Of a stretch of 64,000 nucleotides of DNA, positions 1 to 64,000 are shown one piece after another. The notes beneath the pieces were generated by a model, which was not told where the DNA came from, did no database searches, and worked only from the letters and a program-made list of their open reading frames with translations. The first letter of the stretch is position 1, and the number at the start of each line of letters is the position of its first letter. The translations under genes and the position numbers were made by a program. This stretch comes from Phycisphaerae bacterium (GTDB lineage: Bacteria; Planctomycetota; Phycisphaerae; UBA1845), in NCBI GenBank assembly GCA_029260075.1, contig JAJDDY010000039.1, positions 6,052 to 70,051 of the forward strand, read 5' to 3'.

Positions 1-1176
1 ATTGGTTCCACAGGAGTGTCCGAGTTCGTGAGTTGTGACGGAGACGTCCCAGTTGAAGGGGCTTGGTAACGTCGGAGTGGGAAATGAACCCACGGCATAG
101 CCCACGATGCCGTATCCATTGCTGCCGCATAAGGCGCTAAGAAACGCCTGTCCGCCGAACGGGAAGTCGCGTCGCCCAGAGAAGAACTGCGCCGTGTCGC
201 GCTGGACCGCGCCCATGTTCGCGTTCCAATACGGTCTGAACTGAAACAAGGGGTCGGGACCGTTAAACAGGTCGTCGGCGGTATCCCAAACGCGTACGAA
301 GACTACCTCAAACCGCGTGTCCACATCGCGCATAAAGATGGCACTCACCTCGCCATACATCTGCACGACGTAGTCGAACGTGGCCGTCGCGTCATCGAAC
401 AGCGTGAAGAGTTCGTAGTCGGTCTCTACAGCCAACTCGAGATGTTTCAACCCAACGCGGGGCGTAGAGAGGTTAGTCGAGGCTACGCCTAGGACGGATG
501 ATGTCACCGGGCTGTCGATCCATTCGCCGCGGTATTGGAGTTGGTCGCCCTTCACGCCGCAAAGTGGAACGTCGGCAACGCTGCCCGAACCAGCACGAGC
601 TTGGAACACGGACAGAAGATTAGGGCCAAGAACGCGGCCGTCACCGCCGCGCGACGAAATGCGATAACGCTCAGCACCGGAGCCTAGATCGATATAGCCG
701 GTTGAAGCGTTGCCGCTTAGCGAAAGATAGACATGCGAGCCGGGATGACCGACCACGCGGCCACGGAACATCGAGATGCGCGTCGTATCGTAGTCAAACG
801 GGCGATCGGTTCCATTCAATCGACCAACGACAAAGCGCGTATCCGGTCCTGCAATGCTGAACGGTTCAAGTTGCAACTCGACGGTCTGCTCTGCGCCGAC
901 CGGGAACCGCTCGACCCGAACCGGCACACGTCGATCATGCACATCGCGAAGAGTGGCTGCGTCGATCTGGATGATGGTAGCGCTCGAAGCCGAGGGCTCG
1001 ACCGAGACCACGCGCGGAGCGCTAAGCCGAACCACCACGGAACCGCCAAAATGCCGATCGGCGTTTGACGGTCGATTGTCTCGCTGCGCGAGCGCACCCC
1101 CCGGTGCTCCGACCAGCGTACACAAGCACAGCGCGGCGCGAACCGAGAATGTCGTTCGTACTATTCCAATGCCCAT
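1..1176 (-). CDS. Secreted M12B/reprolysin-like zinc metalloprotease (3'-truncated by window edge)
   Basis: Not in the ORF track; manual translation from ATG 1176: signal-like MGIGIVRTTFSVRAALCLCTLVGAPGGALAQ, PLCGV cysteine-switch-like motif, LELAVETDYE, and TTHELGHSCGTN (start of HExxHxxGxxH) at the window edge. Confidence 0.8.
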   Translation of the reverse strand, partial: MGIGIVRTTFSVRAALCLCTLVGAPGGALAQRDNRPSNADRHFGGSVVVRLSAPRVVSVEPSASSATIIQIDAATLRDVHDRRVPVRVERFPVGAEQTVELQLEPFSIAGPDTRFVVGRLNGTDRPFDYDTTRISMFRGRVVGHPGSHVYLSLSGNASTGYIDLGSGAERYRISSRGGDGRVLGPNLLSVFQARAGSGSVADVPLCGVKGDQLQYRGEWIDSPVTSSVLGVASTNLSTPRVGLKHLELAVETDYELFTLFDDATATFDYVVQMYGEVSAIFMRDVDTRFEVVFVRVWDTADDLFNGPDPLFQFRPYWNANMGAVQRDTAQFFSGRRDFPFGGQAFLSALCGSNGYGIVGYAVGSFPTPTLPSPFNWDVSVTTHELGHSCGTN

Positions 1177-1574
1177 GTCCCTACTCCGTCTTCAGAAACT
1201 GTGTAACCCCGAGGCAAGAAAATTAATTCGGCGTCGCCCGCTACCCCCCCCCCGATTCACCGGTAGCGCTCTAAGCTTGTCGCGTGAAACGACGGGAAAC
1301 GCGATCCCCGACCTGCCGAACCTCAAGCCACGATCGTACCGAAACGACCCCTCGCGTTCAAGCGAACAATACGTCGCAACGACACTCCGCCTCGCCCACG
1401 GTCAGTACTGCGGCTGCAAGAAGCGCAGTGATACACCACTATGATAGCGAAGAAGAAGGTGGAAAGAGCGGTCCGAACGCAACGCTATCGCAATCACGAT
1501 TCATGCGTGGGAGCCCACCATGAGGGTCCGACCGTGACCTTCACTATCGGACGAACGACGAGGTGCGGCTCGCT

Positions 1575-1728
1575 CCACTGCTCTGTCAGACATCGAACGA
1601 AGGGTTTACCGAGCCGCGCCCGTAAGGAAGCGGATGTCTGAATTCCGCTCGTAGCGACCCAAGAATGCTCCCTCACGGTCGCGGATCGGATCGGACGAAC
1701 CCGCCATTTTGATTGTGACAGGCCCTAG
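1575..1728. mobile_element. MITE-like element family A, copy 1 (REP doublet core)
   Basis: TGCTCTGTCA...GTGACAGGCCCTAG ends around CCGAGCCGCGCCCGTAAGGAAGCG...CTCCCTCACGGTCGCGG; similar copies at 26358, 34761, 55460, 63007. Confidence 0.75.
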
Positions 1729-3011
1729 TCGTAGCGAAGTGCTTCGATGGGGTCGAGCTTCGCGGCTTGGACGGCTGGATACATACCGAAAAAGATTCCG
1801 ACGATCACGGAGAGGCAGAAGCTGATGATTACGGACCATGGGCTGACGATGGTCTCCCACTCGGCAAGATGCGTGACCAACGTGGCGCCGAGCACGCCGA
1901 ACAACACGCCGACGAACCCGCCGGTGGTCGACAGGACGATCGTTTCGACGAGGAACTGTACCGCGATATGGCGCTGTCGCGCGCCGAGCGCCCGACGGAT
2001 ACCAATCTCACGCGTACGTTCGGTGACCGTGGCCAGCATGATGTTCATAATTCCGATGCCGCCGACCAACAGGGATATCCCGGCGATGAAGCCGAAGGTT
2101 AGCTGGCTGTTGCGTTTTTTCTTCTGGGCAAGTTGTAGCTGGGCGAGGGGAACTTTGACTTCGTAGTCGCGTACTTCATGGCCGTGCTCGAAGACGCGCT
2201 GAACCATACGCGAGACAGGCATGACGCTATCGATATCGTCGGCCGAGATGTATAGGCCTGAGTATTGCATCTTGATGTACTCGCGTGAACCGGCGGTGGA
2301 ACGGCGCGTGGTCTCGCCGAATTGGGCTAGCGTCGTTGAAAATGGCACGAGGATTTCTCGATTGAGGTTTCGCTGATTGACGCCTCGTTCTGGTGCGCCG
2401 GCGGTTTTCACCCGACCGAGAATACCCACCACGGTAAAGGGTACGGCCGTTGGGTAACGTTCGACGAGCAGCGTTTCACCGAGTGGGTCTTTGAAGGGAA
2501 ACAGTTCGCGTCGCACTTCTTCGCCGATGACACAGATGTTCGTTCGCTCCTCCATATCCTCGTCGGTCATACCGCGCCCGCGGGCGACAGGGACGTTGAC
2601 CACGTCGAAGAATTCCGGTGTCGTTCCGACGACGCCAAGCTCGGCCTGATTCACGCCGTAGCGGGCGCGGTAAGACACGATCTTCAACGGGACCACGCGC
2701 TCGATGTGCGAAAGCGTTTTCTTGATAATGGCCACGTCGTCGGTTGTGATTCCGTACTCGACGAGGTTGCTGTTGCCCTCCGCCGTCTTCTTGTTTTGCG
2801 GCGGTTTGACCGAATTGACAATGATGTTGTGCGTACCGAGCAACTCGATCAAACGCATCTCGTCAGCAGACGCACCCTCGCTAATCGATAGCATACAAAT
2901 GACGGCCGCCACGCCGAAAATAATTCCCAGCGACGTGAGCAACGAGCGCAACTTGTGCAGTCGAAGATTGTTCAGACCAAGACGAAATGTTTCGATGCTT
3001 AGGAGTTTCAT
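1725..3011 (-). CDS. MacB/FtsX-family ABC transporter permease
   Basis: RSLLTSLGIIFGVAAVI, ISLLVGGIGIMNIMLATVTERTREIGIRRALGA, YPAVQAAKLDPIEALRYD. Confidence 0.93.
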   Translation of the reverse strand: MKLLSIETFRLGLNNLRLHKLRSLLTSLGIIFGVAAVICMLSISEGASADEMRLIELLGTHNIIVNSVKPPQNKKTAEGNSNLVEYGITTDDVAIIKKTLSHIERVVPLKIVSYRARYGVNQAELGVVGTTPEFFDVVNVPVARGRGMTDEDMEERTNICVIGEEVRRELFPFKDPLGETLLVERYPTAVPFTVVGILGRVKTAGAPERGVNQRNLNREILVPFSTTLAQFGETTRRSTAGSREYIKMQYSGLYISADDIDSVMPVSRMVQRVFEHGHEVRDYEVKVPLAQLQLAQKKKRNSQLTFGFIAGISLLVGGIGIMNIMLATVTERTREIGIRRALGARQRHIAVQFLVETIVLSTTGGFVGVLFGVLGATLVTHLAEWETIVSPWSVIISFCLSVIVGIFFGMYPAVQAAKLDPIEALRYD

Positions 3012-4804
3012 GGGCGTCGATCTAGGGCTGCCGTTGAATCATTTGGACGCGTGTCCTCAAGATCGTTATCTGACGTGGCCCGTTTCGCGACGGATAGAAT
3101 GCCATCAAGGACTTCGCCAACCTCTGGGTCCAGACCACTGCTCGCGACGTGTCGCGCAAGAATATGAAAGCGTGTTTTTCTCAGCAGATTTGGCAGTTCG
3201 AGCCGTTCAAAAAACTCATTGAAAACACGCTCCAGGAAGTCGTCGGACGCCTTCGTGTCGTACCACCACCGATCAAATCGATCACGAATGGCCGCCGGAG
3301 GTACAAACTCCCGGATGCAACTGTCCATCGTCTCACGCCACCGCGCGGATTCTGAGGGCTCAAACAGAGGCCCAACGCCTAATCGACGGACCTCATCCTC
3401 CGCGTACGCCCGAAGTGTTTCTGGCTGGCAGAGATAATTCTCGATTTCCCGCCGGTGCCACATGGTCAGCACAAGCATTTCCGTGCTTTCCAATTCCTTT
3501 TCCAAGCGATCAAACAGGCCGAATCCTACCAAGTCGGGCTTGGCGGCCCGAAGTCCATGAAAGTGATGTGCCGCTTGGCTAGGTTGGTTTTGCACATAGT
3601 GGACAAACGGTCGGTCTAAGTACGGCGATACTGGATGGCCTATTCGCTGCGCGAATTGTTGAAGGATCGCGAGATCCGTTGCCCCTTCGAGGTAAAGAAC
3701 CCATCCCGTTTGTTCAGCTTGATAGTACTGATCGAAACCGATTTCGCTTAGGGACTTCAGAACTTGGCTACCCCTGTCATCGATTCTGCGTGGTTTGCCA
3801 AGAAAGGCTACGACGACGTCTCGGCGGGCGGCCTCGTTGAGAAGAACCTCGGAGTGGCTTGCAGCAACAATCTGACATCCTGTCTCGCGCGCCACGTCCG
3901 TCAAGAGCTGGTAGATTTGCCGCTGACGAAGAATCTCCAAGTGGGCATCGGGCTCGTCCAGAAGCAGGACGCTATTGCGGTGCGAGTAAAAATAGGCGAG
4001 TATCAGAAGCGTTTGCTGAAGGCCCCGTCCGCTACACGAAAGATCAAGTGAAGGCCCTGAGCGTTCGCGAAAACTCATTGTGATTTCGCCGCGTTGATCT
4101 AAATAAGTCGGTGCTTCGATAGTGACGCCAAATAGCGTATGTATATGATCTGCGACTTGTTTCCAGCGCTCTTCACCATCTTCGCCTATACAAATGCTGA
4201 AACACAGATTGCGGAGGACTTCAGCCGTTCTTCCCTCGCCGATACGGACCTTGATGGCCCCAGGGTCGATCCGTAACTCAGCGGCGGCCAACCCGGACAT
4301 CGGAGGAAGAAATGCGACGTTGATACCGAGGGCTTCAACCGGTATCGCCATGCGGGAGGGATGCTTCGCTTCTTCCGTGCGCACAGGCCTGCAATGGAGC
4401 TGCTCCTTGCTACTGTAGTCGAACTCCAGGCCGCACTTCCACGCCGTGCTTTCCGTGACACCTTCCACGAGCACTTCAACACGAATGTTCTTGGTCTTCT
4501 GTATTCCCTCTTCCTGCCGTGTATCACGCACATGTAGGTTGCGCCATAGTTGCTTCGCGTCTGGTAACGGGATAGCAATAAGGTCTCGACGGTTGATCGC
4601 CACACCGGCGCGCTTACGGTCATCAGTAGTCGACGTTCCGTGTTTTTCCGTCCATCGATTCAGGCCGAGCTCCCACAGCGCCAGCGCCTGGAGCGCAGTG
4701 GTTTTTCCCGAATTGTTAGGACCGATGAAAACGACCGGGTTACCTAGTTCGATCTCCGCGAATTCGAATCGCTTGAAGTGGCGCAAGGTGAGCTTAGTCA
4801 GCAT
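3008..4804 (-). CDS. ABC-type (AAA_15/AAA_21-like) ATPase fused to TOPRIM-like domain; OLD/PARIS-like
   Basis: Start MLTKLTLRHFKRF; Walker A GPNNSGKT, Walker B LLLDEPDAHL, SHS H-loop; C-terminal LYLEGATD, LFDR, REIENYL. Confidence 0.75.
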   Translation of the reverse strand: MLTKLTLRHFKRFEFAEIELGNPVVFIGPNNSGKTTALQALALWELGLNRWTEKHGTSTTDDRKRAGVAINRRDLIAIPLPDAKQLWRNLHVRDTRQEEGIQKTKNIRVEVLVEGVTESTAWKCGLEFDYSSKEQLHCRPVRTEEAKHPSRMAIPVEALGINVAFLPPMSGLAAAELRIDPGAIKVRIGEGRTAEVLRNLCFSICIGEDGEERWKQVADHIHTLFGVTIEAPTYLDQRGEITMSFRERSGPSLDLSCSGRGLQQTLLILAYFYSHRNSVLLLDEPDAHLEILRQRQIYQLLTDVARETGCQIVAASHSEVLLNEAARRDVVVAFLGKPRRIDDRGSQVLKSLSEIGFDQYYQAEQTGWVLYLEGATDLAILQQFAQRIGHPVSPYLDRPFVHYVQNQPSQAAHHFHGLRAAKPDLVGFGLFDRLEKELESTEMLVLTMWHRREIENYLCQPETLRAYAEDEVRRLGVGPLFEPSESARWRETMDSCIREFVPPAAIRDRFDRWWYDTKASDDFLERVFNEFFERLELPNLLRKTRFHILARHVASSGLDPEVGEVLDGILSVAKRATSDNDLEDTRPNDSTAALDRRP

Positions 4805-4877
4805 GGTGTTGACCCAAGATAGCAGCCTTCGGATCGAAGCGTGCGACGTGTCGCATGGTCCGCGATACAGGCGAACG

Positions 4878-6401
4878 TCATCCGCCGAACTTGATCCCCT
4901 GCGCCAGCGGTAGTTCTGTCGTGTAGTTGATCGTATTGGTCTGTCGGCGCATGTAGGCTCGCCAGGCGTCGGAGCCGGACTCTCGGCCGCCGCCTGTTTC
5001 CTTTTCACCACCGAACGCCCCGCCGATTTCCGCGCCGCTCGTGCCAATGTTCACGTTGGCAATGCCGCAATCGCTACCGGTGTGGGCCAGGAAACGCTCG
5101 GCCTCCAGTAGGTTTCGCGTGAAGATGGCGGAGCTCAAACCCTGCGGCACGTCGTTGTGCAGGTGGATGGCTTCGTCGAGCGTTTTGTAACCGATGATGT
5201 AGAGAATCGGTGCAAACGTTTCGTCCTGAACGATCTGAAACTCGTTGCGGGCTGAGGCGATGCACGGCGTGACGTAGCATCCGCTGGCGTATTGCTGACC
5301 CTCCAGCTTTTCGCCTCCGCAAAGTATTTCGCCGCCCTCCTGTTTGATGGTGGCGATGGCGGTCATCATGGTGTCGACCGCCTTCGTGTCGATCAACGGT
5401 CCCATCAGCGTGCCGGACTCCATCGGGTTGCCGATGTTGACTTGCTTGTAGGCGGCGAGGAGCCGTTCGACCAGCTCGCTTCGCATCGACTCGTGTACAA
5501 TGATTCGTCGTGTCGACGTGCATCGTTGTCCGGCCGTGCCCACGGCGCCGAACAAGATCGCCGGGACGACGAGGGCCATGTCCGCCTCGGGTGTCACGAT
5601 GATGGCATTGTTTCCGCCGAGTTCGAGTATCGATCGACCCAGACGCTTGCCGACGACTTCGCCAACGCGATAACCCATGTTGCAACTTCCGGTGGCGGAC
5701 ACGAGCGGAATGCGACGGTCTTCGAGCAATCGCTCGCCAACGGAGCTACCCCTTCCGATCACGAGACTGAAGATGGCCGGGTCGGCGCCCGTCGCCTTGC
5801 ACACACGTTCGGCGATCTTCGTACACGCAATCGCGGTCAACGGAGTTTGCGATGAAGGCTTCCAAAGCACGGCGTCGCCGCACACAGACGCCAGCGCACC
5901 GTTCCACGACCATACAGCCACGGGAAAGTTGAAGGCGGAGATGACGCCGACCACGCCAAGCGGATGCCACTGTTCGTACATTCGGTGACCCGGACGCTCC
6001 GAGTGCATGGTGAGCCCGTAAAGCTGTCGCGAGAGGCCGACCGCGAAGTCGCAAATGTCGATCATCTCCTGAACCTCACCGCCCCCTTCGGGAAGAATTT
6101 TTCCCATCTCCAAGGTGACGAGCGCGCCGAGGTCGGCCTTGGCCTCGCGCAGGGCGTTGCCGAGTTGGCGAACCGTCTCGCCGCGCACGGGTGCGGGCAG
6201 GACGCGCCAACTCAGAAAGGCTTCGTGGGCTCGGTGCGCGATCTGGTCATACTCGTCGGTCGTGACCTGCGTGACGGATGCGAGCGTCGAGCCATCGCCC
6301 GGCGACTTCGATTCCAGCGTGTCGCCGCTTCCGATCCACTCGCCACAGAACCCCCCGGCGTTAACCGATTCGATGCCCAATCGACGTAGAATATCATTCA
6401 T
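4878..6401 (-). CDS. Aldehyde dehydrogenase family 7 (piperideine-6-carboxylate/aminoadipate semialdehyde dehydrogenase-like)
   Basis: ISAFNFPVAVW, LELGGNNA, GTAGQRCTS, ETFAPILY, GAFGGEKETGGGRESGSDAW. Confidence 0.92.
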   Translation of the reverse strand: MNDILRRLGIESVNAGGFCGEWIGSGDTLESKSPGDGSTLASVTQVTTDEYDQIAHRAHEAFLSWRVLPAPVRGETVRQLGNALREAKADLGALVTLEMGKILPEGGGEVQEMIDICDFAVGLSRQLYGLTMHSERPGHRMYEQWHPLGVVGVISAFNFPVAVWSWNGALASVCGDAVLWKPSSQTPLTAIACTKIAERVCKATGADPAIFSLVIGRGSSVGERLLEDRRIPLVSATGSCNMGYRVGEVVGKRLGRSILELGGNNAIIVTPEADMALVVPAILFGAVGTAGQRCTSTRRIIVHESMRSELVERLLAAYKQVNIGNPMESGTLMGPLIDTKAVDTMMTAIATIKQEGGEILCGGEKLEGQQYASGCYVTPCIASARNEFQIVQDETFAPILYIIGYKTLDEAIHLHNDVPQGLSSAIFTRNLLEAERFLAHTGSDCGIANVNIGTSGAEIGGAFGGEKETGGGRESGSDAWRAYMRRQTNTINYTTELPLAQGIKFGG

Positions 6402-6494
6402 CGTTGCTACTCACTTGACGTCCAGAATTATCCAAGACCGAAGGATAGTAGAGCAGGCGTGGGAGTCAAGGATTGCGCAGACAAGACGACCCCG

Positions 6495-7010
6495 TCAATC
6501 GATGACGGTTGGCCGGCGGTGTTGGGAGGCTTTGGCGGCTTGCGGAGAGAACCTCGTGCCGCACTCCGGACAGCGATTGCTTCGGTTGCCGCGTAGATCG
6601 TAACCACACTCGACACAAAGTCCGTAGTGGGTTCGCCACCGCCTGCGGAATGGACCGCGAACGACGGGAACGATGCAGAGTAGGGAAAGCGAGAACGTGC
6701 TGAACCAGAAGGGGAACACCAACCAGGTCCGGCGATAGGGACCGCTACGGTTGGTACTTAGAAAAAACGAACTCTTGATGGGCGCGGGTTCATAGTCGAG
6801 TCGGCTGCGAAACTCGGTAGCCGACGCGGTCTTGGTGGGCAGACTCAACAATTCCAACCCGCAACGACCGTCCTTCAAGTAGATCCAGAGCGACTTGTCG
6901 AGCGTCACGTCGTAGCGATACCATTCGGGTTCGTTGTGGCTCTTGTGCCACATTGAAATGCTGTAAGGCAGCCCGACGAGTGACGCGATGGCTAGGATTT
7001 TCCAGATCAT
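6495..7010 (-). CDS. Membrane protein with C-terminal zinc ribbon
   Basis: Hydrophobic N-terminus MIWKILAIASLVGL, second TM segment, CVECGYDLRGNRSNRCPECG; start uncertain. Confidence 0.7.
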   Translation of the reverse strand: MIWKILAIASLVGLPYSISMWHKSHNEPEWYRYDVTLDKSLWIYLKDGRCGLELLSLPTKTASATEFRSRLDYEPAPIKSSFFLSTNRSGPYRRTWLVFPFWFSTFSLSLLCIVPVVRGPFRRRWRTHYGLCVECGYDLRGNRSNRCPECGTRFSPQAAKASQHRRPTVID

Positions 7011-7574
7011 ACAGGGTCCGTGGCCGCGTGTGGCGATACCGATCCGTAGTCTGCGATCATGCCGATGTCCGTCTGTGTAACTGTGCCCGACGAGTTTGGC
7101 CCGATCCATCGACTGTCGTCCATCATACGCCGTCGTGTACGCCCAAAGCAAGCGCTATTTGGGTTGGCCTGCTGCAGCGGGGTGCATGACAGAATCGGCG
7201 GCATTTATCAGAGAACAGGGCGCGAGCCCTGTGACGGGTCTGGTATCGACGAAGCGCTGTGCTCGTTCGTATCATGTCTGTGGGCTTGCGCCACAGCTCT
7301 GACAGGGCGTGCCGCCTTCAACGTGGTTGTTGAACGACCCGCATAATCTGTCACACACCCGCTGCAGCGGGTGCGTGACGAAATCGGCGGATCTATGAGT
7401 CGCCGTGCGGAACGGCCGATTCATACGGAAATGGCTCAATGCACGCGTGCCATTCAACCACTCCCTCACGGTCGTGGCTCTGATCAGGCGCATCCATACC
7501 GCCGAACGCCTCACGCACCCTGCTGCAGCGCGTTCCGTCGCTATTGCGTCTCCTCAACACGCGCGCACCGGCCG

Positions 7575-8414
7575 CTACCGATTGGATGGCGAAATCAACT
7601 CGGCGTGACGCGCTTCGATCCACCCGCTCTTGCCGTCAGCCAGCGTCAGCTCCCACCAATCTCCGTTTGTCGTTTCTTGTAAGACAAACTCCACGCCGGG
7701 CTGTAGCGGCTGCTCGAACTTACGCTGCCAACCCGTTCCCGGTCCCTTGTAGACCACAACGTCCAAGCTCGTGACCACGCCCTCGGGCGCGTTGCGATCC
7801 GACCATCGAGAAGACGCCACCGATATCGTCGAAGCCGTAGCCACAACCGCCATCGAAATCGCGAGTATCGCAATCGATCGCGACGGGACGAAACTTCGTA
7901 GGGTCAGGAGCAACCAGAACAACAGGTAAGCCGCGACGGCGGTCTTCATTCGCCCCGAGAGCGAAGTCTGGAAGTGCCAGAAAAACACGCTCCTGATAAC
8001 AGTGCTTCGGCGTGTTCGTTGGATTGTTGTAAGGCAACGCTGGCGTGCCACCTTAAGGTTTTCGACGAGCATGTGGTTTTGAGGGATGAGCCTTTCGGCG
8101 CGGCGATAGTGGAGAATCGCTCGACCCAGATCGCCGGCTTGTAGGTAACTGTTGGCCAGGTTGTATTCCAGTCGACCGTTGACCACGCCACCGCTGACGA
8201 TACTTTGAAATCGCTGTGCAGCTTGGCGGAAAAGCCTCCTTGCACGATCCGGCTTGTCCGCTTGAATTTCCTGGGCCTCGTCGAAGTCGGCCAGCGCCTG
8301 CGCGAACACGTCGCGATCGGGCGCGAGCGCGAGTAGCACGCGGTCATCAGCGACGGACGCACTGACAAGAGGAAGCAGCGCCGCCAGCGCAAGTATGATG
8401 GCGCGTTTAGTCAT
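7575..8414 (-). CDS. BatE-like TPR/SH3 protein
   Basis: Signal peptide, YNLANSYLQAGDLGRAILHYRRA TPR, TM pair, C-terminal SH3b-like WWELTLADGKSGWI; ATGA overlap with upstream gene. Confidence 0.8.
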   Translation of the reverse strand: MTKRAIILALAALLPLVSASVADDRVLLALAPDRDVFAQALADFDEAQEIQADKPDRARRLFRQAAQRFQSIVSGGVVNGRLEYNLANSYLQAGDLGRAILHYRRAERLIPQNHMLVENLKVARQRCLTTIQRTRRSTVIRSVFFWHFQTSLSGRMKTAVAAYLLFWLLLTLRSFVPSRSIAILAISMAVVATASTISVASSRWSDRNAPEGVVTSLDVVVYKGPGTGWQRKFEQPLQPGVEFVLQETTNGDWWELTLADGKSGWIEARHAELISPSNR

Positions 8415-10213
8415 GAGCGATGTTTCTCGATTTTCTTGATCCATGTTCGAACACGCGTCGCGTATTGCTTCGGCGACACGTCCTCTCCGGCGCCGGGCGC
8501 ATAGCGCGACGCGTCGCAGTTTTCAAGGAATTCTACAATCTGCGCAGCGACCGCTTCTGAGAATCGGTGGCTGGCTAGCGTAGTTCGGACCTCGGATGGC
8601 GTAAGCGTGCCCGACCCCAGACCGAATCGATCGGCCACGTAGTTGGTCATTGCTTCGGCCAAGCCGTGCAACTGCTCGTGATCGCCCGCGCCACGAATGG
8701 CCAGCTTGATCGATCGGTGCGCGCGACGGGACGCGCCGCTGCGCCGCGCGAAACTGGAATCCGTCTTCAACCTAGCCCGGTGTCTTGTCGTTAGGGCTAC
8801 CACCATCCAAATCATCGGAGCCGCAAGTAGCGACGTGAGCCACGGCGGCGTCAATGCGAATGCTTGGTTGGCGAGGACGGCCTCGGCGTCGGTAAAGTTC
8901 GGTGAGATTCCTCCGGTAAGCACGGTGAGCGCGGTCCCCTTCGACGCAGCCTCCGGCGCCTCGGCGGTGAAGACCGTCGTGCCGTCGTCCGGCGGTGGAT
9001 CGACGGAGATGGCAATCGGATCGCTGGTCAACGTCACATACGCCTCCGCTCTCGGATCGAAGTGCGACCAGGAAATGGGCGGGATGGTCTGCTCGCCAAC
9101 TTGCTTAGGGAAGACGGCGCGGCGAAAGACCTTCGCCCTTCCCTCCACGTCTCCGACGAGTTCGTCCTTGGTGAAATCGAAGCGGCTGGCGAGTTGTGGT
9201 TGTTTTGCAAGGTCGGGACCGGCCACGCCGTCCATGGAACTTCCGCTAAGGCTTATCGTAAGTGTGATCGGTTGACCCTGCTCTACGCGCGTGGGCTTCG
9301 CCGTGACCCTTAGATTGAAGCGACCGATAGCGCCTGTGTAGTCTGCGGGGCGACCCTTTTCCGGCGGGCTTTTGACCTCAATCACGATCGCCTCGGCGCG
9401 GGCGACCTCTCGGCGACTCATGGAAACTTCATTTCTACCGAAAAAACCACGCCGAACGGCTGTCGGGTAGTTCGCGACGAAAAACACGGGACCGATGAGT
9501 AGCTCGCCCGCCTCTTCAGTGCGAATCGTTTTCGTGACGCGGTAGATGGTGTAGCGGTGTCGCTGGCCGTTGCTATCCGTAAGCCATCGCTCGCTGGTGG
9601 TGGCCTGCCCGTTCTGAAAAACGGACAGTTGCGACGACCGCAAGTCCAACACCTGACGCAGAAGGTCCATCGCAATGCTTCGTCCGCCGATGACGACCTT
9701 GCGAATGCCGAAGGTCAGCGTCGCTGATACCGTCTCCGTGACGTAGAGCGATCGTGGATGCGCCTCGACGCTTGCATAAATGATGCGATCTGCTTGGGGC
9801 TTGTTCGACTGAACCGTGCGGCGCACGACGATGCGCTCAGCCTGTGATTGATACGATCGACCGCTAGCGCCCACGGATATTGGGCCGAGCATGTAGGTGC
9901 CCACGCGCTGAGCGCTAAGCTGCAGCACGTATGTGTAGGTGAGTCGCTGCGATCGGCGCCCGTTGATGATTTCAGTGAACGAGCTCATGGAGGGCGTGCT
10001 GTTGACCAGCTTGAGGCTTAGTCCATCAGGGATGTCAGTTTGTGGTGTGTCTGGTTTGCCGGTGTTGATGCACGCGAGCTGGACGTTGATCGTTTCACCA
10101 ACTTCCAAGAAATTGGTCGGTAACTCAAGCCGCACCTGCGGGTCCTGCGCCATCGCGGTCGAGGCGACCAGCGCAACGACGCCGGCGATGATCTTGGTAA
10201 CACCGGCCGACAT
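8411..10213 (-). CDS. BatD family protein
   Basis: Signal peptide, SFTEIINGRRS, YTGAIGRF, IPPISWSHFDP...YVTL, C-terminal CDASRYAP; TAATG overlap with upstream gene. Confidence 0.85.
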   Translation of the reverse strand: MSAGVTKIIAGVVALVASTAMAQDPQVRLELPTNFLEVGETINVQLACINTGKPDTPQTDIPDGLSLKLVNSTPSMSSFTEIINGRRSQRLTYTYVLQLSAQRVGTYMLGPISVGASGRSYQSQAERIVVRRTVQSNKPQADRIIYASVEAHPRSLYVTETVSATLTFGIRKVVIGGRSIAMDLLRQVLDLRSSQLSVFQNGQATTSERWLTDSNGQRHRYTIYRVTKTIRTEEAGELLIGPVFFVANYPTAVRRGFFGRNEVSMSRREVARAEAIVIEVKSPPEKGRPADYTGAIGRFNLRVTAKPTRVEQGQPITLTISLSGSSMDGVAGPDLAKQPQLASRFDFTKDELVGDVEGRAKVFRRAVFPKQVGEQTIPPISWSHFDPRAEAYVTLTSDPIAISVDPPPDDGTTVFTAEAPEAASKGTALTVLTGGISPNFTDAEAVLANQAFALTPPWLTSLLAAPMIWMVVALTTRHRARLKTDSSFARRSGASRRAHRSIKLAIRGAGDHEQLHGLAEAMTNYVADRFGLGSGTLTPSEVRTTLASHRFSEAVAAQIVEFLENCDASRYAPGAGEDVSPKQYATRVRTWIKKIEKHRS

Positions 10214-11397
10214 TACCAATCTTTCTCAACGCGGCGGACAGGGACAAGCTGTACTTTCTCCGCGCGCTTCTTCTCGCGTTCGCGCATGGCCTGCACCATC
10301 TCGCGCAGCTTACGCTCGGCCTGCTCGCGCGAGACGCGTTCCTCCTTCTGCTCGGCGGACTGTTCCTTCTGTTGTTCCTGCTTGTCCGCCTTCTGCTCGT
10401 CGCGTTGCTGTTGTTCTTGATCTTTCTTGTCTTGGTTCTTCTCGTCGTTCTTATCCTGTTTGTCGGACTCTTGTTTTTGGTCGTCTTTGTCTTTCTTGTC
10501 TTTCTTGTCTTCGTCCTTGTTTTCGTCGCTGTCTTGCTTCTTCTGCTCTTCCTTTTGTTGCCGCTTGATCTGTCGCCACATGGAGGCAGCTTTGTAGTTG
10601 GCGTCGCGAGCCGGTTTGTGGTTCGGATGATTGGCCAGCACGTCGTGATACTGTCGCATCGCGCTCTCGAACCGCTCAATCGCCAACTCCGGGTTGTCCA
10701 GGTTCTGGAGTGCCTCGGCATGGTCGCAAGTAGCCAAGCTGTATTTTGCGTCGGTCGCCAATTCATCTTGGTCAGCACCCGCCACACGCCGGAACGCATC
10801 ACGTGCTTCGTCGAATTCGCCGCGTTCATAGTGCGCCAAGCCTTTGGAGAAGGCGATTTCTCGACTGTCGGGACGGAGTCGCTCCGCGTATTCGTAGGCT
10901 TGAAGCGCCAAGTCGGTGTCACCAGCGAGCAAGTTCTCGTTACCTTTGCTGACAGCTTGGGGGGCACTGAGCTTGGCGAAATCGCCGTCGAGATGTACGG
11001 ACTCGGACGTCGGTGAGGCGCCGCTAGGATTCGTGGGGTGGCCGGCGGGCGAAGTCGCACCGAGCGGCGAGGCACCGTTTGAGTCTTGGGCACGCACAGA
11101 TGCACACAAGAGGCAGACACCTGCGACCAACCGTATTAGCTGGTGCGTGAATCCTTTCTCGCGTGTACAGCCAACAAGCTGGTGCGTGAATCCTTTCTCG
11201 CACCTCTCCGTACGCGCATCCATATCCACGGGACGCTTCACTTTATTGAAGGCGGTTGGGACGAGATGGGAATCACGTCCCAGCAATGCGGATGGGACGA
11301 GATTGGAATAACGTCCCAGCGGATCATTCCTCAGCGGTGTTGGGGAATCGGATCGACGCGGGTTCTGCCTCATCCGTCGTGCTCCTGTTCGGCTCAT
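10213..11397 (-). CDS. BatC-like TPR protein with D/K/Q/E-rich tail
   Basis: TPR helices, low-complexity charged tail, ends VEKDW; ATG 11397 overlaps upstream stop (ATGA). Confidence 0.82.
   Translation of the reverse strand: MSRTGARRMRQNPRRSDSPTPLRNDPLGRYSNLVPSALLGRDSHLVPTAFNKVKRPVDMDARTERCEKGFTHQLVGCTREKGFTHQLIRLVAGVCLLCASVRAQDSNGASPLGATSPAGHPTNPSGASPTSESVHLDGDFAKLSAPQAVSKGNENLLAGDTDLALQAYEYAERLRPDSREIAFSKGLAHYERGEFDEARDAFRRVAGADQDELATDAKYSLATCDHAEALQNLDNPELAIERFESAMRQYHDVLANHPNHKPARDANYKAASMWRQIKRQQKEEQKKQDSDENKDEDKKDKKDKDDQKQESDKQDKNDEKNQDKKDQEQQQRDEQKADKQEQQKEQSAEQKEERVSREQAERKLREMVQAMREREKKRAEKVQLVPVRRVEKDW
11138..11320. repeat. Cluster of four family-B palindromic repeats inside the batC-like reading frame
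   Basis: 2x GCTGGTGCGTGAATCCTTTCTCGC (11139, 11178) and 2x GGGACGAGATxGGAATxACGTCCCAGC (11258, 11294); same units intergenic at 29428 and 39508. Confidence 0.85.
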
Positions 11398-12560
11398 GAT
11401 GACACCTCCTGCTGCCAGACACGTTGCGGCAGCGTCGATACGGATTTCCTTCGATCCGACATCATCGTTTCCATCGCCAGAAGGATCAACGCCGCGGCGA
11501 TGAACCATTGATACTGAGGTTTGTGGCGAACCCTCGTTTCCGTGGCCAACTCGGCCGTTCGCATCGCAGCCATCGCGTCAACCAAACGGTGAAACTGTCC
11601 GATGGGGGCATATTGACCACCACCCGCCTGTGCCGTCTTGATCAACTCGGCTTCGTGGAGCTTTGAAAAGACGATTTGTCCGTCGTGCAACAGGGGCTTG
11701 TGCGAACCGGCGCCGTCAACGGGAACCTGGACACCAACCGTTCGGGCTGCATCGCCCACGCCCACCGTGTACGTATGAATGTTGTGTTCCTCATAGGCAA
11801 TCCGCGCCGCTTCCACCGGGTCGCCCTCATGATCCTCGCCGTCGGTCAACAACAGCAAGATGCGCGACGCATCGGGCGGCGACTTGGCGAACAAATCCGT
11901 GGCCGTTTCGATTGCTCTGGCGATGGCTGTTCCGCCGCGCGGCGCGCTACCGACGTGTAGCGCCTGAAGTTTCGACTTGAACGCCAAGTGGTCCGTCGTG
12001 AGCGGCAGGCGAAGCGATGTCGATCCGGCGAAGGCCATGAGTGCCATTCTGTTGGCCCGTTGGAACACTGCCCGTTCGATCAACTGCTGACGGATGCTCT
12101 CTTTCGCGCGCGCCAGTCGATTGGGGGCGACGTCTTCGGCCAACATCGATCGAGACACGTCGAGCGCGACCACGATATCCACGCCGTACACTCTCTGCTC
12201 TTCCAGGTACAAGCCCCATCGCGGACCGATGACGCCCGCGGCGATCAACGTGAGCGCGATCACAAAGAGGCCCTGTCGCAGTGACTGCATGGGTGGGTTC
12301 ATATGCGATGCGAGCAGGGGCGCAAGCTCCGCCGAAGCGAAGCCACTGAGCGCACGCCGTCGGCGAATCACGCCGTAGAGGACAACCATACCAGCGAGCG
12401 GTCCTATCGACGCAACCCACCAGAGTTTCGGGTTATCGAACTTCAGGTCGGCGCGATCGACCGACATGAACGCGAGCACGCCGATTACGATCAACGCAAT
12501 CGGAACGAGCACAGCCCAAGCAAACCAATGGCTCATAGGATAGAGTACGCGGGATTTCAT
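11394..12560 (-). CDS. BatB-like VWA domain protein
   Basis: MIDAS DVSRSM, PLTTD, GGTAIARAI, LLTDGEDH. Confidence 0.88.
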   Translation of the reverse strand: MKSRVLYPMSHWFAWAVLVPIALIVIGVLAFMSVDRADLKFDNPKLWWVASIGPLAGMVVLYGVIRRRRALSGFASAELAPLLASHMNPPMQSLRQGLFVIALTLIAAGVIGPRWGLYLEEQRVYGVDIVVALDVSRSMLAEDVAPNRLARAKESIRQQLIERAVFQRANRMALMAFAGSTSLRLPLTTDHLAFKSKLQALHVGSAPRGGTAIARAIETATDLFAKSPPDASRILLLLTDGEDHEGDPVEAARIAYEEHNIHTYTVGVGDAARTVGVQVPVDGAGSHKPLLHDGQIVFSKLHEAELIKTAQAGGGQYAPIGQFHRLVDAMAAMRTAELATETRVRHKPQYQWFIAAALILLAMETMMSDRRKSVSTLPQRVWQQEVSS

Positions 12561-13657
12561 GGAATCGTTCGAAACCTCGTGTGCGTCAACGTAAGTTCGA
12601 GCATGAGCAACGCGAGCCCCACGAGCATCGCCAACCTCGCGCCCTCGGTATTGTCCTGAAACGAACGCTCCCCCGTGCGGCGGCGCTCGAGGCGGTCGAT
12701 TTCGTCATAGATGGTCACCAACGAGTTGGTATCGGTGGCTCGAAAGTACGTACCTCCGGTGAGTCCGGCGATTTCCCTTAGCATTGGCTCGTTAACCTGC
12801 GGCGCTTGTTGAAAAAAAGATCGCCGAACCGGGGACGAGCCGACGGCACCGATCGTATACACCTTGATCCCCAACGTCGCAGCCACGCGCGCGGCGTCGA
12901 GTGGGTCGGGCGGCGGCGTACCCTGTGTTTTCGGGGGGTTGTCCGCACCGTCGGTAAGCAGAATCATCACCCGACTTCGAGCTGCTTCCGCGCCCGGGAC
13001 GCCCTCGATGGCCTGCTCGCCCGCACGGCGAAGGTCGTCCGTGGCCCGAATGATCGCGTCGCCGAGCGCGGTGAAACCCGCTTCCGGATCTTCACGAATC
13101 TGTTGGCCATCGACCCAACCCGGGATGTCCGTTTGCGCGAGTAGGTCGCTGAGACTGCCGTGATCAAGGGTGAGCGGACAGGGCGTATCGGCGTACATGG
13201 CGAAGGTGGTCATCCCGATCAAGTCGTTGTCGCGTCCGGCGGCGCCATCGCCCCCAAGAACGAAGTCGTTGAACACTTTCTTGACGGCGTCAAGCCTGCG
13301 CGCTCGGCGACCGTCAAGCACAAAGTCGTCCTCACGCATACTGCCCGACACGTCGAGCACCATCTGAATGGCGATGCCCTCCTTCAGGTCTTCGTAAGAA
13401 CCGGCGGACTGAGGCCTCGCGAGGGCGACGATGAGTGCCACAATAGCTGCACTACGTAGAAGCGGAAGAAGGAATCGACCCCGGTGCGCCCACGTCTTCG
13501 GCAGCATCCCCACCAGCCGAGTCGAGCTGAATCTGATCGCGGGGCGACGGCGCAGACCGGCGCGAATCCACACGACGGGAATCAGGGCGGCGCTGATGAG
13601 ACACCACCATCCGAAGAGCGGACCGGGGAGAAAGTGGCTGTTCAACCAGTCGATCAC
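12557..13657 (-). CDS. BatA-like VWA domain protein
   Basis: ALARPQ, DVSGSM, CPLTLD, TALGDAI, ILLTDG, TGGTYFRATD. Confidence 0.9.
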   Translation of the reverse strand: MIDWLNSHFLPGPLFGWWCLISAALIPVVWIRAGLRRRPAIRFSSTRLVGMLPKTWAHRGRFLLPLLRSAAIVALIVALARPQSAGSYEDLKEGIAIQMVLDVSGSMREDDFVLDGRRARRLDAVKKVFNDFVLGGDGAAGRDNDLIGMTTFAMYADTPCPLTLDHGSLSDLLAQTDIPGWVDGQQIREDPEAGFTALGDAIIRATDDLRRAGEQAIEGVPGAEAARSRVMILLTDGADNPPKTQGTPPPDPLDAARVAATLGIKVYTIGAVGSSPVRRSFFQQAPQVNEPMLREIAGLTGGTYFRATDTNSLVTIYDEIDRLERRRTGERSFQDNTEGARLAMLVGLALLMLELTLTHTRFRTIP

Positions 13658-14898
13658 GCCGCACGCTCCCCGACCGCGTGGTCGCCATCTTCGCTTGCAA
13701 CGAAGCGCTGCCGGGTCTTCTCAATGAAGTGCTGAGTAGCCTTGAGCATCTGGTTGGCCTCGTCTTGACCGGGTTCATGACGGGCGTACTTGACCATGTC
13801 ACATGCGGTAAGGAACCCATCAAGCTCGTCAGCCACACCCGATGCGAAGCGATGGTCCCGACCGGCGGCCTCGAGAAACTCCTCCGTGGTCATTTCCGGC
13901 GCGGAGACGGCGAAACGCCGCTCGATGTATCCGCGTACAATGTCGCTTATTCTATAGTAGTAGGCTTGGACCTTTCGCTGAGCGATCAAGTCGTCAGCGA
14001 TCAGTATCGCCAGATGTCGCCTAGCCCATACGTCCGCGGGTTCAACCTCGACATATTCACCCTTTCGGCGACGGGCACGGCGGAGCAGTAGTACACCAAT
14101 CACCGCAAGCACAATCGCGACGGGGGGCGCGATCCACCACCAGCGCGACCAGACCGCAGGCAGCTCGACCGGATCGAGGCGGGTGATGTGGCGAAGCTCT
14201 TCTTCCGATAGCGGCGCGGCGTGCGTATCGTCCACCACGACCGCAATCGGTGTCGTGCTGACTGTTTGCGACTCGGGGGGCACAGCGTCGTCGCCAACGC
14301 CCTCGCGAATGTCGACGAATGACACCTCGAAGGGTGGGAGTTCATAGTCTCCCGGTAGCGAGAAGTCGAGGTCGTAGACGTAGCGCCATCGAAGTCTTCC
14401 GTCCCCGGTCGGCACAGCCACTTCACGCTTGGATTCGGCAACGCTGTATTCGAACTGGCGATCACCCTCGCGCAGGGCGCGATCGTAGGCTGGTTCGTCT
14501 ACCGTGACGCCGTCCTCGGCGATGATTTCGAGTTCGATATGCAGAGGGACGTCCATAGTCGGCGCTTCGCGACCGGCTTCCAGCTTGATCGAGACCGGGC
14601 CTTCCTCCGCCGTGCGCAGAACGGCGTCGCCTGATGTCGGCGTCTCCTTTGTCTGGGACACGCTGCTGCACCCGGAACTTGAAACGACGAGGCTGAGCAG
14701 CGCCGCGAACATGGCCACGAAACCGGAGCGCATCACACAGCGATATCTGCCGATGCCGCGATTACGAGCGGTGAATGCCATGGTCAAGCGCAGCGCGGCC
14801 ATCTCCTGCGTGGGTCGATACATGCCCGCGCCTTCGGCTTGGGCATGGCACCCCACGACGGCGTCGTTTCCAAACTCGCCGTTAGCGTGCTTGCTCAT
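13654..14898 (-). CDS. Conserved Bat-operon membrane protein (BatD-like N-terminus)
   Basis: TM segment then YYYRISDIVRGYIERRF..APEMTTEEFL, CDMVKYA; usual slot between DUF58 and BatA; start could be further downstream (~14733). Confidence 0.8.
   Translation of the reverse strand: MSKHANGEFGNDAVVGCHAQAEGAGMYRPTQEMAALRLTMAFTARNRGIGRYRCVMRSGFVAMFAALLSLVVSSSGCSSVSQTKETPTSGDAVLRTAEEGPVSIKLEAGREAPTMDVPLHIELEIIAEDGVTVDEPAYDRALREGDRQFEYSVAESKREVAVPTGDGRLRWRYVYDLDFSLPGDYELPPFEVSFVDIREGVGDDAVPPESQTVSTTPIAVVVDDTHAAPLSEEELRHITRLDPVELPAVWSRWWWIAPPVAIVLAVIGVLLLRRARRRKGEYVEVEPADVWARRHLAILIADDLIAQRKVQAYYYRISDIVRGYIERRFAVSAPEMTTEEFLEAAGRDHRFASGVADELDGFLTACDMVKYARHEPGQDEANQMLKATQHFIEKTRQRFVASEDGDHAVGERAA
14776..14854. 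repeat. Inverted pair of TGCCATG-type palindromic repeats
   Basis: TGCCATGGTCAAGCGCAGCGCGGCCAT and CATGCCCGCGCCTTCGGCTTGGGCATGGCACCCC. Confidence 0.6.
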
Positions 14899-14914
14899 CG
14901 GTCTTCGCGTCGAC

Positions 14915-15790
14915 TCATCGTCGCCGCTCCCTCTTGTGAAAGAACTTCACGAGTGGATCCACGTACGACTGATCGGTATGCACCTCGATGGTCTCGGTGT
15001 CCATTCGGCGGAACATGGTCTCTCGTGCGCTCGCCGCGTTTGCGGTCAGCGATTCGTATCGGCGACGCAGCGACCGGCTTGACGTGTCGACCAGCGTGAG
15101 TTCGCCGGTCTCGGCGTCCTGCAATTCTACGAACCCGACGTTGGGCAGGGTCTTCTCGCGCGGGTCCGTGATAATGATAGGTATCAAATCGTGACGGCGG
15201 CGGGCGATGCGTAGCGCGGGTTCAAAGCCATCGTCGAGAAAATCGCTCACCAGAAAACAGACGGACTTGCGCGTCGTGATGCGGTTGAGAAAGGCGATGG
15301 CTTCGGCAATGTCCGTACCCTTCCCCACCGGCTCGTGGAACAGTAGCTCGCGAATGATACGCAACACGTGCTGTGTACCCTTCTTAGCTGGGACGTACTT
15401 CTCCACTTGGTCAGAAAACAGGATCAACCCGACGTTGTCGTTGCTGCGGATGGCGGAGAATGCGAGCACGGCGCACAGTTCGGCCGCCACGTCGAGCTTG
15501 AACTGGCGCGAACTTCCGAACAATCCGGATCGACTCGCGTCGACAACAAGCATGACCGTCAGCTCGCGTTCCTCTCGGAACTTCTTGATGAACGGCTCAC
15601 CGTACCGGGCCGAGACGTTCCAATCGATCAGCCGCACGTCGTCGCCCACAACGTAAGGACAGACCTCCTCGAACTCCATCCCCCGACCGCGAAAGGCGGA
15701 ATGATACTGGCCCGCAAGCACATCGTTCACCACCCGCGCGGTGCGAATCTGAATCTGACGAACCTTCTTTAGGAGTTCTCTTGGGATCAT
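14915..15790 (-). CDS. DUF58 domain protein
   Basis: GQYHSAFRGRGMEFEEV, GDDVRLIDWNVSAR, FREEREL. Confidence 0.92.
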   Translation of the reverse strand: MIPRELLKKVRQIQIRTARVVNDVLAGQYHSAFRGRGMEFEEVCPYVVGDDVRLIDWNVSARYGEPFIKKFREERELTVMLVVDASRSGLFGSSRQFKLDVAAELCAVLAFSAIRSNDNVGLILFSDQVEKYVPAKKGTQHVLRIIRELLFHEPVGKGTDIAEAIAFLNRITTRKSVCFLVSDFLDDGFEPALRIARRRHDLIPIIITDPREKTLPNVGFVELQDAETGELTLVDTSSRSLRRRYESLTANAASARETMFRRMDTETIEVHTDQSYVDPLVKFFHKRERRR

Positions 15791-15854
15791 CGTGATGGCT
15801 GGAAACTTCGAAGTACGGGCGAAACGATAGAACGAAACGTCGTAATGTCGACGC

Positions 15855-16853
15855 TTACGGCACGGGTACGTGGTCAAGCACAGCAGACACTACGTCTTCC
15901 GATGTCTTCTCTTCCGCCTCCGCTTCGTACGTAACAATGACGCGGTGCCGCAGGACATCCATGGCGATGGTCTTGACGTCTTGCGGCGTGACGTATCCGC
16001 GTCCGGCGAGGAAGGCCGACGCCTTCGCACCGATGGTCATGGCCAGCGTCGCCCGGGGCGATGCGCCGTACTGAATCCAATCCGCAATAGGCAGTTGATA
16101 CGCCGCCGGCTCGCGCGTGGCGAAGGTCAGATCGACGATGTAGTCCTTGATCTTGTCGTCGATGTAGATGCTGTCGACAATTCGTCGCGCGCTGCGAATA
16201 TCTTCCGGCGACGTCACCGCGTCGACCTCGAGCTCTGGCTTCGTGACAGCCATTCGATCCAGAATGCACCGCTCGTCTTCTTTGGACGGGTACCCAACCA
16301 CGAGCTTCAGCATGAACCGATCCATCTGTGCTTCGGGAAGAGGATAGGTACCCTCCTGTTCGATCGGGTTTTGCGTTGCGAGCACAAGGAACGGATCGTC
16401 GAGAGGAAAAGTCTCCTTGCCGATGGTCACCTGTCGCTCTTGCATGGCTTCGAGCAGCGCCGACTGAACCTTGGCCGGCGCCCGGTTGATTTCGTCCGCC
16501 AAGATGATGTTCGAGAAAATGGGGCCTTTCTGCACGACGAACTCGCCGTCCGCAGGGCGATAGATCAGTGTGCCGAGCAGGTCCGCCGGCAACAGGTCGG
16601 GCGTAAACTGAAGACGCTGGAACCCCGTGGCGATTCCCTTGGCGAGGCAAGCCACCGCCGTCGTCTTGGCCAAGCCGGGAACGCCTTCGATGAGAATATG
16701 CCCGTTGGAAAGCAGGCCGATAAGCATTCGATGAAGTAGTTCGTCCTGCCCCACGATCACACGGTGCATTTGTTCGAGAAGCCGCGAAAACGGTTCGCTG
16801 GCCTCGGCCACCTGCTGCCCGATTAGTTTCACATCTACCGCCGTTACGCTCAT
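15855..16853 (-). CDS. MoxR family AAA+ ATPase
   Basis: GHILIEGVPGLAKT, RLQFTPDLLPAD, LADEINRAPAKVQSALLEAMQE, ATQNPIEQEGTYPLPEAQ. Confidence 0.95.
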   Translation of the reverse strand: MSVTAVDVKLIGQQVAEASEPFSRLLEQMHRVIVGQDELLHRMLIGLLSNGHILIEGVPGLAKTTAVACLAKGIATGFQRLQFTPDLLPADLLGTLIYRPADGEFVVQKGPIFSNIILADEINRAPAKVQSALLEAMQERQVTIGKETFPLDDPFLVLATQNPIEQEGTYPLPEAQMDRFMLKLVVGYPSKEDERCILDRMAVTKPELEVDAVTSPEDIRSARRIVDSIYIDDKIKDYIVDLTFATREPAAYQLPIADWIQYGASPRATLAMTIGAKASAFLAGRGYVTPQDVKTIAMDVLRHRVIVTYEAEAEEKTSEDVVSAVLDHVPVP

Positions 16854-17142
16854 CGTAAGAACAGCCTCCGCTTTGGAATAATCATCAAGAACAGCAACGC
16901 CGCAATGTACCGGTGTGAAAGAGAAGACGCAACCGACGCCGAACACCTGTCATACGATGTAGTAACGGTGGCGTCACAATGTGTAGGCCTATCGGTCGCA
17001 CGCGGTGTAGAGGCCGCGCGATGACGCGATGAACGGTCGGCCTACGCAAGCGCACCACGCTCGACCAATGGTGGACCAAGGATCACACAGTATGTCGAAC
17101 TAGGCGTCAAATACCTCCCGGTCGCACGGGGGAAAATCGCCA

Positions 17143-17182
17143 ATGGATCACGGGCTGGAAGCCGGTGCCACACTTGATCAAC
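17143..17182. repeat. Palindromic repeat family D, copy 1
   Basis: ATGGATCACGGGCTGGAAGCCGGTGCCACACTT, near identical to 57709-57748. Confidence 0.7.
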
Positions 17183-17223
17183 ATCAGGCTAGGATCGATC
17201 GGTGTTTCGTGGAACGGATCGGA

Positions 17224-18900
17224 CTATGATGCGGGATCTAAGGCGTTGCGAATTTCGTTGAGTAGCTGATCGACTTTGAACGGCTTGAACAGCACGGCCG
17301 CCAACCCTTCTCGACGAGCGCGGATGATCGAGTGATTCGGGTCATATCCGAAACCGGTCGTCAAGATGACCGGTGTGTTGGGGTTGGCTTCTTTGGCGGC
17401 GGCGAACACTTCGTAACCGCTCTTGAGCGGCATTCGAATATCGCTGATGACCAGATCGAACGCTTGGTCGGCAAGACGACCGATGGCCACCGACCCATCC
17501 TCAGCAGTACACACACGACAGCCATATCCGGTCAGTACGTCCCGCACGGTATCGCGAAGCATGGCTTCGTCGTCGGCGACGAGCACGCGCTTCCCGGCGA
17601 GGACGGGGTCACGCTTCTTGGTACGCCGCGACGGAATCCCAACGAGCCCGATCTGGGGCGAAGTCAACTCTTTCACCGTCTCCCGAATTTTGACGGCGTT
17701 CTCGGAAACCGTACGCAGACGATGCCGAAGGTCGTCGTGGCCAATGTAGTCCTCAACGAGTGTCTCGATATCCGTTAGAATATCGTTCACCGGCGCGGTA
17801 ATCCCACTCAAGACGTCATCACCAACCCGCCCGGTCGTCGTGTGCCGCTCCGTGGCGAGCAATTCGAGCAAGTGCAGTGCGAGCACGACGTAGCGGGCGA
17901 AGATTTCCGCGAATTGTCGATCGTCCTCAGTGAACGCAGCAAGCTTGGCATTCTCGTAGTTGGCGACGCCAACTACCTTGCCCTGGAACACGAGCGGCAC
18001 GGTCAGGGACGAGAGCGCCCCCTCAATGCCTCGGAGGTAACGCTTGTCAGCCTGCGCGTCGGGACAGATGTAACTGCGTTGGCGTGCGGCGACATATCCG
18101 CAGATGCCGTTGTCTTTGGTTGATGCGTACAGTTCGATTTGACCGGCTTCGGCTGGCATTCCGGCGCAAAGCGCCAACTCCAGTCGACCGGAATCCTTTT
18201 CCAGCACGCGGATTTCGAAATTGTCAAAGTGCAAGACGTCACGCGTGCAGCGGAGTATCTTTTGCTCAAGAAGAGCAAGCCGTTCCTGGGCATCGAGACG
18301 GGCGAACTGTGCGGAGTCCAAGCTTAACAACTCGCGACCGGCTTCGTCGATGGCGTCGATCTTTTCTTGAAGCCCCGACGTGTTGGCCGTGTCCCAAACT
18401 ACGGCGGCGACTTCGGTCACACGGTTGTGTAGGTCGGTAACCGGCGTAGCCATCATGGCGAAACTTTGCCCTGACGCGACCGTGAACGTAAACCGACGCC
18501 CGCGCAAATCCGGCGAACCGGTCTGCGACTGATCCTGAGCCCACGAGAATGTTTCCAAAGCATGCGTGCAAATGCGGTCACGAACATCGTCCGGGAGGGA
18601 AAGAAGTTTGGGGTTGGCCCAATCCAACACGCCGGATTTCCCGACAATGCCGATGGCCTGACTGACACTATCGATGATGGCAGCAGCCTGACGTGTTACG
18701 TGCAAGCCCTGGAACGATGCGAAATCAGTCGCCCGAACTAAAATCGTATCGAACGACCCAGTTTGCAGCGACTCCAACGCCTGCTCGACGGTATCAACAT
18801 GGTGCAGCGTGGCTGTCTCACCAAGCCATCGTGGAACATCGTCGCTCCACTCCGGGTGGCCTAGTACCAACACCTGCAACTGCGTGGTCTGCTGTGTCAT
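17224..18900 (-). CDS. Response regulator with GAF domain and C-terminal receiver
   Basis: GICGYVAARQRSYICPD GAF; VLVADDE, LVISDIRMP, TPVILTTG, KPF receiver motifs. Confidence 0.85.
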   Translation of the reverse strand: MTQQTTQLQVLVLGHPEWSDDVPRWLGETATLHHVDTVEQALESLQTGSFDTILVRATDFASFQGLHVTRQAAAIIDSVSQAIGIVGKSGVLDWANPKLLSLPDDVRDRICTHALETFSWAQDQSQTGSPDLRGRRFTFTVASGQSFAMMATPVTDLHNRVTEVAAVVWDTANTSGLQEKIDAIDEAGRELLSLDSAQFARLDAQERLALLEQKILRCTRDVLHFDNFEIRVLEKDSGRLELALCAGMPAEAGQIELYASTKDNGICGYVAARQRSYICPDAQADKRYLRGIEGALSSLTVPLVFQGKVVGVANYENAKLAAFTEDDRQFAEIFARYVVLALHLLELLATERHTTTGRVGDDVLSGITAPVNDILTDIETLVEDYIGHDDLRHRLRTVSENAVKIRETVKELTSPQIGLVGIPSRRTKKRDPVLAGKRVLVADDEAMLRDTVRDVLTGYGCRVCTAEDGSVAIGRLADQAFDLVISDIRMPLKSGYEVFAAAKEANPNTPVILTTGFGYDPNHSIIRARREGLAAVLFKPFKVDQLLNEIRNALDPAS

Positions 18901-19066
18901 ATCCTTGCGCTACTCGATCTTCCTACGAGTACAAGTCCAAGGGATTCTAGGCAGCCGGATGCACAATCTCTCGTGCATACTCCAATCGGCACGAAGACCC
19001 CTCTTTCATGCAGCATAATCGAAAAGAACTCACAGGTTCAAGAGCCTACTTGTTTTGGTCTTGGCC

Positions 19067-19219
19067 AAGGCACAGCCGACTGCTCCCGAGTCGACGCCCT
19101 TCCGCTTCTTTGGCCTTGACCCGGACGTCCCGTACGACCGTGGAACGATACCCAACTTCGTGGATTCTGGAACCCCCGATGACAAGATTCGTCGTCCGGG
19201 TCAACACGGCAACAGCCCC
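19067..19219 (-). ncRNA. Candidate structured RNA (long rod-like hairpin)
   Basis: Perfect 12-bp inverted repeat TTGACCCGGACG (19116-19127)/CGTCCGGGTCAA (19193-19204), extendable with G-U pairs on the minus strand; family not identified. Confidence 0.3.
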
Positions 19220-19284
19220 ATAATCTTCCCCGCCCGCCTCGCCAACGAAGAGCACTACACGTCAAGACGGTGCTTTGCACAATC

Positions 19285-19432
19285 CCAATGCTCTGTCACA
19301 CATCGAATGTCGAGTTTTCTGAGGCGCACCCGTAATGACGAATGTACCGAGCCGCGCCCGTAAGGAAGCGGACGTTTGAAATCCGGTCGCAACAGCTTGA
19401 ATACGCTCCCTCACGGTCGCGGCGCGAATCGG
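19285..19432. mobile_element. MITE-like element family A, degenerate copy
   Basis: Left end TGCTCTGTCACACATCG and core CCGAGCCGCGCCCGTAAGGAAGCG...CGCTCCCTCACGGTCGCGG; right end not recognisable. Confidence 0.65.
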
Positions 19433-19466
19433 AAGAGCCGGTCTCGCCCCGCTGCCGTCGGCCACA

Positions 19467-20636
19467 TCACGACGCGCCGACCTTCCCCTCGGCCACCTCG
19501 TCGTAGAGCGCTAACATTTGTTCAGCGTGACGGGCCATGCTCACGCGATCGGCGATCGCGCGGGCGGCGGTGCCGATTCGTACGCGGTTCGCGGTATCAT
19601 GGAGACTTATCACACGATCTGCGAGCCCTTGAACGTCGTCGCTATCATCCAAAACATAGCCATTATCGCCGTCGGAAATCATTTCGGACGCTCCGTCCCA
19701 TCGAGTCGTGACACACGCAAGCCCAGAGGCCATCGCCTCCAGCACGACGCGGCTACACGGGTCGTAGTAAGTTGGATGAACGAGCACGTCGCCGGCGTGA
19801 AGCATGGTCGGGATGCGATCGCTTGGTCCGGTAAACGTCACGAAATCAGCCACGCCAATCCGTTCGGCCTGGCGCTGCCACCGTAGAGAATCCCCCTTGC
19901 CGATCACCAACGATCGGACATCAGAAACGCCCTGCCGATTGATCCGCGCCAAAGCGTCGATCCACGTGGGCAGCCCCTTGAGCCGAAAATTGTGGGCGAT
20001 CAGCAAGACCAAGCAGTGATCGTCGGCGATGTCGTATTCTCGACGAACCGCCTCACGATGACGGCGGCGCTCCTCCGGGTCGGTGTCGTCGGGATTGACG
20101 CCGTTGTAAATCTTGCGGATTGCGGATTGCGGGACGTCGTAGTGACGACGTAACTGATCGGTCACGTAGTCGGATATGGCGACGATGATCGGTACGCCGC
20201 CTCCGAAAATCGCCCGCTCCATGATCAGCGAATATCGCTGCTTGAAGTTCAACCGGTTGGCGTATCGCTTGATAAGTCGCCTCGGTCCACTTCCGATGAG
20301 GGCCAGGTTGCGTTCGATGGATTCCGCAACCGTACCGCCGCGCGGCTGATAGATGTCGGCGCAGGTGCAGGGCGAGATCGCGTGGATCACGTCGTAGCGG
20401 TCCTGACGAACCAATCGGGCTACGCGGTGGGCAAACGTGACGCTTCGCCGCGTGCGCGACATGGCTGCACCGCCGATGTTGTGAACGTGCAGAGTAGGCG
20501 TGGGCGACGGGCGACTCCGCGTGAACAGGTGGACCTCCGTGCCGCGATCCATCAGATGATGCAGGAATTGCAAGGTGGACGTCTCCGCACCGCCGCGCCA
20601 GGGATCGATCCATTCTGAAATCAGCGCGACCTTCAC
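19467..20636 (-). CDS. Glycosyltransferase family 4 (WaaG/RfaG-like)
   Basis: GGAET, IYNGV, HNFRLKGL, VHPTYYDPCSRVVLEAMASGL; GTGA overlap with upstream kinase. Confidence 0.9.
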   Translation of the reverse strand: MKVALISEWIDPWRGGAETSTLQFLHHLMDRGTEVHLFTRSRPSPTPTLHVHNIGGAAMSRTRRSVTFAHRVARLVRQDRYDVIHAISPCTCADIYQPRGGTVAESIERNLALIGSGPRRLIKRYANRLNFKQRYSLIMERAIFGGGVPIIVAISDYVTDQLRRHYDVPQSAIRKIYNGVNPDDTDPEERRRHREAVRREYDIADDHCLVLLIAHNFRLKGLPTWIDALARINRQGVSDVRSLVIGKGDSLRWQRQAERIGVADFVTFTGPSDRIPTMLHAGDVLVHPTYYDPCSRVVLEAMASGLACVTTRWDGASEMISDGDNGYVLDDSDDVQGLADRVISLHDTANRVRIGTAARAIADRVSMARHAEQMLALYDEVAEGKVGAS

Positions 20637-21490
20637 CGGCTCGCCCTCCGAGCCATGCGGGCAGTCCGGCGCGCTTCACGACGCGCGATTCGCTCGGTCT
20701 TACCGATGATCCGATACGCCAGTCGACGACCTACCGCCCCCAACTTCCGAGTCCCTAGATATCGCGTCAACCACCGCATTCGATCCGTACGCGAAACGAG
20801 ACCCACCGGCGTAGAGAAGTTAAGAGCGGCGATATCTTTGACGACCCAGCGCATCGCGCGGAAGCGCGGGCGAATCACGCGCTGTAAATCAATCAGATGC
20901 AGCGACGACGCACACGTGGCTGTCGGATCGTAAAAAATATGCGCGAGGTATAGATCGCGGTGTGCATAGCCCGTCCGATGGAACCGCCCGATCATATCAG
21001 CCAGCGGCTCGATAAGCGTGCGCATCGTCGACGCCACCGACTCGCCACCCTCGGCGACCAGTCGTTCCAATGAGTCACCGGGAACCGACTGCATCAACAC
21101 CGCACTCCGCCGCTCCGTCTGGCCGACGAACTCTTCGCCAAGGGCAACGGGCGCGGGGCAGGCAATTCCGTCCTTAGCCAAGCGGACCATCCATCCGAAT
21201 TCCATGCCGCCCACGGATCGCACCGCTTGACCACAACGGCGCACTTCGCGCCGCGCGGTGCGTGGCGGTGCATCAAACCGTTTGAGAAAGAACACGCACG
21301 TGCGGCCATCGTGATCGAGCTCGATGCGTATGCGCTCGCGCCATCTCTCCAAGCCGGGCTTGCTGAGATCGCCGTCGTTGGGGATGGCAAACAAGGCATC
21401 GAGCGAAGCGATCTTTTGATCGCGCAGCGTGCGCTCGAACCCTTCCGCAACCTGCAAATCGTTACATCGGATCGTGTCTGGCCCATGCAT
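20633..21490 (-). CDS. LPS kinase, WaaP/InaA/Kdo family
   Basis: FFLKR, GIACPAPVA, YAHRDLYLAHI, LHLIDLQR, VKDIAAL, TDRMRWL. Confidence 0.85.
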   Translation of the reverse strand: MHGPDTIRCNDLQVAEGFERTLRDQKIASLDALFAIPNDGDLSKPGLERWRERIRIELDHDGRTCVFFLKRFDAPPRTARREVRRCGQAVRSVGGMEFGWMVRLAKDGIACPAPVALGEEFVGQTERRSAVLMQSVPGDSLERLVAEGGESVASTMRTLIEPLADMIGRFHRTGYAHRDLYLAHIFYDPTATCASSLHLIDLQRVIRPRFRAMRWVVKDIAALNFSTPVGLVSRTDRMRWLTRYLGTRKLGAVGRRLAYRIIGKTERIARREARRTARMARRASR

Positions 21491-21685
21491 TCGCAATTTA
21501 CCTGATGACGCGCGACGCAGTAACGTCGGGAACCGATTCGTAGCATGAACTAGGCACACCTGCGTCGGCAGATGCGTTGCCGAAACCATACCCGGCCTGG
21601 CGTGCCTCGACAGCGCACCGGCTCTGCGCAAGAGTGATTGTACCGCATTTGTGCGATCGGACTACTGCTGGTGCTTTGTCGCGAC

Positions 21686-22430
21686 TCAGATGACGGGTTT
21701 GCCCGGACCGACCTTGTCCTTGGTCAGTTGGACCACGCCGCTGTTGTATTGACCGACCGCGGGATCGGTGTACGAGTCTTTCTTGGTGGGTGACTGTGAC
21801 GCGCCGTCCGTGGAGACTACGCTCTTCCCGACCGGACCGCCGCCGGGAGGGCTACCGCCTCCGCTTGTGCCCGCGCTTTCCTCGCTGGTTCCGGTGTCGT
21901 TGGCGCAGTTATCAATGCCGCCCTGTGTCGGCGTCGACGACGACGCGACGATTCGGCGATAGTCGATGACTCTGTGGCCGTCGTAGTAATAGCACTCGCC
22001 GTCGCCCAGCGTGTCGAGGACACCACTGTTCTCCACCGTCTTGCGAATGCGCCGACCGAGGGCGTCGTAGTGGTAGCGGCCGACGGCTTCCGAGCCGCCG
22101 GTTATAATCCGAGAGACGGCCGCAAGGCGTCCGAACAAGTCGTAGCCGTAGGATAGCTCGCCGTCGTTGGTCAGGTTGCCGTCGCCGTCGTAGACGTAGC
22201 TGTCTGTGTTCCCCCCGGACGTGACCGATGTGATGCGGTTGGCGCCGTCGGTGTTGTGGGCGGTCGCCCTCAGCAGCGTGTCGGCGGAGGAGTCGTAACC
22301 GGGTACGCCATCCGCAGTGTAACGCGTTAAGTTGCTCCAGTTGCCCAGGACGTCGAGCGATCAAGTACCACCCTGGCCACCGGAGTTCTGTGTGCCGTAA
22401 CGGTATTTGGTGCGTTTGGATTTGTCGAAG
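21686..22430 (-). pseudogene. Rhs/YD-repeat protein remnant
   Basis: Reads ...QGGT*SLDVLGNW...YVYDGDGNLTNDGELSYGYDLFGRL...YHYDALGRRIRK...YYYDGHRVI; in-frame TGA at 22361-22363; no start codon and no PxxxxDPxG core. Confidence 0.8.
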
Positions 22431-22575
22431 GCTCCGCAGGAAAATTGCGTGATGAGCTGAGCAATGCGTGAGCTAACCCAATGGCGCGACCTTGTAGCTG
22501 CGGCGCTACTTCTCAGAGTCCAGAAGCGCGTCCGCCCTACACGGTTGCAACCTATGGAGAAAGACTCCTCCCCGA

Positions 22576-22974
22576 CTACCGCAATTGAGCTAGGCAGGTC
22601 TCCGCAGCCAGCCTCGAAGCCTTACGAAATGCAATGGGCCACGAATCCACTTCATGGTAGTCTACATCTTCTATTGTTAAATGAAATGGTCCAATTGAAC
22701 GCAATGGACGAACCAAGAAGATATCCAATACTCCAAACATAACTGAGTTATGCCATCCCTCGGAGGTCATCCGTTCTTTCTTCAAATCATCGAGAGCAAG
22801 TGAAAGGCCAAAACGCTCGTCTGGCCTTAGGCAAATCTTCACGGAAGCATACAAGGACATTCCACCAGTGACACGCGTAAAGGTCTCTTCCGCACGTAGT
22901 ACTGATTCAAAACTGCAAAACCCACATTGTGTCAGCGAATTGGTCCATAGTTCCAGGTAATCCATCTTGAGCAT
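22576..22974 (-). CDS. Stand-alone EF-G domain IV-like protein (132 aa)
   Basis: FTRVTGGMSLYASVKICLRP and LTIEDVDYHEVDSWPIAFRKAS align by eye with EF-G KQSGGRGQYGHVVIDMYP and SYHDVDSSELAFKLAA; visibly AT-richer than flanks. Confidence 0.65.
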   Translation of the reverse strand: MLKMDYLELWTNSLTQCGFCSFESVLRAEETFTRVTGGMSLYASVKICLRPDERFGLSLALDDLKKERMTSEGWHNSVMFGVLDIFLVRPLRSIGPFHLTIEDVDYHEVDSWPIAFRKASRLAAETCLAQLR

Positions 22975-23025
22975 CCTAGGGTTTTGCGTCCTTCATCAGG
23001 GCCATCCAAGCGTCTTGAGAGCCCG

Positions 23026-23048
23026 GTAGGGCAGGTCAATGACCTGCC
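23026..23048 (+). repeat. GTAG-type REP flanking RAYT
   Basis: GTAG GGCAGGTC AAT GACCTGCC. Confidence 0.85.
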
Positions 23049-23065
23049 TATCCCGTGGTCGACGA

Positions 23066-23611
23066 TCAGTCGTCAATGTTGGGCAGGTCGATCGCACTCG
23101 ATCCGGGCCAATTCGGATCAAGCCAGCCCAGCCTGACGTGACGATGAAAACTCGACCACGGCCACGACTCGGGCCGATCGACGTATCCGTGCTTGACCGG
23201 ATTAAGGTGAATGTAATCACGATACCGATCGTATTCGATTTCGTCCCGAATCCGGTGTTCCCAATAGCGGGGCTGCCAGACGCCTCGGCGTTGTTGCGAC
23301 CGCTGCTGTTCGGTCACATCCCAATCGCGACCGCCTTGCGCTAGGTAGTCGTGCGTGAACCGTCCCTTGATCTGTCGCCATCGTTCAGGAAAGTCGTCAT
23401 CGTCCGCCGGAAGCGTCCAAATGCAGTGTAGATGATCCGGCAATAGAACGCAGGGCCCGATCTCGAACGGAAGACGCTTTCGGACGGAGACGAACGCCCG
23501 TCGGAGCAGCCCGCGACAAAGCCCACTGGAAAGAATCCGTTGACGACGATAGGTGACCACGGTGAAGAAATACGTCGCCCCACACGCCCGCCATCGCACA
23601 TATGTCGACAT
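23066..23611 (-). mobile_element. REP-associated tyrosine transposase (RAYT, Y1/HUH)
   Basis: GATYFFTVVT, VLLPDHLHCIWTLP (HUH), WQPRYWEHRIRD, YIHLNPVKHG, WPWSS; flanked by inverted GTAG REPs. Confidence 0.93.
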
Positions 23612-23652
23612 GACGCCACAGTATCACGCGAGCGAACGATTGCCAACGGTAA

Positions 23653-24039
23653 AGGCAGGTCATCGACCTGCCCTACCTGGCTTCAATCCCCCCCGGAAAG
23701 GGGCTGACGCCGGATGGAGACGCCAAAACATGCCGAACACCTATTGACAACGAACAGTCTCTTCATGGATACCTGGCTTGGGCGCGGTCGCTGGACAGTT
23801 CGCTGCCCGGTGGCCGAATTGTCAATGCCGAACCGACACTCTTCAGTCAATCGATCGAGATTGCGTTGGATTCAGGAGTCACCTGGTCTGTTGGCACGTT
23901 TGGACTTGATGGCTGGTTCATCGGCGATGACGTAGTCATGATCGGGGTATCCTCGGATGCCTTCGGCATATGGATGCTTAATGTTGACGTGTGCGACAAG
24001 GCGGTGGCAAGTTCCTATAGGGCAACGCCCTCACCGTAA
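23653..24039 (+). pseudogene. Possible 5'-truncated gene fragment
   Basis: Stop-to-stop open frame of 128 codons with no 5' ATG, protein-like IEIALDSGVTWSVGTFGLDGWFIGDDVVMI...WMLNVD, abutting the RAYT REP. Confidence 0.3.
23654..23676 (-). repeat. GTAG-type REP flanking RAYT
   Basis: Reverse complement GTAG GGCAGGTC GAT GACCTGCC. Confidence 0.85.
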
Positions 24040-24131
24040 GCGAGCGTCATAGCTGCTGAATCTTCCACGACATCGAGATGCATTGGCAACGGCCATGGAC
24101 GTCGACGCCATGGAACGCCGAATGACATTCC

Positions 24132-24152
24132 GTCGGGCTGAGCCCGACCTAC
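24132..24152 (-). repeat. GTAG-type REP, different stem
   Basis: Reverse complement GTAG GTCGGGC TCA GCCCGAC. Confidence 0.65.
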
Positions 24153-24182
24153 GTGTGGATCGAAGACAATCGCACAATAGCG

Positions 24183-24656
24183 TCAAGCCGGTACCCACGC
24201 GAGATCGAGAATGGTGTTGGTGGGTTTTTCTGTATTGAACACAGCCTTGACAGGCATGCCGATTTCCGGCTTACCCTCTTTCAGATAGCTCATCAACTTT
24301 GTGCATACACCTTCAAGCTCGACGCTAATGAGCGGGCAGGGGATGGTCGCGCGGAACGGCGCACCGGGATAGAGCACCGTGCTGTGCGTCAAGATCGTGC
24401 CGACCTGCGGGGCTTCAACCCATTCCATTTCGTGCCAACAGTCAGGGCATTCGCATCGCGGCGGTAGCCACAAGCGCTTCTCTTCGCACTCCGGGTTCGT
24501 GCATCGCGTCGCCATGAGTTTCTTGTCCAGCAGCGCGGTGAAAAACTGACCCCATCCGCCGTACGAATGGATATGGTGCCAGTTCTTGAGGTTCTTGATT
24601 ACCAGCGGGTCGCGGTTAAGGACTTCCGCCGTCGTGCCATCGAGTTCGATCGCCAT
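24183..24656 (-). CDS. DUF35 zinc-ribbon/OB-fold protein
   Basis: CTNPEC...PPRCECPDC, EIGMPVKAVF; downstream of a thiolase-fold gene. Confidence 0.88.
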   Translation of the reverse strand: MAIELDGTTAEVLNRDPLVIKNLKNWHHIHSYGGWGQFFTALLDKKLMATRCTNPECEEKRLWLPPRCECPDCWHEMEWVEAPQVGTILTHSTVLYPGAPFRATIPCPLISVELEGVCTKLMSYLKEGKPEIGMPVKAVFNTEKPTNTILDLAWVPA

Positions 24657-24776
24657 CGTATGCACCTTCCGATCGTAAGCGCCGACCCACCGACAGCCAT
24701 CACCGGGCTGTCCGTTACGGATCGGTTTGAGTTCGCATCACATCGCGGACTCTTCGTCCGCACCTCAGTACTTCGT

Positions 24777-26147
24777 CTACGGCTTTTCCATAATGGAGCA
24801 CGTCACGTGACTGCCGGTTCCCGCGTGGGAAATCGCACAGGCACGCTTGACGTTGGGTACCTGAAGACTTCGGAAATCTTCCGGCTTCGTCTTGCCATAC
24901 CTCGCCCATCGTTCCGGCTCGGCGTGGAAATGGTCCCACTTGTTTTGCATTTGCCAAAGCACCTCGACGAGTTGGAAAATCCCCGTCGCCCCGACCGCAT
25001 GCATCGTACCAATCAGCCCGCCCGACGGATTCGTCGGCAGGCGACCATCCATATATGCGTCACCCGAATCGATGAACTCGCGACCGCGACCGTATGGCCT
25101 CAAGCCGATGTCTTCATACGTCTGCACGTCACTGATCGTAAACGCATCGTGCGTTTCCAGCAGGTCGAAGTCTTCGATCGGATCGGCAACGCCGGCCATG
25201 TTGTACGCCAGATAAGCGGCCATTCTCGCCGCGAGAAACGAACTGAATCCCGGCCACTCGCTTCGCTCTTCAGTGAAGTAGTCTTTGTACGTATCTTCAG
25301 TCTCGTTCGGTAAGAGCAGGATGGGCATGTTCCGCCGATCGGCGGTGCGCAGGGTGTGCGTGCCCCCACAGATAGCCGTCAGCTTCATCGGATTGTCGGT
25401 CATCCGATACGCGGTTTCTTCGTCCGCCAAAATCAACACAGCCGCCCCGACACTCATGACGCAACACTCGAGGAACGACAGCGGGTCGGCGACCATATCG
25501 TTTTCGAGAACCTGCTCGACCGTGTAGTGACCGGGGTTCTGCGAGTACGGGGAGTAGCAGGCGTGTTCGTAATTCTTGCAGGCGATCTTCGCCAGCGTTT
25601 CTCGCGGCACTTTGTTTTCGTGCTGGTAACGCTGGGCCATCAGCGCGTAGTACGCCGCATACATCCATCCTAGTTCGCTCTCGAAGTCCTTACATGCGGC
25701 GCTGGCGATGTACGCATTGCCCACCTTGGTCGGCACCTCGTCCATGCGCTCCCAACCCACAACGGGCACGCACGTAGCGTATCCCGAAGCCACCGCCTGC
25801 GCGGCGGCAAGCACGGACGAACCGCCGGTAGCGCCGCCCGTTTTGACTTCGATATTCCCCAGCGGGTCGAACCCGATGTAGTCGTGAATTTTGGAGGCCG
25901 CAAGAAGCTGGTCGCCGAAATGGTCGGCGAACTGAGAATACACAACCCAGTTCACCATCCGGCGAAACTCCTCTGGAGAAACCTTCAGGTCGTTCTCTTC
26001 GACGGCCATGCGCAGCGCCTCGGTGCATAGCTGTGACGAGTTTTTCTCGGGGTATCGCTTGCGGTAATCGGTCAATCCGCCGGCGACGACGTAGACCGGC
26101 TTCTCAAAACGCGGGATGCGTAGGTTCCCGGGTCCGAACTTGATCAT
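24777..26147 (-). CDS. SCP-x/archaeal-type thiolase-fold protein
   Basis: ETHDAFT, PTNPSGGLIGTMHAVGATG, GAAVLILA; EVKTGGATGG where ExACAS is usual. Confidence 0.85.
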   Translation of the reverse strand: MIKFGPGNLRIPRFEKPVYVVAGGLTDYRKRYPEKNSSQLCTEALRMAVEENDLKVSPEEFRRMVNWVVYSQFADHFGDQLLAASKIHDYIGFDPLGNIEVKTGGATGGSSVLAAAQAVASGYATCVPVVGWERMDEVPTKVGNAYIASAACKDFESELGWMYAAYYALMAQRYQHENKVPRETLAKIACKNYEHACYSPYSQNPGHYTVEQVLENDMVADPLSFLECCVMSVGAAVLILADEETAYRMTDNPMKLTAICGGTHTLRTADRRNMPILLLPNETEDTYKDYFTEERSEWPGFSSFLAARMAAYLAYNMAGVADPIEDFDLLETHDAFTISDVQTYEDIGLRPYGRGREFIDSGDAYMDGRLPTNPSGGLIGTMHAVGATGIFQLVEVLWQMQNKWDHFHAEPERWARYGKTKPEDFRSLQVPNVKRACAISHAGTGSHVTCSIMEKP

Positions 26148-26357
26148 GGAGCACCTTACTTTCGGTCAGTAACCAGAAAACATCGAACTTCTGAACGTAT
26201 CCGTCAAGAAGTGCCGCGCCGCACCACTCCACGGATCGGAGACGCCAAACGCACGGCCAACCGGCCATGCCTGTCGCGAATTCTCGCGAGCGGCTACACT
26301 ACGGGCAACAGCAACGGATCGTCAAGGGGCGACCGGAGTCGGAGGCAACGCACACAG

Positions 26358-26512
26358 CTAGTGCTCTGTCACAGCTGGAATGACGGGTTTACCGAGCCGC
26401 GACCGTAAGGAAGCGGAGGTTTGCAATCCGCTCGTGACAGCTCAAAAACGCTCCCTCAGGGTCGCGGCTCGGATCGGACCAACCCGTCACTTGAGTCGTG
26501 ACAAGGCACTAG
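26358..26512. mobile_element. MITE-like element family A, best-preserved copy (155 bp)
   Basis: CTAGTGCTCTGTCAC...GTGACAAGGCACTAG terminal inverted repeats around the REP doublet core. Confidence 0.82.
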
Positions 26513-26586
26513 AACCATTCTGCGACACAATTATCGATGTCGCGATACCCAATGTAGGCCACGGACGCGCAAGGGCAAAAATCGCG

Positions 26587-27261
26587 ATGGATGCCGTTCA
26601 ACTCGACATGGTCGACTCCACCAACGACGAAGCCAAGCGCCAAATTCTCCGCCGTGACATCCGCAAACCGTTCTACGTTCTCGCACGCGAGCAGTCCGCT
26701 GGACGGGGCAGCCGCGGAAGAGCGTGGTCGTCGCCAGCCAACGTCGGCGTCTACCTCTCGGTGGTGGAGTTTCCCAACCACAGCCCGGCTGATTCGACCA
26801 CGGCGTACACCTTGGCGGCAGGCGTGGCGTGTGCAGAAACTCTTAGAAAATCGACGGGCTGTTCCGTACAACTCAAACCGGTGAACGATCTGTTGTTGTG
26901 CGGCGGAAAACTCGGGGGCATTCTTACCGAAACGGTCGTGCAGCGCGGCGCGGTGGAAGCGGTTATCGTCGGGGTCGGCATTAACACACACCGTGCGAAC
27001 CGGCGTGTCCAACTGGGCGCGTTGACGCCGGTCACCCTGGAGGGCGCCATGTCCACAGAACGGTTCGCCAACCTCGACTTGAACTCCATGGTTGCGACAT
27101 TGATCCTCAAGATTCACGCCTGGTGCAAATGCGTATCAATGCGGGATATGGATCGAATCACACGCGCGTGGCAGGACTTCGCGATCGACGGCGCCTCACT
27201 GCCGATGGTAAGGCAAGTACGTAAGCCGCGCAACGCTTGTTCTGCCGAACTGTCACGGTAG
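26587..27261 (+). CDS. birA: Biotin-protein ligase
   Basis: VDSTN, QSAGRGSRGRAWSSP, LKPVNDL, KLGGILTE, VGVGIN. Confidence 0.9.
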   Translation: MDAVQLDMVDSTNDEAKRQILRRDIRKPFYVLAREQSAGRGSRGRAWSSPANVGVYLSVVEFPNHSPADSTTAYTLAAGVACAETLRKSTGCSVQLKPVNDLLLCGGKLGGILTETVVQRGAVEAVIVGVGINTHRANRRVQLGALTPVTLEGAMSTERFANLDLNSMVATLILKIHAWCKCVSMRDMDRITRAWQDFAIDGASLPMVRQVRKPRNACSAELSR

Positions 27262-29217
27262 ACGTGGCGCGGCGCTTGCGGTCCGTTGAACAGCAGAGCG
27301 GTCGCGTGCGACGATGCCCTCTTCGCTAGACTCCACACGATACAAGAGACCCGTCGCAACCTGTGCGTGCCACTCGGGTAGTGAATCGTCGGGTACCAGT
27401 CGCACCGGCAAGTCGGCCGGCCAATCGAGCGAGCCTTCGATTGACGCATAAACATAGTCGACGCGGTTTCGCCGCAATGCCTCAGACGAAATGCCCTCGA
27501 CACACAGGGCCTTGCGCCACACATTCGGATCGATAACGTAGTTGCGGAAGTCGCGGCCCATGAGACCGTAGTTCATGCTCGCGTCGGCGAGATTCAGTAT
27601 TCGAGTCCCCACCGGCGTTTCGTCAATAACGCGGGGCACGCCGTAAAAGGCGTGCCGATCGGAGAGCCCGTTCTTAGCACGGGTCAAACACGCACGGGCC
27701 GGTTTGTACACCCCCACCGCGACGCCAACGCTTAGCCCCACAGTGATCATGGTCGTCACCAAGCGCGGAGACCGACGCGACAGGCGATCAATCAGCACCG
27801 ACGCGGGCACGACGGAGAGAATCAACAGCGGCAGTACGAACCGCACCATCTCTTGAAACACGGTTAGGATCAGAACCGCACCCGACAGGGACAACATCAA
27901 GAGGACCAGCCGCCAGCGCTGCTCCCGTGTGCGCGGACGCCATGTGCCGCGGGAACAGATCAATACCAGAAGTCCAACCGGAACGAACGCTGCGAACGCA
28001 GCCCCCATGCCGCCGTTAACGCTGTATGCATAGCCGACGCCGGCGATCTTCGTCTCGCGCCACGGGTAGTACCACCAACGCGCCAGACGATCGGCCAGCG
28101 GTCGCATAGGAAATATCTCATCAGCAAACGTACCGGGGAGCAGCGTAACGTCGCCGAATCGAACGCCGAGCGGGTAGAACGGGTTGCCCATCTCGACCGT
28201 TCCACGAACAAACCAGAATGCCGAACACACCAACACGGCTGACGAAAACAGCAAAAGGTTGTTCATCGGCCGCCGCGTACCCGGCAGCGACTCGTGGGCT
28301 CTGGTCCATTCGACAAGGAACGCCACCGCCGCCAGGAACGTCACGAGCACTAAGTGCGTCGTCTTGCTGCCCAGTGCCACGCCGGCGGACAACCCCGCGA
28401 CGACAAACAACGCGCGCCGCGCGCGGTCGGTATCAACACGAGATGCCCACGTCAGCGCCAAAAGCGATGTAAGCCAGAAGGACGCGCCGTACAGGTCGAT
28501 GTAGCCGGAGAATCCCTGAAACGCGACGACCGGCATGCCCAGCGCCAGGACTGCTCCGGCTAGCGCACCCGACGTGCCCACGCCCACCGCCCGAATCAAC
28601 CCGAACACCGCCGCACCCGTAAGCAATACATGGGGAACATGAACCAACGGGAACAACACTTCGGCGCGAACGAACGACAGCAGGAACGGCACGATCATGC
28701 CGTTCTCCGGGTTCGAAAGAAAGTTGATCCCCGGCACCATCGTCAATGCGTGATCGCGCATCCATTGGATAGCGACCGGAAAGTGATAGTACATTGCGTC
28801 ATAGCCCTGAGGGTAGCGCGTCAGCGCATCAATCAGGAAGACGACGTACATCGTCGCGACGATCGATATAGCCCACCGCCAACGGTGAATGGAACCTCGC
28901 TCAGACGGAGACAGTGACTCGACAAGCGCCGCGCCGGGTTCACCCGTAGGTGCTAAACGGACGCAGCCCACAGTCCAAGCCGCGTAGGCGATGGCGACGG
29001 TAATCGGCGTGACCAGCCCACGACCCACAACAAGCGAAATCAGCGCGACGACATGTGTCGACGCGATCAATCCGCACGCAGGAATCGCAATCGCAAACGC
29101 TAACCGGCTGGCGCGTTCCGTCACGCCCCACGTCGCGGACCAGCGGTAGCTGACTCGACAACCGACGAGCCACATCGCCGCCATGGCTGATAGTGTGATG
29201 ACGTTCAACGTCTGCAC
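27253..29217 (-). CDS. Polytopic membrane protein, probable GT-C (ArnT/PMT-like) glycosyltransferase
   Basis: Many TM segments, YDAMYYHFP, YIDL, ALGSK, GNPFYP. Confidence 0.7.
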   Translation of the reverse strand: MQTLNVITLSAMAAMWLVGCRVSYRWSATWGVTERASRLAFAIAIPACGLIASTHVVALISLVVGRGLVTPITVAIAYAAWTVGCVRLAPTGEPGAALVESLSPSERGSIHRWRWAISIVATMYVVFLIDALTRYPQGYDAMYYHFPVAIQWMRDHALTMVPGINFLSNPENGMIVPFLLSFVRAEVLFPLVHVPHVLLTGAAVFGLIRAVGVGTSGALAGAVLALGMPVVAFQGFSGYIDLYGASFWLTSLLALTWASRVDTDRARRALFVVAGLSAGVALGSKTTHLVLVTFLAAVAFLVEWTRAHESLPGTRRPMNNLLLFSSAVLVCSAFWFVRGTVEMGNPFYPLGVRFGDVTLLPGTFADEIFPMRPLADRLARWWYYPWRETKIAGVGYAYSVNGGMGAAFAAFVPVGLLVLICSRGTWRPRTREQRWRLVLLMLSLSGAVLILTVFQEMVRFVLPLLILSVVPASVLIDRLSRRSPRLVTTMITVGLSVGVAVGVYKPARACLTRAKNGLSDRHAFYGVPRVIDETPVGTRILNLADASMNYGLMGRDFRNYVIDPNVWRKALCVEGISSEALRRNRVDYVYASIEGSLDWPADLPVRLVPDDSLPEWHAQVATGLLYRVESSEEGIVARDRSAVQRTASAAPRLP

Positions 29218-29226
29218 GAAAATCTC

Positions 29227-29361
29227 TCAAAATGCCCGCAAGAGGTCGGAGCAATCGCTGACCAACGAATTCACGAGATCACGAACGCCGAGAGAGAACA
29301 TGACGTTGGCGATCAAACCGGTCGCGCACAGGCCCAGTAGGATTTGATCACCATAGCGCAT
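29227..29361 (-). CDS. Possible small membrane protein (44 aa)
   Basis: MRYGDQILLGLCATGLIANVMFSLGV..., stop 10 nt before start of the GT-C gene. Confidence 0.3.
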   Translation of the reverse strand: MRYGDQILLGLCATGLIANVMFSLGVRDLVNSLVSDCSDLLRAF

Positions 29362-29427
29362 CACGAGTTTCAAGGGTTCAACTCCTTGGCAACATGGTCG
29401 AAGATCTAACGTCGATGATCCACGCTC

Positions 29428-29627
29428 GCTAGTGCGTGAATCCTTTCTCGCACCCATCTTCGCGGGAATCCCTTCCCGCAGCGCCACTCGATTGTGATCC
29501 GCTGGTGCGTGAATCCTTTCTCGCACCTATCTTCGCGGGAATCCCTTCCCGCAGCACACCGGAGCCGTCGAACGCAGGATAGGAATCCTGCTCGATCGGA
29601 GGGACGAGATAGGAATCTCGTCCCAGC
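29428..29627. repeat. Family-B palindromic repeat cluster (73-bp period doublet plus variants)
   Basis: 2x [GTGCGTGAATCCTTTCTCGCAC + CGCGGGAATCCCTTCCCGCAGC], GCAGGATAGGAATCCTGC, GGGACGAGATAGGAATCTCGTCCCAGC. Confidence 0.85.
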
Positions 29628-29800
29628 GTCTCAGTTCGAAGCAACCCTTATCGAACACGCTCTTAGACCCTAGACCTTGGGCCCGCTACAGTTTATCGGT
29701 CGATATGGGCCTGCGGGTTATTTCGGCCCCCAAAAGCTCGACCCTTCCGCAACCCGGTAGGGACACTATCATGCCGGTTTCCGGCGAATGGAACGGTGTG

Positions 29801-30841
29801 ATGGACATCAACGCTCTACGAACTCAGCTACGCGACAGGCAACTCAAAGGCGACGAACGCACCTGGCCCGGCGGATCTGTGGATCTGTTGACCGAGGCCG
29901 GTTGCTGGGGAAGAGTCATCGCCACCGACCACGGTGGCACGGCCGTCGATCCGGCCGAGCAAATTTCGACCTATGTGGCTGTCGCGGCAGGGAGCCTCAC
30001 GATGGCGCTGATCCTGACCCAGCACGATGGGGCCTGCGAACTACTCGGCGATTGCGACAACCAAGCCCTCGCCAGCCGCGTCCTTCCGAAGTGCGCCGAT
30101 GGCTCGTGCCTTGCGACGGTCGGCATCAGTCAGCTTACCACATCCCGGCGGACCTCCGGACCCGGGATGCGAGCGGCGAAATCGGGAGACGGATTCCAAC
30201 TGACCGGGATCATGCCGTGGGTGACCGCCGCCCGACACGCGGATTTCATTGTCACAGGCGGCGTGCTACCCGACGGCAACCAAATCCTCGCATTGGTTGA
30301 AACGGACGCGCCCGGCCTGACGATTGCGGATCCGATGGAGTTCGTCGCCCTGAGCAGTAGCTATACCAGCGAAGTACGATGCGACGGCGTGGAAATCGAT
30401 CGCGATCATTTGATGCGCGGTCCGGTCGAGCGTGCGCTCGCTCTGCAATCGCCGGTGAAACCACTTAGCGTCTCAGCGGTCGGGCTCGGCATGGCCAGTG
30501 CGTTGCTCGAGGCCGTCCGCGAGCGATCGCCGTCGCTCCCGCAAGCGGCGAACTTGCTATCCGGAGCTATTCCCGATCGATTTGAAGCTGTTCGCCAGCG
30601 GCTCTTCGATGCCGCCGACGCGCTTGGCGACCCTGATGCCGAGGTTCCGGCCATGGACATTCGTGTGGCCGTCAACGACCTCGTCATCCGTTTGGCCAGC
30701 ACTTGCCTCACGTTGGCGAAGGGTTCGGGATATCTCTCGACCCATCCCGCACAACGTCTGTTCCGCGAAGCCATGTTCTTTCTTGTCTGGTCCGCACCAC
30801 CGCACGTCCAAGCTGGAACCCTCGATTTGCTTTGGACGTAG
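29801..30841 (+). CDS. Acyl-CoA dehydrogenase family protein
   Basis: ATVGISQL, LTGIMPWVTAA, AKGSGYLSTHPAQRLFREAMFFLVWS; start may lie upstream. Confidence 0.85.
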   Translation: MDINALRTQLRDRQLKGDERTWPGGSVDLLTEAGCWGRVIATDHGGTAVDPAEQISTYVAVAAGSLTMALILTQHDGACELLGDCDNQALASRVLPKCADGSCLATVGISQLTTSRRTSGPGMRAAKSGDGFQLTGIMPWVTAARHADFIVTGGVLPDGNQILALVETDAPGLTIADPMEFVALSSSYTSEVRCDGVEIDRDHLMRGPVERALALQSPVKPLSVSAVGLGMASALLEAVRERSPSLPQAANLLSGAIPDRFEAVRQRLFDAADALGDPDAEVPAMDIRVAVNDLVIRLASTCLTLAKGSGYLSTHPAQRLFREAMFFLVWSAPPHVQAGTLDLLWT

Positions 30842-31063
30842 ACCCAAGGCCTCAGCGTGACGACCATGGACAGAACCGAAGTCCGGTTCTCCACTCCGAG
30901 CGAAGATTCGCAGCTGGGCGAAGGAGCGGCGCTCATTCGTGGTACGCGGCTTGCTTGTCTTGTCAGCGGGATTGCGCGCGGTAAATTACGCATGTGGTCC
31001 AGGATCGCATCGTTGCGATCGTGTCGCATGAGTTGTCCTAGTTGTCCAATCAAGGTGAACCAA

Positions 31064-31741
31064 ATGAAGACAGGCCTGACCGTAGTGGCGTTGACGATTC
31101 CGATGGTGTTCGTATTGGTGTTCGGCGTTGCTGCGAGCCCGCCGCCCGACGGCACGATACGAGCGGCCGCCGTACTACCGGCCGCGCTCGCGACCACGGC
31201 TGATGGCGAGGCGACCAAGTATGCTTACGTCGGTTCGAGCAAGTGTAAGATGTGCCACATCAAGCAGCATAAGAGCTGGAAGAAAACGAAAATGGGCTTG
31301 GCTTTCGATACGCTCAAGCCCGGCGCTGTCGCAGATGTCAAGAAGGCGCACGGTCTCGACCCGAACAAAGATTACACGACTGACGAAACCTGCCTCAAGT
31401 GTCACACCACAGGACTCGGCCACGAGGGCGGTTACTTCATCCCCGACGCAAGCGACAAGAAAGCTGTGCGTAAAGCCAAGAAACTCCAGGGCGTCGGATG
31501 CGAATCGTGCCACGGCCCGGGAAGCGAGTACGTCAAGCTCCACACGGAACTCTTGAAAACCAAACGCAAATACAAGATCGAAGAGATGTACGCGGCCGGA
31601 ATGGTTAAGGTCGATGCGTCAACTTGCGTCACGTGCCACAATGAGCAGAGCCCGACGATCGCGAAGGGCGACGCCTTTGATTACGAAGCCAAGAAAAACG
31701 AGGGCACGCACGAACGAATCCCGCTCAAACAACGCGAGTAG
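31064..31741 (+). CDS. Tetraheme cytochrome c (c554-like)
   Basis: Signal/TM N-terminus; YVGSSKCKMCH, CLKCHTTG, VGCESCHGPG, CVTCH. Confidence 0.88.
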   Translation: MKTGLTVVALTIPMVFVLVFGVAASPPPDGTIRAAAVLPAALATTADGEATKYAYVGSSKCKMCHIKQHKSWKKTKMGLAFDTLKPGAVADVKKAHGLDPNKDYTTDETCLKCHTTGLGHEGGYFIPDASDKKAVRKAKKLQGVGCESCHGPGSEYVKLHTELLKTKRKYKIEEMYAAGMVKVDASTCVTCHNEQSPTIAKGDAFDYEAKKNEGTHERIPLKQRE

Positions 31742-32303
31742 ATCGCGGCGCGGACGGCCAAGCGGATCACACTCAACGATGAGCGCGTGCGTACTTGGCG
31801 ACTCCGCGGATCGCGCTGGAGCGAGAGCCCGGTCTCGGCGACAGCGGCCTTGTTAGGCGAGGCTGGTGTCGCCGAAGGTCTCCGGGCACGTGTTGTCGAT
31901 GGGCTGAGTTCACGGTCAAAACGCACGTATCGCTGGCGTCCTACGGCCATCGAATCGTGGCCACACCATCTGAACGAGCTGCCAACTTCAGACCGGATCG
32001 TCGCCCCGTTTCCTGCCGTTTCGGCGGACCTCGCCTCACCCGAGTCGAAATTGCCTCGAACTTTCTAATTCTCAATAACTGCGTTCTTGTGTCATACTGA
32101 ACTTGGTGGCTGTGCGCGCGGGACTAGATCCGCGTCGACGCTTGCGGGCCGGGATGAATCGCGCGATGATGCGACGGTTTCATTGGCTGGTTGCGGAGAT
32201 CGAACGCACATGTCAGCGTATTCCGACCGGCTCTTGGCGTTGACCACCACAGGAGATTGATCGATTGACCACGGTAAACATGGGACCAGAGGTCTCTGAC
32301 TGG

Positions 32304-33386
32304 ATGACATTTCGACGCAACCTGATCGCTTCCGCCGAAGCAACGACGGACGAGAATGGCATGGAAACTATCGAGCGATTCGGCGAGCTGTGCGAAGAAT
32401 ACGACGCGCTCGCGGACGGTATCGCGCTGGTCGACCGACCTGACCGCGCCTTGCTCGAAATCGGTGGCGCGGACCGGGCTAGCTGGTTACACAACCTGAC
32501 GACCGGTAACGTGAAATCCATTCTCCCCGGCGATGGCTGTTATGCGTTTGCGCTCAACGTGCAGGGACGCATCCTGTTCGACCTAAACGCCTTGGTTCAT
32601 GCCGATTCGATCTTCGTGGATATCGACCGACGATTCCTCGAGTTCGCCCGAGAGCACTTGGACAAGTTCATCATCATGGAAGATGTCACCGTCACGGACC
32701 GAACGGACGACTTCGTTCGACTGGGCCTTTCGGGCACGGGGATCCGAGCCATGCTCACGGAAATCGGTGCACCACACGCCGCCACCCTACCGATCCTCGG
32801 CCAGACGCGAGCCCACATCGCCAACCTCGACATGGACTTGGTTCGTACGGATTTTTGCGGACCGGTCGCCGTCGAACTGTTTGTCCCCATCGCCGACGCT
32901 TCGACCGCCTGGCGACACCTAACCGATCCGGCGCGAGCCCATCGCGCCGTCCCCGTCGGCGGTGAAGCCGTCGAAACCCGGCGTATCGAATCGGGCATTC
33001 CGAAATCGGGCTGCGAGATTAACGACGAGGCGCTTCCGGATGAGACCGGTCAGTTCCAACGCGCAGTCAGCACCAACAAAGGGTGCTACCTCGGGCAGGA
33101 AATCGTCGAACGTATGCGATCGCGCAGCGTGGTGGCGCGGCGACTGATGCGCTTGGCGTTTTCCGGTGAGACCCCCCTACCGCCGGGTACGGGACTGGTA
33201 GACGAAACCGGTTCAAGCGTTGGCGTCGTGACAAGCTCATGCCGATCCGGCGGTCACGGCGACTGCGTTGGGTTGGGATATGTGAAGACGGCGAGCGCCG
33301 TACCGGGTACGCGACTCCGATGCGCATCGGATGGTGAGACGGATGTCATCGTGGCGGCACTATCGCCAGCGGATGACATGTCCTAG
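32304..33386 (+). CDS. YgfZ/GcvT-like folate-binding Fe-S cluster/tRNA-modification factor
   Basis: GADRASWLHNLTT, RIESGIP, signature KGCYLGQE. Confidence 0.88.
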   Translation: MTFRRNLIASAEATTDENGMETIERFGELCEEYDALADGIALVDRPDRALLEIGGADRASWLHNLTTGNVKSILPGDGCYAFALNVQGRILFDLNALVHADSIFVDIDRRFLEFAREHLDKFIIMEDVTVTDRTDDFVRLGLSGTGIRAMLTEIGAPHAATLPILGQTRAHIANLDMDLVRTDFCGPVAVELFVPIADASTAWRHLTDPARAHRAVPVGGEAVETRRIESGIPKSGCEINDEALPDETGQFQRAVSTNKGCYLGQEIVERMRSRSVVARRLMRLAFSGETPLPPGTGLVDETGSSVGVVTSSCRSGGHGDCVGLGYVKTASAVPGTRLRCASDGETDVIVAALSPADDMS

Positions 33387-33512
33387 AAGATAGTTGAGCC
33401 TGGGCGCGCGACCGATTGGCACCTGACCAGACACTCCGCGCGGCGGTAGCGTGCCGAAGGGTCATAATCTTCGATCGCGAACATGGTTCGTACTTTATCG
33501 GGAGCGTACGAA

Positions 33513-34220
33513 ATGAGTGATCAAGTTGTTGTGGTAACTGGCGGAGGTCGGGGCATTGGGCGGGCAATTTGCGAACGCTTTGCATCTCACGGCGCACAAG
33601 TCGTGGCGGCTTCGCGCTCGGTCGATGAACTCGAGAGCGTCAAGGCGACGATCAAGCAATCCGGTGGTCGCTGTGACATTCAAACGGTCGACGTTTCCTC
33701 GACGAGCGACATCGATGCGCTCATCGCCACGACGCTTAAGCAGTTCGGACGTATCGATGTGCTGGTGAACAACGCCGGTGTGGCGCCGTTTTGCACAATT
33801 GAACAACTCGAACCGTCGACGTTCCGGTCGCTCACATCCGTCAATATCGAAGCGGTGTACCACGCCTGCCGGGCGGTGTGGCCGGCGATGAGCAAGCAAC
33901 AGGGCGGCGTGATCATCAACATTTCGTCCGTCCTGTCGGTTGACACGTTCACGGGGTTCTCAGCCTACGGTGCCTCCAAAGCATGGGTCAGCGGTTGGAC
34001 GCGCGGGCTCGCGGACGAAGGCGAATCGCTCGGCATCAAAGTATACGCCATCGCGCCGGGCGCCGTGGAGACGAAACTGCTTCGTGCCACGTTTCCGGAT
34101 TATCCCTCGGATCAGGTGCTCGCTCCATCGAAGATCGCAGACGTCGCGTTTTCGCTGACCGAGCCGGATGTTAGTCACAAACCAGGTGAAACGATTTTCG
34201 TACGGCCCGAGTCAGCTTGA
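33513..34220 (+). CDS. SDR family oxidoreductase
   Basis: TGGGRGIG, NNAG, YGASK. Confidence 0.92.
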   Translation: MSDQVVVVTGGGRGIGRAICERFASHGAQVVAASRSVDELESVKATIKQSGGRCDIQTVDVSSTSDIDALIATTLKQFGRIDVLVNNAGVAPFCTIEQLEPSTFRSLTSVNIEAVYHACRAVWPAMSKQQGGVIINISSVLSVDTFTGFSAYGASKAWVSGWTRGLADEGESLGIKVYAIAPGAVETKLLRATFPDYPSDQVLAPSKIADVAFSLTEPDVSHKPGETIFVRPESA

Positions 34221-34248
34221 ACCGGCGACAAAACGAGGAGGTCACACC

Positions 34249-34599
34249 ATGAGTTTGCTCGGAAGTTCGGCATTTGGCCGATCAAGCGCACAGACGGACG
34301 CCACCGGCGCTGCGGCCGCGGCGCGCACAGCGCAGACGGACACAAGAGCCCTCGAAGCCCGACTGGACCGCGCGCTGCTTGCGTGTGAGGCGATGTGGAT
34401 GTTGCTGCGCAAGAAGCTCGAATTGACGGACGAGGAGTTGGCGGACCAAATCACCGAGCTCGACCTGTCGGACGGCGTGCTTGACGGCAAGGTCCGCAAG
34501 ACGGCCGTGACGTGTTCCAAGTGTAAACGAAAAGTCGCCCCGCGGTTTGACAAGTGCATGTACTGTCAAACACCAACTCCGCTCAACCCGTTCGCGTGA
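34249..34599 (+). CDS. Hypothetical protein with C-terminal zinc ribbon
   Basis: GAGGAGG RBS; DLSDGVLDGK, CSKC...CMYC. Confidence 0.8.
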   Translation: MSLLGSSAFGRSSAQTDATGAAAAARTAQTDTRALEARLDRALLACEAMWMLLRKKLELTDEELADQITELDLSDGVLDGKVRKTAVTCSKCKRKVAPRFDKCMYCQTPTPLNPFA

Positions 34600-34760
34600 A
34601 TCCTACGTTCGAACTGCGTGGGTAACTCACGGCAGATCATTTCCAATGGATCCGGGGCTGGAAAATGGTGCCACTCTGTTTCCGAAGAGCGGCTCGACAC
34701 TCGCATCTTGTCGTACGTTCATCCGGTAATGGACGTCGAGAGTTTGCTACTCGGAACAGA

Positions 34761-34915
34761 CTGGTGCTCAGTCATCGATCGATTGACGGGGTGGTCCGAT
34801 CCGAGCCGCGACCGTGAGGGTGTGTCTTGAAGCTGTCGCCACCGACTTTCGAACGTCCGCTACCTTACGGGCGCGGCTCGGTAGACCCTTCAATCGATGT
34901 GTGACAGAGCACTAG
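34761..34915. mobile_element. MITE-like element family A, reverse orientation (155 bp)
   Basis: CTGGTGCTCAGTCA...GTGACAGAGCACTAG with REP doublet core. Confidence 0.78.
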
Positions 34916-34917
34916 AT

Positions 34918-35502
34918 TTACGGCTGAGCGGGCTGCCCGTCCGGTGGAAGCAGGTCGATCTTGTCAGCAATACCCGCAATGGCATCGATACAATTCGCAA
35001 TGTGCTCGGCCAGCGGTAGCCCGAGAAGTTCGGCGCCCATCACAATGTCGTCACGTGACACTGCGGCGGCGAACGATTTCTGTTTCATCTTCTTCGTGAT
35101 GCTCTTGGGTTTCATGCCGGTGATTCGCTCCGGTCGAACAAGGGCAGCCGCATAAATGAACCCACTCAGTTCGTCTGCAGCGAAGAGGGCTTTCCGAATC
35201 GGCGTGTCGCGCGGGAACTCGTCGGTGTTCCACGGAACGTGCGAGGCAATAGCGGTGATGATTTCCTCATCGAACCCGGCGGAACGGAGAATTTTCGCGC
35301 CCTCTCGCGTGTGGTCCGCCGGGTCGGGCCAGCGTTCATAGTCAAAGTCGTGCAACAGCCCGGCGACGCCCCACTGTTCCACGTTTTCTGAATACCGCTC
35401 GGCATAGCCGCGCATGGACGCCTCGACGCACAGACCGTGGCGAATCAATGCCGGAGACTTGGTGTACTCATTCAGAATGTTCCACGCATTTTCGCGATTC
35501 AT
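34918..35502 (-). CDS. HD-domain (HDIG-type) phosphohydrolase
   Basis: RHGLCVEASM, GLLHDFDYE, ADELSGF, KSFAAAVSRDDI. Confidence 0.88.
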   Translation of the reverse strand: MNRENAWNILNEYTKSPALIRHGLCVEASMRGYAERYSENVEQWGVAGLLHDFDYERWPDPADHTREGAKILRSAGFDEEIITAIASHVPWNTDEFPRDTPIRKALFAADELSGFIYAAALVRPERITGMKPKSITKKMKQKSFAAAVSRDDIVMGAELLGLPLAEHIANCIDAIAGIADKIDLLPPDGQPAQP

Positions 35503-35585
35503 TGTTACCATCTCCAACCGGGCGCATCACAGTTTGGGCGTGCCACCGAAAGGTATTGCCGTTGAAACTATGCGCGCACCTTGCA

Positions 35586-35769
35586 GCCCCAACGGGGCGT
35601 CCTATTCCAGCCCACGGCAACGCCCTGGGGGTTCGTGAGTCCGAAATCGTGCCAGCCCTGAAAGGGCGGAATAACCCACATATCTCGCTCATTCAGAGCT
35701 CGCACACTACACCCTCGGACCAGACCCAGGGCGTTGCCCTCGGGCTGATGTAGATTGCCCTTTCAGGGC
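35586..35769. repeat. Palindromic repeat family C (GCCCTGAAAGGGC / CCCAGGGCGTTGCCCTxGGG composite)
   Basis: GCCCCAACGGGGC, CCCACGGCAACGCCCTGGG, GCCCTGAAAGGGC, CCCAGGGCGTTGCCCTCGGG, GCCCTTTCAGGGC in inverted arrangement. Confidence 0.75.
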
Positions 35770-35952
35770 ACCGCGGCGGCGCGACGAATTGGTCGATGGG
35801 ACATGCAGAAGTCTAGCAGGCCGCCATACCGTCCCGGCCAAAACTGTCTTGCACCATCCTCAACCGACCATCCTTTGACGTCTCGCCAGCACGCGGTACC
35901 ATCGTATCTGGTGCGGCTGCTCTGTCCAACGCACCAACGATCGAGGCGACAC

Positions 35953-37002
35953 GTGCGACCACGAGAACGAGCCAAATTCGACGCCACGGAACTCGCGATC
36001 GCGCTGAGTCACTATGATCTGGGCGTGATCGAATCGATCACGGATTTTCCTCGTGGTTCGAGTCGCAGTCCGAAGGTCGGCATCGTCTGTGAACGGGGAA
36101 AGTTCCTGCTCAAGCGACGGTCCATTCGACGCGCCCATCCGGAGAGCGTTCGCTTCGCCCATCGCGTTCAGAACCATCTCGCCAAGAACGGCTTCCCAGC
36201 GCCGGCCATTGTTCAAACTCGCGGACACCCGAACGACCTCTTACAAATCCGTGAGCACGTGTACGAACTCTTCGAGTTCGTCGCCGGGCAACCGTTCCGG
36301 CAGTCCGCAGACGAGAGTCGCGACGCGGGAACGGTTCTTGGTCGCTTTCACGAGTGTACGAAAGATGTGCGGCCACCGGCGTCAACACCCACCCCACGCG
36401 GCGACTATCACGATGCGGCCGGCGTGCGAACGGGTCTCTGCTCGATCGGGTCGACGCTTAGTTCGCACGACAGCTTCTCCGGAGACGAAGCCGAACTTGC
36501 GACCCTCGTGCAATACCTTCTCGGAGCCTACGACGAAGCCGCCGCATCGCTGACGGCTTCCGGTTTTCGAGATCGACCGACACGACTCATCCATACCGAT
36601 TGGCATCCGGGCAACCTGCTGTTTCGAAATCAGCAAGTGGTGGCGGTGATCGACTACGACACGTTGCGTGTCTCGCAGCGCATGATTGACGTCGCAAACG
36701 GCGCGCTTCAGTTTTCCATTACCGGCAGCGGCGACCCAGCCAACTGGCCTGAGCACGTGGACGAAGATCGATTCGCGGCGTTCCTGTCCGGGTACGAATC
36801 CGTGGACCCGCTCTCTGACGCCGACCGGTCCGCAATCGTTGACCTCATCACCGAAGCACTCATCGCCGAAAGCGTCCCGCCGATAACCGAAACCGGCTCG
36901 GTCGGTCGCTGGGCGGGCTTTCGCATACTGCAGATGATTCGACGCAAGGTGACGTGGATCAGGAACAACGCCGAGCGGCTAACGAGCGCGCCAACGCCGT
37001 AA
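35953..37002 (+). CDS. APH/homoserine kinase type II-like phosphotransferase
   Basis: FLLKR, LIHTDWHPGNLLF, VIDYD. Confidence 0.85.
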   Translation: MRPRERAKFDATELAIALSHYDLGVIESITDFPRGSSRSPKVGIVCERGKFLLKRRSIRRAHPESVRFAHRVQNHLAKNGFPAPAIVQTRGHPNDLLQIREHVYELFEFVAGQPFRQSADESRDAGTVLGRFHECTKDVRPPASTPTPRGDYHDAAGVRTGLCSIGSTLSSHDSFSGDEAELATLVQYLLGAYDEAAASLTASGFRDRPTRLIHTDWHPGNLLFRNQQVVAVIDYDTLRVSQRMIDVANGALQFSITGSGDPANWPEHVDEDRFAAFLSGYESVDPLSDADRSAIVDLITEALIAESVPPITETGSVGRWAGFRILQMIRRKVTWIRNNAERLTSAPTP

Positions 37003-37137
37003 GCTGCATCTGCCGAAGGCCGACGCCACCTCTTCATTCGTCGGTTTTGTGAGGTCGGGACAAGCTCAGGACACCGTAGGCTCGCGAAGCGGTTCCTATG
37101 GCGATTTCACGTCCGATCGGGTATGCTCCGAACCGTG

Positions 37138-37500
37138 ATGAACCATAATGCTTGTCAGTTTGCGATCGAGTTGGCCCGAATCGCCGCCGACCATAAGTCG
37201 GAACGGGTCGTGACATTCGACCTGCGCGGGATCAGTCCGGTCACCGAATACGTGGTGGTCTGCACCGGCACGTCGGAGCGGCAGATGCACACTGTGGCTG
37301 AAGCATTGGAAGAATATGGCAAGAAGCTCGGGCAGCGTCCCTTCGGATTTGCCGGCCGGCAAAGCGAGGTGTGGACGCTGATCGACTTCGTCGATGTGGT
37401 CTTTCACATTTTCGGCCGGGCCCATCGAGACTATTACGATCTCGAACTGCTCTGGGGTGACGCACCCAAGATCGACTGGGCAAGAAGCGAATCGGCGTAG
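37138..37500 (+). CDS. rsfS: Ribosome silencing factor
   Basis: VVCTGTSERQ, WTLIDFVDVVFHIF, YYDLELLWGDAP. Confidence 0.93.
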   Translation: MNHNACQFAIELARIAADHKSERVVTFDLRGISPVTEYVVVCTGTSERQMHTVAEALEEYGKKLGQRPFGFAGRQSEVWTLIDFVDVVFHIFGRAHRDYYDLELLWGDAPKIDWARSESA

Positions 37501-37681
37501 TACCGTCTGCTTCAAAACTAAGTGACCGCGTGCTGCGGCTCTTGAGTGCGTTGCGTTGAATCACCTGCAGCTACATCGTTTGACAACCCAGATGACTCTC
37601 CCTGCCGTCGAATACCAACGGCGACCCGCTGCCGTCCGAATCTTCCCCTGCCCACGATAGTCCAATGGAGTCTGCATTACA

Positions 37682-39481
37682 GTGAAACCGATCATTGACC
37701 AGCTCGCCGATCGCGTCCGTGACGCCCTCGTTGCGATGGGCGTTGAGGGTGACCCGCTCATCAGAACGTCGCAAGATGCGAAGTTCGGAGACTACCAATC
37801 CAACTGCGCGATGGGCCTTGGAAAGAAACTGGGGCAATCGCCGCGCGACGTGGCCGGTCGAGTGATCGAGCTGATCAACGTCGAGGGCATCTGCGAGACA
37901 CCGGAAATCGCCGGGCCGGGGTTTATCAATTTTCGCCTCACCGCAGACTTTCTCGCCAAGAGTCTGCAGGCTATTCCGCGTGCGCAAGACGCCGACGATG
38001 ACCGTGTAGGAATCGATCGTACGGCCAATCCGCAGAAGATCGCCGTCGACCTGTCGAGCCCGAACCTGGCAAAGGAAATGCACGTCGGCCATCTGCGCAG
38101 CACGGTAATCGGAGACTGCATTAGCCGCGTGCTCGAATTCGAGGGGCACGACGTTCTTCGCGAAAACCACGTCGGCGACTGGGGTACACAGTTCGGCATG
38201 CTTGTCGCGTACCTGCGGGCTACGCACGAGGAAATCATCGAGCACCCCGGTAACCTACGAATCAGCGACCTGGAATCGTTCTACGTTAAGGCAAAAGCCA
38301 AGTTCGACGCGGACGACGAATTCAAGCGTACGGCGCGCGAGACGGTGGTCGCATTGCAGCAAGGCGATTCCGTGACGCGGAGCATCTGGAGTGCATTTTG
38401 CGATGAGTCGCTCCGCCACTGCCACGCCATCTACGACCGACTCGGAGTCGAGCTCGTCGATCGTGGAGAAAGCTTCTACGCCGACCTGATGGAAGAAGTG
38501 GTGCAGCGGCTTGAGACGATGCAAGCAAAGCGCGACGACGGCTTGATCGCCATGAGCGACGGCGCACTCTGCCTGTTCATGGACGGGTTCAAGACGCGCG
38601 ACGGCAACGCACTGCCCATGATCGTTCGCAAATCCGACGGCGGTTTCAACTACGCCACGTCAGACCTAGCCACCATCATCCACCGCGTGGAGTCCGAGCG
38701 CGTCGACCGCATCATCTACATCGTGGGCATCACGCAAAAGCAACACTTCCAAATGCTCTTCGCCGCCGTCAAGCAACTCGGCTGGGCGGGTGAAGACGTT
38801 GATCTCAAACACCTTGGTTTCGGCAGCATGTTGTCGAAGACCGGCCGTCCGTTCAAGACACGCGAGGGCGGGACCGTCAAGCTCAAAGACCTTCTCGACC
38901 AAGCCGTCGCGCGGGCGCGGGAGGTGATCGACGGGATCGGCAAAGACGAGACGGAAGGCACGCGATCACTCGGTGCCGAACAAGCGGACGTCGTAGCCGA
39001 ACGCATCGGGCTCGCCGCGGTAAAGTATTTCGACCTCTCTCACTCCCTGAGCACCGACTACAAATTCGACCTCGATGCGATGCTGGCGATGGAGGGCAAT
39101 ACCGCACCCTACATGATGTACGCCTATGCTCGCATTCGTTCGATCGGACGCAAAGCCGGGGTGGACTTGTCCAACCTCCCCGACGATGCCGACATGCTGC
39201 TCGACCACCCGGCAGAAATTGCCCTGGCGACCACGCTTCTTCAATTCGCGGAAACGGTGGACGTCGTCGGACGCGAACTCAAGCCGAACTTCCTGACGGA
39301 ATACCTCTACGAACTAGCCAAGACCTTCAGCCGTTTCTACGACCGCAAGCTGGGCGTGCGCGTGATCGACGCCTCGCCGGAATCCGTCCGAATTTCACGT
39401 CTGCGATTGTGCGATTTGACGGCGCGGGTGTTGCGCCTCGGGCTTTCACTGCTCGGTATCGAAACCGTAGAGCATATGTGA
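37682..39481 (+). CDS. argS: Arginine--tRNA ligase
   Basis: FGDYQSN, SSPNLAKEMHVGHLRST, NHVGDWGTQFG, FKTREGG, GNTAPYMMYAYARI. Confidence 0.97.
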   Translation: MKPIIDQLADRVRDALVAMGVEGDPLIRTSQDAKFGDYQSNCAMGLGKKLGQSPRDVAGRVIELINVEGICETPEIAGPGFINFRLTADFLAKSLQAIPRAQDADDDRVGIDRTANPQKIAVDLSSPNLAKEMHVGHLRSTVIGDCISRVLEFEGHDVLRENHVGDWGTQFGMLVAYLRATHEEIIEHPGNLRISDLESFYVKAKAKFDADDEFKRTARETVVALQQGDSVTRSIWSAFCDESLRHCHAIYDRLGVELVDRGESFYADLMEEVVQRLETMQAKRDDGLIAMSDGALCLFMDGFKTRDGNALPMIVRKSDGGFNYATSDLATIIHRVESERVDRIIYIVGITQKQHFQMLFAAVKQLGWAGEDVDLKHLGFGSMLSKTGRPFKTREGGTVKLKDLLDQAVARAREVIDGIGKDETEGTRSLGAEQADVVAERIGLAAVKYFDLSHSLSTDYKFDLDAMLAMEGNTAPYMMYAYARIRSIGRKAGVDLSNLPDDADMLLDHPAEIALATTLLQFAETVDVVGRELKPNFLTEYLYELAKTFSRFYDRKLGVRVIDASPESVRISRLRLCDLTARVLRLGLSLLGIETVEHM

Positions 39482-39507
39482 TCGCGACCGATACTACGAT
39501 CTGAATA

Positions 39508-39596
39508 GGTGCGAGAAAGGATTCACGCACCAGCGATCTGCAGTGTTGCTGGGACGAGATTCCCACATTGCTGGGACGAGATTCCTATCTCGTCCC
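39508..39596. repeat. Family-B palindromic repeat cluster
   Basis: GGTGCGAGAAAGGATTCACGCACCAGC and GCTGGGACGAGATTCC(TATCTCGTCCC) x2. Confidence 0.82.
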
Positions 39597-39692
39597 TCCG
39601 CTCAAGCAGGCGCGTCCGGGGCGCACCGCACGAGTAGCCTTGTCGGTTTGTCCACGGACAGCTCCACCGTCCATTCTGAAAACGCGGATACG

Positions 39693-39738
39693 AAAAAGAA
39701 GCGGGGTCGACGGATGTTTGACCCGTCCACCCCGCTCC
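39693..39738 (-). terminator. Intrinsic terminator downstream of secDF
   Basis: Minus strand GAGCGGGGTGGACGG-loop-CCGTCGACCCCGCTT followed by CTTTTT. Confidence 0.7.
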
Positions 39739-39803
39739 ATAAACCGACCGAGAGGCCGACGTCTTTCTATCTGTGCGACGTTCTACTCGTTCGGTGCGAC
39801 GAG

Positions 39804-42800
39804 CTACACAGCAGCGGTTTGACCAACACGTGCGTGTGTTTTGTCACTACGAATGCGAGCGAGCACCACAACGCACACCAAGGCAGCCAAACCAGCCACC
39901 ACCGCACGACCCGTCGGATCGGGAACGGCGGCGAGCGCGATACCCACACCACCGAAACCGGCGAGCAGTGTCACAACCGTATGAAGCAACTTGGGATTGT
40001 TCAGCAGCGGCGTCGCCACGGCGATCGAGCTATACGTTCCAACGAAGACACCGATCAGCAAGGCAAAGCTGAACCCATGCACGCCCTTTCCACCGGCGAA
40101 ATACAGCACGGCTACAACGATCAGCGTGGTCAATGACGTCATCAGCGTTCGCGACAACGTCTGGTTGATGCTGCCGTTAATCACACGCGGGTTGATCGTG
40201 TCCGATCGCCCCTTGTTTTCCCTGATCCGGTCGAACACGACAATCGTATCGTTGAGGCTATAACCAATGACCGTCAAGATCGCCGCGATCATGGGCAGGT
40301 CGATTCGGAACGCGTCCAACATGATCGCGCGTCCCAGGAAGTTGTTGGCCACGATTTGACTCAGCGCGACCAACCCCAGCGTAATCGAAACGTCGTGCGC
40401 CAACGCAACAATGGCTGCGAGACCGTACTCCTTGGTACCGAACCGAAGCCAGAGGTACGACACGATGGCGGCAAACGCCAGGACGATAGCGAACATGGCC
40501 TGATTCCGCGTTTGCTCAGCGATCGGTGCCGAGAACTGTATGACCTTGGAGAGAGACTTCTCCTGACCGAGGGCGGCCTGAACGAGCGCACGCTGAGGCT
40601 CGGCCAACGATTCCTCCCAACGAACCGAATCGTCGTCATAGTGCAACGAATCGTCCGTGGCGACGACCGCAAACTTGCGATAACCCGAACGACCGTCGCG
40701 GAGCATGGTCGCAGCGCCAAGGGGAAGAATGGCTGATTCGCGCGTAGCGTATCGCTCGAATTCCGGCTGAAGACCTACCTCACGGGTACGGCGTTCGAGT
40801 TCCTCGACAGCGACCGGCTGTTCACCTTGATCAAGATCGACGACGATTGCAGCCCCGCCGCGGAAACGACGAACATCAAAGTTGGCGTCGCCGCCGATTA
40901 CATCCGACAGGTACTGGTCGTTCGACTCCACAACAAAGAAAGGCTTCATGGTCAGTTCGCTGTCGTTAACCATGCGATGACGGATCGACCTCTGTATGGA
41001 AAGATCGTCGCCGAGCGTCGCGACGATCGCCGATTGAATCAACGCCCTGTTGGTATCCACGGTTACGATTTCGTAGGACTTGGACTCCCCGCCGTCGATC
41101 TTGCGTCCACCGACGGCCTGCACGCGCGCGCCACGCAACCTGCTGGCCGATACCCGCGTTTCCTTCGCCGCATCCACAACTGCTTGACGAAACGTTTTGA
41201 GCGTGAGCTGTTCCTTGCCCGGCTTGGAGTCAAAGACGGCCGCACCTTCGTCGGCGCGTGCGCCGTTACGAACGACGTGCGATTCAATAGTCGATTGCAT
41301 TAGCGCCACGAGTTGAGCGGGGGCAAGATCAGCCGAAGTCAACCGGAAGTCGATCGACGAATCGCCCTCAACGGCCTGTGACTGCTCAAGCTGATCCGCA
41401 GCCTTGTCCAACCACGCTGCGGCCGAGGCGACGGACCGACCGTCTCCCGTGATCAACTCCGTCATTTCTTCATCCGTCATAGACACGTCAGGCTTGAGAT
41501 CGATCTGCAGGCTGGTGCCACCAAGGAACTCGATGTCGAACATCGACTCAGTGCGTGCGCTGCTCATTCCGATGAACAGCGCCATTCCAACCACGGACGC
41601 CAGGATCGAAGCAGGCCAGCATATCCTGCGAAGGGCCATCCAATCGACCGATGGTTGACCGATCCAACGACGCATCGACAAGTCCTTTAGCCAACCCTTG
41701 GCGATCAGTGAGTTGAACGCCAGCCGAGTGACGAAGAGCGCCGTAAACATACTCGTGGTGATACCGATACCAAGCGTGATGGCAAAGCCCTTGATTTCCT
41801 CACTGCCGACGAACCCCAAGATGACACAAGTGATAAGTGTCGTCAGATTGGCGTCAATAATGGTCGAAAAGGCTTTGTCATACCCGATGTTCAGCGCTCG
41901 CTTGAACACAACGCCCCGGTCGCGCTCCTCGCGAATGCGCTCAAGTATGAGCACGTTGGCGTCGACGGCCATACCGACGGTAAGAATCAATCCGGCGATT
42001 CCGGGCAGCGTAAACGTCGCTTGCAACAGCGCCATCGCCGAAAGAACAAGCAACAGGTTCATGATCAACGCCACGTTAGCCAATCCGCCCGCGACAATGC
42101 CGTAGTAGAACAAGACGAAGACCAGAACGGCGATCGTGCCATAGACTGCCGCACTGATTCCTTTCGTGCGGTTCACTTCCCCGAGGCTTGGACCGATCGT
42201 GTTTTCCATCAACGGCGTATCGCGAAGACGCGCTGGGAGCGATCCCGCTTCAAGGGAGCTGACCAGTTCCTGAACTTTTTCATCGGTGAACGACCCGCCG
42301 CTGATCTGTCCGCGCTCCGTAATACGACTCTGGATGGTGGCGAAAGACATGGCGGAGTTGTCGAGCATAATGCACAACCAGCGATCGATGTTGTCGCCGG
42401 TAAGTTTTCCGAAGAGACGTCCGCCTCGCGGATCCAGCGTGAAACTGACTACGCTGCGTCCGGAGAGCGGATCACGGTTCGGAAACGCCTTCCGAAGCGA
42501 CCAGTCCGCCTTACCGGTTCCTTTGAGCAAGCCATACTCGCGGTCGATGTGCGCAAGAACGTAGTACCGCCCTACATACTCCTCGATGATGGGAAGGCTC
42601 GGACGCTCCTTCTGCGCCTCCCACTCTGCCATGGTTTTGGTGTTCGTAAAACCAAGAACATCCGAAACGGGGAACCAACCATAGCGGTCACCGGTCTGCG
42701 GACGGGCGCCATGTTCGGCCAGTTGCTTGGTGTACCGGCTGATTTCGTGCCGAAGCGCCGAGTCGTTCGGCGACTGAGTGAACGTCGGCGAGCCGGGGTC

Positions 42801-43625
42801 GCGGTTGGCAAGAATGCGGAATTCGAGCACGCCGGCTCCGCGAAGCCTTCGCTTCAGATCTTCCGGATCCTCGAGGTCGGCTTTGTTCTTCGCCCAGGCG
42901 TCGTGCGCCTCCACAACTGCGGTGATGCAACCCGGATTGCCATCCGCCGCAATGTCGTATTCGGGAAACGCCGCACGCAATGTCGCCAACTGCTCGTCGC
43001 GCTTGGGACCGACTGGTAACGACAGCACATCGGTCAAGCGACTCATTCGCATATTCGTTGCGAGCAGTGCGTTCATGGCCTCTTCGTAGGCTTTCGCGGT
43101 TCCGTCGCCTGCACCGGATTCTGAGGACGCTCGCTGAGCGTCGAACGCAGACGCCACGGCATCAATCAATGGACGACGACTCTCGATCCCGCGTACCAAC
43201 CCGTCAAGAAGCGTCTGACGTTGGTCAGCACCGGAGTTCAACGCCGACTCAACGTCGAAACGCACGATGCTCGCGGCTTTGACGCGATCCTTCGCCGCAT
43301 CGTATACCTCACGCCGAGCACGCGCTTCAGCCGGTGGCCTCGGCATGCGCACTTCGAGACGTGTATTGCCCACTGGACGCCACTCAAGATTCATCTGCCC
43401 ATTGGGATCGACGCGATCCTTGAGGATGCGTATTACCTTCGCAGAAAGACCGGACTTGTCTTCCGGTTCAAGACCAGTCGTGTCGATTTCGTACAACAGA
43501 CTTGTTCCGCCGACGAGGTCAATTCCACCCTTTAGCTTTTCGCCGGGCGGGTAAAGGATCGCCATCGCCAAAGCGACCAGGACGATCACCATTACCCACT
43601 TAGTCATTCGGTTTGATTCGTTCAT
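39804..43625 (-). CDS. secDF: Fused protein translocase subunit SecDF
   Basis: GIDLVGGTSL, IGPSLG, TLPGIAGLILTVGMAVDANVLI, IEFLGG, IGYSLNDTIVVFDRIREN, GTYSSIAVA. Confidence 0.96.
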   Translation of the reverse strand: MNESNRMTKWVMVIVLVALAMAILYPPGEKLKGGIDLVGGTSLLYEIDTTGLEPEDKSGLSAKVIRILKDRVDPNGQMNLEWRPVGNTRLEVRMPRPPAEARARREVYDAAKDRVKAASIVRFDVESALNSGADQRQTLLDGLVRGIESRRPLIDAVASAFDAQRASSESGAGDGTAKAYEEAMNALLATNMRMSRLTDVLSLPVGPKRDEQLATLRAAFPEYDIAADGNPGCITAVVEAHDAWAKNKADLEDPEDLKRRLRGAGVLEFRILANRDPGSPTFTQSPNDSALRHEISRYTKQLAEHGARPQTGDRYGWFPVSDVLGFTNTKTMAEWEAQKERPSLPIIEEYVGRYYVLAHIDREYGLLKGTGKADWSLRKAFPNRDPLSGRSVVSFTLDPRGGRLFGKLTGDNIDRWLCIMLDNSAMSFATIQSRITERGQISGGSFTDEKVQELVSSLEAGSLPARLRDTPLMENTIGPSLGEVNRTKGISAAVYGTIAVLVFVLFYYGIVAGGLANVALIMNLLLVLSAMALLQATFTLPGIAGLILTVGMAVDANVLILERIREERDRGVVFKRALNIGYDKAFSTIIDANLTTLITCVILGFVGSEEIKGFAITLGIGITTSMFTALFVTRLAFNSLIAKGWLKDLSMRRWIGQPSVDWMALRRICWPASILASVVGMALFIGMSSARTESMFDIEFLGGTSLQIDLKPDVSMTDEEMTELITGDGRSVASAAAWLDKAADQLEQSQAVEGDSSIDFRLTSADLAPAQLVALMQSTIESHVVRNGARADEGAAVFDSKPGKEQLTLKTFRQAVVDAAKETRVSASRLRGARVQAVGGRKIDGGESKSYEIVTVDTNRALIQSAIVATLGDDLSIQRSIRHRMVNDSELTMKPFFVVESNDQYLSDVIGGDANFDVRRFRGGAAIVVDLDQGEQPVAVEELERRTREVGLQPEFERYATRESAILPLGAATMLRDGRSGYRKFAVVATDDSLHYDDDSVRWEESLAEPQRALVQAALGQEKSLSKVIQFSAPIAEQTRNQAMFAIVLAFAAIVSYLWLRFGTKEYGLAAIVALAHDVSITLGLVALSQIVANNFLGRAIMLDAFRIDLPMIAAILTVIGYSLNDTIVVFDRIRENKGRSDTINPRVINGSINQTLSRTLMTSLTTLIVVAVLYFAGGKGVHGFSFALLIGVFVGTYSSIAVATPLLNNPKLLHTVVTLLAGFGGVGIALAAVPDPTGRAVVAGLAALVCVVVLARIRSDKTHARVGQTAAV

Positions 43626-43782
43626 GATATCTTTTTGTGAACTCCAAGAAGAACAGCGCCGCCGCACCGGCCGCGCATTTGATCAGTTAGTCGATTTTGA
43701 GAAACGATTCGGATTCACGGTCGTAACCACGAGATGCACGCCGTCGTAACGATGGCGCAGCGGGTCCACACAACGCGCGTAG

Positions 43783-44202
43783 TTAGGATGTAGCGGGCGG
43801 AGCGTGTGGTCGAACGGGCATCGCGGTCATCGCGAGCGACGTAGCCACGCACCGCCCATTGGAAATGTCTCGCTGATCATGCGAGAGGGAAAGAGGAGCC
43901 GTCGGTCGAAGCGACAAACGCCGTGCGAAACCAACCAGCACACTCCGCATACACGATGCGAGACCGGATCGATGAACCGGTTCCACCATAACGACTGGCC
44001 CGGTGGCCGCAGTCGTGGATGGCTCGTCTTGTTGGTCGTCAGACGGGTCAACCGGCGTCTCACCCGGCTCGCCGCCGTCGTCGGGCGTGACCGGTGTATC
44101 GGCCACCGTAGGCTCGCTCTGTTCACCTTGAGCTACAACCTGGGCCCACGACGCGCCCGCGATAGTGAAGCTCAGAATGACCGCCGCAAGGTTTCGATAC
44201 AT
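43783..44202 (-). CDS. Exported leader protein upstream of secDF; candidate arrest peptide
   Basis: Signal peptide MYRNLAAVILSFTIAGASWA, acidic/Pro-rich linker, C-terminal VRPHAPPATS*. Confidence 0.65.
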   Translation of the reverse strand: MYRNLAAVILSFTIAGASWAQVVAQGEQSEPTVADTPVTPDDGGEPGETPVDPSDDQQDEPSTTAATGPVVMVEPVHRSGLASCMRSVLVGFARRLSLRPTAPLSLSHDQRDISNGRCVATSLAMTAMPVRPHAPPATS

Positions 44203-44347
44203 GGTGCAGATTATAGATGCGAACGTCCACTCAGCCAATGGGGCATGATTCATAATGTAGCGCTCCGCCACTCTCCCCCTCACGACAGGTTGATCTGTGA
44301 GTTTTTTTCGGCCGACCGGACCCTCGGCGATCGGTTTTTCGCCGATC

Positions 44348-44377
44348 TTGACTCATCTACGATTTGCGTCCTATAAT
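44348..44377 (+). promoter_or_regulatory. Sigma70-like promoter
   Basis: TTGACT-18 nt-TATAAT in an AT-rich divergent intergenic region; second TATAAT at 44464. Confidence 0.55.
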
Positions 44378-44515
44378 ATAGTCGATTCAGTCAAGATTTG
44401 GACGTCAAACAGGAATTGACTTCACAAAAGCAAGAAAATCGTGGCAATGCGGATTGGGACCGGTATAATGCGCGGTGTAAGCAATTTGTGCGGTTTTTGA
44501 ATTGGTAAGGGAACC

Positions 44516-45097
44516 ATGGTAGAACGAGGTCAAACACAGCAACCAAGGCAGCGGGTGGACGAGCTACAGTTCTGCTTATACAACCGCGCAATTCATCCTG
44601 AGCTTTTCGATATCCAGTGTGTCCGAAGAATCGAGCAAGCGCGCTACTCGGCTGAAATCTGGGTCGTAGGGCTGACGCACGTCGTTACTGTACAGGCTGG
44701 CAATCAGGTACTCACCGAACTGATCACCGAAGATACCGACATTCTACCCAAGGCTGGCTTGGCTACGTCTTTCCGATTTCGCGGTGAGCGGGACCACGCC
44801 CAGTCATTCGGCGACGACATGAAGTACATCCTCTCGACGCAAGTCGAGCGTATGACGCCTCAGCTTTTCCCCGCAACGCACCGCGACTACGTCCACTACG
44901 CACAGAGTCGAGAGATTTTCGTCTCGTTCGACGATTGGGCGCATGACGGACTTGCCCCGTTCACGTTCATCGACTTCGACGCCCGTGATCACGAGTTCCA
45001 CGTTCACGCATTCCATGCGTTCCCGGAAGAACTCACGCTGCTCAAGACTCAAAGCATCATTGAAGTCGGTGAGCGGCGCATCCGCGCTGAGTGGTAG
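44516..45097 (+). CDS. DUF2617-like protein
   Basis: LYNRAIHPELF and HAFPEELTLLKTQS resemble my recollection of this family. Confidence 0.6.
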   Translation: MVERGQTQQPRQRVDELQFCLYNRAIHPELFDIQCVRRIEQARYSAEIWVVGLTHVVTVQAGNQVLTELITEDTDILPKAGLATSFRFRGERDHAQSFGDDMKYILSTQVERMTPQLFPATHRDYVHYAQSREIFVSFDDWAHDGLAPFTFIDFDARDHEFHVHAFHAFPEELTLLKTQSIIEVGERRIRAEW

Positions 45098-45426
45098 CGG
45101 TGGCCTGGCGCTAGATCTTCCCACAAGTCGTGGTGGGCAGAGATTTTTGCGGTTGCGGTGCGATCACTCATGTTGGAGCAACCATCAGCGAACGCACGAG
45201 CCTAGCGTAAGATTAGTTTTGAATCTGCGGGTTGTCGCCGTCCGCACTACCGAGGCCAGGCGCGCCGGTCAGAGCCCGCCGCGCTAGCGGCGGCACCGGT
45301 CCGCGGGCTGGCGCCAACAGCTCTGATGCCGTCGCAAGCCCGTAGATTTGGCTGTGACGCACCACTGGGTTCTGAGCGTCTTTGAATCACATCATTCCTA
45401 TCGCAACGGCTGGACCCTAAGCCATC

Positions 45427-46509
45427 ATGAACTCAATTCCCGATCGTCAGCGCGTCCTTCGCGTTCTGGACGCGAACCTCAACCGAGCGCGGGAAGCCCT
45501 GCGCGTTCTGGAGGAGTATGCACGACTCGTCATTGATGACAAGGGTCTGACGAAGCACACCAAAGGCATTCGGCATGACCTGGTTGCCTGCGTTCCCGAA
45601 GCGCTGAACCGCCGGCTCACGGTTTCGCGCGATATCGTCGCGGACGTGGGCCGCACCGTGGGCACGCCGAGCGAGTATCACCGGTCCAACATATCCGATG
45701 TGACGACGGCGGCGGCGAAGCGGCTCGAAGAAGCGTTGCGGACTATTGAGGAATACGGCAAGACGATCGACCCGTCGTTCGCTCGCGGGATCGAGACGAT
45801 CCGCTACTGCGTGTACGAATTGGAACAGCGAATCGATCGCCTTCAGCATGCACAACAACGTTTCGGGGCGATCGGCCTCTACGTCATCATCACCGATCAG
45901 GTGTGCGTCAATGACTGGTTTCAGACGGCCACCGAGGCCTTGAAAGGCGGTGCGTCCTGCTTGCAGCTACGGGAAAAAAACCTTTCCGATCGTGAATTGC
46001 TCGATCGAGCCCGTCGCCTTCGAGCACTGTGCCACGAGCACGACGCCTTGTTCATCCTCAACGACCGAGCCGATCTCGCGGCGCTTGCGGAGGCAGACGG
46101 CGTGCACCTTGGTCAGGATGACATCTCCGTGTCGGGTGCTCGTCGACTCATGCCGGATCGGTGCATCGTTGGTATCAGCACAAACACTAGAGAGCAAGTA
46201 GACCAAGCCCTTGAGCAGCGTCCCGACTATGTGGCCACTGGTCCGACCTATGCGACGGCGCTTAAGCCGGACGCTCCAACCGCCGGGATTGATCTGCTGA
46301 CCTATGCGCGCAGTCGCACGTCGACGCCCCTGGTGGCGATCGGCGGCATTGATGCGGGCACCGCCGGGGTAATTCTTAACCAAGTCGTCTGTACGCTCTG
46401 CGTCTGCCGCGCGGTGGTGGCGGCACAAGACGCACGCGCCGCAACCGCCCTTCTCACCCGCGCGATAGACACCGCGCGACGGACAGCGAACGCATCCACC
46501 GCCGAGTAG
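45427..46509 (+). CDS. thiE: Thiamine-phosphate synthase with N-terminal extension
   Basis: RVLDANLNRAREALRVLEE, LQLREK, ILNDRAD, GVHLGQDD, VAIGGI. Confidence 0.92.
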   Translation: MNSIPDRQRVLRVLDANLNRAREALRVLEEYARLVIDDKGLTKHTKGIRHDLVACVPEALNRRLTVSRDIVADVGRTVGTPSEYHRSNISDVTTAAAKRLEEALRTIEEYGKTIDPSFARGIETIRYCVYELEQRIDRLQHAQQRFGAIGLYVIITDQVCVNDWFQTATEALKGGASCLQLREKNLSDRELLDRARRLRALCHEHDALFILNDRADLAALAEADGVHLGQDDISVSGARRLMPDRCIVGISTNTREQVDQALEQRPDYVATGPTYATALKPDAPTAGIDLLTYARSRTSTPLVAIGGIDAGTAGVILNQVVCTLCVCRAVVAAQDARAATALLTRAIDTARRTANASTAE

Positions 46510-46801
46510 GCACGCTGCTGAGTTCGAGGAGAGGACAGACACCTCGTTCCAGTATTCACCCGCCACGGCGCACACCGGCAGGACACCGGCGCCGAACATC
46601 CACTGTTACACCCGTCGCGACTCGCCGTCCGGGCGTCGCGTTCGGACAACGGTACAAGCGATGCTGTTGCCTACACGTAACGCTACACGTACCCTGAGCG
46701 GTTAGTTGAAGACCGAGGACCGAAACTCCAACGTGGAAGCTCGAAGATTCGAAATTGAAAGTCGACGGGTGCGACTCTTCGCGGTAAGACAAGCGTAGAC
46801 C

Positions 46802-48391
46802 ATGAGCAAGTCATACGACGCTATCATCATCGGCGGTGGGCACAATGGGTTGGTTTGTGCCGCCTACCTAGCCCGCGCCGGGCGACGTGTGCTTGTGCTT
46901 GAGCGCCGTCACGTTTTGGGCGGTGCCGCTGTGACCGAGGAACTCTACCCCGGGTTCAAGTTCTCCGTCTGTTCCTACGTCGTCAGCCTGTTCCGGCCCC
47001 ACATCATTCGAGAGCTGTCACTACCCGAGCACGGGTTGGACATGATTCCGCTGGAATGTTCGTTTCTCCCGCTACCCAACGGCGACTCACTCTGCCGCTG
47101 GGCCGATGCACAAGATACCCGCCGTGAGATCGCCCGATTCAGCGCCAAGGATGCGGAGGTCGCCCCGGAATTCTCCATGGCGATGACCAAGCTTTCCTAC
47201 TTCGCCCGCGACATTATCGAGTCGACCGCGCCGGACCCCGCTTCGATCGACCCGCGAGAAATGATCAAGCTGCTTCGCTTGGGCAAACGATTCAAGTCGC
47301 TCGGCGCCGACATGATGCAGCTCAACATGCAGCTTATGACCATGAGCGCCGTGGATTTTCTCGACCTTTGGTTTGAGTCCGAAGTGCTCAAAGCACCCAT
47401 GTCGGTCAGCGGTATCATCGGCACGTTTCTCGGCGTTCGGTCACCGAGCACCGCCTACGTTCTGTTGCATCATTACATGGGCGAGATCGACGGGGCGTTT
47501 CGGTCGTGGGGATTCTGCCGGGGTGGTACCGGAGCTTTGAGCCTTTCTGTCGCATCGGCGGCACGTAACTTCGGCGCGGACATCAGAACGGAGATGGACG
47601 TCGAGCGCATCCTTGTCGAACACGGCGAAGCACGCGGCGTCGTACTGGCTGACGGCACGGAGTTTCGATCCAAGACTGTGGTTTCCGGACTCGACCCACA
47701 CCGAACGTTTCTGCGCCTGGTCGGCGAATCCAACCTCGATCCGTCGTTCACCACGAAAATCAAGCGCTACAAGATGCGCGGTAGTTCGGGCAAAGTGAAC
47801 CTTGCGGTCGATCGGCTGCCGGAGTTCACGTGTCGGCCCAAAGGCAGCGCCCACCTGCGCGGCGACATCGCCATCGCGCCAAGTATTGACTATCTCGAAC
47901 GGGCGTACGACCAAGCCAAGTATGGTGATTTCTCAGAGCGCCCGTACCTGAACGTCGTGATACCCTCGCTGGTTGATCCCAGTTTGGCGCCACCAGGTAA
48001 GCACATCGTCTCGTGTTTCGTGCAGTATGCGCCGTATGCAATCAAGGAAGGTCCGGAGTTTTGGCCACAGCGCCGCGAGGCCTTCGGCGATGCCGTCGTC
48101 GACACGCTCGCGGAATACTGCCCCGGACTAAAGGAGTCGATTCTGTTCCGCCAAGTGCTCACACCATGGGACTTGGAACAAGACTTCGGGCTCACCGAGG
48201 GCAACATTTTTCACGGCGAGCTGAGCCCTGAGCAGCTACTGTTCCAACGACCCGTGTCCGGCTGGGCCAAGTACCGAACACCGATTCGGCACTTGTGGAT
48301 GTGCGCCTCGGGAACGCACCCGGGCGGCGGCATCATGGGCGCACCCGGCGAACTTGCAGCCAAGACCATGCTAAGGACCAGAAGCGTATGA
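46802..48391 (+). CDS. Phytoene-dehydrogenase-family FAD oxidoreductase (PYROXD2-like)
   Basis: IIGGGHNGL, LGGAAVTEE, GNIFHGE, GTHPGGGIMGAPG. Confidence 0.88.
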   Translation: MSKSYDAIIIGGGHNGLVCAAYLARAGRRVLVLERRHVLGGAAVTEELYPGFKFSVCSYVVSLFRPHIIRELSLPEHGLDMIPLECSFLPLPNGDSLCRWADAQDTRREIARFSAKDAEVAPEFSMAMTKLSYFARDIIESTAPDPASIDPREMIKLLRLGKRFKSLGADMMQLNMQLMTMSAVDFLDLWFESEVLKAPMSVSGIIGTFLGVRSPSTAYVLLHHYMGEIDGAFRSWGFCRGGTGALSLSVASAARNFGADIRTEMDVERILVEHGEARGVVLADGTEFRSKTVVSGLDPHRTFLRLVGESNLDPSFTTKIKRYKMRGSSGKVNLAVDRLPEFTCRPKGSAHLRGDIAIAPSIDYLERAYDQAKYGDFSERPYLNVVIPSLVDPSLAPPGKHIVSCFVQYAPYAIKEGPEFWPQRREAFGDAVVDTLAEYCPGLKESILFRQVLTPWDLEQDFGLTEGNIFHGELSPEQLLFQRPVSGWAKYRTPIRHLWMCASGTHPGGGIMGAPGELAAKTMLRTRSV

Positions 48392-49947
48392 CGCCCTCCA
48401 CGCAAGGATCCGGTCGATACGACGTGATCGTCATCGGTGCCGGGCACAACGGACTTGCTGCGGCGGCGCTTCTGGGCAAGAGCGGCCGCAAGGTGCTCGT
48501 TGTCGAGCGGCGAGCGATCATCGGCGGTGTGGCGGCTGGCGAGGAGTTTCATCCCGAATATCGAACCGCCGGATTGCTTCACGATAGCTCGACGCTTTGC
48601 GTCGATATGCTGAGCACACTGCAACTCGCACGGCATGGCCTATCTCTAACCAAAGAACCGGCGGCGGTCTTCATGCCTCACCTCGAGGGTCCGGGTTTGC
48701 TCTTAAGTCGCGACGCAGGGAACGCAGGGCAAGAGCTTGGCGCATCGTCCAATGGCGACGCGAAGGCATACGCCGAATACCGAACGTTCCTTGCGAGCAT
48801 TCGTAACTTCGTACAACGCTTACTCGGCGCTCCGCCGCCGGACCTCTACGGCGACGGCTTTTCATCCCTGATGCCACTGGTGCGTCACGGCATCGCGATG
48901 CGCCGACTTGGTCGCGATACGATGATGGAACTCATGCGCATCGTCCCGATGCCTATCGAAGATTATCTAAACGAACGGTTCGAGTCGGACGTGCTCAAAG
49001 CCGCACTTGCGGCGCCGGGGATCTACGGAACGTTCATGGGGCCACGATCACCCGGCGGTATGGGAAGTCTCCTTCGCTACGAGTGCATGGCCGGCGCCGC
49101 AGTGGTCGGTGGACCGGCTTCACTGATCGCCGCTCTTGAGTCGTCGGCAGAATCGCACGGCGTAGAGATTCGTACCTCAGCAGAGGTGGTCGGAATACGC
49201 GACGACGCCGACGTTGCGGTTGGCGTCACGCTCGCCGACGGCAACGAAATCGATGCATCCGTCGTGGTGTCGTCGTGCGATCCCAAGCGGACGATTTCTT
49301 GGTTGCGATCGACTACTGAAGATACTGTTTTGCTCAAACGACAAATCCAGAACTTCCGTACGCGCGGTACAACCGCCAAGGTCAACTTGGCCCTTAGCGG
49401 GCCTTTGCGGTTTTCGTGTCGACCGGACCTAACGATCGAGCACGCACGAATCGGCGAGACGCTCGACTATCTCGAGCACGCGTTCGATGCAGTGAAGTAT
49501 CGTAAGTTTTCCGAATCGCCCATTCTCGATATTTGCGTGCCCACCGTTGCCGCACCGGACCTTGCGCCGGCCGGTCACAGCGTGGCGTCTATCCTCGTCC
49601 ACTTCGCCCCGCACCATTTGGATCCTGCATGGGACAACCGATCGCGCGATGCCCTTGGTGACACGGTAGTGGCCACACTCGAACGATACGCCCCGAACAT
49701 TCGCAAGATGATCGTGGGCAAGGAAGTTCTAACGCCCGCGGATATCGCAGATCGATACGGCCTTAGTGGTGGGCACATCTACCAGGGCGAGCACGGTCTG
49801 GACCAACTGCTGATCCGCCCGACGCCGCAGTGCGTGCGGTACGAGACACCGATCAAGGGCTTGTTCTTGGGTGGGAGCGGAAGCCATCCCGGCGGTGGCA
49901 TCACCTGCGCCCCCGGCGTGCTGGCGGCGAAAACGGTCATCGGCTAA
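48388..49947 (+). CDS. Second phytoene-dehydrogenase-family FAD oxidoreductase
   Basis: VIGAGHNGL, GHIYQGE, GSHPGGGITCAPG; ATGA overlap with first copy. Confidence 0.88.
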   Translation: MTPSTQGSGRYDVIVIGAGHNGLAAAALLGKSGRKVLVVERRAIIGGVAAGEEFHPEYRTAGLLHDSSTLCVDMLSTLQLARHGLSLTKEPAAVFMPHLEGPGLLLSRDAGNAGQELGASSNGDAKAYAEYRTFLASIRNFVQRLLGAPPPDLYGDGFSSLMPLVRHGIAMRRLGRDTMMELMRIVPMPIEDYLNERFESDVLKAALAAPGIYGTFMGPRSPGGMGSLLRYECMAGAAVVGGPASLIAALESSAESHGVEIRTSAEVVGIRDDADVAVGVTLADGNEIDASVVVSSCDPKRTISWLRSTTEDTVLLKRQIQNFRTRGTTAKVNLALSGPLRFSCRPDLTIEHARIGETLDYLEHAFDAVKYRKFSESPILDICVPTVAAPDLAPAGHSVASILVHFAPHHLDPAWDNRSRDALGDTVVATLERYAPNIRKMIVGKEVLTPADIADRYGLSGGHIYQGEHGLDQLLIRPTPQCVRYETPIKGLFLGGSGSHPGGGITCAPGVLAAKTVIG

Positions 49948-49972
49948 GCACGACGCTCAGGATGTCTTGAAC

Positions 49973-50060
49973 ACGTCGAAAAGTCAAAATGTCGGAAGAA
50001 TCAGAGCTAACCGTTTCGACATTTTGACATTTCGACGTCTCGACGTCTCGACGTTTCTAC
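49973..50060. repeat. Inverted array of ~8-nt tandem repeats (ACGTCGAA / TTTCGACG)
   Basis: ACGTCGAAAAGTCAAAATGTCGGAA ... TTTCGACATTTTGACATTTCGACGTCTCGACGTCTCGACGTTTCTAC. Confidence 0.7.
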
Positions 50061-50144
50061 ACGCCGACGTTTGATTTATCGGCTGGACATCGATAAGGTC
50101 GATGCCCGTGTGATCCCAAGAACTCCTTGTCGTGAGAATGATCC

Positions 50145-51422
50145 ATGACCGTTGCCGCAGAGACCTCGTTCGACCACATCGCCGCCGTCGATCCGGAAAT
50201 CTTTCCCATCATGAACGCCGAGGTGCGTCGTCAGCAGGATACGATCGAGCTCATCGCCTCCGAAAACCATGTGTCGAAGGCCGTGCTTGAGGCATTGGGA
50301 TCGGTGTTCACGAACAAGTATGCCGAGGGTTATCCGGGACGAAGATACTACGGTGGCTGCGAGAACATGGACGGCGTCGAAGACTTGGCGCGCAACCGGG
50401 CCAAGCAAATCTTCGGATGCGACCATGCCAACGTTCAGCCCCATTCCGGAAGCCAGGCCAACACCGCGGTCTTTCTTGCTGCGCTCCAACCCGGCGACAC
50501 GATCTTGTCGCTCGACCTCGCACACGGCGGCCACCTGTCGCACGGGTTGAGAGTCAACATCAGCGGTTTGCTTTACAATATCGTTTCGTACGGCGTGGAC
50601 CGCAAGACGGAACAGTTTGACTTCAACGAAATTCGCCGCCTCGCTCGCGAGCATAAGCCTAAGTTGATCATCACGGGTGCGTCAGCCTACCCTCGCACGA
50701 TTGATTTCGACACGTTTTCGGAGATCGCCGAAGAAGTGGGCGCGGCGCACATGGCGGACATCGCGCACATTGCAGGCCTCGTGGCGACCGGTTTGCATCC
50801 CAGCCCAATCGCGTCTGCAGACTATGTCACGTCCACGACACACAAGACGCTTCGCGGTCCGCGCGGCGGACTCATCATGTGCAAAGAAGCATACGCCAAG
50901 AAGATCGATTCGCGCATCTTCCCCGGTTCACAGGGCGGACCCTTGATGCACTGCATCGCCGCCAAGGCGATTGCGTTTCACGAGGCGTTGCAGCCGGAGT
51001 TCGCGACCTATCAAGAGCAGATCATTGACAACGCCCGAGCGCTCGCCGAGGCGTTGGTGAGCAAGGGCAACCGCATCGTATCTGGCGGAACGGACAACCA
51101 TCTCATGCTGCTCGATCTGCGGCCGGCGTATCCCAACGTGACAGGTCAGCAGGCGGAAGACTGGCTTGGGGCGGCTGGGATGATTGTCAACAAGAACATG
51201 ATCCCGTTCGACGAGCGGAAGCCGACGCAAACCAGCGGACTGCGTCTCGGCACACCGGCGGCGACCACGCGCGGACTCAAAGAGGACGAGATGCGGCAAA
51301 TCGGCGTTTGGATCGATCGGGTGCTACAGAGTCAAGGTCCTGAGAGCGGATCGGACGGCGCGGCCACAATCGAAGCGGTACGCGCTGAAGTTCGTTCGAT
51401 GTGTGATCAGTTCCCACTGTGA
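50145..51422 (+). CDS. glyA: Serine hydroxymethyltransferase
   Basis: [45 protein letters not shown]. Confidence 0.97.
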
Positions 51423-51660
51423 CGGATGCGTCCGCGAGGGACGCAGGAACGGGTTTCCAATCTCGTCCGCGCCCATCCACAGCATCGCCACCACTGGCGG
51501 ACGACCGGAGGCCAATGTCTTCGACACACGACCGCGACGTCGCCATCGCAACTTCTCCGCACAAGTCAGCTCGATTCTCGAAAACAAACGGCCGAAACTG
51601 ACCGATAAGACGTGGTGGTATCGCGCGGGATCGCGCGTTTTGGGAACAGGAACCATCGCG

Positions 51661-53016
51661 ATGATCAACCACTCGGTAACTTGGCTGTTTGTTTCGGCAA
51701 TGTACTCACTCGCGGCGCCGCCGTTTGCGGAGCACGGGTTCGAGGAAGCCCGCGATGTTGCGGGTCGCGAGAACAAACTCGTCTTGCTGTTCTTCAGCAA
51801 GATTGACGACGACCAGAGCAACGGTTACCGGCAAGCGACTTGGCTTGACGACGAAGTGAAGACTTGGATCGAGGAACGCGCTGTAGCCATTGAGGTTTCG
51901 ACGAACGAGATGTCGCGCCTGAGTTCACGTTTCGACGTGGAAACCCTTCCGACCGTACTGTTGGTCTCGCCATCGGGATCGACGCGGGCGCGCATTAGCG
52001 GATATCGTGGACCGCGGCGGTTCATCTCGGAGATGAATCAGCGACTGCGGGCAAGTGACCCGCTGGCGCTGGCCCGGGAGCGATTCGACACATCGGCCGA
52101 CCAACCCTCAGCAGCACTTGCGTTCGCACGTGAACTAGAACGCATAGGTCGAATCGACGAAGCACTTGCGCAATACGTGAATGCGTTTGAGGGCAGAGGC
52201 GCTGCGATCACGAGCTACGGCGGTATTCAAATGTTAGTTCTTGACGAAGTCGGAAGGCTCGCTGCAACGAACGACGCCGCCAACGCCGTGCTCGTGCGAT
52301 GGCGTGACGAGAGTCGTCGTCGTCTTATTACCGGTAAGCCGCAGCGGACAGACCCAGCCATCCTCGTCACCGCCGATATGCAGCTCGATGCACTCCCCGA
52401 CGCGCTGTCAGCCTACCAAGTGGTCTCGGATCAGTACCCAAGACAACCGACGACGCGGCTATTGCGGGCGTCGATCGTCCGGGGCGCGATCGATGCTCGT
52501 GCCTACTCAACGGTCGTTAAGCTTGTCAACCCTGTCGAGCAAATCGGACAGGCCCATCAGCTATATCAAAACGACAGCAACCGCCCCATTCCGCCTGACG
52601 TTGATGCGGACAACTATCGTGCCTTCGTCCGTCGCACGTTCGTCGACCGAACGATTGGATACTATGAAGTGTTGATCGGGACCGGTCACGCGGATGAGGC
52701 ATCGACGGTCGCGTCTATGCTCTTGGCTGTTGACGGACGACCGACCACGTACCACGCGCTGGCTCAAGCCGGAGCGCGCACCGGCCAGCCGACATTGGAC
52801 AACGTAGCCCAAGCATCGTACGCGGTGGAACACACGACGCCGATATCGCTCGAAACGCTTTCGACGCTTGTTCGAATTCATACACTGCGGAAGGAAACCG
52901 AGGACGCTTCGCGAATCGTCGAGCTATATGCACCGAAGCTCGCAACGCAGCGCGATCGGAATACCTTGCGACAATGCTTGGCTGACAAGGCACCGACAAG
53001 TCCGATCGCGCCGTGA
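51661..53016 (+). CDS. Exported thioredoxin-like domain + helical repeat protein
   Basis: Signal-like N-terminus, KLVLLFF...RFDVETLPTVLLVSPSG thioredoxin-fold pattern without CxxC; TPR-like helices. Confidence 0.65.
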   Translation: MINHSVTWLFVSAMYSLAAPPFAEHGFEEARDVAGRENKLVLLFFSKIDDDQSNGYRQATWLDDEVKTWIEERAVAIEVSTNEMSRLSSRFDVETLPTVLLVSPSGSTRARISGYRGPRRFISEMNQRLRASDPLALARERFDTSADQPSAALAFARELERIGRIDEALAQYVNAFEGRGAAITSYGGIQMLVLDEVGRLAATNDAANAVLVRWRDESRRRLITGKPQRTDPAILVTADMQLDALPDALSAYQVVSDQYPRQPTTRLLRASIVRGAIDARAYSTVVKLVNPVEQIGQAHQLYQNDSNRPIPPDVDADNYRAFVRRTFVDRTIGYYEVLIGTGHADEASTVASMLLAVDGRPTTYHALAQAGARTGQPTLDNVAQASYAVEHTTPISLETLSTLVRIHTLRKETEDASRIVELYAPKLATQRDRNTLRQCLADKAPTSPIAP

Positions 53017-53052
53017 CATTTCTACTTCACGAACCGCCGCGTGCCTAGTCCC

Positions 53053-53187
53053 AGAATGTGTGCGAGAAGACGTATTGGAGGGTTTGCGATGAACCGAGCC
53101 GCGCCCGTGAGGAAGCGGTTTTCGCCAGCGAGCCAGGATCGCTTCCTTACGGGCGCGGCTCGAAAAGAAGCTTCTCACACACGTTCT
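53053..53187. mobile_element. Family-A REP doublet enclosed by different terminal inverted repeats
   Basis: AGAATGTGTGCGAGAAG / CTTCTCACACACGTTCT (15/17 match) around CCGAGCCGCGCCCGTGAGGAAGCG...CGCTTCCTTACGGGCGCGGCTCG. Confidence 0.65.
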
Positions 53188-53245
53188 CAGGCTGAACATG
53201 ACACAAGTGGATCGGATGTCGAAAGGGTCGGCAGCGTGACGATGG

Positions 53246-54286
53246 TCAGGGGGCGCCGGTCGGCAGGTTCCAGGGTGCGGCGTTGAGTACGCCGGCGGTC
53301 TGGTTTTTCGGGTCACCTACCCACTTGTAGGCCTCGGAGAGAACTTGTGCGCGTCTTTCGTACCCGCCCTGTTGGAATTCATCGCGAATCTTGCCGCCAG
53401 ACGAGCCCACGACAGACACCAGAATCTCCTCCAACGACCAGATGGTTCGCTCAAGAATGTCCCGCTCCTCGAAGGCAAGATTCGGCGCGTTGTATCGCTC
53501 CGCATCCAATCGGAGCAGCACCCCGAGTCGGTGAACAAGCTGAGTCTTCTGTGCAGCGGTCAACCCGTCGAGCACACCGGGGCGCTGAAGAAAATAGTAG
53601 GCAAACAGCTCGACCCCGTCTGCGATTCCGCCGAGCCGACGACGCGTCGACACACGCCGGTCCAGCAATGCGATGTACGTGTCGAAGACCACCGCGACTT
53701 GGCTAGGATAGTCGAGCGCCTCAAAAATTCGCCCCAAGACGGCCGAACTCGTCTCGGCAGCGCCCGCATCGGCCAACGCCTTAACGACCAGCGCCAGCTT
53801 GGGTGCATCGGTCCCTATGGCCGCCCGCTGCGCCACCAAGCCCTTGGCGCACAGCGCGCGTGGTACCACGTGCTTCGACTTAAGGCAAGACAGCAACGCA
53901 GGCAGCGTTTCCACCCGGTTGAGATCGACGAGAACCTGAGCCAGCGCCCAGGCGAGTCTTGGGTTGAGACGCGGATTGGAAAAACTGGTTTCCGCAACCT
54001 TTGCGAACTGGGCCGGGAACTGCGCAGCAAAGGCCTGCCCGTTGCCGGGATGCTGTGCCTGAATACGGAAACGTTCGCGGAAAGCTACCAACTCGCGGAA
54101 ATTGCTGATTTCGTTCGTGATCCACTGACGGATGCGATCCTGATCGCCCGAGCCGACGGCAGCCATGCCGCGGATCGTATCAATCATCGAATCCAACTGG
54201 TTTCCCTGCTGCGCACGAACGGCGGAATCCCCCACGCCCACGAGACAGACAAGGCACACCAAGCCATACACAACTGTTCTTCGCAT
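53246..54286 (-). CDS. Hypothetical exported alpha-helical (HEAT-like) protein
   Basis: Signal peptide MRRTVVYGLVCLVCLVGVGDSAVRA, 346-aa ORF. Confidence 0.75.
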   Translation of the reverse strand: MRRTVVYGLVCLVCLVGVGDSAVRAQQGNQLDSMIDTIRGMAAVGSGDQDRIRQWITNEISNFRELVAFRERFRIQAQHPGNGQAFAAQFPAQFAKVAETSFSNPRLNPRLAWALAQVLVDLNRVETLPALLSCLKSKHVVPRALCAKGLVAQRAAIGTDAPKLALVVKALADAGAAETSSAVLGRIFEALDYPSQVAVVFDTYIALLDRRVSTRRRLGGIADGVELFAYYFLQRPGVLDGLTAAQKTQLVHRLGVLLRLDAERYNAPNLAFEERDILERTIWSLEEILVSVVGSSGGKIRDEFQQGGYERRAQVLSEAYKWVGDPKNQTAGVLNAAPWNLPTGAP

Positions 54287-54806
54287 TCAACATCTCTCGT
54301 CGTCGCGACCGGGCAAGCTGTCGATCGGCCAACTTAACCAGGGGTTCCAAGCGAGGTCCGCAACGGAAATCGCCGCCTGGACTGCACCATCAGCGGGCTG
54401 TCGCCGCAGTCCAAAGAGGGGAAGCATCCCGGATCGCCCCACCTATGTCAAGTCACAGGGCACCGCACGAAGGCGGGGGAGAAGGGCACAACGCACGTTG
54501 TCTTGGCGGTCCGGACTGGGGCGTTTCCCTCCGTTCCGAACGTCAACCCGGCCCCACCCGTCCCGGGGTCAAGCCCACGCCATGGCGAGTGTGACGCGTT
54601 TTGGATAGCGCGCTCAGACGTAGTGTACCTTGACCCACGACGATAAGACGTATAGCTTCGCGGGCAGGCGAACGGCTTCTATCCAACTGTAGCGTCTGGG
54701 CACCAATTCTTCGTGGTACGCCATGACATTCCGCTGCTACCTTTGGAGCGAGAATGCCATAGTGTGTAGACACACCGCCATCCGGGGCTGCTTGGATTGA
54801 TGGTTC

Positions 54807-55463
54807 ATGGGCAAATCGGACAGCATACCGGCGCCAGCCGTTCGCCGCCTCAGCTTATACCTCCGACAACTCGAAGCCTTCCAGGTTCGCAGTGTGCGTA
54901 CGGTGTCAAGCAAACAGCTGGGTGAAGCGCTGAGCCTTTCCGACGCCCAGGTCCGAAAAGATCTCGCCTACTTCGGGCAGTTCGGCCTGCCCGGGGTCGG
55001 CTACCGCGTGCCCGACCTTATCCAGCGCGTCCGCGGCATTCTCGGTACGGACAAAATGTCCAACGCGTTGCTGGTCGGTGTCGGAAATCTCGGCCGGGCG
55101 CTGATAGCTTTTCGCGGATTCGCCAAGCGCGGATTTCGCATCGCAGCAGCGTTCGACAAGGATGCGTCAAAAATCGGGCTAGAAATATCAGGCCCGACGA
55201 TGCTGCGCGTTCAACCCCTCAAGGATATGGCGACGGCGGCTAAGGCTGAGTCGGCACGTCTCGGCGTCTTGGCGGTTCCGGCCGAGTCTGCTCAAGCGGT
55301 AGCGGATCAGATGATCGCAGCCGGGATACTCGGTCTATTGAACTTCGCGCCGGTGCGTTTGCAAGTTCGTTCGCATGTAGCCGTTTCTTCCGTCGACTTG
55401 GCTGTTCACCTTGAGCAGCTTTCGTTCCAACTCTCCGACCACGCCAATCCGGCGTGTGACTAG
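54807..55463 (+). CDS. rex: Redox-sensing transcriptional repressor Rex
   Basis: RRLSLYLR, QVRKDLAYFGQFG.PGVGY, VGVGNLGRAL, LNFAP. Confidence 0.95.
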   Translation: MGKSDSIPAPAVRRLSLYLRQLEAFQVRSVRTVSSKQLGEALSLSDAQVRKDLAYFGQFGLPGVGYRVPDLIQRVRGILGTDKMSNALLVGVGNLGRALIAFRGFAKRGFRIAAAFDKDASKIGLEISGPTMLRVQPLKDMATAAKAESARLGVLAVPAESAQAVADQMIAAGILGLLNFAPVRLQVRSHVAVSSVDLAVHLEQLSFQLSDHANPACD

Positions 55464-55629
55464 CAGTTTGTCACGACCCAAATGACGGGTTTGTCGGATC
55501 CGAGCCAATCCGAGCCGAGCCGCGACCGTGAGGGAGCGTTGTCGAGCTGTCACGTCCGACTTGCCAGAGTCCGCTTCCTTACCGACGCGGCTCCGCTAAC
55601 CCTTCCTTCGACGTGCAACAGAACACAAG
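55460..55629. mobile_element. MITE-like element family A copy
   Basis: CTAGCAGTTTGTCAC left end (contains rex stop), REP doublet core, degenerate right end. Confidence 0.72.
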
Positions 55630-55870
55630 CAGCCGGGTGACGCCCTTGTCCGTCTGTAGGCACGGTTGTGTCGGTGCGCTCGTGCGACGTCGGCTTTCCA
55701 CGCGCGCATGTATCGACCCTTCACTATGGCCGCGCCGTTTCAACCAACTGCTCGAACGCACGCCCGTTGTGATTAGGTCCTTGCTTGGCTACAATAAAGT
55801 TTGTTTGGACAGTCCCTCGCGTCTTTCGCATTGTCCTCGCGCCGTTCCGGCACCGGGAGCATTCGTCGGT

Positions 55871-56134
55871 ATGACACCATCGACCGACTCAACGTCTTCG
55901 CAACAGAAGCAACTACACAAGCGTATCGCCGCTGTGATCGAGACCGTTCGGCCCATGGCACAAAGCGACGGCGGAGATTTCGAACTCGTTGACGTTTCGC
56001 CCCATGGCGTCGTGCAGATTCGCCTGCTCGGCGCATGCGTCGGCTGCCCATCCAGCGAAACGACGATTTCTCTCGGCATCGAACGCGCACTGAAGGACCG
56101 CGTTCCAGAAGTCAAACGGGTAGTGCGCGTGTAG
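55871..56134 (+). CDS. NifU/NfuA-type Fe-S scaffold domain protein
   Basis: VRPMAQSDGGDFELV, RLLGACVGCPSS. Confidence 0.9.
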   Translation: MTPSTDSTSSQQKQLHKRIAAVIETVRPMAQSDGGDFELVDVSPHGVVQIRLLGACVGCPSSETTISLGIERALKDRVPEVKRVVRV

Positions 56135-56188
56135 CAAGTTAGGCGATGACAGTGCAGCGGGGTGCGTGACACAATCGGCGGGCAGCTT

Positions 56189-56270
56189 TCAGAGCCCGAA
56201 GCGCCAGCGCCGGGTCTTGGGTGGTCAACTAAACGTGTTGGGACCCGCTCGCTTGCGCTCGGGGCTCTGA
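56189..56270. repeat. Palindromic repeat doublet family E
   Basis: TCAGAGCCCGAAGCGCCAGCG...CGCTTGCGCTCGGGGCTCTGA. Confidence 0.7.
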
Positions 56271-56403
56271 CAAGAACTACGTCGCAGACTGAATCGCGCA
56301 CGGGTTCGATGATTCGCAAGCCGCCAAGAGTGTCACGCACGCTGTGCAGCGCTCTTCCAGTGCACGGCTGGCGTGATCAGGCGGCCGACGCCACAATAGA
56401 CGC

Positions 56404-57558
56404 ATGTCCCTCGACCCATTGCCAAACTCCGCCGACCAACGCCCGCAGTCGACCGACGTTCCGCCCAAACCGACGGCCGGCGACGAGTCTGGCACGACGA
56501 GCGCCGCGGGCGGCGGCCTGTTCGACCATTCGCTCGAATCGCTCGTCAGCTTGATGGCGTCGTGGAATCAGCCGAAGTTCCGAGCGTCGCAGATCATGGA
56601 ATGGACCTACCGTCGGTCGGCGACGAGCTACGGTGAAATGACCAATCTTCCCAACGCCCTTCGCGACCGGCTCGAAGGCGAATCACCCATGTATCAATCA
56701 AAGATAGTGCGTCAGCAGGATTCTCGTGACGGCACCACGAAAATACTTCTCGGTTGGCCCGGCGGAGCGACCACCGAGTGTGTAAGCATTCCGGGTGATC
56801 GCCGAAGAACGGCGTGCGTGTCGACGCAGGTTGGCTGTCCTGTGCGGTGTACGTTTTGTGCGAGCGGCGTGAACGGGTTGCAGCGTCAACTCACCGCCGG
56901 ACAAATCGTCGAGCAGGCCATGCGTCTCCGCAAGCTTGGCGACAACGCCGTCCGCCTATCGCACGTGGTGTTCATGGGTTTGGGTGAACCGCTGGCGAAC
57001 TTCGCAGCCACAAGCGGCGCGTTGACCAAGATCAACTCAGCAGACGGCATGGACATCGGCGCACGCAAGATTACGGTGAGCACCGTGGGGCTGCCGACGC
57101 CCATGCGTCGACTTGCGGACTTGCGTCTCCAGATCACGCTGGCCATCTCGTTGCATGCGCCGACGGACGAACTTCGCGCCGAACTCATACCGTGGGCCGA
57201 GCGCGTGCCGATCGCATCGCTCATCGACGCAGCCAATTACTATTTTCGTCAGACCGGCCGGGAGATTACGCTGGAATATCTTCTGCTCGACGGGGTCAAC
57301 AACGCCACGCACCACGCTAAGGAAACCGCGCGAGTGGCCAAGCAGATGCGTGCCAACGTGAACGTGATCGCGTATAACCCGGTCGAGGGGCTCCCCTATC
57401 GCCGCCCTTCCGACGAATCTACATCGCGGTTCGTGGCCACGCTTCGCCGGGAAGGCGTCAACACGCACCTCAGACGCAGTCGCGGTCGCGACATCGACGC
57501 CGCATGCGGACAACTCCGACGACGCGTAGCAGCCGAGAACGACAAGCGCGGCGTGTGA
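56404..57558 (+). CDS. rlmN: Dual-specificity RNA methyltransferase RlmN
   Basis: CVSTQVGCPVRCTFCASG, VFMGLGEP, ISLHA, RGRDIDAACGQL. Confidence 0.95.
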   Translation: MSLDPLPNSADQRPQSTDVPPKPTAGDESGTTSAAGGGLFDHSLESLVSLMASWNQPKFRASQIMEWTYRRSATSYGEMTNLPNALRDRLEGESPMYQSKIVRQQDSRDGTTKILLGWPGGATTECVSIPGDRRRTACVSTQVGCPVRCTFCASGVNGLQRQLTAGQIVEQAMRLRKLGDNAVRLSHVVFMGLGEPLANFAATSGALTKINSADGMDIGARKITVSTVGLPTPMRRLADLRLQITLAISLHAPTDELRAELIPWAERVPIASLIDAANYYFRQTGREITLEYLLLDGVNNATHHAKETARVAKQMRANVNVIAYNPVEGLPYRRPSDESTSRFVATLRREGVNTHLRRSRGRDIDAACGQLRRRVAAENDKRGV

Positions 57559-57708
57559 CAACAAACGGCGTGGAATCTCGGCCGCGACCCAGTCACTTGA
57601 GCCGTGACGAAGCACGCGCACCTGTTGAACAAGGCAGGTAATCCGGTCCGTCGCCAAAGACCGGCGTGCCCCAACGAGCGAGGTCCGCGTCATGAGGCGG
57701 AAATCGCT

Positions 57709-57748
57709 ATGGATCACCGGCTGGAAGCCGGTGCCACACTTAGTCAAC
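57709..57748. repeat. Palindromic repeat family D, copy 2
   Basis: ATGGATCACCGGCTGGAAGCCGGTGCCACACTT. Confidence 0.7.
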
Positions 57749-57843
57749 CACCTTCGATGCGCGTCGAACGGTTGACGACCCGGCCACGTCCTGATGCAAT
57801 GGACCGGCGATCTTCGTGTCGCGTCGCAATTTTCAGCAACGAA

Positions 57844-57916
57844 GGGCCTGTAGCTCAGCGGTTAGAGCAAGCGACTCATAATCGCTCGGTCGAGGGTTCG
57901 AATCCCTCTGGGCCCA
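57844..57916 (+). tRNA. tRNA with CAT anticodon, probably tRNA-Ile2 (lysidine); CCA not encoded
   Basis: GGGCCTG/TGGGCCC acceptor, TAGCTCAGCGGTTAGAGC D-arm, GCGA-CTCATAA-TCGC anticodon arm (ileX-like), GAGGG-TTCGAAT-CCCTC T-arm. Confidence 0.93.
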
Positions 57917-57918
57917 GT

Positions 57919-57960
57919 GGCGTTTCCGGTGTCGAAAGAGCCGGAAACGCCCATTCTTGT
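57919..57960 (+). terminator. Hairpin downstream of tRNA
   Basis: GGCGTTTCCGG...CCGGAAACGCC 11-bp stem followed by CATTCTTGT. Confidence 0.55.
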
Positions 57961-58111
57961 GGTCTCGCCAATACGTATCGCACGCGTTGCGTTCCCGCTC
58001 GATAGGACACCTTGCGACGTGAAGCCATGGGCTGTTGCTGGACGATGAAGGACTCACGCGACAACGGCAGCGGAACGGCGCAACCAACGCGACGTGAGAT
58101 TCGATCTCGAT

Positions 58112-59041
58112 CTACGAGTCGCGCGGCGGGCGTGTGAATTCGGGGTGATGAATCGCTCGGGTCAACTTGATGGCTTCGACCGTCTGGGCGACGTCGTGAA
58201 CTCGTACTATGGCGGCTCCGGCGAGCGCAGCCAATACGGCGCACGCCAGCGATCCACCCAATCGCTTGCTTGATGCTTCCCCAACCGTGCCCGATCCTTC
58301 CGCGTGTGCCCGACCGGATGAGCGTACACTCCGCTCGCATCTAGCAAGGTGTCCGATGAACGACTTTCTTGACGCTCCGACGAGCAGAGGCTGCCCGAGT
58401 TTCGCAAAGTGATCGAGCCGGCGCAAAAGGGTGAGGTTGTGCTCGACCCGCTTCCCGAAGCCAAGCCCGGGATCGAAGATGATTCGGTCGGCGCGGATAC
58501 CACATGCGATAGCGTGCGCTCTACACTCTCTTAGAAAATCCGTGACTTCGCCGACCACGTCGTCGTAGCGCGGTCCGCCGCCTTGCTGCATGTCCGCGGG
58601 CGTGCCGCGCATGTGCATCAGTACAACCGACACACCGGTATCGGCGGTAAGCGCAGCCATTTCGGAATCGTCTCGCAGCGCTGAGACGTCGTTGATCATG
58701 TTCGCGCCAGCGTTGATCGCTGCGGACGCCACATTCGCCGACCGCGTATCGATCGACAGCGTGATCGTGCGATGACGTTCGCGGATGCGTTCTATGACCG
58801 GAATGGCACGAGCGATTTGCTTGTCGTCCGAGACGGGTTCGGCGCCTGGTCGGGTCGACTCCGGGCCGACGTCGATCACCGCCGCGCCCTCATCGATCAT
58901 TGCGAACGCCCGGCGCACAGCGTCGCCGGGTGACAGATGAAGGCCACCGTCGCTGAACGAATCCGGCGTCACGTTCAAAATGCCCATGACGAGCGTTTGT
59001 TGGTTCAGATCAGGAGCGGGCGTGGTGGGAGAGGGACACAT
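58112..59041 (-). CDS. folP: Dihydropteroate synthase
   Basis: MGILNVTPDSFSDGG, ESTRPGA, DPGLGFGK, GASRKSF, VRVHDV. Confidence 0.96.
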   Translation of the reverse strand: MCPSPTTPAPDLNQQTLVMGILNVTPDSFSDGGLHLSPGDAVRRAFAMIDEGAAVIDVGPESTRPGAEPVSDDKQIARAIPVIERIRERHRTITLSIDTRSANVASAAINAGANMINDVSALRDDSEMAALTADTGVSVVLMHMRGTPADMQQGGGPRYDDVVGEVTDFLRECRAHAIACGIRADRIIFDPGLGFGKRVEHNLTLLRRLDHFAKLGQPLLVGASRKSFIGHLARCERSVRSSGRAHAEGSGTVGEASSKRLGGSLACAVLAALAGAAIVRVHDVAQTVEAIKLTRAIHHPEFTRPPRDS

Positions 59042-59050
59042 GGATTAAGA

Positions 59051-59123
59051 AAACGTCGAAAACGTCGAAACGGTCGGTTCTCGAAATTTCGACGTGTCGA
59101 CTTTTCCCCTATTTTGACGTTTC
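59051..59123. repeat. Inverted array of 8-9-nt repeats (AACGTCGAA / TTTCGACG)
   Basis: AAACGTCGAAAACGTCGAAA...TTTCGACGTGTCGACTTTT...TTTTGACGTTTC; same unit as 49973. Confidence 0.6.
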
Positions 59124-59134
59124 TCTCCTGTTCC

Positions 59135-59359
59135 CTATTTTCGGTAGGTGATGCGACCGCGCTTTAGGTCGTAGGGGGACAGCTCGACCAGCACGGTGTC
59201 GCCGGGCAGAATTCGGATGTAGTACTTGCGCATCTTTCCGGAAATCGTGGCTAGAATCAGATGATCCTCGCCACCGACATCCGCCTTGACACGAAACATA
59301 GCATTGGGGAGGGCCGCCACGACGACGCCTTCTACCTCTATGGCATTAGCTTTCGCCAT
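59135..59359 (-). CDS. infA: Translation initiation factor IF-1
   Basis: [47 protein letters not shown]. Confidence 0.97.
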
Positions 59360-59795
59360 AAGAATCCTTCAATCGGCGGCTACCCAAGGACCGCTAGACC
59401 GTTCCGCCCGTGCCGAACCGCCCTATGGTCAGCAAGACCGCCTAACAGATGGCCGCCATCACGCGCAACGGCCGTCGATTCTAACGCCGAACCGCACTTG
59501 GCCGGCAAACATGCACTATCGTCTTATTGCATCCAGAGGCGTGAACAAACCGAGTTGCCTCGTCCGCCAGTATACCAAGGGGACGAATTGTCACAACCGG
59601 ACGGGGGAGCCGCTTTACGGACGGCGCCGCTTTCGGTACCTATCAGTACGTCGGATCGCCAATCTGCGTCGGGCGATCGGACTGTGATCACGATCGACGG
59701 CTGTTGGCCTTATCCGCGGACGCAAGTCAGAAGGTAACGAACGAGTGGCCCTGCGGAGCGCACAGCGCACGTGCCCATGTTGAGCGAGTAATTCC

Positions 59796-61985
59796 ATGAC
59801 GTATAATCCAGTGCTTTCGACTACTCGCCGCTCGGCCGCCTGGTGCGTTCTCTGCCTCCTGCCCACGTGGTTTGGCGGGTGCGCCGCACCGAAGAGAATT
59901 CTCCCACTGGCGGCTGACCGGTATCGGATTGACGTCGAGCTAGACACCGAGTCTCACCGCTTGGTCGGGCACGCAGCGATGGACCTCAGGCTGGCTACGG
60001 GTGAGGAGTCCGCGCAAGATGGTCCGTGCACCGTCGAGTTGGTCTTGCACCCCGATCTTCGAATCAACGATGTCCACGTCAGCGGAGCGTCTGGGCGATA
60101 CCTTGGGACGCGGTACCGCCGCCGAGGTGATGGGCCGAAGGCGCCGCGCGTCCACCTCATTCGGCTGGAAAAACCTGTGGCTCGGCTGTCCTTGTCGGTG
60201 GACTATGAAGGGGCGTTGTTTCAGGATGTGTCCGCCGGTGAAGTGGCCGGCGCGATCCACAATCTTAGCATGCGCGCTCACATCGGCGAGGATGGAATCT
60301 ACCTTGCCGGCGGACCCTGGTATCCGACGCCCGGCGGCACCGCTGATTCAGACCCCACACTTTCCGACTTCGTGCTGGTGACCCACCCCGTCACCGGTAT
60401 GGTCCTTGCCGCCGGCGCCGAGCGTGACCAACGCGACGGCGACGTCGGCGATTCGATCACGTGGCGTTCGCCCTATCCGATCGAAGATTTGGTGCTTGTG
60501 GGTGGACCGCACGAAGTGCACGAAGCTGAACACAACGGCGTGGCGATTCGCCTGCACCTCAAGCCGTCGCAGGCGGAATATGCAAGCGGATTGATCGAAG
60601 CCGTTCGGCGATACCTGGATCGATACACGCCACTCTTCGGACCGTATCCGGCAGGCGAGTTCAAGATCGTCGACAATTTCTTCAGCAGCGGATTCGCCTT
60701 TCCGACGTTCACGCTGCTCAACTCCATGGTCATCAACATGGGAGAGCGTTCGCAGACGGCGCACGGGTACATCGACCACGAAATGCTGCACTGCTGGTGG
60801 GGCAACGGCGTACACGTGGACCCGCGTGACGGCAACTGGTGCGAAGCACTGGCAAGCTATGGGGCGAATTATTACGGTCACGTTCTCGATGGGAACGAGG
60901 ATGAGGCCCGACGTAAGCGGCGTAATTACTGTCACTTTCTAAGCCGGATGAAACCCGAGGACGACCGACCGCTCGGCACGTACGGTCAACCCGACGGATG
61001 CGGTCGGGGCATCGCCTACAAAAAGGGGGCGATGGTGTTCCACATGCTGGCTGAAAAAATCGGCCGTGAGAATTTTTTTGCGGCGCTACGCCGCATGACG
61101 GATGAGTACACCGGGCGTTTTGCATCGTGGGATGTCATCCGCCGGTTATGCGAGGAAACCGGCGACATTTCACTCGACGCCTTCTTCCAACAGTGGGTAC
61201 GTTCGTCCGGAGCGCCACGTCTGTCGATCGACACGGCTCGGTATGACACGGAGACCAGAACACTTCTCGTCGAGCTCCGACAAGAGGGCACGGATTTTGA
61301 ACTCGACGTGCCCGTGCGCATCTATATGGACGGGTCGACGAAGGACGTGGTCATTCCGTTGCGCTCCGGGTCGCTAACCGACGGCGAAACGACGTTGCGA
61401 TCGATACCTCTGTCGCATGCCCCTTCGGGCGTCGAAATGGATCCGGACTACAATCTCTTCCGGCAGGTCGAGGCGGACGACATCATTCCTACCACGGCTA
61501 CGACGCGGCGCGGCGAAGCGTTCGCCTGCGTGATGCCAGCCGGCACGCCACACGAATCGTACGAATCCATCGCGTCGTATTTTCGATCGAGTTTTGAGGA
61601 AGAAGAACGATTGGCGGTGACGGCTGGTTCTGTAAAACGCGGTGTGCTCAACGAGCGGTCGGTACTGATTCTCGGCGCAGCCGTTGATGACGCCTACGTC
61701 GATGCCTATCTGGGTGCCCTAAGTTTTCCGGTTCGGTTTCAGGAAGAAGGGTTCGTGTTCGAGGGCGTCACGTATTCCGACCCGTCCGACGCCGTGCTCT
61801 GTACGATCCGACATCCCGATGTGACTGGCGGTGTGACGGTGGTGTACGCCAACAGCGACGACGCCATTCCGAGTCCGATGGGTGTGCCCATGTACGACCG
61901 CAGCCTGGTCATTTTCAAGAACAAAAAGCCTGTGCTCCGCCGAGATTTTGAGCGCCGACGAATGGTCTCGGTGATGCGGGATTAG
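59796..61985 (+). CDS. M1 family metallo-aminopeptidase, probable lipoprotein
   Basis: FGGC lipobox-like; HEMLHCWWG...NWCEAL, YKKGAMVFHML. Confidence 0.88.
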   Translation: MTYNPVLSTTRRSAAWCVLCLLPTWFGGCAAPKRILPLAADRYRIDVELDTESHRLVGHAAMDLRLATGEESAQDGPCTVELVLHPDLRINDVHVSGASGRYLGTRYRRRGDGPKAPRVHLIRLEKPVARLSLSVDYEGALFQDVSAGEVAGAIHNLSMRAHIGEDGIYLAGGPWYPTPGGTADSDPTLSDFVLVTHPVTGMVLAAGAERDQRDGDVGDSITWRSPYPIEDLVLVGGPHEVHEAEHNGVAIRLHLKPSQAEYASGLIEAVRRYLDRYTPLFGPYPAGEFKIVDNFFSSGFAFPTFTLLNSMVINMGERSQTAHGYIDHEMLHCWWGNGVHVDPRDGNWCEALASYGANYYGHVLDGNEDEARRKRRNYCHFLSRMKPEDDRPLGTYGQPDGCGRGIAYKKGAMVFHMLAEKIGRENFFAALRRMTDEYTGRFASWDVIRRLCEETGDISLDAFFQQWVRSSGAPRLSIDTARYDTETRTLLVELRQEGTDFELDVPVRIYMDGSTKDVVIPLRSGSLTDGETTLRSIPLSHAPSGVEMDPDYNLFRQVEADDIIPTTATTRRGEAFACVMPAGTPHESYESIASYFRSSFEEEERLAVTAGSVKRGVLNERSVLILGAAVDDAYVDAYLGALSFPVRFQEEGFVFEGVTYSDPSDAVLCTIRHPDVTGGVTVVYANSDDAIPSPMGVPMYDRSLVIFKNKKPVLRRDFERRRMVSVMRD

Positions 61986-62381
61986 CGTTGCGTCACCCAT
62001 CCTCACCACAATCCGGTACATACTCTCCCGCGCGTGCAGCTTATGCACTGTTGTCGCACTAACGCAACACGCCATATCGGCGCGGGGACTCATGCGTAGA
62101 AATACTGCGTCCCTACGCGCATGCGTGCGCCAATCAAGAGCGATTCCTCGCCCACAGACTACGATTGCCGTCGGTCGATTCGGCCTCCGCTGAGTTGACT
62201 ACCGACACGTCGGCGCGTAGGGTAACCGCTGTACCGAATCCGATTTGCGTACGTGTTGGACGCACCATTGGCTGCGTCATATGGCGGCTCGCCTTGCGAA
62301 TCGGATCACGCAAGATACGCTTTGCTTGCTGTCAGTTTTGGAATCTGAACAACGCTCATTTTGTTGCTGGAGAATACGACC

Positions 62382-62993
62382 ATGGCCCACGAACTTCCCG
62401 CTTTGCCCTATGCGTTCGATGCGCTGGAACCGCACATCGATGCCCGGACGATGGAAATCCATCACGACAAACACCACGCTGCCTACATCAATAAGCTGAA
62501 CGCCGCGCTCGAAGCCCACCCGGACCTGCAATCGAAGAGTGTCGAAGAACTGCTGAGTGGGATGGAGACGCTCCCGGACAGTGTTCGCGGCGCTGTGACC
62601 AACCACGGTGGCGGTCACCTTAACCACACGATTTTCTGGCAGAACATGAGTCCCAACGGCGGTGGCGCTCCAAGCGGTGACCTGGCTGAGGCGATCAACA
62701 AAGCGTTCGGTGGGTTTGATGACTTCAAGTCCAAGTTCGCTGCGGCTGCCGGCGGTCGATTCGGTAGCGGTTGGGCTTGGCTTTGCTGCGACAAGGCGGG
62801 TCAACTTGTCGTGAAGGATTTTCCGAATCAGAATAGCCCGCTCGCCGAAGGGTTCAAGCCGCTGCTCGGGCTCGACGTTTGGGAGCATGCGTACTACCTC
62901 AACTACCAAAACCGGCGCCCGGATTACATCACGGCGTGGTGGAACGTGGTGAATTGGTCGGACGTAGCCGCACGATTTTCGTCCGCCAAGTAG
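62382..62993 (+). CDS. sodA: Fe/Mn superoxide dismutase (Mn-type signature)
   Basis: [42 protein letters not shown]. Confidence 0.95.
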
Positions 62994-63006
62994 ATGGCTA
63001 AGCGTC

Positions 63007-63166
63007 CTCGTGGTTTGTCACGCGTCAAGTGACGGGTTCGTTTGCTCTGAATTGAGCCGCGACCGTGAGGGAGCGTTTTCAAGATGTCACGACCGGATTT
63101 CAAGCATCCGCTTCCTTACGGGCGCGGCTCCGAAAGCCCGTGAGTCAATGTGTGACAGCGCACTGC
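63007..63166. mobile_element. MITE-like element family A copy
   Basis: TGGTTTGTCAC...GTGACAGCGCA ends with REP doublet core. Confidence 0.72.
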
Positions 63167-63322
63167 CGCGTCGCCAGACTTCATTCTGCGGGTTGATATT
63201 CGCAACGTTGCGCGTGCCACACTGCGGCACGGAGTCGGCGCCGTCGTCCGGCGGAAGTGAACAGGGTAAGAGACGCCGTCGCTGGTCAAACGTTGCCGGC
63301 GTTTCCCGGTGCGGACGAAGCC

Positions 63323-64000
63323 GTGGCACGCAACGATCAACCAGCTTGGACGCCCGACCTACTCGACGCGCCGCACGCGGCGCCGGACAAGTCCGCCCGT
63401 GTGCGGCGGATGTTCAATTCGATCGCACGCCGCTACGAATTGGTCAACTCGCTCACCAGCGCTGGACGTGACCGAGCCTGGCGCCGCCGAGCCGTATGTC
63501 TCGCGACCATCAGGTCTGACGATGTGGTTCTCGACGTAGCATGCGGGACCGGCGATTTCGCCCGTACGTTCGCATCCGCGGGTGCAGAACTCGTGGTTGG
63601 GTGCGACTTCGCGCGCGCGATGTTGACCCTGGCCGTCGGCCGGTCTGACGCCACGTCGCGTTGGTGTGAGGGCGACGCGCTCCGCCTGCCCTTTCGATCC
63701 GGTTCGTTTAGTGTGGCTTCGTGTGCGTTCGGTGTGCGTAACTTCGCCGACCTTGATCGCGGTCTGGCTGAGTTGCACCGCGTACTTGGTCCTGGCGGTC
63801 GCGCCGTCATTCTGGAATTCTCTCGTCCCAAGAACCGCATCGCCCGATGGTTTTGCGAGCTCTATACCCGCCGCATCATGCCGGTCGCCGCCGGGTTCAT
63901 CAGCCGCGATCGCGAGGGGGCCTATCGCTATCTTCCGCAGTCGGTGTTATCGTTCGTCGACGTCGAAGAATTGTGCGAGCGGCTTGGCCGCGCCGGCTTC
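63323..64000 (+). CDS. UbiE/MenG quinone biosynthesis methyltransferase (3'-truncated by window edge)
   Basis: Manual translation: VRRMFNSIARRYELVN, VLDVACGTGD, GDALRLPF, FGVRN, ILEFS, AYRYLPQSV; alternative GTG start at 63257. Confidence 0.92.
   Translation, partial: MARNDQPAWTPDLLDAPHAAPDKSARVRRMFNSIARRYELVNSLTSAGRDRAWRRRAVCLATIRSDDVVLDVACGTGDFARTFASAGAELVVGCDFARAMLTLAVGRSDATSRWCEGDALRLPFRSGSFSVASCAFGVRNFADLDRGLAELHRVLGPGGRAVILEFSRPKNRIARWFCELYTRRIMPVAAGFISRDREGAYRYLPQSVLSFVDVEELCERLGRAGF

Follow-up and report, generated by a model that had tools for sequence, protein, structure and literature searches.

The window considered here is a stretch of 64,000 nucleotides from the genome of a Phycisphaerae bacterium. 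At positions 22576..22974, on the minus strand, it carries an open reading frame (ORF) whose product, P0001, is a stand-alone protein resembling domain IV of elongation factor EF-G and a candidate orphan immunity protein, as judged from the ORF itself, its Pfam match, its predicted fold and its family. The ORF translates into 132 aa, and the family alignment, together with a public gene call (P0002, 129 aa), indicates that the probable true start is the second ATG, which encodes M4 at 22965. The gene lies within a low-GC patch (22400..22999) whose GC content of 0.46-0.50 compares with 0.58-0.65, about 0.59, on both sides, a composition that may be taken as a sign of foreign origin.

Downstream of the ORF and on the same strand, a 224-codon frame that runs from 22360 to 21689, within 21686..22365, encodes a fragment of an Rhs/YD-repeat core, which is a displaced or decayed rhs remnant. 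The frame has no start codon and ends in a low-complexity tail. It matches RHS_repeat in three stretches (E 1.4e-7, 32.2 bits, cut-off 22) and YD_repeat_2x with 22.4 bits (cut-off 15.8), and neither the Rhs-associated core end (TIGR03696) nor a toxin tip was found in it. Its resemblance to the other Rhs sequences of the genome is limited to 32% identity over 75 aa. Genome-wide, TIGR03696 is found only on contigs C80 and C48. On C80 (about 13714-15265), a 2310-aa frame is followed by a 395-aa frame, with an Rhs-associated core motif, and on C48 (about 83408-83551) the motif is carried by a 614-aa frame. These (L046-L048) are probably active rhs loci that possess toxin tips and immunity genes of their own.

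Directly upstream of the ORF, at 23066..23611 on the minus strand, lies a gene for a REP-associated tyrosine transposase (RAYT), recognised by NF047646 (E 1.1e-50) and by a weak match to Pfam Y1_Tnp. In relatives of the ORF, this place is occupied by a toxin-bearing rhs gene. A REP-like palindrome (23015..23056) separates the RAYT stop from the ORF start, and an inverted copy of it (23646..23686) lies on the far side of the RAYT gene. The two palindromes are 88% alike over 42 nt and 93% over 30 nt and share the core GGTAGGGCAGGTCrATGACCTGCC. Further copies occur on contigs C16, C54, C69 and C86 of the genome, and a 35-nt piece of the palindrome at 23646-23686 is also present on other contigs of the runs. 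Because the RAYT gene is bracketed by these palindromes, which have copies on other contigs, it can be regarded as part of a small REP/RAYT system. An earlier, sequence-only reading had placed the ORF between an Rhs fragment and a RAYT, and the profile matches given above uphold both neighbours. Part of this arrangement recurs in a third sample of the same study, where an independent contig runs over 21913-23043 with 0 differences and takes in the first palindrome along with the ORF and the Rhs fragment. On the downstream side, the gene order of the window from 19467 to 21631 (two ORFs, a GAF/response-regulator gene, a glycosyltransferase gene and a Kdo-family kinase gene) is common to 4/4 relatives (L060-L063) and then breaks at the Rhs fragment, the relatives being too distant for an insertion to be dated. 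The thiolase and OB-fold genes that lie beyond the RAYT gene are not found nearby in L060-L063.

The relationship of P0001 to EF-G is supported at the level of both sequence and fold. P0001 matches the Pfam family EFG_IV (PF03764) with an E-value of 1.7e-6 and 28.2 bits, above the cut-off of 24, and the match pairs residues 28-129 with profile positions 16-118 of 121. Searches of NCBIfam return weak partial matches to full-length EF-G models, all of them in the domain IV region. Using phmmer against PDB sequences, residues 28-125 align with residues 493-591 of Thermus thermophilus EF-G, the best E-value being only 0.025. In this alignment, the TGG..Y motif of P0001 pairs with TGGRGQY and its YHEVDS..AF motif with YHEVDSSEMAF, so that both motifs of the domain IV tip are accounted for; H107 of P0001 corresponds to H573 of the T. 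thermophilus protein, the residue named in the title of PDB entry 1fnm ('EF-G H573A'). The AlphaFold2 model of P0001, calculated from a 106-row alignment, has a pLDDT of 96.8 and a pTM of 0.88. Compared with the PDB using Foldseek, it gives 66 matches at E<=1e-3, the best 50 of which are all EF-G or EF-G homologues, and the best match has an E-value of 3.4e-9 and a TM-score of 0.72. VIA-align superposes the model on residues 471-597 of Staphylococcus aureus EF-G with Z 15.9 and an rmsd of 3.7 A over 122 aligned residues, and a second superposition has Z 14.6 and an rmsd of 2.1 A over 108 aligned residues. The sequence-only reading had described a 132-aa, AT-richer ORF that resembles EF-G domain IV, keeps both tip loops and lacks the other EF-G domains, and had proposed a fold comparison; the profile score, the structural matches, the aligned loops and the low GC content are all in agreement with this description.

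P0001 consists of domain IV only: the G domain and domains II, III and V of EF-G are absent from it. A protein without the GTPase or the other EF-G domains cannot be a translocase. Consistent with the claim that these domains are missing altogether, the two EF-Gs of the genome match the region 20000-26000 of the window only within the ORF, at about 22606-22890, with 30% identity and an E-value of 0.037. When 1.84 billion cluster representatives were searched exhaustively with the family profile, 370 were recovered at E<=1e-3, of which 148 reach E<=1e-10. Among the best 150 of the 370, lengths range from 55 to 236 aa, with most between 125 and 145 aa. EFG_IV is found in 88 of the 106 aligned family members, and the sole other Pfam family among these 106 is TREH_N, seen in a single member with an E-value of 0.0037. 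Database records name the members either 'hypothetical protein' or 'translation elongation factor EF-G'. They come from Acidobacteriota, Verrucomicrobiota, Planctomycetota and Pseudomonadota, with additional records labelled Myxococcales and 'delta proteobacterium'. In the ESM Atlas, clusters of EFG_IV-bearing proteins of 131-133 aa are commonest in Actinomycetota. No match to P0001 was found in the phage collection, and the five matching records of the plasmid collection were set aside as EF-G-like sequence: three are annotated as EF-G, one from Embleya is an unannotated 785-aa EF-G frame, and one further record is also from Embleya. A paper on a Stenotrophomonas phage mentions an ORF with EFG_IV only, ORF170 (PMC9025141).

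In a phylogenetic tree, 132 stand-alone rows are split from 10 true EF-G domain IVs by a branch with 99% SH-aLRT support. This tree (142 rows, 135 columns) was obtained by a quick search and many of its inner forks are unresolved; 6 of the 32 loci discussed below lie outside it, their matched piece covering fewer than 95 profile positions. Compared with EF-G, the family has an additional N-terminal helix with a near-invariant Trp (W10), and it keeps G37, A43, P51, a G-x-L-D motif, S111 and an AFR-A-R-A helix. The frame of P0001 is intact across family profile positions 2-128 of 133, and P0001 keeps 14 of the 16 positions at which at least 80% of family members agree. The two departures are a change of Gly to Glu at residue 30 and of Pro to Ser at residue 93; P0001 also has ASRLAA at the place of the AGRDA found in most members. 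Its nearest relatives, P0008 and P0019 (47% and 40% identity), lie on contigs of 757-1547 nt, too short to provide a gene context. Judged from these comparisons, the family is a group of ~130-aa proteins descended from EF-G domain IV that had received no earlier name. For annotation, this means that short EFG_IV-only genes form a family of their own and should not be read as fusA fragments, and that the label 'elongation factor EF-G' is wrong for them.

The genomic context of the family members was analysed at 32 loci with a stand-alone member, i.e., 25 genome loci and 7 of 11 metagenome loci, the other metagenome loci being three true EF-G genes and one match of 35 aa at a contig end. At 10 of these 32 loci, which were retrieved by three peptide patterns and so do not sample the family at random, the gene directly upstream ends in one common, intact domain of about 110 aa (L010, L019, L021, L025, L026, L028 and L036-L039). 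The gap between the upstream gene and the family member ranges from -4 to 41 nt, and the six genome copies of the common domain, hereafter the toxin domain, share 40-64% pairwise identity. Truncated or degenerate remnants of the toxin domain are found in L012, L017 and L035, and L020 retains a faint 22-aa trace. At the other 18 loci, no trace of the toxin was seen. A profile search did not find the toxin domain elsewhere in these loci. The proteins that carry it contain RHS repeats or a pre-toxin HINT domain (PT-HINT), or are named RHS repeat-associated proteins, and in a PDB profile search the region ahead of the toxin domain matches solved Rhs cores. An all-against-all comparison of the neighbours in the family loci found no other partner that recurs across phyla. 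Because the toxin domain lies directly upstream in relatives, the family can be proposed to serve as the immunity partner of one Rhs/PT-HINT toxin domain. The sequence-only reading had asked whether homologues of the ORF follow Rhs toxin tips, and this association is indeed found, with 10 intact and 3 decayed toxin domains among the 32 loci.

Members linked to the toxin are dispersed across the tree of the family. P0001 itself belongs to a clade of 23 rows (97%) that includes three toxin-linked loci and one with a remnant. As at the locus studied here, an Rhs-like frame is also found downstream of the family member in L012 and L020. The mode of delivery of the toxin tip varies between loci. 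In L021 (8595-9971), the tip follows a pre-toxin HINT domain, whereas in L019 (9264-9986) a 2945-aa frame comes first and the tip is encoded apart from it, in a 241-aa frame whose N-terminus is hydrophobic; assembly errors may have split the frames. Eight toxin-less members (L013-L016, L018, L023, L040 and L041), mostly from Acidobacteriota, form one clade with varied housekeeping surroundings, and the toxin domain is absent from the four genomes of this clade that were searched. These members may be long-kept orphans or may have a second, toxin-independent role.

The toxin domain itself resembles little that has been described. Its model is all-helical, with a pLDDT of 90.4, and 15 positions are invariant across 18 rows: H31, L32, R51, D61, F64, H67, E68, E71, M75, G78, H85, L89, Q92, I94 and Y105. 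No Pfam or NCBIfam family was found for it, and PADLOC and PHROGs returned only non-significant rows (E 0.045 and 0.047 for PADLOC, 0.12 for PHROGs). Foldseek gave no match to the PDB at E<=1e-3, the best E-value being 0.53. With VIA, none of 48,161 chains reached Z>=5; the best matches, an aminoglycoside phosphotransferase and a histidine kinase (both Z 4.6), are read as chance. As a guide to the identity of the domain, a PDB profile search with the toxin alignment was likewise discounted, as it returned only Rhs cores and whole Rhs proteins were in the alignment. The ESM Atlas provides a weak lead to a cluster in which Pyocin_S occurs in 37% of the members.

Direct binding between the two partners is predicted for the pair formed by the toxin tip of L025 and its downstream neighbour. 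The complex reaches an ipSAE of 0.86 (0.85, 0.86 and 0.86 in separate runs), while the best of three controls scores 0.00. This mark was attained by 58 of 80 solved complexes and 2 of 110 mismatched pairs, counts that apply only roughly here because own alignments were used for the pair. At least 98% of the contacts are common to the runs, and the pLDDT of the partner is at least 81. On the toxin side, the predicted interface includes the invariant residues H31, L32, F64, H67, E68, E71, H85 and Y105. On the immunity side, it comprises residues 37-42, 109-115 and 118, which map to residues 35-40, 108-114 and 117 of P0001, i.e., the two tip loops of domain IV. These contact loops align with residues 500-505 and 574-580/583 of T. 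thermophilus EF-G. The prediction supports binding as far as model confidence can, and it does so for the L025 pair rather than for P0001.

The genome that carries P0001 appears to have lost the corresponding toxin. No toxin domain was found upstream of the ORF, and the toxin profile detects nothing in the genome, which is 96.9% complete (best E 0.17). As a positive control, the same domain was recovered in 5/5 toxin-bearing genomes. The ORF is thus an orphan, because the cognate toxin gene is absent from the genome. Similarly, the toxin domain is absent from 9 of 10 other orphan-bearing genomes, the remaining one giving a marginal match (E 2.8e-4). Within the genome, the family profile detects only the P0001 ORF and the two true EF-Gs. 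Stand-alone members turned up in none of the 40 relatives searched and, at E<=1e-14 and with at most 10 candidates scored per genome, in none of 400 other genomes of the phylum. The family thus shows a patchy, horizontally spread distribution with orphan copies.

Altogether, these findings lead to a model, which we consider likely, in which the P0001 gene is the orphan immunity gene of an Rhs toxin-immunity pair that was acquired horizontally, and which was left behind when the rhs gene decayed. The family would be the immunity partner of one Rhs/PT-HINT C-terminal toxin domain, and the immunity protein would bind the toxin directly. The tip loops (residues 35-40 and 108-114/117 in P0001) would sit on the invariant His/Glu/Tyr surface of the toxin and block it. 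At the present locus, the cognate toxin gene would have been lost, leaving the REP-flanked RAYT gene upstream and the start-less Rhs fragment downstream. The orphan would at best protect the cell from biofilm neighbours that deliver such a toxin. The immunity role proposed for P0001 is thus carried over from relatives that are 17-47% identical to it. An orphan immunity protein had been among the proposals of the sequence-only reading, and it is this proposal that gains most from the existence of a stand-alone family, from the 10 intact and 3 decayed toxin domains at its 32 loci and from the predicted complex. Two of the observations named beforehand as fatal to it, a lack of structural similarity to EF-G domain IV and a lack of association with toxin loci, were not made, since the domain IV fold was found and the homologues are tied to toxin loci.

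A more specific version of this model concerns the origin of the immunity protein. Here, the substrate of the toxin would be the tip of EF-G domain IV, and the immunity protein would be a captured copy of the domain that serves as a pseudo-substrate or decoy. The sequence-only reading had likewise suggested a decoy for a toxin aimed at EF-G or the ribosome. The present proposal refines the orphan-immunity model and does not exclude it, and we regard it as tentative. In eEF2, the corresponding tip is the point of attack of diphtheria toxin and exotoxin A, and the tip of EF-G domain IV is the bacterial counterpart of the eEF2 site hit by diphtheria-type toxins. The interface predicted for the immunity protein corresponds to exactly the two loops that align with EF-G 500-505 and 574-580/583, it faces an invariant H/E/E/H/Y cluster on the toxin, and loop II keeps an EF-G-like (V/I)-D-S-S..AF across the family. 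However, the toxin fold matched nothing in either structural search (Foldseek best E 0.53, VIA best Z 4.6), and no significant match in Pfam, NCBIfam, PADLOC or PHROGs assigns the toxin to a known class. Moreover, loop I mostly reads H-L-G-P-R instead of the G-G-R-G-Q of EF-G, and the DSS..AF residues may be kept for folding alone. The complete scenario, in which this Rhs toxin family hits the EF-G domain IV tip, the captured domain plugs the active site and the orphans persist as stand-alone shields where bacteria live densely together, is a speculative possibility that we would rather bet against. If the predicted docking is true, it would provide a direct lead to the target of the toxin and a clear case of an immunity protein that evolved from the target itself.

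It could also be argued that the P0001 gene is a relic, neither expressed nor of use any more, and all that can still be read of an Rhs locus in decay. In favour of this view are the loss of the toxin, the missing start codon of the adjacent Rhs frame, the two altered conserved positions of P0001 and the split or partial state of 6 of the 32 family loci. Yet the P0001 frame is uninterrupted over almost the whole family profile, all but two of the 16 conserved positions are kept, and other genomes commonly carry intact orphan copies, which makes a gene without function improbable. Less probable still is a role on the ribosome, another suggestion of the sequence-only reading, in which the free-standing domain IV would act as a translation modulator or ribosome protector and the linkage to Rhs would be secondary. 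In its fold and tip motifs, P0001 does preserve the region by which EF-G reaches into the decoding site, more than half of the family loci (18/32) are devoid of any toxin trace, and an orphan clade persists in toxin-less genomes. EF-G, however, is kept on the ribosome by its G domain and by domains II, III and V, none of which P0001 has. Only the toxin tip recurs as a neighbour across phyla, and it invariably lies directly upstream; the distribution is sporadic, the GC content is low and the predicted partner is the toxin. A ribosome-directed function is conceivable, yet without support, for the toxin-less clade. Finally, the idea that P0001 is a fragment of a broken fusA paralogue, an objection raised in the earlier reading that has the domain match itself and nothing more in its favour, is rejected as having a negligible probability, as the region 20000-26000 holds no other EF-G domain, P0001 starts and stops at the domain borders, its identity to the genome's own EF-G is only about 30%, and it belongs to a stand-alone family of ~130-aa proteins that forms a separate clade in the tree.

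Comparison with known systems helps to place the orphan-immunity model. Rhs toxin-immunity pairs are known, and both partners of the present pair appear to be undescribed. Precedents among Rhs-type toxins include Tre23 (PMC8661411) and an Rhs toxin reported to ADP-ribosylate EF-Tu (PMC9825190). Like the immunity proteins of Rhs and other polymorphic toxins (RhsI type), the toxin-linked members of this family are encoded by a small gene on the same strand, directly after a variable C-terminal toxin tip, and are predicted, from the L025 pair, to bind that tip; toxin-less copies and displaced rhs fragments occur in both cases. Unlike them, the family has the fold of EF-G domain IV, a class not found among described immunity proteins, and the toxin domain with which it is paired belongs to no Pfam or NCBIfam family and matched no structure. 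A survey of such systems (PMC3482391) nowhere uses the terms EF-G, elongation factor, S5 domain or domain IV in its available portion. The literature covered, outside which lie supplements and subscription journals, contains neither a stand-alone EF-G domain IV immunity protein nor an Rhs toxin aimed at EF-G.

The conservation of an immunity gene without its toxin, which would plausibly shield the cell from its neighbours, is a feature shared with orphan immunity genes and with the acquired interbacterial defence clusters of Bacteroidales (PMC10470768). The present case differs from these recombinase-linked clusters in that the bacterium, which lives in a biofilm, has just one such gene, placed in an Rhs locus that has decayed. 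With respect to EF-G itself, P0001 scores above the profile cut-off of PF03764, has the same fold and retains recognisable forms of both tip-loop motifs, but the family differs from domain IV within EF-G in that it stands alone, possesses the N-terminal helix with W10 and forms a separate clade. Lastly, FusB-type fusidic acid resistance proteins and the ribosomal protection proteins Tet(M)/Tet(O) (PMC4342817) act through EF-G domain IV and illustrate that its tip offers a surface for recognition or use by other proteins. FusB binds EF-G and has another fold, and the Tet proteins are full five-domain GTPases, so neither of them is, as in the family described here, a free domain IV encoded beside a toxin.
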